Source: a virus (taxonomy: Duplodnaviria; Caudoviricetes). From it: a stretch of 59,151 bases of DNA. Position numbers and translations under genes: made by a program. The stretch covers positions 1-59,151 of IMG/VR virus record IMGVR_UViG_3300048837_000495; one strand, 5' to 3'. Numbering within the stretch: the first letter of the stretch is position 1; the number at the start of each line of letters is the position of its first letter. Of this stretch, positions 1-59,151 are shown one piece after another. Under the pieces are notes generated by a model. That model searched no databases and had not been told where the DNA came from. It saw only the letters and a list, made by a program, of their open reading frames with translations.

Positions 1-10
1 TTTTTTATTA

Positions 11-144
11 TGCTCGGTTTCTCGGTTGCTCGGTTGCTCGGTTGCTCGGTTGCTCGGTTGCTCGGTTGCTCGGTTGCTCGGTTGCTCGGTTGCTCGGTTG
101 CTCGGTTGCTCGGTTGCTCGGTTGCTCGGTTGCTCGGTTGCTCG
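11..144. repeat. Left terminal tandem array of octamer GGTTGCTC (~16-17 units, one GGTTTCTC variant)
   Basis: Directly visible 8-bp periodic sequence. Confidence 0.97.
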
Positions 145-291
145 CCAGGTATCGAGGGGCCGGGGCTTGTCGTGTTTTTCTAGGGAGGGGGGCTGGGGGG
201 AAACGGTCGGCGGGGGCGCCCGGCTATTTCATACCCTCTCACACACGACACAAAAAATTCCTCAAATTTAACGTAAACCACGTAATACCTC

Positions 292-320
292 TTGACCTAC
301 CGCTAAAAACCTAGTACCGT
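292..320 (+). promoter_or_regulatory. Putative sigma70 promoter for the right-facing arm
   Basis: TTGACC-17bp-TACCGT, then GGGAGG SD upstream of ATG 345. Confidence 0.55.
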
Positions 321-344
321 GTAACGAAAAAGGGAGGAACGCAG

Positions 345-635
345 ATGCGAAAAATTCGAAACCCACTAACCGGCAGTAGATCAGATATTGTGATCGTGCT
401 GGCTATGTTGTGCGCTCAGGATGGTTGCGACGGCGAACCGTACGACCAGATGATGGAAGCGGCAGAGTATATATCTGACCTGCGCGGACATATAAGTGAT
501 CTACGCGAAGCACTCGAGGCAGTAGTAAGAGACCATGAGTGGCTTGCAAATATCGCTGATATACAAAACATGCCGCGCCCAGAGTGGTATAACAAAGCGC
601 AGGCAGCACTTAAATTAACTAGAAACGATGATTAA
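345..635 (+). CDS. Hypothetical protein
   Basis: 96-aa ORF, strong SD, overlaps next gene start. Confidence 0.75.
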   Translation: MRKIRNPLTGSRSDIVIVLAMLCAQDGCDGEPYDQMMEAAEYISDLRGHISDLREALEAVVRDHEWLANIADIQNMPRPEWYNKAQAALKLTRNDD

Positions 636-969
636 ACTCACAGGTTGCAGACTGTCCGAATCAGCGTTCAGCGATGGAAATCGTAGATGGGAAGCTACGG
701 ACCTCGTGCAGTATGCAAAAGGTCTGCCAGTTTACAAACTGCCGTTGAAATATTTAGACCTTTCAATTATGCCGTTTACCGTGACGAATGTCGTTTCGTT
801 GGCGAACCACATCAAGCGAGTCAACGAAACTGACCTAGCCTACCCGGTGATTGTCGGTCCGAGCGGTAACATCCTCGATGGCTGGCATCGCGTGGTTAAG
901 GCCCTGCTCGCTGGCCAGGAGTTTGTCAAAGCTGTTCGGCTTACTACAATGCCGCCGTCGAGCGAGTAA
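628..969 (+). CDS. ParB/Srx N-terminal-like domain protein
   Basis: YPVIV...ILDGWHRVVKA motif. Confidence 0.7.
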   Translation: MIKLTGCRLSESAFSDGNRRWEATDLVQYAKGLPVYKLPLKYLDLSIMPFTVTNVVSLANHIKRVNETDLAYPVIVGPSGNILDGWHRVVKALLAGQEFVKAVRLTTMPPSSE

Positions 970-993
970 CCACAGAGTGTAACACCTTTTTAC

Positions 994-1022
994 TTGACCG
1001 CCCTGCCAAAATGGTGTAACAT
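994..1022 (+). promoter_or_regulatory. Putative sigma70 promoter, probably giving a leaderless mRNA for the ORF at 1030
   Basis: TTGACC-17bp-TAACAT; ATG 7 nt downstream with no clear SD. Confidence 0.55.
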
Positions 1023-1029
1023 TGAGACT

Positions 1030-1545
1030 ATGGACACCTCCGCTGCGGCAGACATACTGGATTTTCAGATCGGCGACATGCCGGACTTTTGTTTCGACCC
1101 TCCAGCGCTGGACACTTCAAACCAGCGACTCCCCGCTCCTCGCTCAAAAATCGGCCAGCAACCGGCGGCAACCAACGCCTGGGACCCGAGGCTTATTCTC
1201 GACCTCGCCCTCCGCGTGGACAGCCTGGATGACATCCTGGCCCGGTACTCGCTCACTCGTCAGGAATACGACAAACTCAGCGATGTGCCGGCGTTCAGGC
1301 GCGACCTGGCGGTTACCATCCGGGATGTCCGGGAAAACGGAGCGACGTTTCGCCAGAAGGCAAAAATCCAAGCAGAGTCCTATTTGGATGTGCTGGATGA
1401 ACTGGTTTACGCCGACGATACCTCGGCAAATGTCCGTCTGGATGCCATCAAGTTCGCCGTTCGTTGCGCTGACCTAGAGCCGAAAGAAACGAAGGCCGAG
1501 GCGCAGAACGCGACACAGGTCAATGTAAACATAAATCTCGGGTGA
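1030..1545 (+). CDS. Probable terminase small subunit
   Basis: Helical ~170-aa protein with C-terminal beta-strand QVNVNINLG, next to the genome end and upstream of TerL; start moved from TTG 994 to ATG 1030. Confidence 0.5.
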   Translation: MDTSAAADILDFQIGDMPDFCFDPPALDTSNQRLPAPRSKIGQQPAATNAWDPRLILDLALRVDSLDDILARYSLTRQEYDKLSDVPAFRRDLAVTIRDVRENGATFRQKAKIQAESYLDVLDELVYADDTSANVRLDAIKFAVRCADLEPKETKAEAQNATQVNVNINLG

Positions 1546-1609
1546 CGTGGCTGCGCAGGGCTCACCAGAGTAACGTTGCACTTTAACTGATTCACACAAG
1601 GAGCCCACC

Positions 1610-1984
1610 ATGGCTGGAGCCTCGAGCACTTTCTCCTAGGAGTATAACAACAACAGTAATGATCTGCCGGGGCGCACCAAGGGCTTTGCTTATGCCTTCG
1701 TCGCCGACAACGCCACCGCGGCATTCACCGCTCACACGACCGCGCTTTCGTTTGACGGGGCTCTGGCTGCTGTAGGTGTAAAGTTCGGCACCACGGCGCC
1801 GGATAGCCTCACTGTGACGGTCGCAGATGTTCTTGGGGTCACTGTAGCGGCTGGCACGGTAACTGCGTCTGGATATCTCGCGCTTGACCGCCCGATGTAT
1901 TTTACTCCTGGACCGCTAACTATTACGCTCTCTGGCAACACGACGAACAGCGCAGCGGCGACTGTCGCTTTGACTTTTGCATAA
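1610..1984 (+). pseudogene. 124-codon virion-like beta-rich protein gene with in-frame TAG at codon 10 (readthrough, nonsense allele or error)
   Basis: AAGGAG SD, ATG 1610, TAG 1637-1639, then open to TAA 1984, which abuts the SD of the next gene; absent from the ORF track. Confidence 0.7.
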
Positions 1985-1993
1985 GGAGTAGCA

Positions 1994-2512
1994 ATGAAAA
2001 CACTCGTACTCGCAGTATCACTTTTGGCCCTCACAGGATGCTCGGCGCTGTTTGGCACTGGCGACTACGGCCAGTATTCAGAGGCTCTTCAATCGCACTC
2101 CGACGCCGAATCGCGCCGCATCGTGGCTCAGTCTTCGGCCATCGCGGAAGCTGCTGCCGTGCCAACCTCCACGCCCACCGAGAGAGCGCTCCTTGCCACC
2201 ATCGCCATGATGCAGATTGAGCGTTTGCAACCGACGCCGCTCGGAATCACGAAACCAACAACCGGCATGGACGTGATGGGCAAGGTTGTTGATGTCGTCC
2301 CTTTTGTTTCATCGACGGCAGGACTCACGTACCTTGGAGTAAAGGCCACACAGGCGGCCGGAAATGTCGAGATCGGGGAAAACGCGACTGTGAGTGGATC
2401 ACTCAACAGACCGAGCGCGACCTCAATTGGCGACGGCGCTACGGCGAATATGCAGCCGTATGAGGTACGACCTGAGGTAGTCAATCCGGTAATTGCTCCT
2501 GCTGCGGAATGA
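1994..2512 (+). CDS. Putative lipoprotein
   Basis: MKT-hydrophobic stretch-LTGC lipobox; SD AAGGAG. Confidence 0.7.
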   Translation: MKTLVLAVSLLALTGCSALFGTGDYGQYSEALQSHSDAESRRIVAQSSAIAEAAAVPTSTPTERALLATIAMMQIERLQPTPLGITKPTTGMDVMGKVVDVVPFVSSTAGLTYLGVKATQAAGNVEIGENATVSGSLNRPSATSIGDGATANMQPYEVRPEVVNPVIAPAAE

Positions 2513-2610
2513 TTTACAAACTAGGCGAGTGGTACATAAAGTTTCTTCTGATATGCCTATGCGCTGCATGGGCTACGTTCTTAATTCTAGCGGCTATAGT
2601 GAGGTAGCGA

Positions 2611-3033
2611 ATGGCACTTACCCAAGGTATTGCCCTCCAAGCGAAGCAGGATTGGCTGTCCGGTGTTCACGCCGCTGCCGATACGTATAAGATTGCACTT
2701 TACACAAGCTCGGCAACATACGGGCCGACAACGACTACGTACAGTAGCACGAATGAAGTAGCCAATGGCAACGGATATACTACAGGAGGCGCAACGCTTT
2801 CTGGGTTCAACGTTACGCTTGATGGTACTACTGCTATTCTCGATTTCACAACAGACCCAACATGGGCAGCGGCAACAATCACAGCCAGAGGGTTCATGAT
2901 TTACAACTCGTCGAAATCAAATAAGGTGCTTTTTGTCGGTGATTTCGGCAGCGATGTATCGTCTACAAACGATACGTTTACTGTTTCGTTCCCGGCGCCG
3001 GCGGCCTCTACCGGCTTAATCCGCATTGCATAG
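2611..3033 (+). CDS. Virion structural/tail appendage protein
   Basis: YKIALYTS...NEV..GNGYTTGG pattern typical of phage tail-associated beta proteins. Confidence 0.65.
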   Translation: MALTQGIALQAKQDWLSGVHAAADTYKIALYTSSATYGPTTTTYSSTNEVANGNGYTTGGATLSGFNVTLDGTTAILDFTTDPTWAAATITARGFMIYNSSKSNKVLFVGDFGSDVSSTNDTFTVSFPAPAASTGLIRIA

Positions 3034-3040
3034 GTGATGT

Positions 3041-3976
3041 ATGGCTGCGCCGATAGTGTACCGGTGGGATGATTCTGGGGCCCCCGTAGCCCGCGGAGAA
3101 CGAGCAAGTTTGTGCGATATTCTTTACGCCTGTCTGGTTACAGGATATGGGACGAAGCCGGCAGCAGGTTGGACGCGCGAGTTCGTCAACGCAACCTTCG
3201 ACAAGGCGGTGTTTCAAAATGATCCATCTGCCGGGACAGGATTTTATCTGCAAGTCGATGGGTATGGCGCCGCCAATGCGTACACACCGAAAGTGCAAGG
3301 CTATGAGGCTATGACATCTGTCGATGACGGCCTATTTCCGTTCAACGCTTCTGCTCAGACAATTCCGCTGTCAAACGCAGCTAATACCACAGCCCGACCG
3401 TGGCTACTGATAGCAGACAATCTTGCCTTCTATTTCGTTTGCTGGTCGCAAAGCACTTCCACCCCCGGAGACACCAGTTATATAGCCTCCAAAATGTTTT
3501 TTGGAGATATAGTGCCATTTAGTGCAAACGATGAGTTTGCATGTGCCTTATCTGCCAACGGGCCGTATGGCTCGTTCGGCCCTCTCAATAGTCCTTCGGC
3601 GACAGCAGGTGTTTTAGGGACATCGGGTATTGCTATGCCGAGGCGTGCTGACGGGTCATCTGGGTCTATACTCCCTGTGCTTGTACGCGGTGGCGGGCCT
3701 GGGGCTGATATGTACCAGGGCTCGGCAGGAGTACCTTACACAGTTGGCGGGCAGATACTTATAGCAAGGCCACACATTAACAATGCTGCCGCCAATACAA
3801 TTCGCGGATGGTTGCCAGGGCTCTACTACCCTTGCCACCAGCTTGCCTTCTCTCAATTTCAAAACGTTTCCGTTGACGGGCTCAACTTTGTTAGCTTGCG
3901 GCACAACTCCAACAACTCAGCAAGCTCAGCAACGATAGAAAATTACTTTTTATCTCTCGATGACTGGAGGGTGTGA
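3041..3976 (+). CDS. Putative tail fibre/appendage protein
   Basis: N-terminal YRWDDSGAP...DILYACLVTGYG pattern recalled from phage tail proteins. Confidence 0.55.
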   Translation: MAAPIVYRWDDSGAPVARGERASLCDILYACLVTGYGTKPAAGWTREFVNATFDKAVFQNDPSAGTGFYLQVDGYGAANAYTPKVQGYEAMTSVDDGLFPFNASAQTIPLSNAANTTARPWLLIADNLAFYFVCWSQSTSTPGDTSYIASKMFFGDIVPFSANDEFACALSANGPYGSFGPLNSPSATAGVLGTSGIAMPRRADGSSGSILPVLVRGGGPGADMYQGSAGVPYTVGGQILIARPHINNAAANTIRGWLPGLYYPCHQLAFSQFQNVSVDGLNFVSLRHNSNNSASSATIENYFLSLDDWRV

Positions 3977-4263
3977 TGCTTTTCGATTTCCTGGTATTTG
4001 GAGAGCAACCTGCCCCAACCATTCGACACCGCCTGGCGGGGACGGTCACAGTCGACGGGCAACCAGCCGCTCGTCTGGTCTGTGTGTTTGACCGACTGAC
4101 CATGGTGTTGCTCGCCGCCAAATGGAGCGATCCGGCCACCGGAGCCTGGGAGATAGCTGGGTTGTCGGAATATCCGGAGGGGGGTATATTTGTTATTGCG
4201 TCGGGCCATCCAGCGACCGAAAATGCAGCGGTGTTTGACTCTGTTTCGCAGGTGGCTTCGTGA
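3973..4263 (+). CDS. Small beta-sandwich protein accompanying the tail fibre gene
   Basis: AGTVTVDGQPAARLVCVFDR; overlapping start/stop. Confidence 0.55.
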   Translation: MMLFDFLVFGEQPAPTIRHRLAGTVTVDGQPAARLVCVFDRLTMVLLAAKWSDPATGAWEIAGLSEYPEGGIFVIASGHPATENAAVFDSVSQVAS

Positions 4264-5018
4264 GCTATACCCCGCCGTCAGGAAGTAGCGTAGGGTTTTC
4301 TGTCGGCAGCAGTTATATTCCGCCTGCTGGCGGTACTATTGATTTTGAATTAGGTGAGACTTCTGGCGCGGCAACAGCGTCTGCTACCGGCGTCTCGGCT
4401 ACAAGCACTGCTGGCTCTGCTACCGGTAAAGGGGCAGCAGCCGTTATCGTCTCAGGCGTAATCGCGGAGGTTTATTTTGGGCAAGTTACGGCCGGAGTAT
4501 CGGCTGTTGCCCAGGTGTCGGGGGCGCAACTGTCGTCTGCGGACGGTACTGCGGTTGCTGCCGGGAAGGCGTTTATCGCGCCGTCTGGTTATCTGCTTGA
4601 AACAGCACATGGATTGTCTACCGCTGACGGCGGCGTGGTTCATATACCAGCAGTCGCATATGCCGTTGGGGAGTTTATTTCTGCTTTTGATGGAGACTCC
4701 GCAGCTAAAGGCAAGTGCAGCGCAACGGCCTCCGGATCAATTGCAGAAATACTTTCCTCGCTCGCGTCTGCCAGCGGCGCATGTACTGTCGTTTGTACCG
4801 GAGGCGTAGTTTTTGTATACGCTGGGAGTGTAGCAGCAGAGCATGTCGCGCGAGTTTTTGCTACGCCGCTCGCTTACGCAGATAGGACGACAGAAATTTT
4901 TTCACGAAAAGCTGTTTTACCGCGAACTTCCGACGGAAATGTGGTATTGTCTTTTTCTAATAAGGTTTCAAAGACCGTCGTTTCCGATACTTCAACGACG
5001 CAAGAGGTAAACCGATGA
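4260..5018 (+). CDS. Ala/Gly/Ser-rich virion structural protein
   Basis: Repeated Y[TI]PP.G...V/I.F N-terminus; coupled ORF. Confidence 0.6.
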   Translation: MSYTPPSGSSVGFSVGSSYIPPAGGTIDFELGETSGAATASATGVSATSTAGSATGKGAAAVIVSGVIAEVYFGQVTAGVSAVAQVSGAQLSSADGTAVAAGKAFIAPSGYLLETAHGLSTADGGVVHIPAVAYAVGEFISAFDGDSAAKGKCSATASGSIAEILSSLASASGACTVVCTGGVVFVYAGSVAAEHVARVFATPLAYADRTTEIFSRKAVLPRTSDGNVVLSFSNKVSKTVVSDTSTTQEVNR

Positions 5019-5350
5019 GCACTCCGTACATTGTCACTGGGGATAACACAGCACTACCTGTTCAGTTAAAGAAAAATCGTGCGGTTTTCAATATACCCCA
5101 AGACGCTGTGGTGAAGGTTGCTATAGTCTCATCCGATCACGGAGTAGCATATACAGCCGCGGTTGAGCAGAGTTACGCCGCTACCGGAGCAGATTGGGCG
5201 AACTCTCTTATTGTTCTCGAACTGCCGGCGGAAGAAACAGCAAATGTGTCGTACAGTGGCCCTGCTAAACTTGAGGTACAGGTTACTAACGATGGTGTAG
5301 ATGATACATGGTTCGTTGACGTTGAGTTAATCAGGGGGCACGTATCGTGA
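5015..5350 (+). CDS. Structural protein, possibly BppU-N-like Ig fold
   Basis: TGDN...V.L...AKLEVQVT pattern. Confidence 0.5.
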   Translation: MSTPYIVTGDNTALPVQLKKNRAVFNIPQDAVVKVAIVSSDHGVAYTAAVEQSYAATGADWANSLIVLELPAEETANVSYSGPAKLEVQVTNDGVDDTWFVDVELIRGHVS

Positions 5351-5526
5351 CGCGAATAACCACTATAAACGTTTCTGACGGACGAACCGGAAGTGTAAAC
5401 GAACTAAGGTGTTTGCAATGCACCCTTGATACGCCGTGTGTGTCTGTGTCTGACGGGCTTGATGTGTGCGAGTTTTATGTCTGTTCTGGCGGCATTGAGT
5501 ACTGCACTCTGAACGACGAGGAATAA
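5347..5526 (+). CDS. Small Cys-rich protein (59 aa)
   Basis: GTG overlaps upstream TGA; CLQC, C, C, C, C; below ORF-track cutoff. Confidence 0.5.
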   Translation: MTRITTINVSDGRTGSVNELRCLQCTLDTPCVSVSDGLDVCEFYVCSGGIEYCTLNDEE

Positions 5527-5530
5527 AGTT

Positions 5531-5608
5531 ATGATTTGTTGCTATTGTGGGTATGAAATTGAGGACGGAGACGGTGTATGCTGCCCGAATTGCGGACGAC
5601 CAATTTGA
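5531..5608 (+). CDS. 25-aa zinc-ribbon microprotein
   Basis: MICCYCGYEIEDGDGVCCPNCGRPI, two CxxCG knuckles; GAGG upstream. Confidence 0.5.
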   Translation: MICCYCGYEIEDGDGVCCPNCGRPI

Positions 5609-5636
5609 GGCTGACTGATCCGGCTGGAGGTCGAAG

Positions 5637-5867
5637 ATGGAAGAGAAACGCAGCGAGTTAAAAATCGTATCAGTCGCACTCGCAATCATAGCTTGCCAGG
5701 TGCTGGGAATCGACGTAACCGCCCTGTCTGCTCTTCTCGGTGTTGAAGGGTCTGACATACTGGATACTATCAAGCAAGCGCACAGTGGAGACGGTGGGGC
5801 CTATGCTGCCGCTTTGGCTGGCGTGTATGCGCTTGCTCGGGCGTACGTCAAGGGGAAACTCAAGTGA
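5637..5867 (+). CDS. Holin-like membrane protein
   Basis: Hydrophobic segments, basic C-terminus, SD GGAGG, near lysozyme. Confidence 0.5.
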   Translation: MEEKRSELKIVSVALAIIACQVLGIDVTALSALLGVEGSDILDTIKQAHSGDGGAYAAALAGVYALARAYVKGKLK

Positions 5868-6325
5868 TACACACATACGAGCGCATAAATTACCTCGGCG
5901 CGTCGCTAGAGGTGCAGAGCTGGCTAAAGCCATTGTGGCCGTATGATATGCCGTTTGACAATTGGCCATCATTCTGCGGGGCTGGCGAAGGGATAGGAGA
6001 TTGGCTAATTCCTGACGGCATAGACTACGCCGACATATCTCCAGCGTGTTTCATCCACGATATGGATTTCGCCACACTCCCACGCCAGTGGTGGCCATTC
6101 CAGTGTGCTAATAACCGCTTATATTCAAACATCGTTGCCCTCGTAGAAACGCAGATAGTAGATAAGAAGAAGCTGTCAGACGCTTATTCAAAGGCAAGAC
6201 GTTATTTGGTAGGCGTTTCTGTTTTTGGCTGGTGGCATTTCTCGCCAGAGTCTGAGAATCCGTGGCAAAATAAAACTGTGCGGGATAAACTGAATCGTCT
6301 CGCCAAAGCACAATTGTTGATATGA
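5864..6325 (+). CDS. Phospholipase A2-like fold protein
   Basis: FCGAG...ISPACFIHD motif (CG...AC..HD). Confidence 0.5.
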   Translation: MIHTYERINYLGASLEVQSWLKPLWPYDMPFDNWPSFCGAGEGIGDWLIPDGIDYADISPACFIHDMDFATLPRQWWPFQCANNRLYSNIVALVETQIVDKKKLSDAYSKARRYLVGVSVFGWWHFSPESENPWQNKTVRDKLNRLAKAQLLI

Positions 6326-6666
6326 GCCCGACACCGCAACCAGACGAAACAAACTTCATCGCAGAATGGGCATGGAAGATAGCGGGTGTATTCGTTGCTT
6401 TCGTCGGCGGAATCGTGTCTGCCACCTGGGCCGTGGCCACCAAAGTGCGAGGCTACGATGACCGGCTCAAGGTTGTGGAAACATCTCAGACAAAATGCCA
6501 ATCGGAAACAATCAAGGGGATATCTGAAAAGCTGGACGAATTGCCAGACAGAATCGAGGCCAAGATGGAGGCTAGGTTCAGCCGCATTCACGAGCGCATA
6601 GACGAGGCGCTACTCGGAAAACGGCATTCAGACGACATGCCGCGGCGCCCACATACGAGGGATTGA
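6322..6666 (+). CDS. Single-TM coiled-coil protein (lysis-associated)
   Basis: N-terminal TM helix then heptad-like region, just upstream of lysozyme. Confidence 0.55.
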   Translation: MSPTPQPDETNFIAEWAWKIAGVFVAFVGGIVSATWAVATKVRGYDDRLKVVETSQTKCQSETIKGISEKLDELPDRIEAKMEARFSRIHERIDEALLGKRHSDDMPRRPHTRD

Positions 6667-6667
6667 T

Positions 6668-7105
6668 ATGGCTACCGTTGACCAGATCGAGAAGATACTC
6701 GCGGCGGAATCGCTGTTGCAGCAGGTCAAGAGGCATGAGGGTTTCCACCCGCGCCCCTACCGATGCCCCGCAGGGAAACTCACGATTGGGTACGGCCTCA
6801 ATCTTGACGCTGGTATATCAGAACGACTGGCGTCGCAGATCCTTGAATGGCAGCTTGACTACGTCCGTTCTGGTCTTGCCGGGATGCTACCGTTCTGGTC
6901 GAAACTTTCTCCGTCGCGGCAGGACGTTTTCGTCAATATGGCGTTCAATCTAGGCATGGCTGGGCTGTTCGGATTTCGGCGTATGCTGGAGGCCGCTGAT
7001 CGTGGTAACGTCGAGGGCGTGTGCGCTGAGATGAAGAACAGCAAATGGGCGAAGCAAGTTGGCGCCAGGGCAGACGAACTTATCGAGCAATATAGAAAAG
7101 GATAA
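6668..7105 (+). CDS. Endolysin, GH24/T4-type lysozyme
   Basis: HEG...PYRCPAGKLTIGYG, NMAFNLG, SKWAKQVGARA. Confidence 0.9.
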   Translation: MATVDQIEKILAAESLLQQVKRHEGFHPRPYRCPAGKLTIGYGLNLDAGISERLASQILEWQLDYVRSGLAGMLPFWSKLSPSRQDVFVNMAFNLGMAGLFGFRRMLEAADRGNVEGVCAEMKNSKWAKQVGARADELIEQYRKG

Positions 7106-7107
7106 GC

Positions 7108-7965
7108 ATGACTTGGTCAGCGGAGCAGGTAGAAGAAACAGTTGTTTCTCTGAAAATCGGGGCGCAGCGCGTTAAGAGCTGGGAACAGTGGGTGCTGCTT
7201 ACCTCCGATGTTCATCTTGACAATCCTCTATGTAACAGGCAGCTTTACAAAAAACATCTCGAGCAGGCCAAGGAGCGCAATGCTCCTGTTTTTGATTTCG
7301 GCGACTTCTTCTGCGCCATGCAAGGGAGAAAAGACCCACGGCATGAGAAAGGACATGTTCGACCGGAGAACAACACCGGCGATTATTACGGCTCCCTTGT
7401 TCGTGGAAACTACGAGTTTATCTCGCCATATTCGCAACTTATGGCGCTGCTCTGTAAGGGAAACCACGAAAGTTCGATTCTCAAACACAGCGAGATAGAC
7501 TTAACGCGGGCCATAGTTGACAGAATAAACGACAAAGGCGGAAGCGCACTGGTTGGAGGATACCGTGGGTGGGTATTATTTAGGATTACTAGCGGGCGGC
7601 ACCAGCAAACTTTTCGCATGTATTATACTCACGGATCTGGCGGAAGCGCTCCAGTTACAAAAGGTGTAATTAGAACGAATCGAAGAGCTTCGTTCATCGA
7701 CGCTGACATAATTGTAGGTGGACATATTCATGAGTCGTGGGCGCTTGAGTTGTGCCGCGTAGGAGTTAATGAGGCCGGTAGAGAAGGAGTAACCGACCAA
7801 CTTCATTTATGCGTTTCTACATACAAGGAAGAGTTTAAGCACACGGGCACAGGGTTTCATCACGAAAAAGAAGGTGCGCCAAAGCCACTCGGTGGGTGGT
7901 GGCTACGGTTCTTTTGGGATGCACAGAAGGGTAAGTTTGGCTACGAGTACATGCGAGCAAAGTGA
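7108..7965 (+). CDS. Calcineurin-like metallophosphoesterase
   Basis: SDVH, GDF, GNHE, THG, GHIHE motifs. Confidence 0.85.
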   Translation: MTWSAEQVEETVVSLKIGAQRVKSWEQWVLLTSDVHLDNPLCNRQLYKKHLEQAKERNAPVFDFGDFFCAMQGRKDPRHEKGHVRPENNTGDYYGSLVRGNYEFISPYSQLMALLCKGNHESSILKHSEIDLTRAIVDRINDKGGSALVGGYRGWVLFRITSGRHQQTFRMYYTHGSGGSAPVTKGVIRTNRRASFIDADIIVGGHIHESWALELCRVGVNEAGREGVTDQLHLCVSTYKEEFKHTGTGFHHEKEGAPKPLGGWWLRFFWDAQKGKFGYEYMRAK

Positions 7966-10394
7966 AAACTATTGATTTCAACTATAAAGCCCCGCGAGTA
8001 GTAGGCCAGTTCATGCGCTCTGATGCCGAGTTTAAGGCCATACTCGGACCGTTCGGATCGGGGAAGAGCGTAGGGTGCTGCGTTGAAATCCTTAGACGGT
8101 GCGCACAGCAGCGCAAAGCGCCTGACGGTTTTCGCTATAGTAGATGGGTTGTTATTAGGAACGTCAACCAGCAGTTGAAGGACACCACTCTCAAGACCTG
8201 GTTTCAGTGGATAAAGCCTGGCGTGCTTGGGTACTGGAAAGTTACCGACATGACGTTCTACCTTGAGTTCAACGATGTCAAAGCCGAAATCCTTTTCCGC
8301 GCCCTGGACACGCCCGAGGACGTGCAGAAAGTTCTCTCCTTGGAGATTACCGGGGCCTGGCTAAACGAGTGCCAGTTCATTCCTCGGGAGATCGTAGAGG
8401 GCCTCCAGGGGCGCCTCAAGCGGTATCCCTCGCAAGAGATGGGCGGGTCGAACTATTGGATGCTCATAGCCGATACCAACCCGCCGGCGATCGACACGTA
8501 CTGGCACCGGGTATTCGAGCATCTCCCGATCGACGAGGGCGATGAGAACTCGGTTGTCGAGTGCGACACTTTCAAGCAGCCGTCCGGTCTTGCGCCCGAC
8601 GCGGACAACAAAGAAAACCTCCCGGCGGATTATTATGAGAAGCTGGCAAAGGGGAAATCGAAAGTATTCATTGATGCTTCCGTTCATGCCAAGTATCCGC
8701 CGAGCCAGGCCGGCAAGCCGGTGTATCATGCGACGTTCGATAGGAGCGTGCATGTCTCACCAACACCGCTGCCAATAAACCCGTATCTACCTGTAATTGT
8801 TGGCCAAGATTTCGGGCTTTGCTACGATGACAAAACAGAAGTATTAACTTCTTCTGGGTGGAAGCTGTTTAAGGACGTGTTAGACACAGATACAGTCGCT
8901 ACAAGGAACCCGGTTACTAAAAAACTCGAATACACCGGCATCAATTTCAAAGTAGAACGTAAGTACACTGGAAAGCTAATAGGATGGAGCAGCACCGAGG
9001 TTGATTTCTTAGTTACTCCAGAGCATAGGGTTCCATACACAAGGAGAGACTACCCAGACAACGTGTTGTTTGCTGAGGCATCATGGATAGCAAATAATAT
9101 GACAAAGCATTTGTTTGTAGACTTGGTTTCTACGTGGGAAGGAAAATCATTTACGCCTCCATGCGGTATGAGTATGGAGGTGTATGCTGAGTTGTGTGGA
9201 TGGCTCGCTAGCGATGGTAATTTTGAACTTGGAACAACTAGATTTTGTGTAGCTCAAGTGAAAGAGCACAACGATTTGACAGCGTTACTTGCAAAGACTC
9301 CATTTACATGGAACGCCTCTGATATTAGATACCGCGCATCTAATGAAGAGTTTTACAATCACTTCGTTTCTAAGTGGGGACGTACTAAAACAGAACGTAT
9401 AATATCCGATGAGATAAGGTTTGCTCCTAAAGAAATCATAGAAGTGTTTTTGAAAGCCTTTACTCGCGGAGACGGACACATCCGAGTACGCGCTAACGGA
9501 GCTACTGAGTGGACGATATTTGCAAACAACTACGAGCTGGCCGGAGGGTTACAAGAATTAGCACAAAAATGCGGTAAAAACTCATCTGTACGTATTCAGC
9601 GAGGCCAGGTGTCTTTGCTCGATACTGGACGCGAGATTATTTCTAATGACGGCTACGTAGTAACTATAAAGCAACGAGCTAAAAGAGCGGAGTTATTAAA
9701 GCGCAATTATGTGGAATGCGACTATGATGGTATGATATACTGTCTAAACGTACCATACCACACACTTTACATAAGGCGTAATGGAAAGCCGTCCTGGAAC
9801 GGGAATACTCCTGCTGGTCTGTGGATGCAGATGCAGGAAAACGGCAGGATTTACATTCTGCGGGAGACGCCGGCGTTTGACATGGGGACCAAGCGGTACA
9901 TCCGCTTAAAGTTTAGGCCCATGCACATGACGACGTTTCCTCTTAACCCGATTATTGTCATAGGCGACCCATCTGGGACACGGCGGGCCGATTCGGACGA
10001 AGGGACGAGTTTCAAGGAGTTCAAGGACGCTGGGTATATAGCCAAACCGGCGGCGACAAACGACCCGGAAGTACGAATTAAAGTTCTCGACGAGCTTTTT
10101 TCTTTATTTCCAGATAGAGCACCGGCTATACTTATTGACCCATCGTGCAAAAATTTCATTCAGGCAATGTCTTCTGGCTACCGATACCCGAGGAAAAAGA
10201 TGTCGGTTGCCGAGGACTATGGAGACAAGCCGGAGAAAAACTCGTTCTCGCATCTTGTTGAGGGCGGGCAATATGGGGCGATGTTTCTCACTGGGAAGCG
10301 CTACGACCCGTCCGATTACGTTGTCTATGATGAGGGGTTCAATCCCCTTGCAAACCGAACCTCTTATCGCCCGGCTCAACGGGAAGGCTATTAA
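7962..10394 (+). CDS. terL: Terminase large subunit interrupted by an intein
   Basis: Walker A GPFGSGKS, Walker B-like AWLNE, DTNPP coupling motif, nuclease GQDFG and IGDPSG. Confidence 0.93.
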   Translation: MKTIDFNYKAPRVVGQFMRSDAEFKAILGPFGSGKSVGCCVEILRRCAQQRKAPDGFRYSRWVVIRNVNQQLKDTTLKTWFQWIKPGVLGYWKVTDMTFYLEFNDVKAEILFRALDTPEDVQKVLSLEITGAWLNECQFIPREIVEGLQGRLKRYPSQEMGGSNYWMLIADTNPPAIDTYWHRVFEHLPIDEGDENSVVECDTFKQPSGLAPDADNKENLPADYYEKLAKGKSKVFIDASVHAKYPPSQAGKPVYHATFDRSVHVSPTPLPINPYLPVIVGQDFGLCYDDKTEVLTSSGWKLFKDVLDTDTVATRNPVTKKLEYTGINFKVERKYTGKLIGWSSTEVDFLVTPEHRVPYTRRDYPDNVLFAEASWIANNMTKHLFVDLVSTWEGKSFTPPCGMSMEVYAELCGWLASDGNFELGTTRFCVAQVKEHNDLTALLAKTPFTWNASDIRYRASNEEFYNHFVSKWGRTKTERIISDEIRFAPKEIIEVFLKAFTRGDGHIRVRANGATEWTIFANNYELAGGLQELAQKCGKNSSVRIQRGQVSLLDTGREIISNDGYVVTIKQRAKRAELLKRNYVECDYDGMIYCLNVPYHTLYIRRNGKPSWNGNTPAGLWMQMQENGRIYILRETPAFDMGTKRYIRLKFRPMHMTTFPLNPIIVIGDPSGTRRADSDEGTSFKEFKDAGYIAKPAATNDPEVRIKVLDELFSLFPDRAPAILIDPSCKNFIQAMSSGYRYPRKKMSVAEDYGDKPEKNSFSHLVEGGQYGAMFLTGKRYDPSDYVVYDEGFNPLANRTSYRPAQREGY
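8820..9806 (+). mobile_element. 329-aa intein with LAGLIDADG homing endonuclease
   Basis: Starts CYDDKTEVLT, block B VTPEHR, LCGWLASDG and FLKAFTRGDG motifs, ends IRRNGKPSWNGN before Thr; AT-richer than flanks. Confidence 0.9.
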
Positions 10395-12446
10395 ATGGAT
10401 ACCAGACCGGAAGAACTCGCCAAACTTGGATCGCACCTGAAAGGCACCCTCAAGCAGTTCATTACTGACCGCGAGCCGTTCGAGCGGCAGTGGCTTGTCA
10501 ATCTGCGGCAGTACCTCGGGCAGTATGACCCAGAGGTCAAGGCCTTGATCCCGGAAGAGCGCAGTCATGTCTACCCGAGGGACACCAGGGTTAAGGTAAA
10601 GGGCGGCGTGGCGAAGATGATGGAGATGATGTTTCCGAGCCAGGAGCGCAACTGGAGCCTGTCCGTTTCCCCAAATCCGTCCATTCCCAAAGAGGCGCTC
10701 GAGGCTATCCTCGCCGAGTTGCAGTTGCAGAGCGAAGGGCAGCAGGTTCCGAGCGAAGCGATCGAGCGGGCTGTGAGAGCCTTTGCCGAGGAGCGAAAGA
10801 ATAGGATGGAGGCCGAGATAGCCGACCAGCTCTCGGACGCCGCCATCGACTATCCGCAGCTCTGCAAGAAGGTAGTGCGAAGCGGGTATCTATTCGGCCC
10901 GGGTATCGTCCGTTGCCCAATGGTGCGCACCCAGAAAGACCGCGTCTGGGAGATCAACCCGAAAACCGGCCAGTACGAGGCGAAAGTCGTCACCAAACGC
11001 AGGCCGTACCCAGAGTATGTGCGGATCTGGGACTTCTACCCAGACCTCTCGGCGAAATCATGGGAAGACCAAGAGATGATGTTCGAGCGGTTCGTGCTTA
11101 CCAGACACAATTTTCGCAAACTCGCCAAGCGCGGCGATTTCCTTTCCGACGCGGTTCGGCAGTACCTTCGAGAGCATCCGACCGGTAACTATGTCGCCAA
11201 AACTTATGAGACGGATCTCCAAGTTCTGGCAAAAACCACGAATCTTGCGGAGCGCACTTCCAGACGTTACGAGCTGTACCGTGGTCTTGGGTTTGTTTCC
11301 GCGCACGATTTGCAGAAAGTCGGCGTTGAGGTAAAGGAATCCGAGCTTGACGAGGACATTTTGGCCGATCTGTGGTTCATCGACGATGTTGTAATCAAGG
11401 CCGAGAAGGCTGCTTTCGGTGACCGCCCGAGCGACCAGTATCATGCCTTCATCTACACCGAGGACGAGGACAGCGGGCTCACTGGCGTCGGGCTGCCGGA
11501 GGAAGTTCGTGATTCGCAGATGTCGCTTTGTGCTTCGACCCGGGCTTTGATGGATAACATGGCGGCGACTGCCGGCCCGATTATCGAGGTCAACAAGAGC
11601 TTGCTCCCAATAGGAAGAAAGTCGATCGGTCCTATTCACGCATTCATGACGATCGAGCGGGAGGGCGACGGGATCGACGCACAGTATCAGGCGGTGCGAG
11701 CTATCGTAACCGAGTCTCACATCGGGGAAATCCTTAGCGTTATCCAGACACTTCGGCAGCAGCTTGACATTGAGAGCAACTTGCCGGCGTTCACGATGGG
11801 CGGGGTGCAGCAGCCGCTCGGTGAGGCGTTCAGGACCAGCAACAATATGTCGATGATGATGGGCGGGGCCAACATGGTGACGAAGGACACCGTTCGAGCC
11901 TTCGACAAGTTCACCGCCAGCGTCATCAATGCCATGCTGCGCTGGAACATGGAGTTCAACCCCGACGAGAAGTTGAAAGGAGACTACCAAGCGTTGGCAA
12001 AAGGTAACATCTCACTTGTGGCCAAGGAAGTCCGTGGCGCGGCGCTCGACCAGTTCGTGATGACGCTAACTCCCGAGGAGCGCATTATCCTTGACACCTA
12101 CGGGCTTCTTGTGGATCGTTTGAAAGCGAGGGATTTGCCGACTGACCGACTGCTTCCCGAGGGGGAAGCCAGGGCTGCCATCGAGAACATGCGAGCGGCA
12201 CAGGCGCAGGCCGCACAGGTCGAGCAGGGACTTACCCAGGCCAAGACCCAGCAGTCGACGGCGTCGGCAGAGAAAGCCTTGGTTGAGGCGCAGAAAACAT
12301 CCTTGACGACTGAGGCAGTTATCCAGGAGATGCTGTCTCGCGTTGAAGCAAACCTTGCGCTGGCTCAAGCAAGCGATGACAAAACGCAACTCGAGAACCT
12401 GCGTATGCTTCTTGAGACGGCGACGAAGAAGGAGCAACCACAATGA
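10395..12446 (+). CDS. Portal protein
   Basis: 683 aa after TerL; WDFYPD, GVGLPE..RDSQ motifs; helical C-terminus. Confidence 0.85.
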   Translation: MDTRPEELAKLGSHLKGTLKQFITDREPFERQWLVNLRQYLGQYDPEVKALIPEERSHVYPRDTRVKVKGGVAKMMEMMFPSQERNWSLSVSPNPSIPKEALEAILAELQLQSEGQQVPSEAIERAVRAFAEERKNRMEAEIADQLSDAAIDYPQLCKKVVRSGYLFGPGIVRCPMVRTQKDRVWEINPKTGQYEAKVVTKRRPYPEYVRIWDFYPDLSAKSWEDQEMMFERFVLTRHNFRKLAKRGDFLSDAVRQYLREHPTGNYVAKTYETDLQVLAKTTNLAERTSRRYELYRGLGFVSAHDLQKVGVEVKESELDEDILADLWFIDDVVIKAEKAAFGDRPSDQYHAFIYTEDEDSGLTGVGLPEEVRDSQMSLCASTRALMDNMAATAGPIIEVNKSLLPIGRKSIGPIHAFMTIEREGDGIDAQYQAVRAIVTESHIGEILSVIQTLRQQLDIESNLPAFTMGGVQQPLGEAFRTSNNMSMMMGGANMVTKDTVRAFDKFTASVINAMLRWNMEFNPDEKLKGDYQALAKGNISLVAKEVRGAALDQFVMTLTPEERIILDTYGLLVDRLKARDLPTDRLLPEGEARAAIENMRAAQAQAAQVEQGLTQAKTQQSTASAEKALVEAQKTSLTTEAVIQEMLSRVEANLALAQASDDKTQLENLRMLLETATKKEQPQ

Positions 12447-12637
12447 GAGAGCGCGAGCCAGAAATACTTGAGCGGTTAAAGCCGCACCAGGAGGCCACAC
12501 AGTTGTTCTCTGAGCTGCTTGCCATTAGACGCGAGCGGCACCGCGACAAGCTCGAGAAGGGCGAGGATAACGAAGTTCGCGGACGAGCGAAAGAATGTAA
12601 GGATCTGTTACAATTATTAGTTGACTCGTCTGAGTAA
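12443..12637 (+). CDS. Hypothetical protein following portal
   Basis: 64-aa coupled ORF, RGRAKE motif. Confidence 0.65.
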   Translation: MREREPEILERLKPHQEATQLFSELLAIRRERHRDKLEKGEDNEVRGRAKECKDLLQLLVDSSE

Positions 12638-12649
12638 ATTTGTTACACT
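12621..12649 (+). promoter_or_regulatory. Putative sigma70 promoter for scaffold/capsid genes
   Basis: TTGACT-17bp-TACACT with TG extension. Confidence 0.6.
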
Positions 12650-12673
12650 ATGGAATAAACTTGGGGGAATCTC

Positions 12674-13636
12674 ATGAGCGAAGTGACCAACGATGCAGGA
12701 TTGACAGACGACGCCTTCGATTTGGCGTTTGAAGCCGCGCTGGCGGAACCGGAAACTCCAGGAGCCGAGGACGCCTCGGTTCAGGACGAAGCCGCCGCTG
12801 CCAACGGGCAGGCCGATAACGACGCGGCCGGTGCTGACGCCGACGCTGATAAAGAAAAAGCCGATGCGGATGCTGCCGCCAAAGCGGAAGCCGACGCTGC
12901 CGTCGCCGCTAAGGCCGCGGCCGATGCCGAGGTTGCAAAAACTGAGGCTGCTAAAGCCGCACCTCCTTCTCCCGCCCAAAAAAAGCCCGCTGTTGACCCG
13001 GCTGCCGAAGCCGCGGCTAAAGCGAAGAAGGAGGCTGATGACGCCGAGGCAAAGCGCCTTGCCGACGAGGCAAGGGCGAAAGAGGCCTATACCGAGGACG
13101 AGATCGCGGCAGTCAACGAGACGGCTACCAACTTCCCGGAAGTGGCCAAAGCCCTCAAGGCGGTTGAGCGAGTGGCGTTTGTGAAGGCCGAGAACGCCTT
13201 CAATGCCAAGCTCGCCGAGATGGCCGCGCAATTCGCCCAGCAGATCGCTCCGCTTACCAGTGTCGTGCAGCGCACTGCCCAGAATGAACATGAGGCCGCT
13301 ATTCTCAAGGTCCATCCCGACGCATTTACCATCTTACCGCAAGTTGAGCAGTGGGCAGAGACTCAACCCAGTATTCTCAAGAACGCATACAACGCGGTGC
13401 TTGATAAAGGAAGCACCCAAGACATAATCGAGCTGTTCACCGTGTATAAGGAAGCGACCAAAGCGGTTACGCCGCCGGCCGCTCCAGCGGTTGACGAAGC
13501 AGCGAAGCAGCAGGAAGTTGAAAAGCAAAAACGGCTTGAAGCGCAGGAAGGTGTGCGGGGGAGAAACACCAGCGGGCGGGCCACAGTAGACCCCGACGAT
13601 TTTGACGGGGCCTTTGAAAAGTTCGCCGCAGCATAA
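12674..13636 (+). CDS. Capsid scaffolding protein
   Basis: Acidic, Ala-rich helical protein between portal and capsid; C-terminal DDFDGAFEKF. Confidence 0.7.
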   Translation: MSEVTNDAGLTDDAFDLAFEAALAEPETPGAEDASVQDEAAAANGQADNDAAGADADADKEKADADAAAKAEADAAVAAKAAADAEVAKTEAAKAAPPSPAQKKPAVDPAAEAAAKAKKEADDAEAKRLADEARAKEAYTEDEIAAVNETATNFPEVAKALKAVERVAFVKAENAFNAKLAEMAAQFAQQIAPLTSVVQRTAQNEHEAAILKVHPDAFTILPQVEQWAETQPSILKNAYNAVLDKGSTQDIIELFTVYKEATKAVTPPAAPAVDEAAKQQEVEKQKRLEAQEGVRGRNTSGRATVDPDDFDGAFEKFAAA

Positions 13637-13674
13637 GCGTAACGGCGTAACCCAATTGCCACAGGAGGAAAACC

Positions 13675-14682
13675 ATGGCACAAACGACTTATGGGGACAT
13701 CTCCCCCGCAGTAGCAGCAAGTGCGGCCGTCGAAATGCTCAAGCGCGGCCAGCCCAATCTGGTCATCCAGCAGTTTTTGCAGTCCAAGCCGCTCGGCAAA
13801 AACCAGACCGATACCATGAAGTTTCGTCGGTACGAGCGTCTCTCCGCGGCCACCACCGCGCTTACCGAGGGCGTAACCCCGACCGGCAGCACTCCGACCA
13901 AGACCGACTACTCGGCAACTTTGGGGCAGTACGGTGACTTCCTCGAGCTGACCGACAAGATCGCCGACATGCACACCGACCCGGTTCTCAAGGAGTACTC
14001 CGGGATGCTCGGCGAGCAGGCTGCTCTCACCCTGGACACCCTGGCGTTCAATATCTTGAAAGCCGGCACCAACTTGATTCGCGCCAATGGCGCGGCTCGT
14101 ACCGACATCAATACCCCGCTGACTCTCAATCTCCAGCGGAAGGCCGTGCGGGCGCTCAAGCGGCAGTACGGTGAGAAGATTACCTCGAAAATCTCCAGCT
14201 CCGCCAAGTTCAATACCGAGTCCGTGAAGCCGGCCTACATCGGCCTCGTCCACCCCGACATGACCTTCGTCATTCGTGACATGGTAGGGTTCAAGGATGT
14301 CGTCGACTACGGCGGCGGGATGGATATGTACATGGGCGAGATCGGGTCCGTCGAGGAGGTCCGGTATATCGAGTCCACCGTGTTCGCTCCGTGGGCCGAT
14401 GGCGGCGGTGCCAAGGCTGGGTCCGGGACTACCATGATCTCCACCGCAGGCACCCTGGCCGACGTGTACCCGGTCCTGTACCTGGCCCGTGACTGTGCCG
14501 GCGCCGTGGCGCTCAAGGGCGCTAATGCTATCACTCCCGGCGTTCTCAACCCCGGCGTCATGCGCGAAGGCGACCCCCTCGGCCAGCGTGGGTATGTCTC
14601 TTGGAAGACCTACTACACGGCCGTTATCCTCAACCAGTCGTTCATGGTTCGCGTCGAGTGCGCCATCCCCGAGTTGAGCTAA
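13675..14682 (+). CDS. Major capsid protein, N4-gp56 family
   Basis: YGDISP, LTEGVTP, QYG...LTD, GEIGSVE.VR, DPLGQRGYVSWK. Confidence 0.9.
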   Translation: MAQTTYGDISPAVAASAAVEMLKRGQPNLVIQQFLQSKPLGKNQTDTMKFRRYERLSAATTALTEGVTPTGSTPTKTDYSATLGQYGDFLELTDKIADMHTDPVLKEYSGMLGEQAALTLDTLAFNILKAGTNLIRANGAARTDINTPLTLNLQRKAVRALKRQYGEKITSKISSSAKFNTESVKPAYIGLVHPDMTFVIRDMVGFKDVVDYGGGMDMYMGEIGSVEEVRYIESTVFAPWADGGGAKAGSGTTMISTAGTLADVYPVLYLARDCAGAVALKGANAITPGVLNPGVMREGDPLGQRGYVSWKTYYTAVILNQSFMVRVECAIPELS

Positions 14683-14693
14683 CCGATTGACAA

Positions 14694-14728
14694 TGCAGCC
14701 CCTACGCAGGGGCTGCACTACTTTCTTG
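14694..14728 (+). terminator. Hairpin terminator after the capsid gene
   Basis: TGCAGCCCCT-ACGC-AGGGGCTGCA followed by CTACTTTCTT. Confidence 0.65.
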
Positions 14729-14741
14729 CAAGGAGCAAGCT

Positions 14742-15041
14742 ATGGATAAGCAATTCGCCCAAGTAGGCACCGTGACCGTGCCCGACCCGGCAGCCGCAGT
14801 CACCGTCACCCTCGGCTTTCGGCCTCGGTATGTTCGAGCGTTCAGTGTGAACAATCTCGCATCCTACGAGCATTTTTACGGGATGTCCGACGGCACCTCG
14901 CTCGACACTGCCAACCATGCCGATACCCAGATTTCGTTGAACGCCGCCGGCAGCATCACGCTGACCGCCGATGGCTTCACGCTTGGCACTGACATCTGCG
15001 ATACCGCCGCTGACGTGGTTCGCTGGCTGGCAATTCGATAA
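14742..15041 (+). CDS. Small virion protein
   Basis: Follows capsid; LGFRPRYVR motif; SD AAGGAG. Confidence 0.65.
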   Translation: MDKQFAQVGTVTVPDPAAAVTVTLGFRPRYVRAFSVNNLASYEHFYGMSDGTSLDTANHADTQISLNAAGSITLTADGFTLGTDICDTAADVVRWLAIR

Positions 15042-15081
15042 CCCCTAGTCCAGGCGGGTATTTCCCTGCCGATAGGAGGAA

Positions 15082-15762
15082 ATGATGAGAGTACGAGAAC
15101 TTAAAGCGGGCCGTATCATCGCCGACGTTATTCAGTCCCATTCCGGTGGAACGCCGGCTATCGGTAACCAGTCCGCGACCGAGCAGGCGTTTCTCGACGG
15201 CGTAACCGCTGGGACCGTAACCGCGTCGAAGGCCGTTGTTGTCGACGCCAACAAGGATGTTTCCAGTTTCCGCAACGTGACTCTGACTGGAAACCTCAAC
15301 CGTACCAGCCAGCAGTTCGTGTTGCCGGCGGCCGGCCTCGCCAAAGTCGGCGCTACTGCTGGGTGGGTGGTCGCCGCCGCAGATAACAAAGCCCTGGTGA
15401 CCTTGCCAGCGAGCCAGACGGCGTCAACCTTGGTGATCCCGGTAACCATCCCGCTCAAGGTCGGCTGGACCATCACCGCTTTCAGCGTCATTGCTCAGAT
15501 CGAGTCGGCTGGCGGGGCCGTTACGCTCGACGCCGATCTGCGAAAACAGACCAACGCTGCTGGCGACCCGACCGATGCCAGTATTGGCGCGATCACTCAG
15601 GTATCGGTGACTGCCGACACCGCGGTTGCTTCGTCCAAGACGCTGGCTACGCCGGAAGTCGTGGCTGCCACCGAGACATTCTACGTGCTCGTAACCGCTA
15701 CCACTGCTGGGTCGACCGACATCGCGTTGCAGGGCATCACGTTGACCGTAACCGAAGTGTAA
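15082..15762 (+). CDS. Virion structural (head decoration/fibre-like) protein
   Basis: LDGVTAGTVTASKAVVVDANKD fibre-like segment, Thr/Ala/Val-rich. Confidence 0.65.
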   Translation: MMRVRELKAGRIIADVIQSHSGGTPAIGNQSATEQAFLDGVTAGTVTASKAVVVDANKDVSSFRNVTLTGNLNRTSQQFVLPAAGLAKVGATAGWVVAAADNKALVTLPASQTASTLVIPVTIPLKVGWTITAFSVIAQIESAGGAVTLDADLRKQTNAAGDPTDASIGAITQVSVTADTAVASSKTLATPEVVAATETFYVLVTATTAGSTDIALQGITLTVTEV

Positions 15763-15773
15763 GTCTCACCCAA

Positions 15774-15800
15774 GGGGAGGGAGTAACTACCCTCCTCTTC
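15774..15800 (+). terminator. Possible terminator hairpin
   Basis: GGGGAGGG-AGTAACTA-CCCTCCTC-TT; weak U tract. Confidence 0.4.
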
Positions 15801-15801
15801 A

Positions 15802-16092
15802 ATGAGCCTCTACAATAAGGAGACACGGACCATGTATATGAAGCGCATGTTGGAAATAGGGCAGGCAGCCAACGGATATGTTATCGAGTGTCGTGTCCCT
15901 CTCAAGCCAGCCATGAAGAAAGAGGGTAAAGAGCTTGTTGAGTCTTACCCCGGCTCTTGTGAAAAGCAGTATGTTGCCAAAGACGCGAAAGAGGTAAGTG
16001 CCTTGATCGCAAAACTCATGCCAATGCTTGATGACAAGTTCACCAGCGAGGATGAGTTTGACAAGGCTTTTGATGCAGCAGCAGCAGAGTAA
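15802..16092 (+). CDS. Hypothetical protein (true start probably ATG 15832)
   Basis: ORF; AAGGAG SD precedes the internal ATG. Confidence 0.7.
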   Translation: MSLYNKETRTMYMKRMLEIGQAANGYVIECRVPLKPAMKKEGKELVESYPGSCEKQYVAKDAKEVSALIAKLMPMLDDKFTSEDEFDKAFDAAAAE

Positions 16093-16109
16093 CTCGTTAA
16101 GGGGGAACC

Positions 16110-16523
16110 ATGAACGAAGAGTTTGATCTGGGCATACCCGCAGGCCCGCAGGACATCCCGCAGCCGAAGCCCAAAGCCCAAGGCAAAAAGAAAGACGTTT
16201 CCGTCGCGCCGGAGATCGACCCGGAAGACGATCGCGCCAACTGGCCCATCATTTATGTCGAGTTCGAGGAGGGCAAGCCCAACTTCGAGTTCATGGCGGT
16301 GCAGGGGACCAAGAAGGACGGGACACCGTTCGACCATTATCTCCGCGTTCAGCGCGGCGTCGAGGTGGCTGTGCCGCCGTCGATCGTCCACATGCTGCGG
16401 GATGCGATCAGCACCCACATGAAGCAGGTCCGGAACATGCAGACCGGCCTCAATGACCGGATCTTTACCGACCGCTCCGCGGTTCCTTGGCGCCTCGTTA
16501 AGGCTGGGAAATACATCGCATGA
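16110..16523 (+). CDS. Hypothetical protein of head module
   Basis: VQRGVEVAVP motif, SD GGGGG. Confidence 0.7.
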   Translation: MNEEFDLGIPAGPQDIPQPKPKAQGKKKDVSVAPEIDPEDDRANWPIIYVEFEEGKPNFEFMAVQGTKKDGTPFDHYLRVQRGVEVAVPPSIVHMLRDAISTHMKQVRNMQTGLNDRIFTDRSAVPWRLVKAGKYIA

Positions 16524-17200
16524 ACCGAGTAGCGCAACTCGCGGAACTTCGTCAGGTTGTCAAGGACACGGCCACGCCGTATCTGTGGTCCGACGACACG
16601 CTTATCGGCTATCTCGCCGAGGGGCAGGACAAGTTCTGCGAGGATACCGGGTATTTTGTTGACCTCACGAACTTCACGGTGACGCTGCAAACAAACGTTT
16701 ACGTCTACGCGATACCGGCCCGGGTCATCCAGGTTCTCGACATTTTCAACGGGAGGACCAAGCTCGGGAAGTCAAACCCCGACGATGTCTCGGTTATTGG
16801 ACCTGACTGGGTGTTCGACACCGACGAGCCAGGGATGCCGACGCATTGGCGCACGGACCGGGCAACCGGCTACATTGAGTTCAACAGGACGCCGACCGCC
16901 GAGCAGAACGGTACGGTGCTTACTCTCCAGGTGTGGCGTTACAGTCAGTACTCGCTCGATCACCAGACGGCTGGGGTTTACGACAAAGACCCCGAGTTGC
17001 CCTCGAGATTCCAACGGGCGTGCATTGAGTGGGCCGCGTACAAGGCTTTCAACCACCATGACGCCGATGCCCAAGACCCAGTGAAGTCTGACGTTCATCT
17101 CGGCTGGTACAGGCAATATGTGCGCGAGGGCAAGTTGTCGCTCCAGCGCCTCCAGAATATGGAAACCAGGGTCGGTGTCTCTCCGGCCTATAGGACGTAG
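16520..17200 (+). CDS. Head-tail adaptor-like protein
   Basis: YLWSDD.L..YL.EGQ..FC pattern and position. Confidence 0.6.
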   Translation: MNRVAQLAELRQVVKDTATPYLWSDDTLIGYLAEGQDKFCEDTGYFVDLTNFTVTLQTNVYVYAIPARVIQVLDIFNGRTKLGKSNPDDVSVIGPDWVFDTDEPGMPTHWRTDRATGYIEFNRTPTAEQNGTVLTLQVWRYSQYSLDHQTAGVYDKDPELPSRFQRACIEWAAYKAFNHHDADAQDPVKSDVHLGWYRQYVREGKLSLQRLQNMETRVGVSPAYRT

Positions 17201-17202
17201 TC

Positions 17203-18441
17203 ATGGCAACGATCGGCCCGTTCTCCAAAGGGATGAACAACCTGGCGCAGGACCATGACATCCCGAAGGGAACCCGGGAAGACCCTGGGGCCGCTTGTCG
17301 GAATGCCGTCAACGTCGATTTCAGCAATAGCGGCAAGGCTCGACGCCGCAAAGGCGGGGTGAAAGTCTACTCCGGCCTTATGTCGAAGGGAGGTTTTTCC
17401 TGCACTGCTGGTGCGTTCTTCGTTGAAGGCGGCTGGCTGAAATCTTTTGACGGATCCGCGGCCACCCCGCTTTGCCAAGTTCTCGGGTCGGCGTTTACTT
17501 ACCACTACCGCGATGGGGTTGTCTATTTCTCCGATGGTTTGGTGTGCAAGAAGATCGTTGACGGAGTGGCCTACAACTGGGGCATGACACCACCATCCGC
17601 GCCGGTCCTCTCGTCAACAAGCGGAAGCTACGGCCCCGGGAAGTACCTGGCCGCTGCCTGCTTTGTCGACTCGGACGGAGTCGAGTCCGGCGCTTCGCAA
17701 ATTGTCAGTATCGATGCCAGCGCCGATTGTGGTATCGTTTTTGGCGGTCTGGCTCTGACCGACGACCCGCAAGTTGCAGCCCTTCGGCTGTACCTCAGCA
17801 TGCCGGACGGTGCCGAGCTGTATCATGTTGCCGATGTCGAACCGGGCTCCGCGCCCTACACGGTGTCTGCCGGGCGTTACGACGACTCGAATGTCCTCGA
17901 GATGGCTTTCGTATCACCTCCTCCGGCCGGGCGCATTATCCGCACCCACAACGGACGGAAATTTGTCGCTGACGCCTTCGGCAATGTCTGGTACTCGGAC
18001 CCATTCCAGCCGGACCATTTCCGCCTTGGAGAGAACTTCCTCTCGTTCCCCGAGCCGGTAGACATTATGGAGCCGGTGGCCGGCGGCGTCTTCTTCGCTT
18101 ACGGTAACAAGACGGAGTTTCATGCTGGCGATGTTGAGGATGGGTTCACGGTCATTCCCAAGTTCGAGTATGGCGGCGTGTTTGGCACTGGCCAACAGGT
18201 TCCAAACTCTGAAAACGTGATGTGGCAGTCGCAGCGCGGAGCGATTCTTGGCGGGGCCGACGGGGCTGCCAGGAACTTGGTTGAGGAACAAGTGGCGCCG
18301 GACACCGGGGACAGCGGGGCAACAATCATTCGAGAAACCGATGGGTTAAAACAGTTCATCGCCGTCATCAACAACCCGATTCCGCCGAAAATCGCAGCAA
18401 CAAGTTGGATCGAGGCCGAAGTCATACGACGATCTTCATGA
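17203..18441 (+). CDS. Tail (nozzle/tubular-like) protein
   Basis: GMNN...NAVNVD...G.ARRRKG; beta-propeller-like WYSDP motif. Confidence 0.6.
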   Translation: MATIGPFSKGMNNLAQDHDIPKGTREDPGAACRNAVNVDFSNSGKARRRKGGVKVYSGLMSKGGFSCTAGAFFVEGGWLKSFDGSAATPLCQVLGSAFTYHYRDGVVYFSDGLVCKKIVDGVAYNWGMTPPSAPVLSSTSGSYGPGKYLAAACFVDSDGVESGASQIVSIDASADCGIVFGGLALTDDPQVAALRLYLSMPDGAELYHVADVEPGSAPYTVSAGRYDDSNVLEMAFVSPPPAGRIIRTHNGRKFVADAFGNVWYSDPFQPDHFRLGENFLSFPEPVDIMEPVAGGVFFAYGNKTEFHAGDVEDGFTVIPKFEYGGVFGTGQQVPNSENVMWQSQRGAILGGADGAARNLVEEQVAPDTGDSGATIIRETDGLKQFIAVINNPIPPKIAATSWIEAEVIRRSS

Positions 18442-18451
18442 GGCACATGAA

Positions 18452-18952
18452 ATGAAAATTTCCAAAGCTGGTTTCATCTACACGGTCGAGCTTTATGACA
18501 AGTTCGGCAACCTCAAAAGCACCGAGACGGTGGAAAACCTCATCCCGACGGTAATGCTCAACTACTTCCTCGATACTGCGTTCAAAGGCGGAAGTGCGTT
18601 TTCTACGTGGTATCTGAGCCTTTACACTGCCAACCGGACGCCGGTAGCCGCCGACACCATGACTACCCTCATGGCTGATTGCGTCGAGGATACGGTCTAC
18701 ACGGTCACTGGCGGCGCCAGGAAAACTATTGCGTTCGCGTCGGTTGCAGATGCGGAGCTTACCGTGTCGTCCGAGAACACGTTCGAGTTTGCCAGTGCGT
18801 CAACAATTCGCGGCGCGTTCATCACGACCAACCCTACGCGAGGAAATAATTCGGGCCTTCTTGGGTCGGCAGTATTGTTTCAGACGGCAAAAACTCCGGC
18901 GGCGGGTGAAACGCTTCGAGTGCCGCTTGGGTTCTCATTCACTTCTGTATAG
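18452..18952 (+). CDS. Tail-associated structural protein
   Basis: NLIP...NY...WYLSLYT...TIRGAFI. Confidence 0.6.
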   Translation: MKISKAGFIYTVELYDKFGNLKSTETVENLIPTVMLNYFLDTAFKGGSAFSTWYLSLYTANRTPVAADTMTTLMADCVEDTVYTVTGGARKTIAFASVADAELTVSSENTFEFASASTIRGAFITTNPTRGNNSGLLGSAVLFQTAKTPAAGETLRVPLGFSFTSV

Positions 18953-18960
18953 GTGCTATA

Positions 18961-19350
18961 ATGTCTGGTTTAACAAACTACGCGGAAAAACGGGCGCTTG
19001 ACTATCTTCTCACGGGCGGTGTCACGGTTTTTGTCGAGTTGCACACCGGCGACCCGGGGGAAGACGCAACCGATAACGAGGTGACTGTCGCGCTCGACGC
19101 TGACTATGTGCGAAAGGCCGTGACTATGGGAGCCGCGACTCTCGGGGTCGGGAAATCCGTCAGCACGACCTCCGTTTCGTGGACAGTCAACGCAGCATCG
19201 GCCGGGTACACCATCACGCACTTGTCGTTGTGGGACGCGCTTTCCGGGGGAAATGCCATCTTCAAGGGCGAGCTTGTCGCCCCGGAGACGTTGGCTGCAA
19301 ACGATGTTTACACGATCGATGCTGGGCTCATCATCGCGGAACTTGATTAA
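18961..19350 (+). CDS. Tail-associated structural protein
   Basis: LTNYAE..ALD, LHTGDPGE, THLSLWDA.SGGN. Confidence 0.65.
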   Translation: MSGLTNYAEKRALDYLLTGGVTVFVELHTGDPGEDATDNEVTVALDADYVRKAVTMGAATLGVGKSVSTTSVSWTVNAASAGYTITHLSLWDALSGGNAIFKGELVAPETLAANDVYTIDAGLIIAELD

Positions 19351-19362
19351 GGAGAAATCGAC

Positions 19363-19815
19363 ATGGCATTCATGATAAGCACCGGCCTTCGTAACCACTT
19401 GCTCACCGGCGGCAGCTTCAAAAACGGGATGGACGGCTTTGTCGTCCGCGTTTACGGAAATGACGGCGCGGTCCCGGCAACAGCCGATGCCGCGGTAGGC
19501 AGCGCCACGTTGCTTGCCATCCTTTCCGTTGACGGGATGGGAGGCGGCGGCACATTCGAGAGCGCACCTGTTTCCGGTGTCCTGTCGAAAGAAACTACCG
19601 AAGAGCTTTTTGGCACCATTCTTGCTACCGGTACGGCTTCGTTTTTCCGGTTGTCGGCCACGACGGACACCGGTGCATCAAGCACTACCGAGAAGCGGCT
19701 ACAAGGCACTGTGGGAACTGTTGACGCCGACTTCCTGGTGCGCGACATTAACTTCGTCGCCGCCGAAGAGCAGCGCGTTGACTCGATCAACCTCGGTATG
19801 CCGGCGAGCGCGTAA
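19363..19815 (+). CDS. Tail-associated structural protein
   Basis: STGLRN, PATADAA, ATGTASFFRL, RLQGTVG. Confidence 0.65.
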   Translation: MAFMISTGLRNHLLTGGSFKNGMDGFVVRVYGNDGAVPATADAAVGSATLLAILSVDGMGGGGTFESAPVSGVLSKETTEELFGTILATGTASFFRLSATTDTGASSTTEKRLQGTVGTVDADFLVRDINFVAAEEQRVDSINLGMPASA

Positions 19816-20222
19816 TGGCTGACCAGTTTTTCGTACTTGACGACCCGTGGACGGGGCCAGAAATTGAGCTGTTCACCGACTACGTCTTCTTCTCGTCCAC
19901 CGATAACTGGATCTCGGAGTATCATGGTAAGCTCTACTTCGATGTTACGAAAAACGGTGGATCGGCGCTTCCGCTTCGTATTTATTTTCTGGATAGTGAG
20001 TATACCGAGATAGGGGACTTCCAAAATTTTTACATGGATAACGGGGTTCTCACCACGTGCGAACTCCAGTTTCCCGCAGAAGCGCACGTTATCGCCAATA
20101 TTCTACTGAGGAACATGGGGGAAGGGAGTTTCACCTTCACCATATCCGACATCCGCAGCGACAATGTTTACGTCACTGACTTCTGGCGAGGGTTCGTCGG
20201 AACCGAGGAGCTTCTTGAGTGA
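19815..20222 (+). CDS. Hypothetical structural protein
   Basis: Coupled ORF, C-terminal FWRGFVGTEE. Confidence 0.6.
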   Translation: MADQFFVLDDPWTGPEIELFTDYVFFSSTDNWISEYHGKLYFDVTKNGGSALPLRIYFLDSEYTEIGDFQNFYMDNGVLTTCELQFPAEAHVIANILLRNMGEGSFTFTISDIRSDNVYVTDFWRGFVGTEELLE

Positions 20223-22381
20223 TTGCGTTCGATGGTGTACGTAGTAAGAAGCTGATGTGGCTTGCGAAGAAGCTATTTGAGCAGCTACGTGCGCTTGGCA
20301 CTATCAGAAAAGCAACTGTTTTTGATGGGTTCCGTGTTGACGCTTTGCGCTTGGACGAGATCGAGAAAGCAAATATTACCGCCCCGACAGGGTTGAAGGT
20401 AATAGCGTCTGGTGACGATGGCGTCTATGTGTGGGAGTTCGATCACATCTTTGGCGGTTGCTCAGGCGCGTTTCGATGCCATACATTGAATGATAACCTC
20501 GGGTTATACGTTTACAAATCAACAATACTCCGTGGCGGCGACGGGCTAAAACTCAGCCCGATTACGCAAAAGATTATCGACCCTGTAGATATGACCTACT
20601 GGTGGATGCGAGATCATCTCGGCAACCTGATCTACACACCGACGCATAACGCACGACCAGTGTTGCTCCCGGTTGGTGCGCAGGAAATGGTGTGCAGGGG
20701 CCTGAGTATCATGCAGCGGCCTTACACGGATGGGTCTTTCACTGGTCTTCGGCCGCACTCGGTCGAGTTGCTTTTTCATCCTTATGGCCCAGACGCTCCG
20801 GCCGCGGTTCCGCCCCTTGCCTATCCGGTGAGTAGCGGGCGCAGGTCTATCACCACGGAAAGCGATTACTCGATTCTTCACGCCTGGCTCCTGCAACTTC
20901 TTCCAAGCCAGGTAGTGCGCGGGGTCCGCACAACCCAAGGAACCTTCAATTTCTACAACGCTGATTTTTCCAGCAGCACCATCAGCCCCTACAGGACTGT
21001 CGCCACGGTATGGGACGGGTATTGGGGGATGTGGAACTCGCTAACTCCGGAGGAACAGGCCGGGTTCGACTTTGCCGACTTCACCGGAAGATATGTCAGG
21101 ACTGACATTACTTGGACCGATCTTCCAGCCGATCTTGTCGAAACGCTTAACCATGCCGACAATCGCAACGTCGCCGGAACTATCTTCGTGCTTGGGAATT
21201 ATGCCTACGCTCTTGGCAAAGACGACCCCGTTAAGGTGCTCACGATAACCAAACCAAACGGCGCCTTTGAATTTTTCCAGATTACGGAAACCCTCGATTG
21301 CGACCCTGAATCGCCAGGGTTTGACCCGCTCTGTTACTTCGTCGACGACAACCCAACAACCAGAGAGTGGAAGCTGTTCTATACCATCTACGAGGACGGC
21401 CCCGATCCACAGTTCCCAGCGACAGGCGCGACGATAACGACGGTGACGGCGGAAGGCTGCCTTGGTGTGCTGCACCATCTCTACGAGCTTCAATATGGCG
21501 CCTATGATCCGCCGACAGTGAATGCGGTGCTTGAGGAGGTACCGGCAGGATGGGTCTACACCGACCCCGTCGACCTGACCAGCCTGGATTTCAAGGTGAG
21601 CTGGGCCAGAGCGACGCTGACATTCGAGCGGCTTTGTTCTTACCCCAATGTCAATAACCCGGACACTGCCCATTACGACTCGGTGATGTTCCACGGGCCG
21701 AATGGGGTTTACTCATGGGATCGCATCTACAGTGAGGCGGTCGGTGGAGTACCGGAAACCTTTGAGGAGCCGACTAAGTATGGGGTCACGGGGATACTTG
21801 TCCACTTCGGCGCAACCGGGCTCTCGTTGGTTGACTGCTATGTCCCCCCGGAGGTTGGCACTATCGGTGTGCGCCCGCTGGTTACCTACGCCGGAGAAGG
21901 CCTTTACTCATGCGTTTGCGAGAAAGTTGGGGCCACGCTGGTTGCCGATTTCGATGAGGTACAGGCGCTTGCGCTTTATTACGGCTCGCCCTTTACCGGA
22001 TGGTACAAACTGCCGATGCCTGTGGCCGCAGACGGCGAGACGGTTGTGTTAAAGCACGTCCGCCCGGTACTGCTGAACTCCGAGAAGAGCACGTTTCTTG
22101 GGATAATCCGCAAGGAAACCATTGTGGAGGGCGAGACAATCGAGCGCTATTTCCCCGCGATCCTTGATTTTGTCAACAGCCGAGAAGAGAATGCCTGGAT
22201 AACCCTTGCAGAAATAATTTTCCCGGATACTGTTGAGAAATCGCAACGGCTTATTTGGGACCTCAGCCCATACGGAAACGGCGGCTTACCGCGGTTGCTC
22301 TCGAATTATCTGTCTCCCCCGCCGGTAGTTGAGCAGCAGTACATTGTCGACAATTCGTACTATGAAAACAAGGCCCACTAG
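20219..22381 (+). CDS. Large tail-region protein
   Basis: 720-aa coupled ORF in tail module. Confidence 0.7.
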   Translation: MIAFDGVRSKKLMWLAKKLFEQLRALGTIRKATVFDGFRVDALRLDEIEKANITAPTGLKVIASGDDGVYVWEFDHIFGGCSGAFRCHTLNDNLGLYVYKSTILRGGDGLKLSPITQKIIDPVDMTYWWMRDHLGNLIYTPTHNARPVLLPVGAQEMVCRGLSIMQRPYTDGSFTGLRPHSVELLFHPYGPDAPAAVPPLAYPVSSGRRSITTESDYSILHAWLLQLLPSQVVRGVRTTQGTFNFYNADFSSSTISPYRTVATVWDGYWGMWNSLTPEEQAGFDFADFTGRYVRTDITWTDLPADLVETLNHADNRNVAGTIFVLGNYAYALGKDDPVKVLTITKPNGAFEFFQITETLDCDPESPGFDPLCYFVDDNPTTREWKLFYTIYEDGPDPQFPATGATITTVTAEGCLGVLHHLYELQYGAYDPPTVNAVLEEVPAGWVYTDPVDLTSLDFKVSWARATLTFERLCSYPNVNNPDTAHYDSVMFHGPNGVYSWDRIYSEAVGGVPETFEEPTKYGVTGILVHFGATGLSLVDCYVPPEVGTIGVRPLVTYAGEGLYSCVCEKVGATLVADFDEVQALALYYGSPFTGWYKLPMPVAADGETVVLKHVRPVLLNSEKSTFLGIIRKETIVEGETIERYFPAILDFVNSREENAWITLAEIIFPDTVEKSQRLIWDLSPYGNGGLPRLLSNYLSPPPVVEQQYIVDNSYYENKAH

Positions 22382-22389
22382 GTGGTGAT

Positions 22390-23250
22390 ATGAGCCGGCT
22401 CTTAAAGAAAATGCGCACTGAGATTATACCGGGTGTCGCTGCTTCCCCAGTAGTAACGAAGCTGGCCACCGATGCGTACTCTACTGTCCGTGTCGAGATG
22501 CAAGAGCAGTGGGTTGACGGACCAGGCATAACGTGGGAATGGGTGCCGTTCGGCAACACCGCTGGAACCGGTGCGTGGGTTTATACCGAGCAAGGTGAGC
22601 TGGAGTGGTTGTCGTTTGTCCAAGACGACATTCTGATAGACCGCCCTACTGGGAGTTGGCAACCGCTTTATCTGGGCTCAAGAGACATAGGCAACCATCC
22701 CGTGAAGGTAAAGAAGCTCGTGGCAGTCCAGGTGGTAACTCACTACCCGGCGCAGCCCGCAACATATGCTTTACCGAAAGAGCCAGCGAAGCTCAATCAG
22801 ATCCGATACTCGCTCAACGCTGGGTGGAACAGCCACGCGATATCCATAGAACCGCTCGTCCCCGGCGAATTTATCTCGTTCAAAGTGAAGGCCGGAACAA
22901 CCGGTGCCTTTATTGGAGTGGGTCGGAGTGTTCTCTACGGGAAAGGCATGACGGTTTTCCGACACGGTATTGTCGCCGAGCCAGCCGGAGTCCGGGTGGT
23001 AGAGAGCGGGGACACGAAAACACTGCTCACTTCGGTTATCAACAAAGACACGGATATCCGTGTGTACCTTGGCGAGGACCGCGTTGTTTCCTACGTCGTA
23101 ATAAACGAGTCGATTGTCCGAGTTGCAAAAAGCCTGGTAGCGGCCGAGGCCGACACGCTTTATGCCCATGCCTACCTCTACTCTGGTGGTGACGAGATCA
23201 CGGAGGCGGCGTTCGATACCGGCAGAGTAATTTACGGAGGCACAAGATGA
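22390..23250 (+). CDS. Tail-region protein
   Basis: 286-aa ORF, GWNS.A.S lectin-like C-terminal part. Confidence 0.65.
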   Translation: MSRLLKKMRTEIIPGVAASPVVTKLATDAYSTVRVEMQEQWVDGPGITWEWVPFGNTAGTGAWVYTEQGELEWLSFVQDDILIDRPTGSWQPLYLGSRDIGNHPVKVKKLVAVQVVTHYPAQPATYALPKEPAKLNQIRYSLNAGWNSHAISIEPLVPGEFISFKVKAGTTGAFIGVGRSVLYGKGMTVFRHGIVAEPAGVRVVESGDTKTLLTSVINKDTDIRVYLGEDRVVSYVVINESIVRVAKSLVAAEADTLYAHAYLYSGGDEITEAAFDTGRVIYGGTR

Positions 23251-24419
23251 GGGGGGTTGGGACTTTAACAGCCGGTGAGGCGATTGCCCGCCTTCGCGGA
23301 ACCTCAAGCCTTACGACCAAACATAAGCCGAGCGCCACACTTACCGGTACCAGTAGCTTAACGGCGTCCAGCACCTACCGGCGTGGGAGAATCGAGGCCG
23401 ACCTGCCGGCGCTGCTCTGCCGAATGCTTGATAGCGACTTCTCCGAGATCCGCGCCGACCTGCCGGCGCTCACACTCGAGATGGCCGAGGAGTACGTGCC
23501 GCTTGCTGCCCAGACCATTTATGGGAACTTGCCGGAGATTGTGTTTTCCGGGTTCATGAGCCGGAGTAGAAGCGGTGACATCGATGCAAACTTTCCGCCA
23601 CTGCTGTTCAAGGCAGGAGATTTCAATTTTGGCGAGCTGAATGCCTCGCTCCCAGCGCTGCAAACACTTCTGTGGGCAGACCCGACCCCACTTAAATTCG
23701 ACTTCGACAACCTTGTTTACACCGCTGGGTCCGTGTCCGCGTTCGTTGACTACGTTTTTATTTTTGACTCGACCGCCAACGTGCTCGAGGTGCTTACAGT
23801 TTCCCGGGAACTGGTCGCGAGCATCGCCGAGGCTATTCAGGCGGGACTCGAGCAGTCGGTGCTGTCTGATTATTCGGTCAGCTTCTACAGTGCAGCGTGG
23901 GCGAACCTGGAGACTCTTGCAGCGTTTTCTGGTGTGCCGGCATATGCTGGTGGCGCCGATGGTGGCCCGAGAGTGTGGGTCGTCAACATCGAGACGAAGG
24001 CAAGCAGCCAGTACGACAACTACGGATTCAACTCCTTCATGGAGATTGACGGCCAGTACTACGGGGTTGCTGACGATGGAATTTACCGGCTCGATGGCGA
24101 CGACGATGCGGGAGTGGATATCGACGCTCTTGTGGAGGTAGGCAAATCGCACCTCGGCTCCGCGCAAAAGAAAAAGGTCCTCAATGTCTACGCCGGCGCG
24201 TCGAGCGATGGTAAGCTGCTGTTGAAAGTAAATGCCGACGGGCAGGAATATACCTACGAGGCGAGGAGCAACACCACGACGCTCGAGAACAACAGGTTCG
24301 ACGTTGGCCGCGGCCTTGACGGGAACTATTTCAATTTCACTCTGCTCAACCAGAATGGCGACGATTTCGACCTTGAGACTGTTGCCTTCGAGCCGATCAT
24401 TCTTTCGAGGAAAATCTGA
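23247..24419 (+). CDS. Tail-region protein with I.A.LP.L repeats
   Basis: Five IxAxLPxL-like repeats; C-terminal YDNYGFNSF domain. Confidence 0.7.
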   Translation: MRGVGTLTAGEAIARLRGTSSLTTKHKPSATLTGTSSLTASSTYRRGRIEADLPALLCRMLDSDFSEIRADLPALTLEMAEEYVPLAAQTIYGNLPEIVFSGFMSRSRSGDIDANFPPLLFKAGDFNFGELNASLPALQTLLWADPTPLKFDFDNLVYTAGSVSAFVDYVFIFDSTANVLEVLTVSRELVASIAEAIQAGLEQSVLSDYSVSFYSAAWANLETLAAFSGVPAYAGGADGGPRVWVVNIETKASSQYDNYGFNSFMEIDGQYYGVADDGIYRLDGDDDAGVDIDALVEVGKSHLGSAQKKKVLNVYAGASSDGKLLLKVNADGQEYTYEARSNTTTLENNRFDVGRGLDGNYFNFTLLNQNGDDFDLETVAFEPIILSRKI

Positions 24420-25387
24420 TGGCTACTCCTGCCGAGTTCATTGACCAGATAATCAGCAACGCCATTACTACCGCCAATACCTACACGACCAACGTCAGCA
24501 CAGCAGCCGGCGAGCTTATTGACGCCCAGGGCGGGATATATATCCCGCCGCCCAGCACGGAGACGGATTTTGCTGTCGAAGCGGAAGAGCCAGACATTCC
24601 AGAAGTTGACGACTCGACGCTCACTTATGAGGCCCAGCTCGACAAACTCGTGGCGCTTCTGTCGGACCAGCTTGGTAATTTCTTTGCGACCTACTACCCA
24701 TTACAATCCGACGCCTTTGACGAAGCCCAGGCATGGCTGGTCAACACCATCACCAACGGTGGGACCGGAGTAAACGCGGCGATCGAGGATGCAATCTGGC
24801 AACGCGCTCGGGACCGAGTCATTGCCGACGGCCGCAGGGTGGAAGAGCAAATTGCTACTGGTTACGCGGCAAAAGGCTACTCGCTGCCGCAGGGGTCGAT
24901 GCTCAAGAAGATCGAGCAGGCCCGGTTCAAGCAGGCCTCGGACACCGGTGTCGCCTCTACTACCATCGCCGCCAAGCAGCTCGAAATCGAGATCGAAACG
25001 GTTAAGTTCGCCATCGGCAAAGCCATCGATAGCCGAACCATGGCGATGAACGCCGCCGCCGATTACATCCGAGCTATTGCCTCTTCGCCAGACGCAGCGG
25101 CCAGGGTTGCCGGCTTGAACACCGATGTCAAAGCCAAAATGATGGCTGCCGCAGGCGACTTCTACCGTGCGCGGCTTTCCCGCGATGAAATTGTTTTGCG
25201 GTCTAAACTTGCCAAGGTTGACTCGAATGTCGATGTCTGGAAGATGCAGAAGCAAAACGCCACGGACTCGGCGAGAGTCAACGTGTCTGCTTTGGCGAGT
25301 GCCGCCGACGCTTTTGCCCGGGCCGCGCAGGCCGCGCTGTCGAGCCTGACGAGCGTGGTGTCTACCGCCACCAACGCGTTTTCATAA
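24419..25387 (+). CDS. Helical virion protein (possible ejection protein)
   Basis: AIWQRARDR...YAAKGYSLPQG; Ala-rich helical. Confidence 0.65.
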   Translation: MATPAEFIDQIISNAITTANTYTTNVSTAAGELIDAQGGIYIPPPSTETDFAVEAEEPDIPEVDDSTLTYEAQLDKLVALLSDQLGNFFATYYPLQSDAFDEAQAWLVNTITNGGTGVNAAIEDAIWQRARDRVIADGRRVEEQIATGYAAKGYSLPQGSMLKKIEQARFKQASDTGVASTTIAAKQLEIEIETVKFAIGKAIDSRTMAMNAAADYIRAIASSPDAAARVAGLNTDVKAKMMAAAGDFYRARLSRDEIVLRSKLAKVDSNVDVWKMQKQNATDSARVNVSALASAADAFARAAQAALSSLTSVVSTATNAFS

Positions 25388-25391
25388 GGAG

Positions 25392-25420
25392 TAGACTCCT
25401 TCCCGAAATTGGTGTATAAT
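25392..25420 (+). promoter_or_regulatory. Putative sigma70 promoter
   Basis: TAGACT-17bp-TATAAT upstream of SD AGGAG and ATG 25449. Confidence 0.6.
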
Positions 25421-25448
25421 TTCGACACATATTGATAGGAGAAAAGTA

Positions 25449-26558
25449 ATGGCAGCTCTGCTTGAAGATCGCGCAAAAGTACAATTCCCGTTGATGAGCC
25501 TTGGCTCGGCTCTTGGACTCACACAGCGGCCCGCCGCTATGCCTATCGTGGCTGAAAATACCCCAATCGTAAGTGCGACCACCCCTGCCCCGGCTGCTGC
25601 GGCTACTCCCCCCGGCCAAAGCCAAGGGGCAGTGGGTTTTCGTCCTCGTCCGGTTCTGCTTGGCGCCCCCGGCGGTGTTATGCGCGTTGACAACTTCCGG
25701 CAAGACCGGCCGCTTAAAGCGAGTATGCAAGCTATCGACGACACTATCGCCGGTGGCGTTGTGCCGACTTCCGAGCAGGCTTCGCAAATCACCGGACTTC
25801 GCCGCCAAGCTGGTTTCTTGCGCGGCGGGACGGACAGAGTTCCTGTCGGACCGGACGGACTCCCCATTTCTGGCCGAGGAGCGAGGTACTCAATCACGGC
25901 AGCGCCCGACGTAGCCGCACGGTTTACTGACGCGGTAGCTCCTGGAGAATACGGCCCCGAGGCAATGGCAGCAAGAGGGCTCCAGCGGCAGCAGTTTTTG
26001 GAGCGCAACGCCGCCCGCCCAGTCATGGCCGCCGCCCCGCAGCCGCTCCCGGCCCCGCAGTCTCTTGGTGAAGCGTTCGTGCGCCGAGGGGCCTTGCGGG
26101 AAATTGAGAGCGCTCGACAGGGCGCGAAGACCGAGGCCGAGATTACCGGGTTCCGTATGAACGCGGCGAACGCCGCGGAGCAGAACCGCATTGCCGCCGA
26201 AAGGAACCTCATCGCCGCTGGGAGCGAAGCGTCGGCCGCAGGTATGCGCCAGTCGCAGATGGACCTCAATGCCGCCCTTGCTCGTAAGTCCGATGCCGAG
26301 GCCGCTGCTGGGAAGTACGTCCGGCTCAAGCGGCAAGTTCCTTCGGGAGAGATTGACCCGCTTACGAACGAACCGATCATGCGCACCGAGGAGTTCCTCT
26401 ACGACCAGGCGACGAAACAGTTCATCGAGCCGAACGCCACGACTGGTGGCGCTGCACAGCCGAACGCTTTACCAGCCGTGAATACCAGGGTGGTCGGCAA
26501 GTATTATGACCTTCCGCAAGGTCGGTTTAAGTGGACCGCAAAAGGGTGGGAGAAATAA
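25449..26558 (+). CDS. Putative internal virion/ejection protein
   Basis: Ala/Pro/Gln-rich, C-terminal FKWTAKGWEK. Confidence 0.65.
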   Translation: MAALLEDRAKVQFPLMSLGSALGLTQRPAAMPIVAENTPIVSATTPAPAAAATPPGQSQGAVGFRPRPVLLGAPGGVMRVDNFRQDRPLKASMQAIDDTIAGGVVPTSEQASQITGLRRQAGFLRGGTDRVPVGPDGLPISGRGARYSITAAPDVAARFTDAVAPGEYGPEAMAARGLQRQQFLERNAARPVMAAAPQPLPAPQSLGEAFVRRGALREIESARQGAKTEAEITGFRMNAANAAEQNRIAAERNLIAAGSEASAAGMRQSQMDLNAALARKSDAEAAAGKYVRLKRQVPSGEIDPLTNEPIMRTEEFLYDQATKQFIEPNATTGGAAQPNALPAVNTRVVGKYYDLPQGRFKWTAKGWEK

Positions 26559-28630
26559 TGGCTTACTCTGACGACGAGCTTCTAAACCTTCCGCCGGTAT
26601 CCGGCCCGCTCTCCGATGACGATCTGCTCGCGCTGCCGCCTGCGCCGAAACAGCCTCCAGTAGACCAAAACACCGGAACCACCGGTGACCTCGCCACCTC
26701 GGTCAAGCGCGGCATCCTGGACCTACCCGGCGTCGTTACTGGCCTTGCCGACCTGCCGTTCGCTCTTGCCGCCGGTATCCGCCCAGTGTCCACCGCCACC
26801 GAGTGGCTTGGAGAAAAGACCGGGTTCCGCCCCGGTAAATGGGCCGACGAGGCGAAGCAGGAGTACAGCCCCGGTTACCAGCAGGCGCAGCAGGAAATCG
26901 ATCAAGCCTGGGACGACCCGAATACTTCCGCCGTGGACGTGGCCAAGGCTTATGTCCGCAACCCTGCCTATGTCGCCAACGCGGTGGCCGAGTCGGTTCC
27001 GTCCATGCTGGCGGGTGGGCTTGCTGGAAGGGCGATCATGGGGGCCGGGGCCGTTGCCCAGGCCGTACCGGCGGTTGTCGGAGCCGAGGGTGCCGCCTCT
27101 CGCATCATCCCGCAGATGGTCGGTTATCTTGAGCGCAAGCTCGGAGAGAAGGCTGCCGCGGCCGTAGCCGGCGGAACCGGTGAGGGTTTGGTCCAGGCTG
27201 GGTCGGCTATGAACGAAGCGACCGGCGAAGACCAGCGGAAGAACGCCGTTGCCGCCCTTGGGTCCGGGCTGGTCGACGCGATCATCGGTGCTGGTGCAGG
27301 GTCTGTTGCCCAGAAGCTCGGTTTTGAGACGATCGAAACGGCCATGGCAAAAGGGTTCAACCGGATGATCGCCGACGAGGTCGACACCGCGGCGAAACTC
27401 GGTCAGCGCGTTGTTGCCAAAGGCACCCGCATGGCTGGTGGTGCCGTGGCCGAGGGTATTCTCCAGGAACTTCCGCAGAGCGCTCAGGAGCAGGTATGGG
27501 CGAACTACGCTGCTGGTAAGGATCTCTGGAACGGTGTGCCTCGTAGCGCGGTCGAGGGGGCCTTGGCCGGAATGGTAATGGGTGCTGGCGCCAACGTCGT
27601 CACCCCCGACCAAGCGAAAGCCAACGCGGCCCGCGACAAGGTCCAGAGCCAAACGCTGACCAACATCACGAAACTCCCGGTAACCGTAGAGAACGGCGTT
27701 GCCACCGTGCAAGCAGACCAGCCGTTCACCATGCCGGCGGCAGATCTCGCCGAGCATTTCGTAAGCGGTGGGACGCTTGAGACACTTCCGAAGCAACTCT
27801 GGTTTGGTGAGCGTGCTCAGTTCCAAGGGCAGGAAGCCCTCGCCCCGCAACCCGTAACGACGCAAGCTGACATTGCCTCCGCGCTTGACCGGGCCGAGTC
27901 CGACATTGCCTGGGAACAGCAGACTGAAACCGCACTTGCTCAGGCGCGAAAGAGGAACCTTCCGCAGGACACAAACCGGGCGATCGACGCGGCCATGCAG
28001 GAGTATGAGCCGGCGTTGCCCACCGGCACCAGAGCACCTGTGGCGCCTGCGCCAGAACCGACACCGGAAGTAATTACCAATGAAGGGCAGCCGTTCGCCT
28101 CTGCCAGCGCGGCAAAAGGCGCGGCGGCTAAGACCGGCAGCGCTACCTACGAAATCATCCCGCAGGGCGAAGGCTTTATTGCGCAGCGGATTGATGCCGA
28201 CCTCACCCAAGCGATCACCAAACAGGGTGGCACTGGATTTGCTACGGCGAAGGCATTGCAGCAAGTTGCTGCGAGAAACAAGATCGACCTCACCGGCTAC
28301 CGGGTAGCCGAAACGAATCGCGGGTTCATTGCTGTACCGCTCGAGAGTGCCCCCCAAGCCTCTGCGACCGCAGCGTCTTCTGCACCGGCGAGCTCACCCC
28401 GAGGGGCCGCTTCTTTGTTCTCGTCCGAGCAGGAAGCGAATTTGTTAAATACTGTTGCAGAGTCTACAGAATCGGGCTATACTGACGATGAGCTTACGTC
28501 AGTTACTGCGGTAACGTTTACACCTGGTTTTTTGGACGGAGTTACTCCAGAAAATGCAAAACAAGCGTTGGATGTTATTGACGAGGACATTGCTCTGTAC
28601 GAACAAATTCGTAAGTGTGTGAGCGGCTGA
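26558..28630 (+). CDS. Putative ejection protein with Gly/Ala-rich membrane-like segments
   Basis: ATG 26558 overlaps upstream TAA; ESVPSMLAGG, EGILQELPQSAQEQ motifs. Confidence 0.7.
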   Translation: MAYSDDELLNLPPVSGPLSDDDLLALPPAPKQPPVDQNTGTTGDLATSVKRGILDLPGVVTGLADLPFALAAGIRPVSTATEWLGEKTGFRPGKWADEAKQEYSPGYQQAQQEIDQAWDDPNTSAVDVAKAYVRNPAYVANAVAESVPSMLAGGLAGRAIMGAGAVAQAVPAVVGAEGAASRIIPQMVGYLERKLGEKAAAAVAGGTGEGLVQAGSAMNEATGEDQRKNAVAALGSGLVDAIIGAGAGSVAQKLGFETIETAMAKGFNRMIADEVDTAAKLGQRVVAKGTRMAGGAVAEGILQELPQSAQEQVWANYAAGKDLWNGVPRSAVEGALAGMVMGAGANVVTPDQAKANAARDKVQSQTLTNITKLPVTVENGVATVQADQPFTMPAADLAEHFVSGGTLETLPKQLWFGERAQFQGQEALAPQPVTTQADIASALDRAESDIAWEQQTETALAQARKRNLPQDTNRAIDAAMQEYEPALPTGTRAPVAPAPEPTPEVITNEGQPFASASAAKGAAAKTGSATYEIIPQGEGFIAQRIDADLTQAITKQGGTGFATAKALQQVAARNKIDLTGYRVAETNRGFIAVPLESAPQASATAASSAPASSPRGAASLFSSEQEANLLNTVAESTESGYTDDELTSVTAVTFTPGFLDGVTPENAKQALDVIDEDIALYEQIRKCVSG

Positions 28631-28974
28631 TGAAACTAACACCACAACGGGCAGCGGAACTAAGACGGCGCGGTGTAAAAGTCGATATGTCTAAGGTTGT
28701 CCGTGAACCACCTCCGGAGTCTCAACAGCCCGCTACAAAATCGCAACCCGCCGAGTTGACGCCGGAGAAGCCGGCTGCGTTTGATGCCGTCCCGCATCTT
28801 CTTGAAATCGCCAAAGCCAGCGAAGCTAACGCCAAGGCTATCATAGCCCAGCAGTCCGCCGTGGTGGAAGCGCTGCGTGAGATGACAAAACCTAAGCCAA
28901 AGAAGCAATACGTTAGCGTTGTTCATCGCGGCAAAGACGGCAAAATAAGCAAAGTAGACACGAAAGAGGTTTAG
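28630..28974 (+). CDS. Hypothetical protein
   Basis: ATG overlapping upstream TGA; C-terminal VHRGKDGKI. Confidence 0.65.
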   Translation: MKLTPQRAAELRRRGVKVDMSKVVREPPPESQQPATKSQPAELTPEKPAAFDAVPHLLEIAKASEANAKAIIAQQSAVVEALREMTKPKPKKQYVSVVHRGKDGKISKVDTKEV

Positions 28975-28975
28975 C

Positions 28976-29278
28976 GTGAAAACCTACGCAGTAATCGACA
29001 CCGCCACCGGGCAGCTCGTCTCGGTATCCACTGAGCCTCCAGATGCTCCCAAGAGCAGGATACTCACCCGCCTGGCCTTTATGCGCCGGTTCACGGATGC
29101 TGAGTTAGCGACCATCTATACCGCCGAATCTCAGTCAGTGCAGCTCAAGGTGTGGATGGATAAATTCAGGGTTGCCGAAGAGATCTCGCTTGACGACCCA
29201 GAGATTATCGCGGGAGTGAACGGACTGGAGCAGATGGGGGTTCTTTCAGTAGGTAGGGCGGCGGAGGTGCTTGAGTAA
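28976..29278 (+). CDS. Tail fibre-associated small protein
   Basis: LTRLAFMRRFTDAE...GRAAEVL pattern. Confidence 0.55.
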   Translation: MKTYAVIDTATGQLVSVSTEPPDAPKSRILTRLAFMRRFTDAELATIYTAESQSVQLKVWMDKFRVAEEISLDDPEIIAGVNGLEQMGVLSVGRAAEVLE

Positions 29279-31506
29279 TGGCGTATATTGCGTCGAGTTT
29301 GCAGACGGCTGAATCCGCCGCTTCAACAACTTATACTGTCGAGTTGCCTACTCATGCAACGGGAGACTTGTTGCTTGCTCTTGTTGTGCAGGATGGTGGA
29401 GGGACAACTATCACGGCTCCATTAGGATGGACCATTATCGGCACTCAGGCGCAGGTGGGTGCTACCCGTGGGTTGTGGGCATACAAAATAGCCGAGTCAT
29501 CGTCGGAAACAGATCCTCAGTTTACCGGGGCGAATGAAGAATGGGCTGGTTTGGCACTCACTGTAAAAGATGCGGACGAAACAACCCCAATCGGTACTAC
29601 AAGCGGAGCGGATTTCCTCCGCACGGACATAAGTACCGTTTCCACCTCATGGGAAATGGGCGCTCTAACAATCGCAACAGATGAGTGTTTAGTTCTATAC
29701 TCATGCACTTACGATTTCCCTATGAGCGGGTATGTAAATTCGTCAGACGTTACTGTGCTAGACAGAAGCGCTAATAGTAATGCTGGCCTAATCGTTGCAT
29801 ACACTCAAATGCAATCTGCCGGTGCTGCGCCGCAGCCAACGTTTCTTTTCACCAACAGTGATGCCGGGAGCCTGTGGGCAATAGCAGTACGCAATAAGCT
29901 AAATGGATCTTTACAGCCGATGGCTCGGATAACAAACAGAGAGGTTATAAACTACTATGGAAACTTTGGTACAGCGCACAGTAGCACCTTGTCATGGCAG
30001 GCCCCTAGCACATTCGCAACGGCAATAAACGGCATAAACTGCACATCTGTATCCGCGTCCGTGTCTTCTAACTCATCCGCAGCAGGTTGGTCTTACGGTA
30101 ACTCTCACGCTATAAGCACAGCCGAAATAACTGCGGGTCAATGGGCTGGGGCTTGGCACGAGATAGACGAAACAGATTTTACTGGTAAGTTGTTTGCAAT
30201 CGCTCACGTTTTGGGAACTGGAACTCCAGTTAGTACGGAAGGGCATATTATAGCTTTTACAGATGGGACGAACTGGGCCGCGTTTAATATTTGGCGCAAA
30301 GGAATGCGGCAGTTATCGCCTAATGTGTTCTTTATTGATTGTGTTAACGCTACTCCATACGCTTCATCTGGCTCTATTAATTGGGGCGGCATAACTGGTC
30401 TTGGTTATTTTTACCACCGTGTATCAGCTGGGACATCCGCTGTGCTGAATTATATCCGTTCCGCAGAATTGTGGGAGGGGCCGCTGATACTGACAGGTGG
30501 CGGTCCTGGCCGTCCCGCGACAATGTCTGATTTCATCAATGGGATAAACGCCGCGTGGGGGCTAAATCCACAATATTCTCTTATAGCCGGGATAGGCCAG
30601 TGTTTGACGTCTCTTCCGGTGCAGATTGGTGATGGAACAAATAAAACTTATTTCTCAAGCTCGGGTGTATCGCTAGAATTTCCTAAAACATTCACACTTT
30701 CTTCGGCAGAGCAGCAGAATAACTGGAATGTTCCAGCCGGTGGGGTTTCCATCAAAGTGAAAGCCGGGGCGAGCGACACTGTTTCTTTGGCATCTTCAAT
30801 AATGCAGACACAAGTTGAGTTTGATTTTACTCTCGACCCAACATCGTCAACTTCGGCAGCGTATGATTTTTCTGGATGGTCTTGTATTGGGTTTGATCCA
30901 GAATGGAAGACGGGCATTACCTGCAACTCAGCAATTTTTGCAAGTTGCGCCGAGATCGACGGTAAGGCCGCAACGTTCTCCTCTTGCATCTTCAAGCAGG
31001 CCAAGGAAAACCATGCACTTGCTCTCGATGCCGGGGCATCTGTTGCTGGTTCATCGTTCATCAAAGGGAGCGATACCTATGCCTTGAAACTCCGCGAAGC
31101 TGGGACCTACACGCTTAACGGAGCAACATTCACCGGCTACACCACTCCGATCAAGATCACCGCAACTACTGGAACAGTCACTCTCACGCTGGCAGCAGGG
31201 CAAGCGGAGCCGGCCTATAGCAGCGATGGGGCGACGGTTGTCTATGAGCAGCCGCAACAGACCATCACAGTGCTCGGCCTTGTCACTGGTAGTCGTGTAA
31301 AAATATCTCGTGTTGACACCGGCGAAATCATCTATACCGGGGTTGAGTCTGACGGCCATATAGTCACCCCAGCCATCACCTATAACGGCCTGGTTGAGAT
31401 CGAGGTACGTAATGCCTCTGGCACTCCAGCATATAAACCTTGGGTAACACGAACAACTATGAGCGGCTCATCCGTCTCTTTAACCGCCACTCAGGAGGTT
31501 GACTAA
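29278..31506 (+). CDS. Large beta-rich appendage / receptor-binding candidate
   Basis: 742 aa Ser/Thr/Gly-rich; N-terminal GDLLLALV...APLGWT; AT-richer core. Confidence 0.65.
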   Translation: MAYIASSLQTAESAASTTYTVELPTHATGDLLLALVVQDGGGTTITAPLGWTIIGTQAQVGATRGLWAYKIAESSSETDPQFTGANEEWAGLALTVKDADETTPIGTTSGADFLRTDISTVSTSWEMGALTIATDECLVLYSCTYDFPMSGYVNSSDVTVLDRSANSNAGLIVAYTQMQSAGAAPQPTFLFTNSDAGSLWAIAVRNKLNGSLQPMARITNREVINYYGNFGTAHSSTLSWQAPSTFATAINGINCTSVSASVSSNSSAAGWSYGNSHAISTAEITAGQWAGAWHEIDETDFTGKLFAIAHVLGTGTPVSTEGHIIAFTDGTNWAAFNIWRKGMRQLSPNVFFIDCVNATPYASSGSINWGGITGLGYFYHRVSAGTSAVLNYIRSAELWEGPLILTGGGPGRPATMSDFINGINAAWGLNPQYSLIAGIGQCLTSLPVQIGDGTNKTYFSSSGVSLEFPKTFTLSSAEQQNNWNVPAGGVSIKVKAGASDTVSLASSIMQTQVEFDFTLDPTSSTSAAYDFSGWSCIGFDPEWKTGITCNSAIFASCAEIDGKAATFSSCIFKQAKENHALALDAGASVAGSSFIKGSDTYALKLREAGTYTLNGATFTGYTTPIKITATTGTVTLTLAAGQAEPAYSSDGATVVYEQPQQTITVLGLVTGSRVKISRVDTGEIIYTGVESDGHIVTPAITYNGLVEIEVRNASGTPAYKPWVTRTTMSGSSVSLTATQEVD

Positions 31507-32933
31507 TGGCTATAGGCGACGACTTTGAAGTTCAAGCGGATAAGGACATCCGCCACGTATCAGGTAGCACTGTATACACCGTGCTCGACCTCCATGCTTG
31601 GCTGCAAGATCTTGCCGACGATGCTGCGGCGAGCGGGGATGATAACGTCTCGATTACCACGGCAAACCCGTCGAGACTAGATGGCCCAAGAAGCGCCGAC
31701 AAGCCTATGTTCTTGAACCTTATCAACGGGTTCAACATTGACGATACGGCGGCTCAGTATCTCAAGTTTGGCAGCATCTCGCAGGATGGTGGAGACGATC
31801 TCTACACCGGGGTGAAGTCAATCGGCTCTCCGCTGGTAGCAGACTCCCCGGTCTACATCGTCCAGAATGGCAGCAAGCTGACGAAGTATTGGGCCGATGG
31901 GCATATCCAGATCCTCGTCAAGGCCAAGTCCGGCGGAACCGAGATTGATAGCGGAGATATCCGTGCCTATTCCCGCAAGTACGGGCAAAGCTACAGTGAC
32001 TTCGCCGCCGATCTATCCCCCGGTGGTGAGCAACCGGTGGCTATCTCCACTGCGCTTACCGACTGGACGACGCTTTCTCTTGCGGAAGCCCAGGCATTAT
32101 CGAGCAAGGTCACCATCACCATCGGAGACTCAAGCCACGACACCGGGGACGGCAACGGGTCGAAGCTCTACAAAGGCACCATCACTCTCTCCGGTGGCTG
32201 CACCATTGCAGAGGCCGCTCAGTACTGCCAGGCCATCTGCGACCAGGATAGCACGACGACCATCAATGGGGTGCTCGGGTGGAAGTATCGGGCGCTCGAC
32301 GCAAGCTACACGCCGAACTCTGCCGCACCTTTCGGCGCAGTGGCTGGTGGCAAGTGGTTCGTCGCGCAGGGGTGGTGGGTCGAGGGCGCCTTGGCCGCCG
32401 ATTCCCAAGCGTACCAGATGACCAGTCATGACGGGACGACGATTGCCAATCCGGTCATCACCGCAGTCTCTGTCGGCTCCCTGGTCGTCGGAGCAAGGGT
32501 TCTTGCGGGCAGGGATGATGGGTCTGGCGGATTCGTCGATGACGAGTACACGCTCGCCGGGGAGCACGGTACTGCCTTGACCGAGGTAGTAGTTAACGAG
32601 TCAATCAAAGCCGACACACCTACTTCAGGGTTCATCAGGATAGGCGGGGTGCCGTTCTCCTATTCAGGATATACCTCTGGAACGAAAACCTTCACGCTCA
32701 CCGGGGCGCTCGGGCAGACATTTGCTGATGATACGCCATGCTGGGTTCCGTTCCTCGATCTTGTTGCCGACGCCACGGAGGAGACAAGCGCGAATTTCAG
32801 TTTCTCCAGTAACTTCACGGCAAGGGTCAGGGTGCGTAAAGGAGGATCGCCAAGCTACAAGCCTTTTGAGACGACATTCAGTGTCACCAGTGCAGGCGGT
32901 TCCGTCAACGCCATCCTCGATAGCGACGAGTAA
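31506..32933 (+). CDS. Virion appendage protein
   Basis: YTVLDLHAWLQDLADD N-terminus; C-terminal domain similar to the preceding gene. Confidence 0.65.
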   Translation: MAIGDDFEVQADKDIRHVSGSTVYTVLDLHAWLQDLADDAAASGDDNVSITTANPSRLDGPRSADKPMFLNLINGFNIDDTAAQYLKFGSISQDGGDDLYTGVKSIGSPLVADSPVYIVQNGSKLTKYWADGHIQILVKAKSGGTEIDSGDIRAYSRKYGQSYSDFAADLSPGGEQPVAISTALTDWTTLSLAEAQALSSKVTITIGDSSHDTGDGNGSKLYKGTITLSGGCTIAEAAQYCQAICDQDSTTTINGVLGWKYRALDASYTPNSAAPFGAVAGGKWFVAQGWWVEGALAADSQAYQMTSHDGTTIANPVITAVSVGSLVVGARVLAGRDDGSGGFVDDEYTLAGEHGTALTEVVVNESIKADTPTSGFIRIGGVPFSYSGYTSGTKTFTLTGALGQTFADDTPCWVPFLDLVADATEETSANFSFSSNFTARVRVRKGGSPSYKPFETTFSVTSAGGSVNAILDSDE

Positions 32934-32936
32934 GCC

Positions 32937-33521
32937 ATGGCCCTGACCCTGGACTATATCAACCGGATCGTCCATAGCGACGCCAGTATCACTGACGGGG
33001 TGGCTTTCCATGCCGACCTGCGGGACATCGAGGCGTCGATGTTTGGCATACTCTATCCGGTGATTCACACCTATGCGGCTATCGATATCGGTGGAGGGGC
33101 AATCTTCCCCGCCATTGCGTTTATCAACGGCTGGACTTTGCAGTTTCCGGCGGGGACGTTCAATATCTCAGGATTCAACCTCGACGCCGACATTAATCCG
33201 GTAAATGATTGCTATGTCGAGCGTATGCAGAGTGCAGCCTATGCCGTAACGGCGGTGGGAGGCACAGGGCTGTCGTCGTCGGATATCGAGGCGGTGGCCG
33301 ATGCGGTGAGAGCGGAACTCGGGCTCGAGCTCGGCATCATCGAGTATCTCAAAAAGGTCGTCAAAAACAAGCGCGAGATCACCTCGGAGAAGACCCTGGT
33401 GGTCTACGATGACGACGGAGTGACGCCAATCCTCGATAAGGCCCTAAAGGACAAGGACGGCGCGGCAATCGCTGACCTGGCAAGCGGGGTGTTGGCGCAG
33501 GAGATCGCCTCCAGTGTTTAA
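32937..33521 (+). CDS. Hypothetical structural protein
   Basis: 194-aa ORF, FINGW motif, LVVYDDDG.TP C-terminus. Confidence 0.65.
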   Translation: MALTLDYINRIVHSDASITDGVAFHADLRDIEASMFGILYPVIHTYAAIDIGGGAIFPAIAFINGWTLQFPAGTFNISGFNLDADINPVNDCYVERMQSAAYAVTAVGGTGLSSSDIEAVADAVRAELGLELGIIEYLKKVVKNKREITSEKTLVVYDDDGVTPILDKALKDKDGAAIADLASGVLAQEIASSV

Positions 33522-33756
33522 TCTTCTCCCCGGAGGTGGTCTAGGTTTCGCCGGCTCGAAGGAGATCGCCTTCGGCCTTGGCGCGGTGACCGCTATAGAG
33601 GTACCTATTACTCCTCCGCCAATATTTTCTGGAGGCGGTGGCGGCTGGGGTGGCAGCTATTATAGAGAAACTGCGTTAGTATACGACAACGCTTATTCAC
33701 GCGACGACGAGGAAATCCTAGAGCTTCTTTCCATACTTTTTCAGGTGATTGAATGA
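33514..33756 (+). CDS. Hypothetical protein
   Basis: Coupled ORF, GGGGG...DDEEIL. Confidence 0.55.
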   Translation: MFNLLPGGGLGFAGSKEIAFGLGAVTAIEVPITPPPIFSGGGGGWGGSYYRETALVYDNAYSRDDEEILELLSILFQVIE

Positions 33757-36700
33757 GTAGCATTACGGCTTGTGTAAAAAAGCACACCACAAAGACGCGG
33801 CAGAAGGATGTATTGGACACGCTAAAAGAATTACATAGCCAGCACCTAGCCGATAATCTTTCTGGTAATGAGGCAAAGCTCAAGGCAGTAACCGACGCTC
33901 TCGCCGAATTCCAAGCCGAGCGGGCAAATATATTAGCCCAGGTAGAAGCTGCTATCGGCACACGACGGGCGCAGGGTCAGCCTATCCTTTCTGTCTCTAG
34001 GCCGCTGTTAAACCCGCTCGAGATGACCTCGGCCGACGTGCCGAAGTTCAAAAGCAAGGCTGAGGTCGATGCTTTCAAAACCTCGTTGCGCGCGCAGGGT
34101 TACGACGGTGTCTATCTCACCGATAAGCAGCAGAGTTTCTCGCTCGACCCGCAGGCTGTCTCCGGCGAGACGGCGTCGACCGTCGTGGCTGACCTCAAAT
34201 CATTCCTTGGGGCCGGATACGACAATCTTGTCAAAGCCGGGAAGTTGGAAGTCGTGCAGAGTATGGACGATGCCAAGGCGACCGGTATCCCGATGCGCGG
34301 GGCGACGGGCCGGGTTGCAGGTATCTACAACCCCAAGCTGAAAAAAGTCGTCCTTATTGCCGACAACATCTCGCAAGGCGACGGCCGGTATGTCATGACT
34401 CATGAGGGCGCCCACGCGCTTCTGCGCGAGGACTCGGTGTTCATGAAGCAACGGTCGAAAATCCTCGCTGACTTCCTGGCTCTTGCCGAGACAAGCGAGT
34501 CCGTCCGTGCCGCCATCGCCCGGGTGCCGAGTAAAACCGATCCGAAAGTAAAGGACGAGGAGGCCCTCGCTCACTGGCTACAGGATCGTAAAAATTACGA
34601 GGCGACCGAGCCTAAAGGCGTCGTCGAGAAACTCACTGCCCTTTACAAACGCCTTGTCTCGGCGGTCAAGGCCGCGCTCTTTCGTGCCGGGCTGCCGCAC
34701 GGAAGGCTTACCGAGACGGAGCTTGCCCGGATTTTTGTCGGCGGGGTGCAGGCATGGAGTATGCGGGCTGGGGAAGAGACGGCACTGACTCTGGACAGCG
34801 ATCCACAAGCCTTATTCTCAGCCATCGACGACACCCTCAAATCCGGCCAAGAGCGGATTACTCAGGCAGTGACCGCGCTCGCAAACCCGAAGTCTACCCT
34901 GCGGGGCCTTTATGTGCAGCACGCGCCCAAGTGGCTGGCGGTCACCCCGCTGCGGACCATGGTGCAAACTTTCGGGAAAACCATTCCGCAGGTAAAGAGT
35001 TTCGCCGAGCATCTCGACGCGGTTGTCTCGACCAAGACGGCGATCGTTGACGACGCAAAAGTTCTCTACGACAAAGCCAAAGAGCTTGCCGAGAAAGGCC
35101 CCGGACTGCAAGCCTTCAACTGGGCGGCGGCTGTCGCCTCGTTCAACCGCATGACTCCGTGGCTACCGATGCTTGAGCAAGACTGGGTGGACCAGAGCAA
35201 GCCGAAGGGCGAGGCCCTCGTCGAGGCGAGGCAAAAGTGGATCGATGCCGGCATGAAGAAGGCGACCGGCAAGACCTTCGACGCTGCTTACAAACAAGCC
35301 GCGGACCTTTACAACGGCCTTGGCAACAACGGAGTGAAGGAAGCCTACCAACGTATCGTCGACCACCTCGGCGTACTGAGGAACCGAGAGAAGAACAACC
35401 TGCTGGCCTACATCGAGAAAGTGTCGAAGGACAACCCGGAGTTGCACAAGGAACTCATGGCCCGGTTCAACACGTCGTTCTCTACCCTCAATGGCGCCTA
35501 CTGGCCGCTGTCCAGAGTGGGTGACTTCCGGCTCGAGTATACCGACAGCGAAGGATTCAGGACGGTAAAGCATTACACCACTCTCGCCGAACGCCGCGCC
35601 GACATGGCGGAACTGACGGAGCAAGGCGCGAAAGATTTCATGGAGAGCTTCAAGGACAAGCGCCCACGCTCCGAGGTCGCCATCCCATCCATGCTCATGG
35701 ACCAGCTTTCCGGCGCGGTCTTGGAGAAATATCTCGACGGTGTCGACCAAGCGGACGAGTCCCAGGTAGCCAATGCCCGGGCCGCGGCCCAGGATGTCAT
35801 CGACGACATGAACCAAATCTGGCTGCGCTGGCAGCCGGAGACTTCCGCCCTCGCCAACTCGATCCGGCGTGGAAACGTCAAAGGTTTCCATGAGGACTCG
35901 CTGCGCTCGTACCTCGACTACACTTCCCGCCACGCCAGCAACATCGCCTGGACCGAGCAGGGCCGTAAGATTGAAGCCGACCTGGCCGGTTTTTCCGAGG
36001 ACATTTCCAAAGCCGCCAAGAAGCCTGGGAGCGACACGACGCTCGACAAGATGATCCTCAACGACCTCCGTGCCAGGGTCAACGCGCTTCGCACCGTGCA
36101 GGTCGGAGCCGTCGCATCGGTACTTGGGAAAGTCAGCACCGCTTACTACATGACCAGCCCGTCCATCGCGCTGGTGCAGATGTCACAGCTCGGCGTTCTC
36201 ACCCTGCCGAAGCTCGCGGTCAAGTACGGAGCCGGCCGGGCCGGTAAAGCCCTGGCGTCCGGGATTAAGGAAGCGTTCACCAAGAAGTTCACCAGGGACG
36301 CAATGTTCGCAGACACCGCGGTCAACACCGTCTACGAGGACCTGCACAGGGTAGTCACCGCCGAGAACCGCGACCTGCCGGAAGCGGTCGGGAAGGAGCT
36401 TGGCGACGACCTCTACTCCGAGCCGGAGAAGCTGCGGATGATCGCCCGGCTCAACCCGTACCAGAAACAACTCCTTGTCCTGCGGGAGTCGATGGCAAAA
36501 AACCTGCTCGACATCTCGGCGGCTCATGAGGCCTACGAGCTTACGCAAGGGAAAAACCCGGACAGCCTAATGGCGAAAACGTTCCGCTACGCCATGCTGC
36601 CGATGAGCTTGTCCGAGCTTGCCTCTCGCAAGGCGACGATCCTCTCCACTTACGAGCTTGCCAACGCCGAGGGTAAAAATTTCTTTGCCGCGATGGGCGA

Positions 36701-37736
36701 CATCGGCGACGTGGTCAACGACACGCTTTACAGCTACGCCAAGGAGAATAAGCCTGTCGCGCTGCAAGGCGGCGTTGCCCGGGTGATTGCCCAGTTCCAA
36801 TGGTACCGGATCATGACCGCCATCCGTCTGGCGCAGTTGTTCAACAACTCGATCCGTGGCGAGTCGCCAGAGGTCAAGGCCGCGGCCAGAAAAGAGTTTG
36901 TCGGCATCATGGGCATGACGACGCTACTTGCCGGTGTCCTCGGTACCCCGCTCGGCATGGTGTTCTCCGCGCTCAGTCTGTTCAGCGACGAGGACGAGCC
37001 GGAGGATTACGAGCTTCTTTTCCAGAACTGGCTGCGCGATACCCTCGGGGAAACTGGTGCGAATGTCGTGGCTAAGGGGCTGCCGACTCTGGCCGGCACG
37101 GATCTTTCCAAGCGCCTCGGGCTGAGTGACATCTACGGGATGCAGGGCGAAGCCCCGGCCGAGAAGCATGGGCGCGACCTCGCGGCCTGGTACGCTGGGA
37201 GTCTTATCGGCGGTCCGATTTTCTCCATCTGGTCCAACGGCTTCCAAGCCTACGACGAGATGATGAACAAGGGGAACTACATGCGCGGGCTGGAGACGGC
37301 CACGCCGAAGCCGATCAAGGACGCTATGAAAGCCTATCGGCTTGGGGTGGAAGGCCTGAAAACCGGCGCCGGGAAAAAGCTCCTCGCCGACGAGAAGATC
37401 GGACCGGATGAACTCATCATGCAAGCACTCGGGTTTTCTCCCGATGAGGTCGCCGCCGCACAGTCGGCTAACACAAGCCTCACAAGGCTCTCTACAGCGA
37501 TTTCCGAGAGAAGGGGTAGGCTGATAAGGGATGCGGCCAAAGCTGTCATTGCAGGCGATCGTGGCGATACCTTGGAGGCAATCCGTACTTGGAACGCGAA
37601 AAACCCACGGTTCGCCATCCGCGGCCAAGACATTCGCCCCGCCATCAAGAAGATGATACGGGGCGAGATGGGAGTTACCGGCGTCAGAGAACGCGCGGTC
37701 GCCGAGGTTTATGAGGTGCCGGTTTATGTGGAGTGA
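33753..37736 (+). CDS. Large polyvalent/ejection-type protein with HExxH and PLxRFG-like motifs
   Basis: 1327 aa; AGIYNP...HEGAH...EEALA zincin-like motif; YWPLSRVGDF. Confidence 0.7.
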   Translation: MSSITACVKKHTTKTRQKDVLDTLKELHSQHLADNLSGNEAKLKAVTDALAEFQAERANILAQVEAAIGTRRAQGQPILSVSRPLLNPLEMTSADVPKFKSKAEVDAFKTSLRAQGYDGVYLTDKQQSFSLDPQAVSGETASTVVADLKSFLGAGYDNLVKAGKLEVVQSMDDAKATGIPMRGATGRVAGIYNPKLKKVVLIADNISQGDGRYVMTHEGAHALLREDSVFMKQRSKILADFLALAETSESVRAAIARVPSKTDPKVKDEEALAHWLQDRKNYEATEPKGVVEKLTALYKRLVSAVKAALFRAGLPHGRLTETELARIFVGGVQAWSMRAGEETALTLDSDPQALFSAIDDTLKSGQERITQAVTALANPKSTLRGLYVQHAPKWLAVTPLRTMVQTFGKTIPQVKSFAEHLDAVVSTKTAIVDDAKVLYDKAKELAEKGPGLQAFNWAAAVASFNRMTPWLPMLEQDWVDQSKPKGEALVEARQKWIDAGMKKATGKTFDAAYKQAADLYNGLGNNGVKEAYQRIVDHLGVLRNREKNNLLAYIEKVSKDNPELHKELMARFNTSFSTLNGAYWPLSRVGDFRLEYTDSEGFRTVKHYTTLAERRADMAELTEQGAKDFMESFKDKRPRSEVAIPSMLMDQLSGAVLEKYLDGVDQADESQVANARAAAQDVIDDMNQIWLRWQPETSALANSIRRGNVKGFHEDSLRSYLDYTSRHASNIAWTEQGRKIEADLAGFSEDISKAAKKPGSDTTLDKMILNDLRARVNALRTVQVGAVASVLGKVSTAYYMTSPSIALVQMSQLGVLTLPKLAVKYGAGRAGKALASGIKEAFTKKFTRDAMFADTAVNTVYEDLHRVVTAENRDLPEAVGKELGDDLYSEPEKLRMIARLNPYQKQLLVLRESMAKNLLDISAAHEAYELTQGKNPDSLMAKTFRYAMLPMSLSELASRKATILSTYELANAEGKNFFAAMGDIGDVVNDTLYSYAKENKPVALQGGVARVIAQFQWYRIMTAIRLAQLFNNSIRGESPEVKAAARKEFVGIMGMTTLLAGVLGTPLGMVFSALSLFSDEDEPEDYELLFQNWLRDTLGETGANVVAKGLPTLAGTDLSKRLGLSDIYGMQGEAPAEKHGRDLAAWYAGSLIGGPIFSIWSNGFQAYDEMMNKGNYMRGLETATPKPIKDAMKAYRLGVEGLKTGAGKKLLADEKIGPDELIMQALGFSPDEVAAAQSANTSLTRLSTAISERRGRLIRDAAKAVIAGDRGDTLEAIRTWNAKNPRFAIRGQDIRPAIKKMIRGEMGVTGVRERAVAEVYEVPVYVE

Positions 37737-38044
37737 GAGCTACGGTCCAAACACTCGACCATGGCGACGGCAACCGCCGCGAGTTGAATGAGTTCCGTGC
37801 GGTAGTTTTCCCAGTTCCCGGTTGACTCGTAGCCGGAGAAGTGCGCCTCGCAGACGGCTTTGCAAACCTCGCCGAACTCTTCCCCGAGGATAGACAACCA
37901 TTCGGGCGGGGTGTGGTTCTGCTCACCCCATTTCGCATCTTGACGCCGGCGTTCTTCCTGCACTTCGGAGAGAACGGAGTTGGTTTCTTTTACGGCAAGT
38001 AACCGGCCTACCATCTCTTGCAATCCTGGTGTTGGGCATCTCAT
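37724..38044 (-). CDS. MazG-like NTP pyrophosphohydrolase
   Basis: ERRRQDAKWG, LGEEFGEV, ELIQLAAVAVA. Confidence 0.65.
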   Translation of the reverse strand: MRCPTPGLQEMVGRLLAVKETNSVLSEVQEERRRQDAKWGEQNHTPPEWLSILGEEFGEVCKAVCEAHFSGYESTGNWENYRTELIQLAAVAVAMVECLDRSSHST

Positions 38045-39150
38045 GATTTCGCCTCCATTACTGTTTTGATAAATTCCGCCGCTTGCGGGGCGACGATAGC
38101 GTTACCATAGCCGCGTAGTCGTCCCACTCTTTGGGATACCCCATGAGCCAGCGTGAATGTGCCGGGTTCAACTGGCCTCCACTTTCCATCCCGGCAGAAG
38201 AGCCAATCAGCATCTCGCCAGAAGCCGTTAGTCGGCATGGGGTGGTCATCTCCGCAAGCCCCCTGATTATCCCGCCCATCAGCGCCTCGTCTTTCCTGTC
38301 GCCGCCCCGGCTCGTCTGTCCCCCCGCCATTGCGTTCGGAGTCGGCCATCCCGAAAGTGCCGCTTGAGGTGGCAACGCGCTCGAATCCGCTTGATTCGGT
38401 CCGCCGTGCGTCCCATCCGTCGCTCGTGGAGTTCCCCAACCGGCCAACGTTGCCACATCTTCTATCCGGCTCTCCTTCGCCGCTAATTGCGGGTTTTCTT
38501 CGCGGCTCTTGCATTTCCCATGAGCGCTCTGCTCCCGCGGTGTTGGCCAACCCGCCACCTTCGCACTCCTCACCAAGCAGGCGCAACCGTGCTTCGTTCC
38601 GTGGATAGCTTTCTGTGTCCTGCTTCTGCCCGTTGTGTCGTGGACTTGTGGAGTCGGCCACCCAGTAAGCTCTGTCTCTAATGTGCGGCGCACCGAGGCT
38701 CGCAGCCGGGAACGGGACAACCCCGAAGGCGTAACCCAAGGCTTCCAGGTCAGCTTGTACAAGGTTGAACCAGACGTTCGTAGCCTTGCTTGCAACCTGC
38801 TCTCCAAAAACGATTGCAGGACGGCACTGCTGGATGAGCCAATACCAGGACGGCCAGAGGTGCCGCTCGTCAGCAAACCCTTTTCCTTTGCCTGCCGCGC
38901 TGAAAGGTTGGCATGGGCACGATCCGGTCCATACAGGTCGGTCGTCTGGCCGCCCGGCAAGTCGCAATGCGTAAGACCATCCGCCGATGCCGGCGAAGAA
39001 GTGGCATTGAGAATATCCTCTGAGATCATTTGGAGTAACATCCTCGATCGAGCGTCCATCGACATCTCCCGGAGCAATCAGTCCTGCTTTTATTAACTCG
39101 CGCAACCACTGCGCGGCGAACGGATCAATTTCGTTATAATAGGCACTCAC
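38041..39150 (-). CDS. DNA cytosine-C5 methyltransferase, catalytic (alpha-like) chain
   Basis: Motif [45 protein letters not shown]; GTG start 39150 with GGAGG SD. Confidence 0.9.
38058..39077 (-). CDS. Overlapping alternative-frame MTase partner (beta-like) carrying motif IX and W[PG]TP modules
   Basis: 339 codons open inside the MTase gene; [16 protein letters not shown] resembles C5-MTase motif IX, which the main frame lacks; start uncertain. Confidence 0.7.
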
Positions 39151-39701
39151 TTCGCCTCCATTATCCTGTCGGCAGCAATGCTGGAATACCCACAGATGTC
39201 GGTGTAGTTGTCGCGCTTTGGGGCCTGGCCCTGGCACCGAGCAACTTTGAAAAGGATCATCATGTGGGCGACATCGAGCGCGGTAATAGGCCAGTTGAGG
39301 TACGTACGCCAATAGTCGGCGATCAAAGCAAACGAGTCTTCCGGGTTTCCGTACTGATCCTGGCGCTCGCCGGTGATGCAGGCCTTTGCTTCATCAAGGC
39401 AGTCGCCGAGGGTAACCTGGCGCGGCGGTTCCGCCTCCAAGCTGCCGACTTTCTTATCCCATTCTTCGCGGGATAGCGGTTGCGCCTTGGTCCAGAACGG
39501 GTCGAACTTAGCTTTCTCGGCTTTGGCCGCAGCCTCGCGCTCCTGGTCGATTTTGGTCAGTATTTCGCTGACGGTTGATGTTTGCTGGTACGGTTTGTAA
39601 TTGGGGCACTTTAGCTTTTTGAAGGCCCCTATGTACCTACTGCACGCCCCAATACACTCCACATCATGGTCGCCGCAATTGATATTTCCGCAGTCGTTCA
39701 T
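39147..39701 (-). CDS. DUF6378-like protein
   Basis: ERQDQYGNPEDSF.LIA.YW, DVAHMMILFKVAR, DNYTDICGY. Confidence 0.7.
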   Translation of the reverse strand: MNDCGNINCGDHDVECIGACSRYIGAFKKLKCPNYKPYQQTSTVSEILTKIDQEREAAAKAEKAKFDPFWTKAQPLSREEWDKKVGSLEAEPPRQVTLGDCLDEAKACITGERQDQYGNPEDSFALIADYWRTYLNWPITALDVAHMMILFKVARCQGQAPKRDNYTDICGYSSIAADRIMEAK

Positions 39702-39727
39702 TTTGGTTCCTCCAAGCGAAGTAATTA

Positions 39728-40285
39728 TTATGCTACAATCCGAGCGTCATTAACGACAAACGTATCGCCAGCGTTCAAAATAGTGTTCCAAACCAGCATA
39801 GGTGCGCCGCTTCGCGCAGACCTACTTATCATACCGGAGATGAAACACAGCCAATTGTCGTTAGAAACTATTTCAAACAGCACCGCTGTTCCGCTTTCAA
39901 CTACTTCGAGTTGTAACTCTTTGAACGGGTGGCCTCCTACGTTTGTGTTATACGCTAGGATCTTCGTATCTGCTTGCGGATCATCGCAACCGTAAACATA
40001 CATAGCGCAGTTGCTAAATATCTCGTTTATACTCCACCCATATATCAATCGTGTTTGCACCTCCAGCGAAACAAAGGCCGGGTCTGCGACATCCTCTAGT
40101 GAAACAAAGCCCGGATCTGCGACATCCTCCGGCTTCAATGACGAAACAAAGACCGGATCTGCGACATCCTCCAGCTCCCGCAACGAACGCGGAGAAAGTA
40201 CACGCTCAATCTCGTCTATCTTAGCTAACACAGACTCGTCAGCAATACGATTTCTCAGTTTCTTTAGTAGCTTTTTCAGTTTCAT
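39728..40285 (-). CDS. Hypothetical protein with three EDVADPxFVS repeats
   Basis: SD GGAGGAG before ATG 40285; repeats visible at DNA level 40068-40172. Confidence 0.65.
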   Translation of the reverse strand: MKLKKLLKKLRNRIADESVLAKIDEIERVLSPRSLRELEDVADPVFVSSLKPEDVADPGFVSLEDVADPAFVSLEVQTRLIYGWSINEIFSNCAMYVYGCDDPQADTKILAYNTNVGGHPFKELQLEVVESGTAVLFEIVSNDNWLCFISGMISRSARSGAPMLVWNTILNAGDTFVVNDARIVA

Positions 40286-41157
40286 ACTATCTCCTCCCAA
40301 GGCACCATGCTCATAAGCCGACGCATGTCTGGATGCGCTGACGGTGCGGTTCTGAGTTTCTTAATATGCGCCCACTCGGAGGCGTCGGCAGTGACTACGA
40401 TCTCGGTGCGCAGTGCGTTGGGAAGGACTGCGCGGGCTTGTTGAGGGGATAGACCATCATTCAGCATCACACCATACCTGTACTCTGCACTAATACAGGA
40501 GTCCTCAAACATTTCTCTGGAAACCTTGTTCCATCCGTCAAACCCCGCCGGCGCAACAAACTCCATTTCCTTCCCACCGTAGTTAACATACCTCGTGCTC
40601 TCCTGGGCAAAAGAACACGGGCGGTGACGTACCAGCTCATGCGACACGCCTCGGTCACAAATAAAGCGCACAGTGTGGCGGTGCAGTTCGGGAGGGATTT
40701 CGTCGAAGGGGCAGGGCATCCATTGAGTCTCGGGGCCGACAAGCGGCTTTCCGCAACGGAACAGGCTGCCGTACATAGTAAGAAACGGCGAAAAAAGCGA
40801 AGGCCTCCATCCAAGCGCACTTCCTCGCTGATACCATGCAGTAAGATTTCCGCCGACAACAACGTAATATCCGTCTACCGACCTGGCTACGTTGAGATAC
40901 TTACCTGCTACGTCTCTAATGTATTGAAGATTATCAAAGCTCGAGTCAAGTATTCGGACCACAAAGTTCGAGTGCTCAACCATTGCCAGATGCCCTGCGG
41001 CAATCAGCTTCCGCACGAACTTCTCGGCGCTGCCTGGTGTGATTTTATCCTCTGACCGGTAGCAGGTACGCCCGGCCATCTCGATAAATTTCAGAGTGCC
41101 TTCGTAATCGGTTGGAACTTTTCCAAGATAGTGTGCTTCGGGTTTTACTATTTTCAT
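40282..41157 (-). CDS. thyX: FAD-dependent thymidylate synthase
   Basis: AGRTCY.SE, GH...EH, RGVSHELVRHR..SFAQESTRY, ARAVLP, LR...AHPDMR. Confidence 0.92.
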   Translation of the reverse strand: MKIVKPEAHYLGKVPTDYEGTLKFIEMAGRTCYRSEDKITPGSAEKFVRKLIAAGHLAMVEHSNFVVRILDSSFDNLQYIRDVAGKYLNVARSVDGYYVVVGGNLTAWYQRGSALGWRPSLFSPFLTMYGSLFRCGKPLVGPETQWMPCPFDEIPPELHRHTVRFICDRGVSHELVRHRPCSFAQESTRYVNYGGKEMEFVAPAGFDGWNKVSREMFEDSCISAEYRYGVMLNDGLSPQQARAVLPNALRTEIVVTADASEWAHIKKLRTAPSAHPDMRRLMSMVPWEEIV

Positions 41158-41204
41158 GACGTGCCTCTTTGTGGTTGGTGTTGTTGTGTTATCTGGCAGG
41201 GCGC

Positions 41205-41432
41205 CTAGCGGTTCCATATTTGATTGCAGAAGTTGCACTTATCGAGGTCTGAACCATGAAGGTGGACGCAAGTATGGCAAGCTCGCTGTTCAGAAACCGG
41301 CTCATAATTATTTGTGTAATGGACTGACATCTTTGTCCCGCACTCGCAAATCACCTTGAGAGCTTTCGGATTTCCTTCGTGCTCAATGGTTTCTGTGCAT
41401 TCGCAGTTGGTACAAATCAAAGGCACTTTCAT
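41205..41432 (-). CDS. Small Cys-rich zinc-finger protein
   Basis: CTNC, CECG, CHTC, CNFC; start at ATG 41432. Confidence 0.6.
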   Translation of the reverse strand: MKVPLICTNCECTETIEHEGNPKALKVICECGTKMSVHYTNNYEPVSEQRACHTCVHLHGSDLDKCNFCNQIWNR

Positions 41433-41439
41433 TACTATC

Positions 41440-44286
41440 TCACCCCTCAAAAACCTTAACCGGCGCCTTTGCCAACACCTCTGCAACCTCTGCCATGGTA
41501 GCGCCGAGATTACCCATAGCTTTGCAGCGCATGTCAAGCTCCCAGCACGGCACGGCCGCACCGGCAATATGTGTCCCGCCGCCCAGGACTTTCCGAACCT
41601 CGGCGGGTTTCAACGCTCCGATAGCGATCAAGTCTTTCCTGGCCTGGGAGAATGACCCGAAAGCCTTCGTTATCCACGACCTGAATACTGGTCTGGATAT
41701 AAACATCTTCCCGGAGTCGGCTTCGTACCGCATGACCAAGGCCCCGCGGGGCATCTCGATTATCTGAGCAACGTCCGAGTCGCAATTCTTCACGATCAGC
41801 CGGCCAGTGGTGTGGGCGTCGATAAACTGACCGAGGACCGACACGGCATCGCCAGCCAAGCTCACCTTATCTTTCCGCATCCCCTGAATGGTCCGAGCCG
41901 CCCACTGCATAACGGGCTTAACGTCGAACTTTATCAGCCCCAAGTGAGAAGCGATCATTCCGCCGGCATAGGCCACTGAGGCCATGGCCAGCCAGAACCG
42001 CTCGTCGCCCTGGATACCGACCTTCGTGGCTATCGCATCGCGGCAGTCCTGCACTGCTTTCCTGGCGGCGTCGGAGTGGGTAACCAGCCACTTGGCGTAC
42101 TGCTCGCCGGCGTGGCCGTAATTGGCGTCGAGCATCCAGAAGAGATCCTCTGTGGTCCTTCCTCTGAATAGTGGGTGCTCGGACACCCAGTACTCAAAAA
42201 TCCTGTTCACCTCCGGGGCAGAGTTCTGTTTGAACGACGCGATCTTTTCAACGAGCGAAGTGTTCGATGAGGTAATGGCGATGGTCTGCCAGTGGTTCAG
42301 CACCCTCTTCTCGACGGCGTTACGATCAAGCCGGCCCTTCTCCCGGCCCTGGGTCATCTGGTACACGAAATTACTGCATGTCTCCGGGTCTTGGTTGGTC
42401 AACTCGTCGACCACCATGGGGATGGTGTTCAGGACGCCGAGGCGAGATATAAGCATATTACGAGTGTCTTCCTGGAGCATGATGAGGTCACTGTGCTTCC
42501 CCCATATCGAGGCAATGAGGCAGAGCATGAGCGTTTTCCCGACGCCGGACGGCCCGGCCAACGACACCACCCCTCCGCGGAAGCCAGTGTAGCGCATGAG
42601 CATCGAGCCAAACCCACCGGCCAGCAGGGCGAACGCGAATGGCTCCATGCCGGCCTTACCAAACACGCGGGTTGCTTCCGACCAAGCCTCCAGGCTGCCA
42701 GCCGAGTGAATCGCCTTCGCCGCTTCCGGGACACTGCGCGCCATGGACGCATCTTCGACGGAGCCGTCGGCATGGAAAATTTTCCGACCGAGAACGATCA
42801 TCTCGCCGCCGCCCTGACGCTCTTTCCAGCCCATCTGGCAGAGGAGCTTGGTCATCCTGCGTTTTGCCGTGAGTTGTGCTTGCCACGCTTCCATATATGC
42901 CACCATTGCTGCCTTGTTCTTTACTCCTACCGGCTTAATGTGCGAGTCGTACAACACTGTGAGCAGGGCTTTCGGATCGTTTACCAACGAGGACCGCAGG
43001 ACGCACTCCATATTCCCTTCGTGCGGCAGGTGGTGCTTTACTGCCATCACCTCGTAGCCTACCGACTCGTCATAGCATAACCTGTCAAGATACAAGTCGT
43101 AAGGATAGAACTCATACCACTGTCCGTCGCGTTCGACTTGCAGACCGTTTACCGTGCGCTTAAATCCTGGAGGGCAGTCAAGTTGCCCCGGCTGGAGTTC
43201 AAGTGCTGGCGTCTCGAGGTAACCGAGAACGATCGGGCTTTTGAGTTTGCCATTATACTTGCAGCCGATGCAGCCGGCCGGGTTCTTATCTCCGAAATTG
43301 GCACAGGTCGAGGCCCCGAGATCGCTCGAGAGCCACTGGTTCATTTTTGCCTCGACTTGGTCCGGGTCATACCCTGGGTGACCGGACGACCACTCTTGCG
43401 CCAGGTCTTGTCCATCCTCACAACGCGCCAGGAGGCCCAGGCATGAGTACCAAAGAGGCTCGGGTATGTTTCCCTGCGTCTCACGCATTGCGTTCAACTG
43501 AGCGCATTCTGACGCGATCTTGCTGGCGTAGGACGGGCGCCTTGTCTCGGGCAGGGCGAACTCGGCGTTGATGTCGGCCGAGGCCTTGGGCGGCAGGAGC
43601 GCGTGTCGCTCGATCTTTTTCTTTCTGGCCGCGGCGGACAGCGCGTTGACGAAAGTAAGGAACTCGACCTCAGGTGCTTCGTAAACGATCACTACTGGCT
43701 TTGGGTCTTTGCCGGGCTTGCGGTTCCAAGTACCAGGCGCCCTCAGTACCGAGGCGCTATCCGAGGTTCGGCTCGAGTCCCCGCCGATGGCTGGGGCGTA
43801 GGTCGCTACGACCTGCTTGAGCACCCGGGCTACCTCTTGCCACTTACTGGCGGCAAGTGCCTCGGTCAGAATCCAATGCGCGTAGAGCCCGTTGCCTGAG
43901 TTGACGACCGTCGGCATCGGCAGGCTGGTTTCGGCGACGAAGGCTTTGAGAGCGGCAGCGCCTTCCTTCTGAGACTTTAGCGGCCACTTCGGCCCGCAGT
44001 CGATGTCGAGGAAAAAATTCTTGAGGCTTACGGCATTTGCTTGGCTGCGAACTTTCATCCGCTCGCCGTTTGGGTTGGCTCGGTTATGGGCCTGGGCCGC
44101 AGTTACTTTTTCCTTATCGAAAACCGCCTGGGCAATATAGACGGTGTTGTGGTTTTTATCGAGGATCTCGAGTTGCTGAACGGCGGCGTCGAGGCCCGGG
44201 TAGAAGTAATGCCGAAACCCTCCAGATGGGAGGAGCATGGCAACGCAGTATAGACCGCCCTTCGGTAGGAGCTTTTCAAGAAACAC
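41440..44286 (-). CDS. Primase-helicase fusion (AEP/RepB-like primase, Cys cluster, DUF927, P-loop)
   Basis: FLDID, SGNGLYAHW, VLRAPGT.NRK; C...NPAGCIGC; GPSGVGKT and MVVDE. Confidence 0.85.
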   Translation of the reverse strand: MFLEKLLPKGGLYCVAMLLPSGGFRHYFYPGLDAAVQQLEILDKNHNTVYIAQAVFDKEKVTAAQAHNRANPNGERMKVRSQANAVSLKNFFLDIDCGPKWPLKSQKEGAAALKAFVAETSLPMPTVVNSGNGLYAHWILTEALAASKWQEVARVLKQVVATYAPAIGGDSSRTSDSASVLRAPGTWNRKPGKDPKPVVIVYEAPEVEFLTFVNALSAAARKKKIERHALLPPKASADINAEFALPETRRPSYASKIASECAQLNAMRETQGNIPEPLWYSCLGLLARCEDGQDLAQEWSSGHPGYDPDQVEAKMNQWLSSDLGASTCANFGDKNPAGCIGCKYNGKLKSPIVLGYLETPALELQPGQLDCPPGFKRTVNGLQVERDGQWYEFYPYDLYLDRLCYDESVGYEVMAVKHHLPHEGNMECVLRSSLVNDPKALLTVLYDSHIKPVGVKNKAAMVAYMEAWQAQLTAKRRMTKLLCQMGWKERQGGGEMIVLGRKIFHADGSVEDASMARSVPEAAKAIHSAGSLEAWSEATRVFGKAGMEPFAFALLAGGFGSMLMRYTGFRGGVVSLAGPSGVGKTLMLCLIASIWGKHSDLIMLQEDTRNMLISRLGVLNTIPMVVDELTNQDPETCSNFVYQMTQGREKGRLDRNAVEKRVLNHWQTIAITSSNTSLVEKIASFKQNSAPEVNRIFEYWVSEHPLFRGRTTEDLFWMLDANYGHAGEQYAKWLVTHSDAARKAVQDCRDAIATKVGIQGDERFWLAMASVAYAGGMIASHLGLIKFDVKPVMQWAARTIQGMRKDKVSLAGDAVSVLGQFIDAHTTGRLIVKNCDSDVAQIIEMPRGALVMRYEADSGKMFISRPVFRSWITKAFGSFSQARKDLIAIGALKPAEVRKVLGGGTHIAGAAVPCWELDMRCKAMGNLGATMAEVAEVLAKAPVKVFEG

Positions 44287-44331
44287 CTAGCCACCTTCGC
44301 AAATAGGTTAGTGAAGAAGGACAGTATATAC

Positions 44332-44622
44332 CTATTTGCCGGCCATCTGCGCAACTACCTTTCGCAGGTAAGTGAGTTTCTCCTTGGGCTTGAGCTTTTG
44401 CTCGATCGGCAGCAACCCGGCCTCGACCGCCTTATTCAGCCGCGTCGCCAGGGTGTAGGCGATGTTCAGGCGCAGTTTGTCCTTGGGCTGGAGGGACTTT
44501 GTCCATCGGTAGAGCGATACTCGGCTGATACCAGAGAGCGCTGCGAACGCCGCCCAGGTAATAGCGGAAGCTTCTCTTGCTTGCATGACGACCAGTACTT
44601 TCGGATCAATTTTTTCTGCCAT
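44332..44622 (-). CDS. HTH DNA-binding protein
   Basis: FAALSGISRVSLYRW. Confidence 0.7.
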   Translation of the reverse strand: MAEKIDPKVLVVMQAREASAITWAAFAALSGISRVSLYRWTKSLQPKDKLRLNIAYTLATRLNKAVEAGLLPIEQKLKPKEKLTYLRKVVAQMAGK

Positions 44623-44709
44623 GATGTCCTCGTAAGAAAGTTGGTTTTACTGCCTAAAGCCCGGTCGCTTGCGCGATCCCGGGCTCGAGGATTAAGGGTT
44701 GGCTATCAA

Positions 44710-45759
44710 CTACAGACCAAGCTCCAAACGAAGCTCGTCGTCGGTGGGTCCGGCACCGCCAGCACTTACCAACTCAGGCTCGACGGTTTCCGACTGGTCG
44801 TCATCAAGACCAAGATCCAGATCGACATTCTGCGCGGCCTTGGCAGCGGCGGCTTTTTCCTCGGCTTCCTTCTTGGCCTTTGCCTCGGCTGCGGCTTTGC
44901 GTTTGGCAGCGGCGTCGGCTTTCTTCTTGGCTTCGGCCTCAACCGTCGCGCTCGGATCGGGAGCGGGAGCAGGAGCGTGAGCGGGAGCCGGCGTCGGGTT
45001 GGCCGGCAAAGCTCTCGGTGCGGCAGCACTGCGGCCTACAATCTCCTCGACCTCCGGGGACTGCGCCAGTTCCGCGAGCTTGGCAACCGATTTCTCCGGG
45101 ACGTAGCCGCCGAAGTTGAACACGTAGACCGGGAAGGATGCGGTCATGTCGAAGCCGATCAGCGTTTGCGCCATACCGAGCGGGATACCAGCACCAGAAA
45201 GCGATTTGACATAAAGCCCGAAATTCTTGAGGGATGCCGGCATGATTTTCAGCTCAAAGACGCCGTACTCGGGAACCACGACGGCGAGGATCTTGGCGTC
45301 GGCGCAGCGTTTGCCCTTGGTGGGGGCGCCGTTCTGGTCAATGCCGCTGCCCCAGGCGTTGAACTGGCAGGTAGCACACTGGTCGCTCTGCGGAGTAAGC
45401 ACCGCGGCGTCGGGACGGATGCCGTCGCTCGATTGGCAGTCGGGCGCCTCGGGCGGATTGGCCGGGTTGTAGGCCTTGAGGTACAAGGTCTTGCTGATTT
45501 CCTTCTTGGCACGGAGGACGATTACCCGCAGGTAAACATTGCCATCCGGTCCAGCGACCATTTTTGCGGGTGGATAGGGCTTCTCTTCTCCGTTTCCATC
45601 GACGAGGTTGAACTGCTTGCCGTTGGCCTTGATCCGAGCGGGTACCCCGGTCGAGATGCCGGCGGCGGCGTCTTCGTTCTGCGCCCGGGCAAGCTCGGGG
45701 TTGAGGATGTAAGCGGGAACATCTGCTTTGTTCGGTACTACGAGTGCATTTTCAGCCAT
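44710..45759 (-). CDS. Putative ssDNA-binding/annealing protein
   Basis: PDC.SSDG..PD, C.TC.FN.WGS, GKRC; acidic C-terminal tail; replication module. Confidence 0.6.
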   Translation of the reverse strand: MAENALVVPNKADVPAYILNPELARAQNEDAAAGISTGVPARIKANGKQFNLVDGNGEEKPYPPAKMVAGPDGNVYLRVIVLRAKKEISKTLYLKAYNPANPPEAPDCQSSDGIRPDAAVLTPQSDQCATCQFNAWGSGIDQNGAPTKGKRCADAKILAVVVPEYGVFELKIMPASLKNFGLYVKSLSGAGIPLGMAQTLIGFDMTASFPVYVFNFGGYVPEKSVAKLAELAQSPEVEEIVGRSAAAPRALPANPTPAPAHAPAPAPDPSATVEAEAKKKADAAAKRKAAAEAKAKKEAEEKAAAAKAAQNVDLDLGLDDDQSETVEPELVSAGGAGPTDDELRLELGL

Positions 45760-45794
45760 GGTTGTTGCTCCTTGATTGTTTGTGATGTTGCCGG

Positions 45795-46523
45795 TTACGC
45801 CCGGCGAATCTTAACATCCTTGATACGAACCCAGTTTACCCCGGCCGGAGGAGTCTCTCCGTCCTCGAGGCGCTGTTTGACGGCGGTCTTACTGACACGG
45901 CTTTCCAGGAAGTGCTTACGAGTTGCGAAGTCCTCCTCGACCCACCCAAAGAACGCCTCCTTATCGGCGACGGTGGCCGACTCTTTGAACTCAACGAACG
46001 CAGTGCCGTGCGCAGTTTTGATGCTGGCTTTCTCCCCTCCCCCCAGCTTGTCCAGCTCCACCAGTAGCCACTGCGCACGGCGTTCCTGCAAGGCTTTCAG
46101 GTTTGCCTCGGCTTCCTCGAACTCTTTTTTCAGTTTGGAGATTTCGTCGCGGGTCTTGACGAACGCGGCGATCACTTGGTCGGCGGTAATTTTTGCTGGC
46201 TCTGGCATTGGTTTCTCCTCTTCGGTAAACACCGCCGCGGCGACAACCGGCGGGAGGTGATCTGTTTTTGCCGGAACTTCCGGCACGAAATTTTCTCGGC
46301 GGTTATTTCCCAAGGCGCCCTCCTCAATGGCGACGATGCGCCTTTCGTTTATGATTAACTCCCGATCGGACTCGCTCACTCGCACACACCACTCATTATC
46401 GAGCCGCTCGACGACAGTGGCCTTGCGCTGGACTTTCCAAGCGGGATCAAGCCAAACGATCTTCACGCCTTGGACGATGAGGTCATCGTCAACCCCGAAT
46501 ATGAAAGGCTTGTAAGTAATCAT
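45795..46523 (-). CDS. Hypothetical protein with coiled coil
   Basis: SIKTAHGT, LESRVSKTAVK..PAGVNW. Confidence 0.7.
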   Translation of the reverse strand: MITYKPFIFGVDDDLIVQGVKIVWLDPAWKVQRKATVVERLDNEWCVRVSESDRELIINERRIVAIEEGALGNNRRENFVPEVPAKTDHLPPVVAAAVFTEEEKPMPEPAKITADQVIAAFVKTRDEISKLKKEFEEAEANLKALQERRAQWLLVELDKLGGGEKASIKTAHGTAFVEFKESATVADKEAFFGWVEEDFATRKHFLESRVSKTAVKQRLEDGETPPAGVNWVRIKDVKIRRA

Positions 46524-46529
46524 GTAAAC

Positions 46530-46558
46530 ACCGTAACATAATTTTCAGAGCGAGTCAA
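46530..46558 (-). promoter_or_regulatory. Putative sigma70 promoter, likely leaderless for the ORF starting at 46523
   Basis: TTGACT-17bp-TACGGT with TG extension; closely resembles the promoter at 12621. Confidence 0.55.
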
Positions 46559-46588
46559 CTACTTTTTGTTGCTTGTGTTGCAGAAATT

Positions 46589-48151
46589 TTATACCTCGGT
46601 GTTTGCCAGCGACAACACCACATCCTGCAACCGGCCCTTGTCGCGCAGTACCGAGTAGATACGTTTCTCCTCGGCGGTGGCGTAGATGCAGGCGATGTCC
46701 ATTTTTACTTTTTGTTTCGAGCCATCCATGCGAGCGTTTGCCTGCTGGTAAACCTCTGCTTTCCATGTCGGAGCGTACCAGATCGACAACGACGCCGCGG
46801 TGAGGTCCAGGCCGTGAGCCATAACCTGCGGGTGGCAGACGAGGACGTGCGGGTCTTTTGCCGAGCGAAACCGCTGGAAGATGTCAGTCCTCTTGCCAGC
46901 CGACACCCGGCCATCGACAATCTCGACCGACCAGCGTTTGCGCAGCTCGGAGGCCACGGCGTCAAGCGCCCCGGTGAATGGGACGAACACCAGGACTTTT
47001 TCGTTGTTCTCTTCAACCAACTCCTCAAGGACTTTCAGCCTCGGGCCGAAGTCGATCTTGACGAAGCCGCCGTTGGCGTCGATGACTACTCCGCAACTGG
47101 TCTGCACGATCTTCGATACCAGCACGGCAGCGTTGACCGCTGTCACCGTGGCCCCGCGAACCTCGCTTGCCGCGTACTGAATGAGCTGCTTGTAGGCTTT
47201 CGCCTGCTCCTGGCTCAGTTCGGCCCGGCGCTCGATAAAGCACGGTTGCATGTCGGTGCAGACCGATCGCTCGAACCTGATAGACGGCTTCAAAATCCTC
47301 GCCACGCTCTCCTCATGACCGCGCTTCGGCACCCATTTGAACTGGTTGATTTGCAGCATGGTTTCGTGCTTGAAGCTGGTGAAATGCCCCTTGTAGTTCA
47401 CCGGGTTGATGAGCTTTGCTTGGCCGAAGGCATCGGTCGGCTCGTTCGGTGTCGGCGTCCCGGTAAGGCCCCAGGCTGACCGAGCGATACCTTGACCGTT
47501 GATAATCCGGTTGAGCGGCTTGAACAGCGTATTCGCCCTGGCGTTACGGAATGTTGCAACCTCGTCGACGATAACGAGGTCGATGTCCGGTCGGTCCTTG
47601 AGCGCGGCCTCGACAAGCCCCACGCCATGATGGTTGATAATGTAAAAGTCGTGCTTCTTTGCGAGCAGGTCATGCCGCTTTTCCCGGCTGCCGTGCAGGA
47701 CGGCAAAAGTTCTCAGCGGGAACGACTCGAAAATGTTGGTCTGCCACACGTCCCATAAAGTGGACAGCGGGGCCACAATCAGGGTACTTCCGATCTTCCC
47801 GGCCCGGCGCAGGTAGTCGGCAGCCCAGAGCGCAGCAAGGGTTTTCCCGGTGCGCTGCTGGCTGAGAACAAAGGCTCTCGAGTTCAGCGTCAAGAACTCG
47901 GCCGTGTCGATCTGGTACCACCTCGGACGATATCTCCCTGGCCAGTCGTAAGCGGTCCTGATCGGGCTTGGCGCCTTCACTCCGACGTTGTTCAAAATCC
48001 GCACGATGTCCAGGCTGTGCGGCAGGGCGCAGTAAGTTTCCCCCTTGATCCTGGCCTCCTTGACGAGGTTCGGAAACAAAAGCCTGAGCTGGCCCGGGTC
48101 GTGCTGGAGGACGAGGTGGTTGTTTATTACTCTGGGTGCGGGTGCGGTCAT
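46589..48151 (-). CDS. SNF2-family (SF2) helicase
   Basis: RTGKT, IVDE, LTGTP, HGLDLT, QANAR. Confidence 0.9.
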   Translation of the reverse strand: MTAPAPRVINNHLVLQHDPGQLRLLFPNLVKEARIKGETYCALPHSLDIVRILNNVGVKAPSPIRTAYDWPGRYRPRWYQIDTAEFLTLNSRAFVLSQQRTGKTLAALWAADYLRRAGKIGSTLIVAPLSTLWDVWQTNIFESFPLRTFAVLHGSREKRHDLLAKKHDFYIINHHGVGLVEAALKDRPDIDLVIVDEVATFRNARANTLFKPLNRIINGQGIARSAWGLTGTPTPNEPTDAFGQAKLINPVNYKGHFTSFKHETMLQINQFKWVPKRGHEESVARILKPSIRFERSVCTDMQPCFIERRAELSQEQAKAYKQLIQYAASEVRGATVTAVNAAVLVSKIVQTSCGVVIDANGGFVKIDFGPRLKVLEELVEENNEKVLVFVPFTGALDAVASELRKRWSVEIVDGRVSAGKRTDIFQRFRSAKDPHVLVCHPQVMAHGLDLTAASLSIWYAPTWKAEVYQQANARMDGSKQKVKMDIACIYATAEEKRIYSVLRDKGRLQDVVLSLANTEV

Positions 48152-48360
48152 TCAGAACCAGCCGGTAAAATCTCAACAACGTTACCCCACGGCACGTACT
48201 CATCACCCCCGTAGGCGTTTCTCTTTGTCCAGCAATGTGTTTTTGAAACCTGCGTGACTACTCCGATGCGCTCACATTTCTTCCTCGGGCTTATAAACTT
48301 CACTTCGCGCCCGAGGACATCTTCGATTTTGAGTTGTTTGATTGTGTGGTAGTTTAGCAT
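48148..48360 (-). CDS. Hypothetical protein
   Basis: 70-aa ORF coupled to the helicase start. Confidence 0.5.
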   Translation of the reverse strand: MLNYHTIKQLKIEDVLGREVKFISPRKKCERIGVVTQVSKTHCWTKRNAYGGDEYVPWGNVVEILPAGSE

Positions 48361-48389
48361 TTGGTTGATTGCAATTCGTTATTTATCGG

Positions 48390-48686
48390 TCATTTGTTGC
48401 AGAATAACTGGCACCAAACCCAGGTGTTCATTGGCACACATGCATTTGCGAGAGCATCGCCAATAAACTCTTTTTCATCGGATTCAAGGTGGACATAGGC
48501 GTAGATCCCGTTTTCATTTTCATCGTTCGCGGCGATGACGGCGCACCCGGTAACGATCTCATTCGTCATTAGGTCGGATGGAATAGGCAGCGCCGGAATC
48601 AATGCGACCATAAACGCCTTTCCTATCTTTTTCTCTGACAATTCAACTCGAAGTTCTCGTTGCATTTCCTTCTCCACGTTCTGCAA
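48390..48686 (-). CDS. Hypothetical protein
   Basis: ORF; likely start at the internal ATG after GGAGAAGG. Confidence 0.55.
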   Translation of the reverse strand: MQNVEKEMQRELRVELSEKKIGKAFMVALIPALPIPSDLMTNEIVTGCAVIAANDENENGIYAYVHLESDEKEFIGDALANACVPMNTWVWCQLFCNK

Positions 48687-48697
48687 GATATTAGTTT

Positions 48698-49033
48698 CTA
48701 CTCAACCACCGATTTCAACCACTCCTCAAAAACCTTCAACGACTCGATCCCATCAACAACAAACACCGCACCACCCGATGCGCGGATGGCCTTGATCTGG
48801 AGGAGTTGAAACCCAGTTGGCTCCTTACCCGGTGCCTTGGCCTCAACGGCGAAAAACTTACCACGATAATGCCCGATAATATCAGGCACACCGCGCACCG
48901 ACATCGGCCCCTGCACAGCGAAGTAACTCCAGCCGGCAGCCTCCGAAAACGTTCCTGCTTTACTGGCCGGCTGGATGTCATAAGTGTTGAGAAGATCACG
49001 GATTAGTTTTTTTACTTTGCCTTCGGGGGTCAT
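48698..49033 (-). CDS. VRR-NUC domain nuclease
   Basis: MTPEGKVK, GVPDII, FAVEAKAPG, PT..Q. Confidence 0.85.
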   Translation of the reverse strand: MTPEGKVKKLIRDLLNTYDIQPASKAGTFSEAAGWSYFAVQGPMSVRGVPDIIGHYRGKFFAVEAKAPGKEPTGFQLLQIKAIRASGGAVFVVDGIESLKVFEEWLKSVVE

Positions 49034-49199
49034 TGGGTTTCCCAGTATAATATGCGCTGGCGCTTCTCAGGGGTGCAGGCCCTCAGCGCCGAATGCTTTC
49101 CTGCACTGCTTCAACATACCCACTCCTGGCCCAGCCAGGTGATACCTGTTCATTCAGGTCGTAGCGTTTGGCAACGGCGTCGGCTACGGGCACACTAAG

Positions 49200-49727
49200 T
49201 TATTTCAACCCATCACGATCCCAAAGCGCCATCAAGTACCCGGCTTGCCACTCTGCGTCGTCGACGGCTTTATGGGCGGTGCCTTCCCAGGTAATCTTAA
49301 CCGGCGGATACGTATTACGAACGGTTCGGAAACAGCGGACGTTTCGATAAGACCACGGGGGATCGTCGCTAATGCGGTGATATGCTTGGCCGAGTATCGT
49401 TATGTCGAAATCCGCACCGTTTCCCCAGACGCAGAAGTCATCGCCGAGCTTCTCAACCCACAGCGTGAACTGCTCAAGTGCGTGAGGGAGAAGGATGGTT
49501 TTCCCTTTGAACTCGGCCCGAGCCTCGTCGCTCTGCGCCATCCACCACACGATTGTCGATGCGTCGACGATACCACCAGATGCCATGGCGGAAGCGAGGT
49601 CTACTTTTATGTAGAAGCGATCAAGAATCTCCTGGCCTGGAAGGTCGAAAGCTACAGCACCGATAGCGATGATCGCTGCGTCCGGTTTCGTTGACAGCGT
49701 TTCGAGGTCAATCAGTACGTGTTTCAT
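49200..49727 (-). CDS. DEDDh 3'-5' exonuclease
   Basis: IDLETL, WGNGADFD, HKAVDDA; start ATG 49727. Confidence 0.85.
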   Translation of the reverse strand: MKHVLIDLETLSTKPDAAIIAIGAVAFDLPGQEILDRFYIKVDLASAMASGGIVDASTIVWWMAQSDEARAEFKGKTILLPHALEQFTLWVEKLGDDFCVWGNGADFDITILGQAYHRISDDPPWSYRNVRCFRTVRNTYPPVKITWEGTAHKAVDDAEWQAGYLMALWDRDGLK

Positions 49728-49936
49728 ATCAGTTCCTCTATGCGATCCGGGCGAATCTCCTGTCCGTGTACTCTGTCCCACATGGCGAACAAGCACGAAC
49801 AATCCCAGCACAGCGAGTCTGCTTTAGTATACTCTGACGTAACTCGAACAAGTTTCATTCTTCGGTTGCACGTTGGGCACACAGGGCGTTCTGTTGATTT
49901 CAATACTCTTGACATCATCCCCTCCTCATCTCGCAC
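49724..49936 (-). CDS. Small zinc-ribbon protein
   Basis: CPTC...CWDC. Confidence 0.55.
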   Translation of the reverse strand: MRDEEGMMSRVLKSTERPVCPTCNRRMKLVRVTSEYTKADSLCWDCSCLFAMWDRVHGQEIRPDRIEELI

Positions 49937-50736
49937 CCCTCAACAGGGCACCATTTTGCCGAGCACAGCCCGGACTGTTTAGGCGGAAACCTCTCGTTAT
50001 TCCAAGCGTCTTCCATACGGTGAACTCGCGGCAGAAACTCGGCCCAGATAGCCGGGATGTCTTCCTTGGAAGCGGGACGTGCGCCGGTGGTGACTTTGTG
50101 CTTGGTCCAGATGTACTTTCCCTCGAAGTAAACAAGTGAGGGGCGGGCCACCGAGAGAGCCGCGAAATTCAATCGGATCTGGTCGTCATTGTCCTTGATC
50201 TTTCCGCCCGTTTTCCAATCCAAGATCGTGCAGGCTTTCATACTGTTCACACCAATGTCCTTGGTCACGACAACGTCGATCTTCACCCGGAGCCAAGCGT
50301 TCTTGTCGAACCACTTGCATGGCCGCATTGCGCGGGTCAGCGCGAGTTCGACCTCGGCCTCTTTCTTATGCGGGCTGGAGAGTATAGCGTTCAGGTATGG
50401 CTGCACCTCAAGCTCGGCTTCCGGGTCGTCATGCGGAATGCCTTTAATGCGCTTCTCAGGCAGCGCGTGGACCCTATTCCCCCAGATGATCGCCTCAGTT
50501 TCATGGAACGGCGCGGTGCAGTAGAAATGCTTGGCGGCGTACTGTCTTGGGCACGTCTCAAAATCGGCAAGCCGGGAATGGGACCAGGAAAATGGCTTTC
50601 CTTTGGCGTTTAGTACTGGGGTCATCGGCGTTACCTCAAAAGATTTAACAGGTATGTCTCCCTCACAGTTCGGGCACCCGCAGCCAAACTGCTCTGCCGC
50701 TGCCTCGTACCCACACTTCTCGCATTGGTGTTTCAT
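49915..50736 (-). CDS. PD-(D/E)xK (Cas4/RecB-like) exonuclease
   Basis: SWSHSRL..FETCP, KID, ILDWKTG, GLC..WC...C. Confidence 0.85.
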   Translation of the reverse strand: MKHQCEKCGYEAAAEQFGCGCPNCEGDIPVKSFEVTPMTPVLNAKGKPFSWSHSRLADFETCPRQYAAKHFYCTAPFHETEAIIWGNRVHALPEKRIKGIPHDDPEAELEVQPYLNAILSSPHKKEAEVELALTRAMRPCKWFDKNAWLRVKIDVVVTKDIGVNSMKACTILDWKTGGKIKDNDDQIRLNFAALSVARPSLVYFEGKYIWTKHKVTTGARPASKEDIPAIWAEFLPRVHRMEDAWNNERFPPKQSGLCSAKWCPVEGCEMRRG

Positions 50737-50755
50737 ATTAGTGGCTATCAGTATT

Positions 50756-50877
50756 TGGTGCCAGCGGCAGGGTTCGAACCTGCACGTTAGATGCTTTAAC
50801 CGTCTCTAACAAGTATCGCCTCGAACGGCGTTTGCGTGTTGGTCAATCTTCGCGTCTACCAATTCCGCCACGCTGGC
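50756..50877 (-). tRNA. Aberrant 122-nt Leu-type tRNA-like RNA with expanded central region
   Basis: Acceptor GCCAGCG/CGCTGGC + ACCA, D arm GCGGAATTGGTAGACGC, T arm GCAGG-TTCGAAC-CCTGC. Confidence 0.75.
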
Positions 50878-50887
50878 TCGTTTTGAC

Positions 50888-50953
50888 TCGCCGCAGTCAA
50901 TGTGGCTCTCAAGTTCGCCGCAGTCAATGTGGCTCTCAATATCGCCGCTGTCA
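50888..50953. repeat. 27-bp-period tandem repeat (two full copies plus a partial)
   Basis: TCGCCGCAGTCAATGTGGCTCTCAA x2, then TCGCCGCTGTCA. Confidence 0.85.
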
Positions 50954-51090
50954 TCGCGATCGCTTCGCTCTCTCATTTACTGTGAGCCGCAGTCACGCGC
51001 TTCAAGTGGCGCGGCGCCCACCATTGAGGAGGGAGATCACTCCTCGGGTTACTGCGGAGCAGCGTGTGCCGGTTTCTGCGCCCTCAATAA

Positions 51091-51162
51091 GGGACCGGCA
51101 AGGAATCGAACCTTGCACAGCGTTTCCCGCTCGCTTTACCTATGGCATCGCTTTTACGGCCC
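51091..51162 (-). ncRNA. Second, degenerate tRNA-like element
   Basis: T arm GCAAGG-TTCGATT-CCTTGC, GGGCCG/CGGTCC acceptor-like stem, AGCG-GGAAA-CGCT hairpin; no clear D arm or CCA. Confidence 0.5.
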
Positions 51163-51179
51163 GATTGTGGCCACAATCC

Positions 51180-51740
51180 GCTGACTAGGTGCGTTGTTTA
51201 TTGCGCAACACTTTCTGCGTCTCACCTTTCCGCCACGGTCCCTACCCCAAAAGCCCCCGCCATTCTTCGTGGCTAAGGGGCGAGGGCTTAGCTTTGCGAA
51301 GGCCGGTAACATCCGATGTCCGGCCGTTCGATACATTTTTATTGGTTCAGGGACGATCTCTTATTCTCATGGCTGCACCGTTGCAGATTCCCGATCTTGT
51401 TACCGTCGCCACCGGCTTGTTTGGCTATTTTGTTATCGCCGAATTGTTTCCCGGCCAGCGCCTACCGGCTTCCTGTCTGCTACATGGCGTCACCCGTCGG
51501 TTGAACTGAAACTTTAGGCTATAAGGTCGCCACCCTCCTACGCCCTCAACCCCGCACCGAGTGCCTTACTGCGACGTGGCAGCGTCTTGGCACACAGCTA
51601 ACGGGGCTACTATCTGAGGGGCCGTTTCCATCGATTTGCCTGCACGGCCGCAGGGTGCGGTTACCTACCGCTAAGAGGGGGTAGAAGGTGAGCTACCCAA
51701 ACTTTCTAACGAGCGGATCGATGGTGCCAAGGAAACCTAC
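51180..51740 (-). ncRNA. Candidate large structured non-coding RNA region
   Basis: No credible ORF; many nested inverted repeats; downstream of the promoter at 52070. Confidence 0.45.
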
Positions 51741-51742
51741 GA

Positions 51743-51979
51743 CTACTCAACCCGCCAACAGCGGAACCCGCCATCAACGCGGCGAACGGTGAACTTGAAG
51801 CCGAACTTTTTAGCGGCTTGCCGGGCTGACGACCGGAGAGATCCGTCGGTCTTCGGTTTGCCGTCGACCTGCGGCACGAAAAACGAGTCACCCACTTCCA
51901 TGGTTGCGAACGGGTAAACCGATTTTCCCACAAAGATTTTCTTGGCCGGTACTTCGATTCCTTTCTCGATCTGATACAT
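51743..51979 (-). CDS. Small basic protein, probably DNA-binding
   Basis: IEKGIEVP...YPF..MEVGDSFFVP...RCWRVE; SD GGAGG. Confidence 0.75.
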   Translation of the reverse strand: MYQIEKGIEVPAKKIFVGKSVYPFATMEVGDSFFVPQVDGKPKTDGSLRSSARQAAKKFGFKFTVRRVDGGFRCWRVE

Positions 51980-52041
51980 GTGCTGCTCCTCCCTGTTTTT
52001 GCTGGTGTGCTTGGCTGATGCCGAGCTTCATGTTATGCTTT

Positions 52042-52070
52042 ACCTTAACACACTGTTACTGAGTTTACAA
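52042..52070 (-). promoter_or_regulatory. Putative sigma70 promoter for the small gene and ncRNA locus
   Basis: TTGTAA-17bp-TAAGGT with TG extension. Confidence 0.45.
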
Positions 52071-52091
52071 CTAAAAAGTGATGCGGGTGTA

Positions 52092-54254
52092 TTATTTATC
52101 GCACTCGCCATAACTGCGAGCATACCCACCGGACGACTTGAGAGGGAGGTCGGCGCACCATGACGGTGGTGTCCGCATCTCTTTCTCCATCAGCGCAAGA
52201 CACGCATCGGCGTACCGTTCGGGAACGACAGCTATTAGTTCGTCATGAGTGCTTGAGACGATCCTTGCTTCCTCTCCAGCACGTAACCGATAGAGTTTCA
52301 TCTGCGGAAGTATGCGCAAAAGCTGGTCCGAGAGAACGAGCCGGGACAATGCCTGGACGATGTTCTCAACGCATTTCCCTCCATAGATATAGGTCCATTG
52401 CTTCTTGCGAGCGTTCGATAAATATTTCCACTCCCCACTTTTGGTACTCCGCAACTTGTGGTAGCGGATTTTCATACCGTTCGGCAGCCGGAACCCATCC
52501 GCGCAGGTTGTAACCATACCCCTCTGGCCGACTTCAACCTCAACCCCGTTGGAAATATATTGCAGCGCGTTCTGCGCTTCCTTCCACAAGCGGACGATGG
52601 CGTCGTTACTCTCCCGGTACTTGTCAACGATCTGCTTGGTCGCTGCGCAATGCCACAGGTGCGCTTCCTCGCCCACGTTCAACGGTTTCATGGCAAGCGC
52701 CTCGTCACGCAGGGTGCCACAGCCTTTTTTATAACTGCGGCCGCAGCAAAACACGTCGATGTCCGCTCCGAGCTTCCTGGCCGCGGCCTCATCGAAAAGG
52801 ACTGGTGGGGCACCCATGAACCCAACGCGAAGTGACTCCTGGAATTTCCCCCACCCCATCCCATAACCATTACCGAGTGTACTGCACTTACCGACTAGGC
52901 CCTCAAGGAAAAACTCGTCAAGTTTACGGTTTACCTCGTACCCGAAAATCTTTGACGCTTGTCGGTTGTACGGGTCGCCGCCTGTTTTGAACAGCATCAG
53001 GAGGTCTTCTTGCCCCGCCACATAGGCGAGCATCCTGGCCTCGATCTGCCCAAGGTCGCGCACGACAACGGCATGCCCTGGAGGGGCAACCAGCGACATG
53101 CGCAGCGCCCCGGCGGTGATGTCTTTCGGATTTACCCGGTTCAAGTTTTGCGCGTTTTGCTTGTCGCCCCCGGACCAGCGGTTGGTATGCGCTCCGTAGT
53201 AGTTCAGGTACACCGGAAACCGACCGCGCTTGCCGATTTTGTAGAACCGCTTGCTTCGTGTTTCCTTAATCGTTGACTTGATCCCAAGCCGGGCCTCGAC
53301 AACAGCCTGCACCTGTGGGTCCGGGTGCTCAAGAAGAAGTTTGAACTCCTCGTCGGATTTCCCGAAGGCGTACGCCCACGGGTAGGCATTACCCTCGGCC
53401 TTGAGCCGAACCCGCTCCGCTGGGTCTTTCACACCTTTCGTTGTAAACGAGGGGAGAATACCCCGAGGCGGGTCGCCAACGTTGTCCGGGTCAACTCGAC
53501 CGTCCTTTACTTTTGCCGGGCTAAGTTTTTTCGGGGGGTCAACCCCAAGGCCAAGCAAAAGCGCGGCGAACTGGTCGTTGGATGCAAGGACGGACTTGTC
53601 GGCGCTTGCCTGCTTAAGCAGTGCCCGCTTGGTCCTGCGCTCCTGCTTGTAGGCCGCGACGAGGGGCACCGGGTCCACCTGGAGGGCTGGCTCGGTAAAA
53701 CAGCGAATTGTCCAGTCGATCAGCCGTAGCTCGCTCACCGGGAAATGTCCCTTCATCGCGTCAAAATTGGCCGCTGTAAGCTCGACATCGTTCAGGCAGT
53801 ACGAACCTATGGTCTGCTGCTCCGCGTCCGTCAGGAGCCAGTTCCCGGCGAAACTGGCCAGCTCAACGCCCTTCTCCCCAGTTCCGAGGAGTTTTGAGAT
53901 ATTGGCCAGGCTTGCCGACTCATGCGGGAACACTGCTCGGGCCATGGACATGGTGCAGCCCCAAAACGCTGGGCGGATACCAGCCCGCCAGGAGAGGATG
54001 GCCCCGTCAAACTGCGCATGGTGTGCAATAACCCAGGACTTCTCCCACGGGTGGGTTTTCAGGAAATGGAGGAGGTCATCCGGCTTGTGGAGATAAAACG
54101 CTCGCTCGGTCCCAATCTTCACCCCCAGCCCGTGCGCTTTGAACAATTTGTGCCGCACATACTCCTCGGTTGTCATCGAGGACAGGGTGTAATTGAGCCC
54201 AGTCTGTGGGTGCTTGCCGTAGGCGGTTTCCCAGTCGAGGACGACGCGGATCAT
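52092..54254 (-). CDS. Family A DNA polymerase with 3'-5' exonuclease
   Basis: Exo LDWET, HHAQFD, YCLND; motif A DLGQIEAR, B K...LG..YG, C THDE. Confidence 0.93.
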   Translation of the reverse strand: MIRVVLDWETAYGKHPQTGLNYTLSSMTTEEYVRHKLFKAHGLGVKIGTERAFYLHKPDDLLHFLKTHPWEKSWVIAHHAQFDGAILSWRAGIRPAFWGCTMSMARAVFPHESASLANISKLLGTGEKGVELASFAGNWLLTDAEQQTIGSYCLNDVELTAANFDAMKGHFPVSELRLIDWTIRCFTEPALQVDPVPLVAAYKQERRTKRALLKQASADKSVLASNDQFAALLLGLGVDPPKKLSPAKVKDGRVDPDNVGDPPRGILPSFTTKGVKDPAERVRLKAEGNAYPWAYAFGKSDEEFKLLLEHPDPQVQAVVEARLGIKSTIKETRSKRFYKIGKRGRFPVYLNYYGAHTNRWSGGDKQNAQNLNRVNPKDITAGALRMSLVAPPGHAVVVRDLGQIEARMLAYVAGQEDLLMLFKTGGDPYNRQASKIFGYEVNRKLDEFFLEGLVGKCSTLGNGYGMGWGKFQESLRVGFMGAPPVLFDEAAARKLGADIDVFCCGRSYKKGCGTLRDEALAMKPLNVGEEAHLWHCAATKQIVDKYRESNDAIVRLWKEAQNALQYISNGVEVEVGQRGMVTTCADGFRLPNGMKIRYHKLRSTKSGEWKYLSNARKKQWTYIYGGKCVENIVQALSRLVLSDQLLRILPQMKLYRLRAGEEARIVSSTHDELIAVVPERYADACLALMEKEMRTPPSWCADLPLKSSGGYARSYGECDK

Positions 54255-54448
54255 TTCATCATCCTCCCCTGCGCGTAGCGCAGCAACGTGTCAAGATTTT
54301 TATAGTTCTCCATCTTTGGCTGGCGGTGGCCTTTTTCCCAGCTTACCCAGGTCGAGACGGACACCTCCAGCAGTCGGGCCATTTCCGCCTGGGTTCTACC
54401 GAGTTGGACGCGGAGGTTTACAAATGTTTCAGGCAGGTAGTTTTTCAC
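54251..54448 (-). CDS. XRE-family HTH regulator
   Basis: LGRTQAEMARLLEVSVSTWVSWEKG..QP. Confidence 0.85.
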   Translation of the reverse strand: MKNYLPETFVNLRVQLGRTQAEMARLLEVSVSTWVSWEKGHRQPKMENYKNLDTLLRYAQGRMMK

Positions 54449-54641
54449 TCGGCCCCTCGCTGTATAGCTGCTCTATTTTATGAGACACCCAGGGCCAGTA
54501 CCCAAGCCGGGTGTCGCCGTTCTGGACCTCGAATTTCCAATCTTCGGTCGGGTAGCCTGGGTGCTCGCCCCACACGCCGCCAAACTCATCGGCGAGAACT
54601 TCTTCGGCTCGGTTTCGATATGTGTTCAGTTTTTCGGGCAT
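54429..54641 (-). CDS. Hypothetical protein
   Basis: DWK.EV.NGDTRLGYW.WV; SD GGAGG. Confidence 0.7.
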   Translation of the reverse strand: MPEKLNTYRNRAEEVLADEFGGVWGEHPGYPTEDWKFEVQNGDTRLGYWPWVSHKIEQLYSEGPSEKLPA

Positions 54642-54657
54642 GATTTCCTCCTTTGGG

Positions 54658-55047
54658 TCATTGGCACCCCAGCGCGCACTCGGCCCCGGTCAAATACTCC
54701 AGGCACGACCGAGGAATTTTTCTCAGGTTATAACCGCGCCCCTCGTCGCCGAGGGCTTGCCACTCCTCGTTGCCAAAATCGGCCGGGTCGCCGACCGAGA
54801 GCAGCGGCTCCCCCGAGATTTTGAACCCTTTGGGCGCTGGCGGTTTGAGGATGTCAGGATGTTGCCAGTCTTTCGCTTTCAGGCGCTGGGTCCACCCGTG
54901 GTGGTTGTCGAAGCCAATCAATTTGGCGAGAAATTTGGAAGTAAAGACGCCTGCGTCGGTCGTGACGAGGAGCGTCAGCGTGCCGTCTACGTTGACCTTT
55001 TTCGGTGGCTTGGTGATCTTGGTTGGTTTTGCGGTTGGGTCATTCAT
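54658..55047 (-). CDS. Hypothetical protein
   Basis: 129-aa coupled ORF with SD. Confidence 0.65.
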   Translation of the reverse strand: MNDPTAKPTKITKPPKKVNVDGTLTLLVTTDAGVFTSKFLAKLIGFDNHHGWTQRLKAKDWQHPDILKPPAPKGFKISGEPLLSVGDPADFGNEEWQALGDEGRGYNLRKIPRSCLEYLTGAECALGCQ

Positions 55048-55252
55048 TACCGGCTACCTCCTCGTCAAAGTGTTGTTTAGCCATGCGTAGCACACTTTCC
55101 GCGCCCTCGTCAACATAGAACCGCGCAAAGTGGAGCAGGTCGGTAATAAGATCAACAACTCTTGAGCCGATCGGCTCTTGCGAGTTGCTTTCGTAGGCCC
55201 TAAGTACCTTGGCTGCCCGCGTTGCTCTTGTGTTATTTTCGTGCTCGTTCAT
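55040..55252 (-). CDS. Hypothetical protein
   Basis: DLITDLLHFA motif; coupled. Confidence 0.65.
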   Translation of the reverse strand: MNEHENNTRATRAAKVLRAYESNSQEPIGSRVVDLITDLLHFARFYVDEGAESVLRMAKQHFDEEVAGNE

Positions 55253-55488
55253 AACCTCACCCCCAACAAAGTAAGTTGTGCCTTGTTCATATGATGCCCC
55301 TCAAACAGGCCAATACAGGCGTAGTCCTGCGGGTCGTTAGCGTCCCGGTGATCGAGGACGTAGACCTCAGTTTGTGCTTGGGATACTGCGGCGGCTTCGC
55401 TACTCGCGGTAACATGAGCCGTGTAAGTATCCACGGTGCTCTCGGCGATGTAGTCGGGGCGGAGAAGTAAGACGGTGTAGGGTTTCAT
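55249..55488 (-). CDS. Hypothetical protein
   Basis: YTVLLLRPDY; SD AGGAG. Confidence 0.65.
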   Translation of the reverse strand: MKPYTVLLLRPDYIAESTVDTYTAHVTASSEAAAVSQAQTEVYVLDHRDANDPQDYACIGLFEGHHMNKAQLTLLGVRL

Positions 55489-55500
55489 GGTTATTGGCTC

Positions 55501-55944
55501 CTATTCACGATAAAGGTATGTCACGCCTTCATAGTCCACGCTGGAGTAGTCCATGCGGAGAGAATCGGCGGCTTGTTCCCAGTCAATGCAATCGAATGGC
55601 CAGGATGATTTACGGATGTCGTTGCCGTAGAGGTCTTCCGCGAGGTCGCGTGCGTAGTCCTCGAAATCATCATCAGGGATAAGCACAATGCCATCGCGCC
55701 AAGAGCGGCGGTCGAACTCGTCGCGGAGGTTATTGAGGGCGTCAAGCTCGTCTTGGTTGTCCGCTACCCACTCGTCAAGATCGCGGCGGGCTTGGTCAAG
55801 TTCAATTTCGGCGTCGTCGCGGTCATCTTCATCCGCCTCGGCAAGGGCTTCCTCGGCTTCGGTTACTGCGGATTTCAGGGTTTCAAGCTCGTCCTCAAGC
55901 TCTTGTCTGCGGTCTTCAAGATCGCGGGTGTCAAGGTAACTCAT
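55501..55944 (-). CDS. Highly acidic early protein (possible antirestriction/DNA mimic)
   Basis: Very D/E-rich; C-terminal FEDYARDLAED...CIDWEQAA..L.MDY resembles ArdA-type C-termini. Confidence 0.55.
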   Translation of the reverse strand: MSYLDTRDLEDRRQELEDELETLKSAVTEAEEALAEADEDDRDDAEIELDQARRDLDEWVADNQDELDALNNLRDEFDRRSWRDGIVLIPDDDFEDYARDLAEDLYGNDIRKSSWPFDCIDWEQAADSLRMDYSSVDYEGVTYLYRE

Positions 55945-55965
55945 GGTTGTGTCTCCTATAAAGTT

Positions 55966-56130
55966 TTAATCGTCAATGCGCCCAATAATGATAGCGCTTT
56001 TTGCGTGGTCAATGTATACGCTGTTTATTTCTCGGCCTTGTGTGTCGGTAATAACGTAGTCCGGCACGTTGTCGGCTGCAATCTCTTCAACGATAGCTAC
56101 TAAGTCATCAATAGTCATAGGCTCGCTCAT
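55966..56130 (-). CDS. Small hypothetical protein (54 aa)
   Basis: Same leader AGGAGACACAACC-ATG as the next gene; fills the gap; not in the ORF track. Confidence 0.6.
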   Translation of the reverse strand: MSEPMTIDDLVAIVEEIAADNVPDYVITDTQGREINSVYIDHAKSAIIIGRIDD

Positions 56131-56756
56131 GGTTGTGTCTCCTCGTTACGTTTTGCCTGTTCGGCCTTTAACTCCGCGACAAGGCCACGGAGGGTCAGAA
56201 GCATGTTTTTCGGCATGGCGGTGACGCCGTTCTCCCACCTATTGAGCGTGACCCGAGTGACGCCAAGACGGTCGGCGAGCTGTTGCTGGGTCAGGTGAAA
56301 ATGGGAGCGCAGGGTTTTTATGTGCTCGGGTGTGGCTCGCGGGGCTGGCCGAGTTGTTGACTCATGCAGGGCCAGGAAACGGGCTGCAAGGTCGCTAGGC
56401 ATCTGCGAGACTGATAGTCCTTGCTCATACCCTCGCCAGGTGTTGTAATGCACCTCGGCCCAATCTGCGGCTTCCTGGAGGGTCCAGCCGATAGCATAGC
56501 GCATTCGGCGAATTTCCGAGCCAGTGAGGATGATGTTAAAATCGCGGCCCAGCTGGGCTCGATGGGCCAAGACGAAATCAACAAACGTTTGCGGTACTGG
56601 AGTTTTCGAGCGGAACACTCGGCGCACCTGATCCACTGGAAGCGACATACGCTGGGCGAGAGCCTCGGCGCCGAGAGCCACGGAGAGCGCGAAACGTTTC
56701 AGTTCGGCCCCAATCATGTTTTCGGACGGTGAGAAAGGGCGGGTTGGTTTGGTCAT
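56127..56756 (-). CDS. Regulator with tandem XRE HTH domains
   Basis: GWTLQEAADW...WRGYEQG and LTQQQLADRLGVTRVTLNRWENG plus a degenerate first HTH; start ATG 56756. Confidence 0.8.
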   Translation of the reverse strand: MTKPTRPFSPSENMIGAELKRFALSVALGAEALAQRMSLPVDQVRRVFRSKTPVPQTFVDFVLAHRAQLGRDFNIILTGSEIRRMRYAIGWTLQEAADWAEVHYNTWRGYEQGLSVSQMPSDLAARFLALHESTTRPAPRATPEHIKTLRSHFHLTQQQLADRLGVTRVTLNRWENGVTAMPKNMLLTLRGLVAELKAEQAKRNEETQP

Positions 56757-56796
56757 GGTTTTTGTCTCCGGGCTGGAGGTTTTAGGTGTTTTATTT

Positions 56797-56825
56797 CTTA
56801 TACTCCACAGCGGCGATGGAGTCAA
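56797..56825 (-). promoter_or_regulatory. Putative sigma70 promoter
   Basis: TTGACT-17bp-TATAAG. Confidence 0.6.
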
Positions 56826-56846
56826 GGGAAAATGTTACGTGTGATG

Positions 56847-57050
56847 TGTATACATGTATAGTAACATGAAAACAGGGTTTTCCGGGTAGAGGCAGACTTT
56901 TTAGTGTTTGATGTGAGAGGGCTATACATGATGATACACGAGGGTAAATGTTCCAGTGTTAGGAAAATGTATAGAATCATGCACAGTAAAACGTAAAAAT
57001 AGCCTCTCTACTCCAAAAACCCTGTTTTCATGTTACTATACATATATACA
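56847..57050. repeat. 35-bp inverted repeat pair (56847-56881 / 57016-57050, 1 mismatch)
   Basis: TGTATAcATGTATAGTAACATGAAAACAGGGTTTT and its reverse complement in an AT-rich intergenic region. Confidence 0.9.
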
Positions 57051-57416
57051 TTAAATTCTAATCTATTTATATTTATTAAGAAAACTTTTCTTTTCCTAGC
57101 CACCGCTGGAGTTTTCGCCCTCCACGGCAAATGTATAAGATTATACAAAAGTAGCCTATCCTGTATAAACTAAGGCACAACAAATTTAAATAATTTTCTA
57201 TACAATGATACATTTACAAAAATTTTCGGTCGGTTTTCGGCATTTCAGTTTACAAAAATTTCGCTCCTACCCCTCCTGCTGGCCCCCCGTTAGCAGCCCG
57301 ATTTTGCCAGTTTCGGCCACCACTCCGTGGTACTTTTCAACCCACCCGAGATGTATAAGTTTATGCACATCGTTTTTTCCTAGCCAAGATTTGAGCGATT
57401 TCCTTCTCCCGCGCCT

Positions 57417-57448
57417 AACAACCCGCCCCGAAAACACAAGGGCGGGCG
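57417..57448 (-). terminator. Possible terminator after the pentapeptide gene
   Basis: CCCGCCC...GGGCGGG hairpin followed by TTGTT on the minus strand. Confidence 0.45.
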
Positions 57449-57460
57449 TGTATAGATGTT

Positions 57461-57955
57461 TTACATTTTGCTGTTTATTTCATCTGTCGCGTGCTCAAAT
57501 TCTTGCAACCATGCTTTTTGCTTTTCAGTCAGCCCGCCAGGGAAAAACTTAGTGCCGGCCGCGAACGCATGATAAAAAAGCTGTCTCGCCTGCTTCTCGT
57601 CAATGCTCACGCCGAGTGATCCACACCACAGCGGCCAGCATGAAAAATCTATGTTGGCCCCCCGCAAGTCGGCACCCTGCAAGTCGGCACCCTGCAAGTC
57701 GGCACCCTGCAAGTTGGCTCCCTGCAAGTCGGCACCCTGCAAGTTGGCTCCCTGCAAGTCGGCACCCTGCAAGTTGGCTCCCTGCAAGTCGGCACCCTGC
57801 AAGTTGGCTCCCTGCAAGTCGGCACCCTGCAAGTCGGCACCCTGCAAGTCGGCCCCCCGCAAGTCGGCCCCCCGCAAGTCGGCCCTTTCTCCTTCTTCAT
57901 CGGCCGATTCCAGCCAGGTTTTATGCGCCGCTAATATTTCCTTTACGTTTTCCAT
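57461..57955 (-). CDS. Pentapeptide repeat protein
   Basis: About 15 A[DN]L[QR]G repeats (15-bp DNA tandem 57655-57882), then [10 protein letters not shown]. Confidence 0.9.
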
Positions 57956-58037
57956 TTTTATTCTCCTTTATATATGTTCGATGTATCCGACTGCGCAGTA
58001 TAACACAAGCACAATCCACGGGGCGAGGGTGGGCCAG

Positions 58038-58310
58038 CTAATTAAGGTTCGCCAGTTCATATTCACCCGCCTTGATTTTTTGCTCGATCTCTTTTTTACT
58101 GGAAACGCGCAAGAGGCGGTTGAGGTATTTGCTTGTGGTCCGGGAATAGTCCCAGTACGTTTCATCGAGTTGGGTTTTTCCGCCCCAAGGCTTGAAGGCA
58201 ATTATTGACCTGTAACTTTGGAAGTATATACCTTCTTCCGTGCATATCTCAAATTGGTTCGGCACATCGTTTCCGTTAGGGCTTTTCATATTGTATACTT
58301 TCGTTTTCAT
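58038..58310 (-). CDS. Early hypothetical protein
   Basis: VPNQF.I, YFQSY, WDYSRTTSKY; SD GAGGG. Confidence 0.75.
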   Translation of the reverse strand: MKTKVYNMKSPNGNDVPNQFEICTEEGIYFQSYRSIIAFKPWGGKTQLDETYWDYSRTTSKYLNRLLRVSSKKEIEQKIKAGEYELANLN

Positions 58311-58323
58311 CGTTTCCGCTCCC

Positions 58324-58518
58324 TCATTTAATTTTCGTTGATATAAACCGCCCGGTCAAACAATGGCGATGGACAAGTTTTTTGCTTTCGAGAAAAGCGA
58401 CCGCATATTGTTTCCCCGATCCAAGCACCAGGGCAATATCGGTTGCCCGCTCGATAGTATATACTCGGCCGTTGATTTTTGTAACGTGTTGGAGTGTCAT
58501 TGTCGCCACCTCATTCAA
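58324..58518 (-). CDS. Hypothetical protein
   Basis: 64-aa ORF; HRHCLTGRFIS. Confidence 0.55.
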   Translation of the reverse strand: MNEVATMTLQHVTKINGRVYTIERATDIALVLGSGKQYAVAFLESKKLVHRHCLTGRFISTKIK

Positions 58519-58885
58519 TACGTTTTAGCTGTTCTCGCCAGGTATTCACGGCAGGGTTATTACTATAATCGTTATCGCGGTAAATCTTGCTGTACTTGTT
58601 AAGTACTACGGTAAGGCTATCTTCTGTAGCAGTTTCGGTAAATGCGAATAATCCAGGATAAACTTCCATATATACGTAGTACAAGTGCTTATAGCTCGCC
58701 ATAGTACAATCGGTTTTTTGATATTTAACTTTGTTGCCTTTTGTGTCGAGATAGTAATTGCGCTCAACTATAGCAAAGGATACGTGATTCGCAGTTAAAA
58801 ATGTAAATGGTTTAGCTGGTACGGTATGAATCCATGGACCGGTTTTTATATTCATCCCTTGGATGTCGATATGCTTTCTTTTCAT
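58511..58885 (-). CDS. Hypothetical early protein
   Basis: First ORF after the leftward promoter; SD GAGG. Confidence 0.65.
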   Translation of the reverse strand: MKRKHIDIQGMNIKTGPWIHTVPAKPFTFLTANHVSFAIVERNYYLDTKGNKVKYQKTDCTMASYKHLYYVYMEVYPGLFAFTETATEDSLTVVLNKYSKIYRDNDYSNNPAVNTWREQLKRIE

Positions 58886-58935
58886 CGTCGTTACCTCATT
58901 CCAAATTGGTCTTGTGTTACATCCTTTATGCTTTA

Positions 58936-58964
58936 ACTATATAACGTCCGTATCATACCGTCAA
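58936..58964 (-). promoter_or_regulatory. Near-consensus sigma70 promoter driving the early arm
   Basis: TTGACG-17bp-TATAGT. Confidence 0.7.
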
Positions 58965-59016
58965 GGATAAAATGTATAGCGTGTAACATTTTTATATTTT
59001 GATTCGGGGCGGGGTA

Positions 59017-59151
59017 TCGGTTGCTCGGTTGCTCGGTTGCTCGGTTGCTCGGTTGCTCGGTTGCTCGGTTGCTCGGTTGCTCGGTTGCTCGGTTGCTCGG
59101 TTGCTCGGTTGCTCGGTTGCTCGGTTGCTCGGTTGCTCGGTTGCTCGGTTG
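59017..59151. repeat. Right terminal tandem array of octamer GGTTGCTC (~17 units, runs off the window)
   Basis: Directly visible; same orientation as the left array. Confidence 0.97.

Follow-up and report, generated by a model that had tools for sequence, protein, structure and literature searches.

Does the gene-free interval at positions 51180-51740 encode an RNA of its own, or is it the non-coding filling of a larger accessory locus? The window analysed here covers an IMG/VR virus record in full (59,151 bases; estimated completeness 97%). The initial annotation had read the interval as a candidate large structured non-coding RNA, lying behind a promoter and possibly partnered with the product of a small basic protein gene. 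Genes in the window are encoded on the plus strand over approximately the first 38 kb and on the minus strand from 38 kb to the end of the record, and the interval falls within the minus-strand block. Upstream of it on that strand are a family A DNA polymerase gene (52092-54254, minus strand) and the small protein gene (51743-51979, minus strand), which indeed encodes a basic product (78 aa, pI 9.9) and belongs to the family DUF7303 (Pfam PF23978, E 2.3e-11; PHROG 7597, function unknown). Downstream of the non-coding stretch lies a PD-(D/E)XK nuclease gene (49915-50736, minus strand), and an Rv2179c-like exonuclease is also encoded on this side. No credible gene is present in the approximately 1,000 bases that separate the stop codon of the DUF7303 gene from the start codon of the nuclease gene, and the description of this ~1-kb locus as non-coding, RNA-type and carried on the gene strand was borne out. 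The G+C content of the interval is 56%, compared with 55% for the genome.

The absence of a credible gene in the interval also held. None of five frames had a Pfam or PHROG match, and none of 32 stop-to-stop frames had a relative in other loci below E 1e-3 by tblastn, save for the RNA-level match that is described below. With no Pfam, PHROG or tblastn relative, a coding reading of the interval was rejected. Likewise, no RNA family could be assigned, in agreement with the initial annotation: the Rfam search was empty for the interval, and Rfam 15 at gathering scores returned no matches over the whole window. When E values up to 10 were admitted over 50600-52150, the search gave a tRNA, one chance lncRNA match and a weak 15.6-bit match to a tRNA-like model (51092-51133), which covers the T arm and acceptor of tRNA-like gene #2, and nothing else. 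ARAGORN at default settings found neither a tRNA nor a tmRNA. When its threshold was relaxed, a permuted tmRNA was suggested at 51091-51326. Its tag, ETQKVLRNKQRT, lacks the usual hydrophobic end, and the candidate was rejected.

The limits first drawn for the interval were correct in enclosing a non-coding stretch but not at their lower edge: the 63 bases at 51180-51242 already belong to tRNA-like gene #2 (51090-51242, minus strand), of which they make up the 5' half. For the remaining part, 51243-51740, blastn and nhmmer detected no homologue in 132 related loci, and no DNA match was present in 5 + 4 whole related or module-bearing records. A search of 50,697 GenBank phage genomes with E up to 1 also yielded no homologue, and its only product was a 22-nt T-arm match. 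Two exact patterns (21 and 23 nt) from the part nearest the DUF7303 gene, which we call block D (51538-51742), had no matches in IMG/VR, the window's own record being excluded.

Near-identical relatives were more informative. The stretch is present in part in 20 public runs from 15 studies, and contigs of four of these runs, each from a different study (X1, X2, X5 and X7), were analysed for variants over 50400-52300. X2 and other runs are labelled RNA-Seq, were flagged as probably DNA and were kept only as contigs; no RNA holder is listed for the stretch. A 462-bp cassette (51076-51537, minus strand), which carries a 295-nt spacer C (51243-51537, minus strand) and tRNA-like gene #2, is absent in some relatives, with joints at 51075>51538 (X7, a 995-nt contig) and 51078>51541 (X2). 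The indel is flanked by a 12-nt direct repeat: copy A, CTGCGCCCTCAA (51076-51087), begins 2 nt past the 3' end of tRNA-like gene #2, and copy B, CTACGCCCTCAA (51538-51549), forms the upstream border. Read on the minus strand, the 12-mer provides the 3' strand of a hairpin at 51541-51622 and of a smaller hairpin following tRNA-like gene #2. Allowing up to one mismatch, it has three matches in the window versus 0.64 expected.

Other variants are nested in or around this cassette. In X2 and X7, 655 bp are missing and 50 other letters stand in their place (joint 51087>51743), with the 78-aa gene kept; in X5, an 802-nt contig lacks 171 bp that include tRNA-like gene #2 (joint 51072>51244), and the same contig has 51284-51348 swapped for 28 letters. 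Two joints fall within spacer C (51289>51428 and 51289>51467, both in X1), and further contig joints occur around tRNA-like gene #1. Between the two tRNA-like genes, four copies of TCGCCGCAGTCA, two of them 27-bp tandem units, are found at 50888-50995, and their copy number differs among natural relatives (joint 50883>50942 in X7). Altogether, four haplotypes were distinguished: block D with spacer C and tRNA-like gene #2, as in this phage; block D with spacer C but without tRNA-like gene #2; block D alone; and none of the three. The DUF7303 gene is present in all four haplotypes and block D in three. The existence of natural relatives without the 462 bp, without the 171 bp or without all 655 bp speaks against a single large RNA gene.

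The tRNA-like elements that had been noted beside the interval proved to be real. The first, tRNA-like gene #1 (50756-50877, minus strand), has a tRNA-Leu body with a 7-bp acceptor, a D arm, a T arm, A73 and an encoded CCA, and scores 40.9 bits with the Rfam tRNA model (50759-50877), for which the gathering score is 29. A 65-nt insert (50787-50851) stands in for its anticodon and variable arms: there is no 7-nt anticodon loop, the Rfam alignment places a 53-nt insertion at that point, and ARAGORN gives no call without its intron option. In an X2 contig, 50787-50851 is replaced by 32 other letters. Read by hand on the minus strand, these letters form a 5-bp stem with the loop CUUAAAA (anticodon UAA), as well as a variable-arm hairpin of 5 bp, so that this variant, which shares its acceptor, D and T arms with tRNA-like gene #1, is a predicted ordinary tRNA-Leu(UAA). 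A73 and the D/T elbow are retained in tRNA-like gene #1, and LeuRS is known not to read the anticodon.

From the sequence itself, tRNA-like gene #2 has a perfect 7-bp acceptor (GGGACCG/CGGUCCC), a Leu-type D arm that is 81% identical to the D arm of tRNA-like gene #1, and a T arm with the loop UUCGAUU. Approximately 100 nt (51117-51216) occupy the anticodon-arm position, no CCA is encoded, and ARAGORN makes a call at a relaxed threshold only. The acceptor stems of the pair read GGGACCG and GCCAGCG. X2 contigs skip exactly the insert of tRNA-like gene #2 (51116/7>51217/25), and X5 skips the whole gene. ARAGORN intron models (Arg-GCG with a 25-nt intron; Ala-UGC with a 56-nt intron) were dropped, as they conflict with the homology of the insert. 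A third gene of this kind, 174 nt long, lies just before the nuclease gene of a related locus (L122) whose polymerase is 75% identical; it has an identical D arm, a T arm, the acceptor GGGGCAG/CUGCCCC, an encoded CCA and a different insert of ~115 nt. By eye, this gene is preceded by a TTGACA-type promoter-like sequence. Comparison of tRNA-like gene #1, its X2 variant, tRNA-like gene #2 and the L122 gene shows that one tRNA body has received at least three different centre pieces in the lineage.

The insert of tRNA-like gene #1 gave the only match of the locus in the phage database, 57 nt that are 84% identical to Bordetella phage PHB04. There, the copy lies in sequence without annotation that follows genes for tRNA-Met, tRNA-Asn and tRNA-Pro and a permuted tmRNA (RF04321, 104.5 bits); it begins ~20 nt past the tmRNA. 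We refer to the shared element as the R1 module (69 nt; 50783-50851, minus strand; 84.4 bits, E 9e-18). In its fold, a short helix P1 encloses the hairpin P2 and is followed by the hairpin P3, which bears an invariant 13-nt loop, GACGGUUAAAGCA. Six bases of this loop can pair with an invariant upstream UUGACC, giving a candidate pseudoknot (UUGACC:GGUUAA) in which the members show no variation. With filters off, the copy at 50783-50851, outside the flagged interval, is the only one in the window; a loop in spacer C that resembles the R1 loop (about 51405-51425) obtained no model score. The L122 insert is not matched by the R1 model either.

Further members were reached by pattern scans built on the shared core, a first scan of the genome collection having been empty. 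They comprise the IMG/VR contigs L134, L139, L140 and L146 and L137, a contig from a Smithella MAG on which a phage terminase is encoded. Among 151 genomes of the order to which G012 belongs, the module occurs in one, on a contig with a phage terminase. Two candidates were dropped as chance pattern matches: L138, inside a DEAD-box helicase gene, and L147, which is apparently coding and falls below the model threshold. The seven members score 69-92 bits with the R1 covariance model. In their alignment (n = 7), 10 of the 19 proposed pairs vary on both sides and 98.5% of the cells are paired; none of 500 shuffles reached this covariation, and slid controls drop to 19-55% paired. tRNA genes accompany five of the seven copies. 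In this phage the copy is part of the tRNA-Leu body, in PHB04 it belongs to the tRNA/tmRNA cluster, in L139 and L146 it follows directly on the 3' side of tRNA-Tyr, and in L140 it precedes six tRNAs. In L146, R1 is closed by a 7-bp stem, after which comes a D-arm-like hairpin. Word searches of the literature (for the invariant 11-mer, for such tRNA bodies and for the motif) returned nothing relevant in the portions of text that they cover.

Returning to the flagged interval itself, all the complementary segments that had drawn attention to it are present, at most a few bases away from where they were first placed. Nested complementary segments in DNA of 56% G+C are weak evidence, though, and the natural population shows that the stretch can be lost. 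Folded as a whole, the 561 nt gave z -2.24 on the minus strand, where one shuffle in 100 was equally good, and z -0.13 on the plus strand, where 44 in 100 were. Within it, the hairpin at 51541-51622 departs most from shuffled sequence, and the middle 150 nt (51350-51499) do not differ from it (z +0.11). The z-scores of individual elements are inflated, since the elements had been selected by eye.

Block D contains two elements. Block D2 (51541-51622, minus strand) is a long irregular hairpin of 28 pairs, including five G-U, with z -3.40 on the minus strand (1 of 200 shuffles) versus -0.54 on the plus strand; across the genome, only 9 of 16,878 windows of 82 nt are as stable (top 0.05%). It is the only clearly unusual structure in the interval. 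Block D1 (51626-51726, minus strand) is a multibranch or four-way element with an 8-bp closing stem, CCAUCGAU/AUCGAUGG, and three or four short hairpins inside (MFE -36.3 kcal/mol). It has z -2.95 on the minus strand and -2.99 on the plus strand, and its absolute stability is ordinary, being equalled or beaten by 1,646 of 16,872 genome windows. Spacer C has GC-rich hairpins at 51301-51325 and 51253-51281 and ~150 nt without special structure; the segment 51244-51350 has z -1.8 on the minus and -1.9 on the plus strand. Sliding 120-nt windows are mostly unremarkable. Taken together, the z-scores and genome-wide stability ranks show one element that is clearly unusual and strand-specific and two that are mildly so, with approximately a third of the interval plain. 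A single large structured RNA of the GOLLD or ROOL kind is not supported: there is no model match and no homologue in any of the collections searched, and half of the interval folds like its shuffles.

Variation within block D was examined as well. Block D, with its hairpin D2, is ~95% identical in X7 and X5 contigs that lack the neighbouring parts. Among the block D substitutions listed, in a variant table with 206 further differences, three fall on unpaired bases and one changes a G-C pair to G-U on the minus strand; block D1 accounts for two of the unpaired changes and for the G-C to G-U change. These substitutions are compatible with a conserved fold and concern only four sites.

Signals of independent expression were also sought. 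The promoter that had been placed ahead of the locus was not recovered, as no sigma-70-like promoter was found in 49800-52400. The same region contains no minus-strand intrinsic terminator, that is, no GC hairpin with a U-run; the hairpin at 51253-51281 is followed by only four U.

The proposed partnership with the 78-aa protein fared no better. The DUF7303 family is common in phages, and 80 of 337 relatives were kept for comparison. The region occurs in none of these 80 DUF7303 loci, and the R1 module is absent from all 75 of them that were searched for it. A tRNA lies within 2.5 kb in only 7 of the 80. The ORF-free run after the DUF7303 gene is shorter than 200 nt in 74 of the 76 loci with enough flank, by a rough measure that spurious ORFs distort in the window and that was applied to other loci only. 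Conversely, X2 and X7 contigs keep the gene without the RNA region. Since the gene is kept without the region and the two do not co-occur, the partnership is not supported.

What the locus corresponds to in more distant phages was examined in 14 IMG/VR loci and 28 metagenome loci whose polymerases are 30-75% identical to that of the window. Sequence resembling 51243-51740 was detected in none of them by blastn or nhmmer. In these relatives, about 340 to 3,400 bp separate the polymerase gene from the nuclease gene, and the gap contains unrelated small ORFs. In 3 of the 14 IMG/VR relatives, tRNA-Pro comes right after the polymerase gene; in one of the loci (L002), the first ORF after tRNA-Pro encodes an RtcB tRNA ligase (E 6e-112), and another (L011) has an ORF equal in length and start to that RtcB ORF. 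The variation of the gap, together with its tRNA-Pro and RtcB content, indicates that the slot is a hypervariable accessory site leaning towards tRNA functions.

Our preferred reading, which we hold with moderate confidence, is that the interval is not an RNA gene of its own and represents the non-coding content of a hypervariable accessory slot in a 59-kb wastewater phage. It is most likely a co-transcribed spacer or 3'-untranslated region whose hairpins play a part in RNA processing or stability and delimit cassettes. Gene order, the asymmetry between strands and the indel borders lead us to infer the following mechanism. The slot lies between the DNA polymerase and DUF7303 genes and the PD-(D/E)XK nuclease gene and would be read with them on the minus strand. 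In the 5' to 3' direction, the transcript would pass from the DUF7303 stop codon through a 200-nt block with the four-way element and the 28-pair hairpin, then through the 295-nt spacer, and into the 5' half of tRNA-like gene #2. The interval would thereby provide the DUF7303 message with its 3' untranslated end and tRNA-like gene #2 with its leader. Host tRNA-processing enzymes would cut the long transcript at the tRNA-like bodies, and the hairpins would then act as processing or stability elements. The 28-pair hairpin looks like a 3'-end barrier insulating the DUF7303 message or, judging by its shape only, like an RNase III-type site. The 12-mer in the 3' strands of two hairpins would mark the site at which cassettes are gained and lost by recombination, and the slot as a whole would serve tRNA-related accessory functions.

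This spacer reading agrees with the location of the local genes and both tRNA-like genes on the minus strand and with the finding that the best hairpin folds only on that strand. Also in its favour are the mosaic structure of the locus, its orphan sequence, the variable and tRNA-related content of the slot in relatives and the lack of any coding signal. Some observations argue against it. No U-tract follows any minus-strand hairpin, and there is consequently no classical terminator. In addition, the four listed substitutions spare the predicted pairs, which a trans-acting RNA under selection would fit too. Block D is moreover retained in three of the four haplotypes and may therefore have a role beyond that of filler.

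Two known arrangements offer a context for the spacer reading. In early transcripts of T7, RNase III processing hairpins stand between genes. Hairpin D2 would be comparable to them as an irregular hairpin of ~80 nt with internal loops, placed between genes of a polycistronic unit, although there is no sequence relation. In the hyperplastic regions of T4-type phages, boundaries are marked by repeated stem-loops (PeSL cassettes), and cassettes are gained and lost between short repeats located in stem-loops. The 12-mer that borders the 462-bp indel here is similar in this respect but has no promoter motif and only two or three copies in the genome. On the whole, the flagged interval appears largely ordinary, a variable spacer of an accessory slot with one strong hairpin.

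As an alternative, block D, by itself or together with spacer C, could be a structured small RNA that is specific to the lineage, has its own function and is released from the transcript, but we consider this unlikely. The D2 hairpin, strand-specific and extreme in stability, is what such an RNA would be expected to show, as are the near-identity of the block in X5 and X7 variants that have lost its neighbours and an intact fold after all four of the listed substitutions. The neighbouring tRNA bodies carry RNA cargo, which argues that the slot holds functional RNAs. However, the block has no homologue beyond near-identical relatives, some of which lack it, its four-way element is matched in stability by a tenth of genome windows, and neither a promoter nor a terminator is evident.

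We also regard as improbable that the interval is functionless debris, made of decayed cassettes (old tRNA genes, ORFs, mobile pieces) in a recombination hot spot, its apparent structure coming from G+C-rich sequence and from selection by eye. Orphan, dispensable sequence with nested natural deletions is what this explanation predicts, and it is consistent with the 150 nt that fold like shuffles, with the unremarkable sliding windows and with a G+C content close to that of the genome. A hairpin that is both strand-specific and extreme does not follow from it, however, nor do listed substitutions that avoid pairs, and phage genomes rarely keep 500 nt of junk.

A function at the DNA level, as a replication origin or recombination site of the replication module, is very unlikely. 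The position between polymerase and nuclease genes would suit such an element, and so would the four 12-mer copies at 27-bp spacing just downstream (50888-50995), a perfect 16-bp palindrome at 51164-51179 and the equal stability of the four-way element on both strands. Yet these iterons lie outside the interval, the best hairpin needs G-U pairs available on one strand only, and relatives that retain the iteron part dispense with the region. Finally, one or more unrecognised small protein genes are scarcely credible, as the ORFs available (106, 107 and 62 aa on the plus strand; 60 aa on the minus strand) oppose the local gene direction or overlap the tRNA-like gene, and have no relative in the searches above, and the deletions in natural relatives (462, 655, 171, 138 and 177 bp) are not consistently multiples of three.

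GOLLD and ROOL, with which the locus had been compared, are large phage-associated non-coding RNAs that lie beside tRNAs. The interval shares with them its non-coding nature, its phage origin and its place next to tRNA-type genes. It differs in lacking a model match even at E 10 and in being unconserved, only partly structured, mosaic and dispensable.

For the slot as a whole, we tentatively propose, as a possibility rather than an expectation, an array of natural tRNA-scaffolded RNAs: a tRNA-Leu-type chassis would be cut out and stabilised by host enzymes, and its cargo would be swapped at the anticodon-arm position. Three cargo states are seen, namely the Leu-UAA arm of the wild variant, R1 in this phage, and the unrelated inserts of ~100 nt (tRNA-like gene #2) and ~115 nt (L122). 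Block D would then be a further, unscaffolded cargo RNA. Given that the slot contains tRNA-Pro and a gene for an RtcB tRNA ligase in relatives, such cargo might act as a decoy or inhibitor of host enzymes that attack tRNAs, or of translation factors. If cargo RNAs do counter host defences directed at tRNAs, the contest between phage and host over tRNAs would gain an RNA-based layer.

Two features of the slot are possibly new. One is a small RNA fold that has covariation support, is linked to phage tRNA genes and has no entry in Rfam 15. The other is the occurrence of tRNA bodies with foreign RNA in place of the anticodon arm, a design that engineers use for RNA expression and that phages have apparently invented. 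Ponchon and Dardel reportedly engineered tRNA scaffolds for the expression of recombinant RNA. Their cargo is placed at the anticodon-arm position with the acceptor, D and T arms kept, exactly as in tRNA-like genes #1 and #2 and the L122 gene, but these three genes are natural and are known here from sequence. A comparison with tmRNA is also instructive. Both have an acceptor and T-arm body in which the anticodon arm gives way to a larger structured insert with a possible pseudoknot, whereas the tRNA-like genes have no tag frame, carry G-C or C-G rather than G-U at position 3:70 and retain a full D arm.

Several RNAs are released from tRNA operons, among them E. coli rtT after tyrT, the 3'ETS-leuZ sponge and the stable RNAs of the T4 tRNA cluster. 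No Rfam family, rtT included, overlaps any copy of R1, which differs from these RNAs in that respect but resembles them in location: it lies directly 3' of tRNA-Tyr in two phage contigs and in or beside tRNA clusters in three.

The 69-nt RNA module, whose copy in the window (50783–50851, minus strand) sits inside the first tRNA-like gene, is absent from Rfam 15, and seven members are known. It comprises three helices, with compensatory changes at 10 of 19 pairs in the seven-member set, and the loop GACGGUUAAAGCA is invariant across members; a pseudoknot is possible. The remaining copies were found in Bordetella phage PHB04 (locus L105, 6900–6968, plus strand) and in contigs L134 (1279–1346, minus), L137 (1325–1396, plus), L139 (648–715, minus), L140 (68–132, plus) and L146 (2636–2702, minus). 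All seven members lie in a phage context, five of them with tRNA genes alongside.

Three tRNA-Leu-type bodies retain the acceptor, D and T arms, while the anticodon arm has been swapped for unrelated inserts: 65 nt in the window body at 50756–50877 (minus strand), about 100 nt in that at 51090–51242 (minus strand), and about 115 nt in a body from L122, a locus of a polymerase relative (1922–2099, plus strand). CCA is encoded in two of the three. A wild variant of the 50756–50877 body, from public sequencing runs, carries a normal Leu-UAA arm.

The repeat TCGCCGCAGTCA occurs four times within window positions 50888–50995, including two copies as 27-bp tandem units, and one wild variant has a different copy number (joint 50883>50942); these copies may be iterons or protein-binding sites. 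The insert of the second tRNA-like gene contains a perfect 16-bp palindrome, GATTGTGGCCACAATC (51164–51179), which resembles either a tight hairpin or a DNA site of the operator type.

In the polymerase relatives L002 and L011, the slot between the polymerase and nuclease genes contains tRNA-Pro(UGG) (8329–8405 and 7679–7755, respectively). The next ORF in L002 encodes an RtcB tRNA ligase (8430–9623), and the ORF following the tRNA in L011 matches it in length and start. The presence of this tRNA and the RtcB ORF in relatives hints at a role for the slot in tRNA supply or repair. The polymerase match in L011 (4350–7537) is itself split by about 1.0 kb of extra sequence, and that in another relative, L015 (6001–9030), by about 0.86 kb; the extra sequence could be an intron, an intein or a gene inserted into the polymerase gene.

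At a second PHB04 locus (L096, 2960–3430, minus strand), tRNA-Pro and a permuted tmRNA are separated by about 450 nt that are poor in ORFs, carry no annotation and match no Rfam family at E values up to 1. This stretch is a further unexplained non-coding block in a phage tRNA cluster. Sub-threshold group I intron matches (33–35 bits versus a gathering score of 50) were observed in two module-bearing contigs, L137 (6764–6949, plus strand) and L139 (1–222, minus strand), with the L139 match adjoining a capsid gene fragment.
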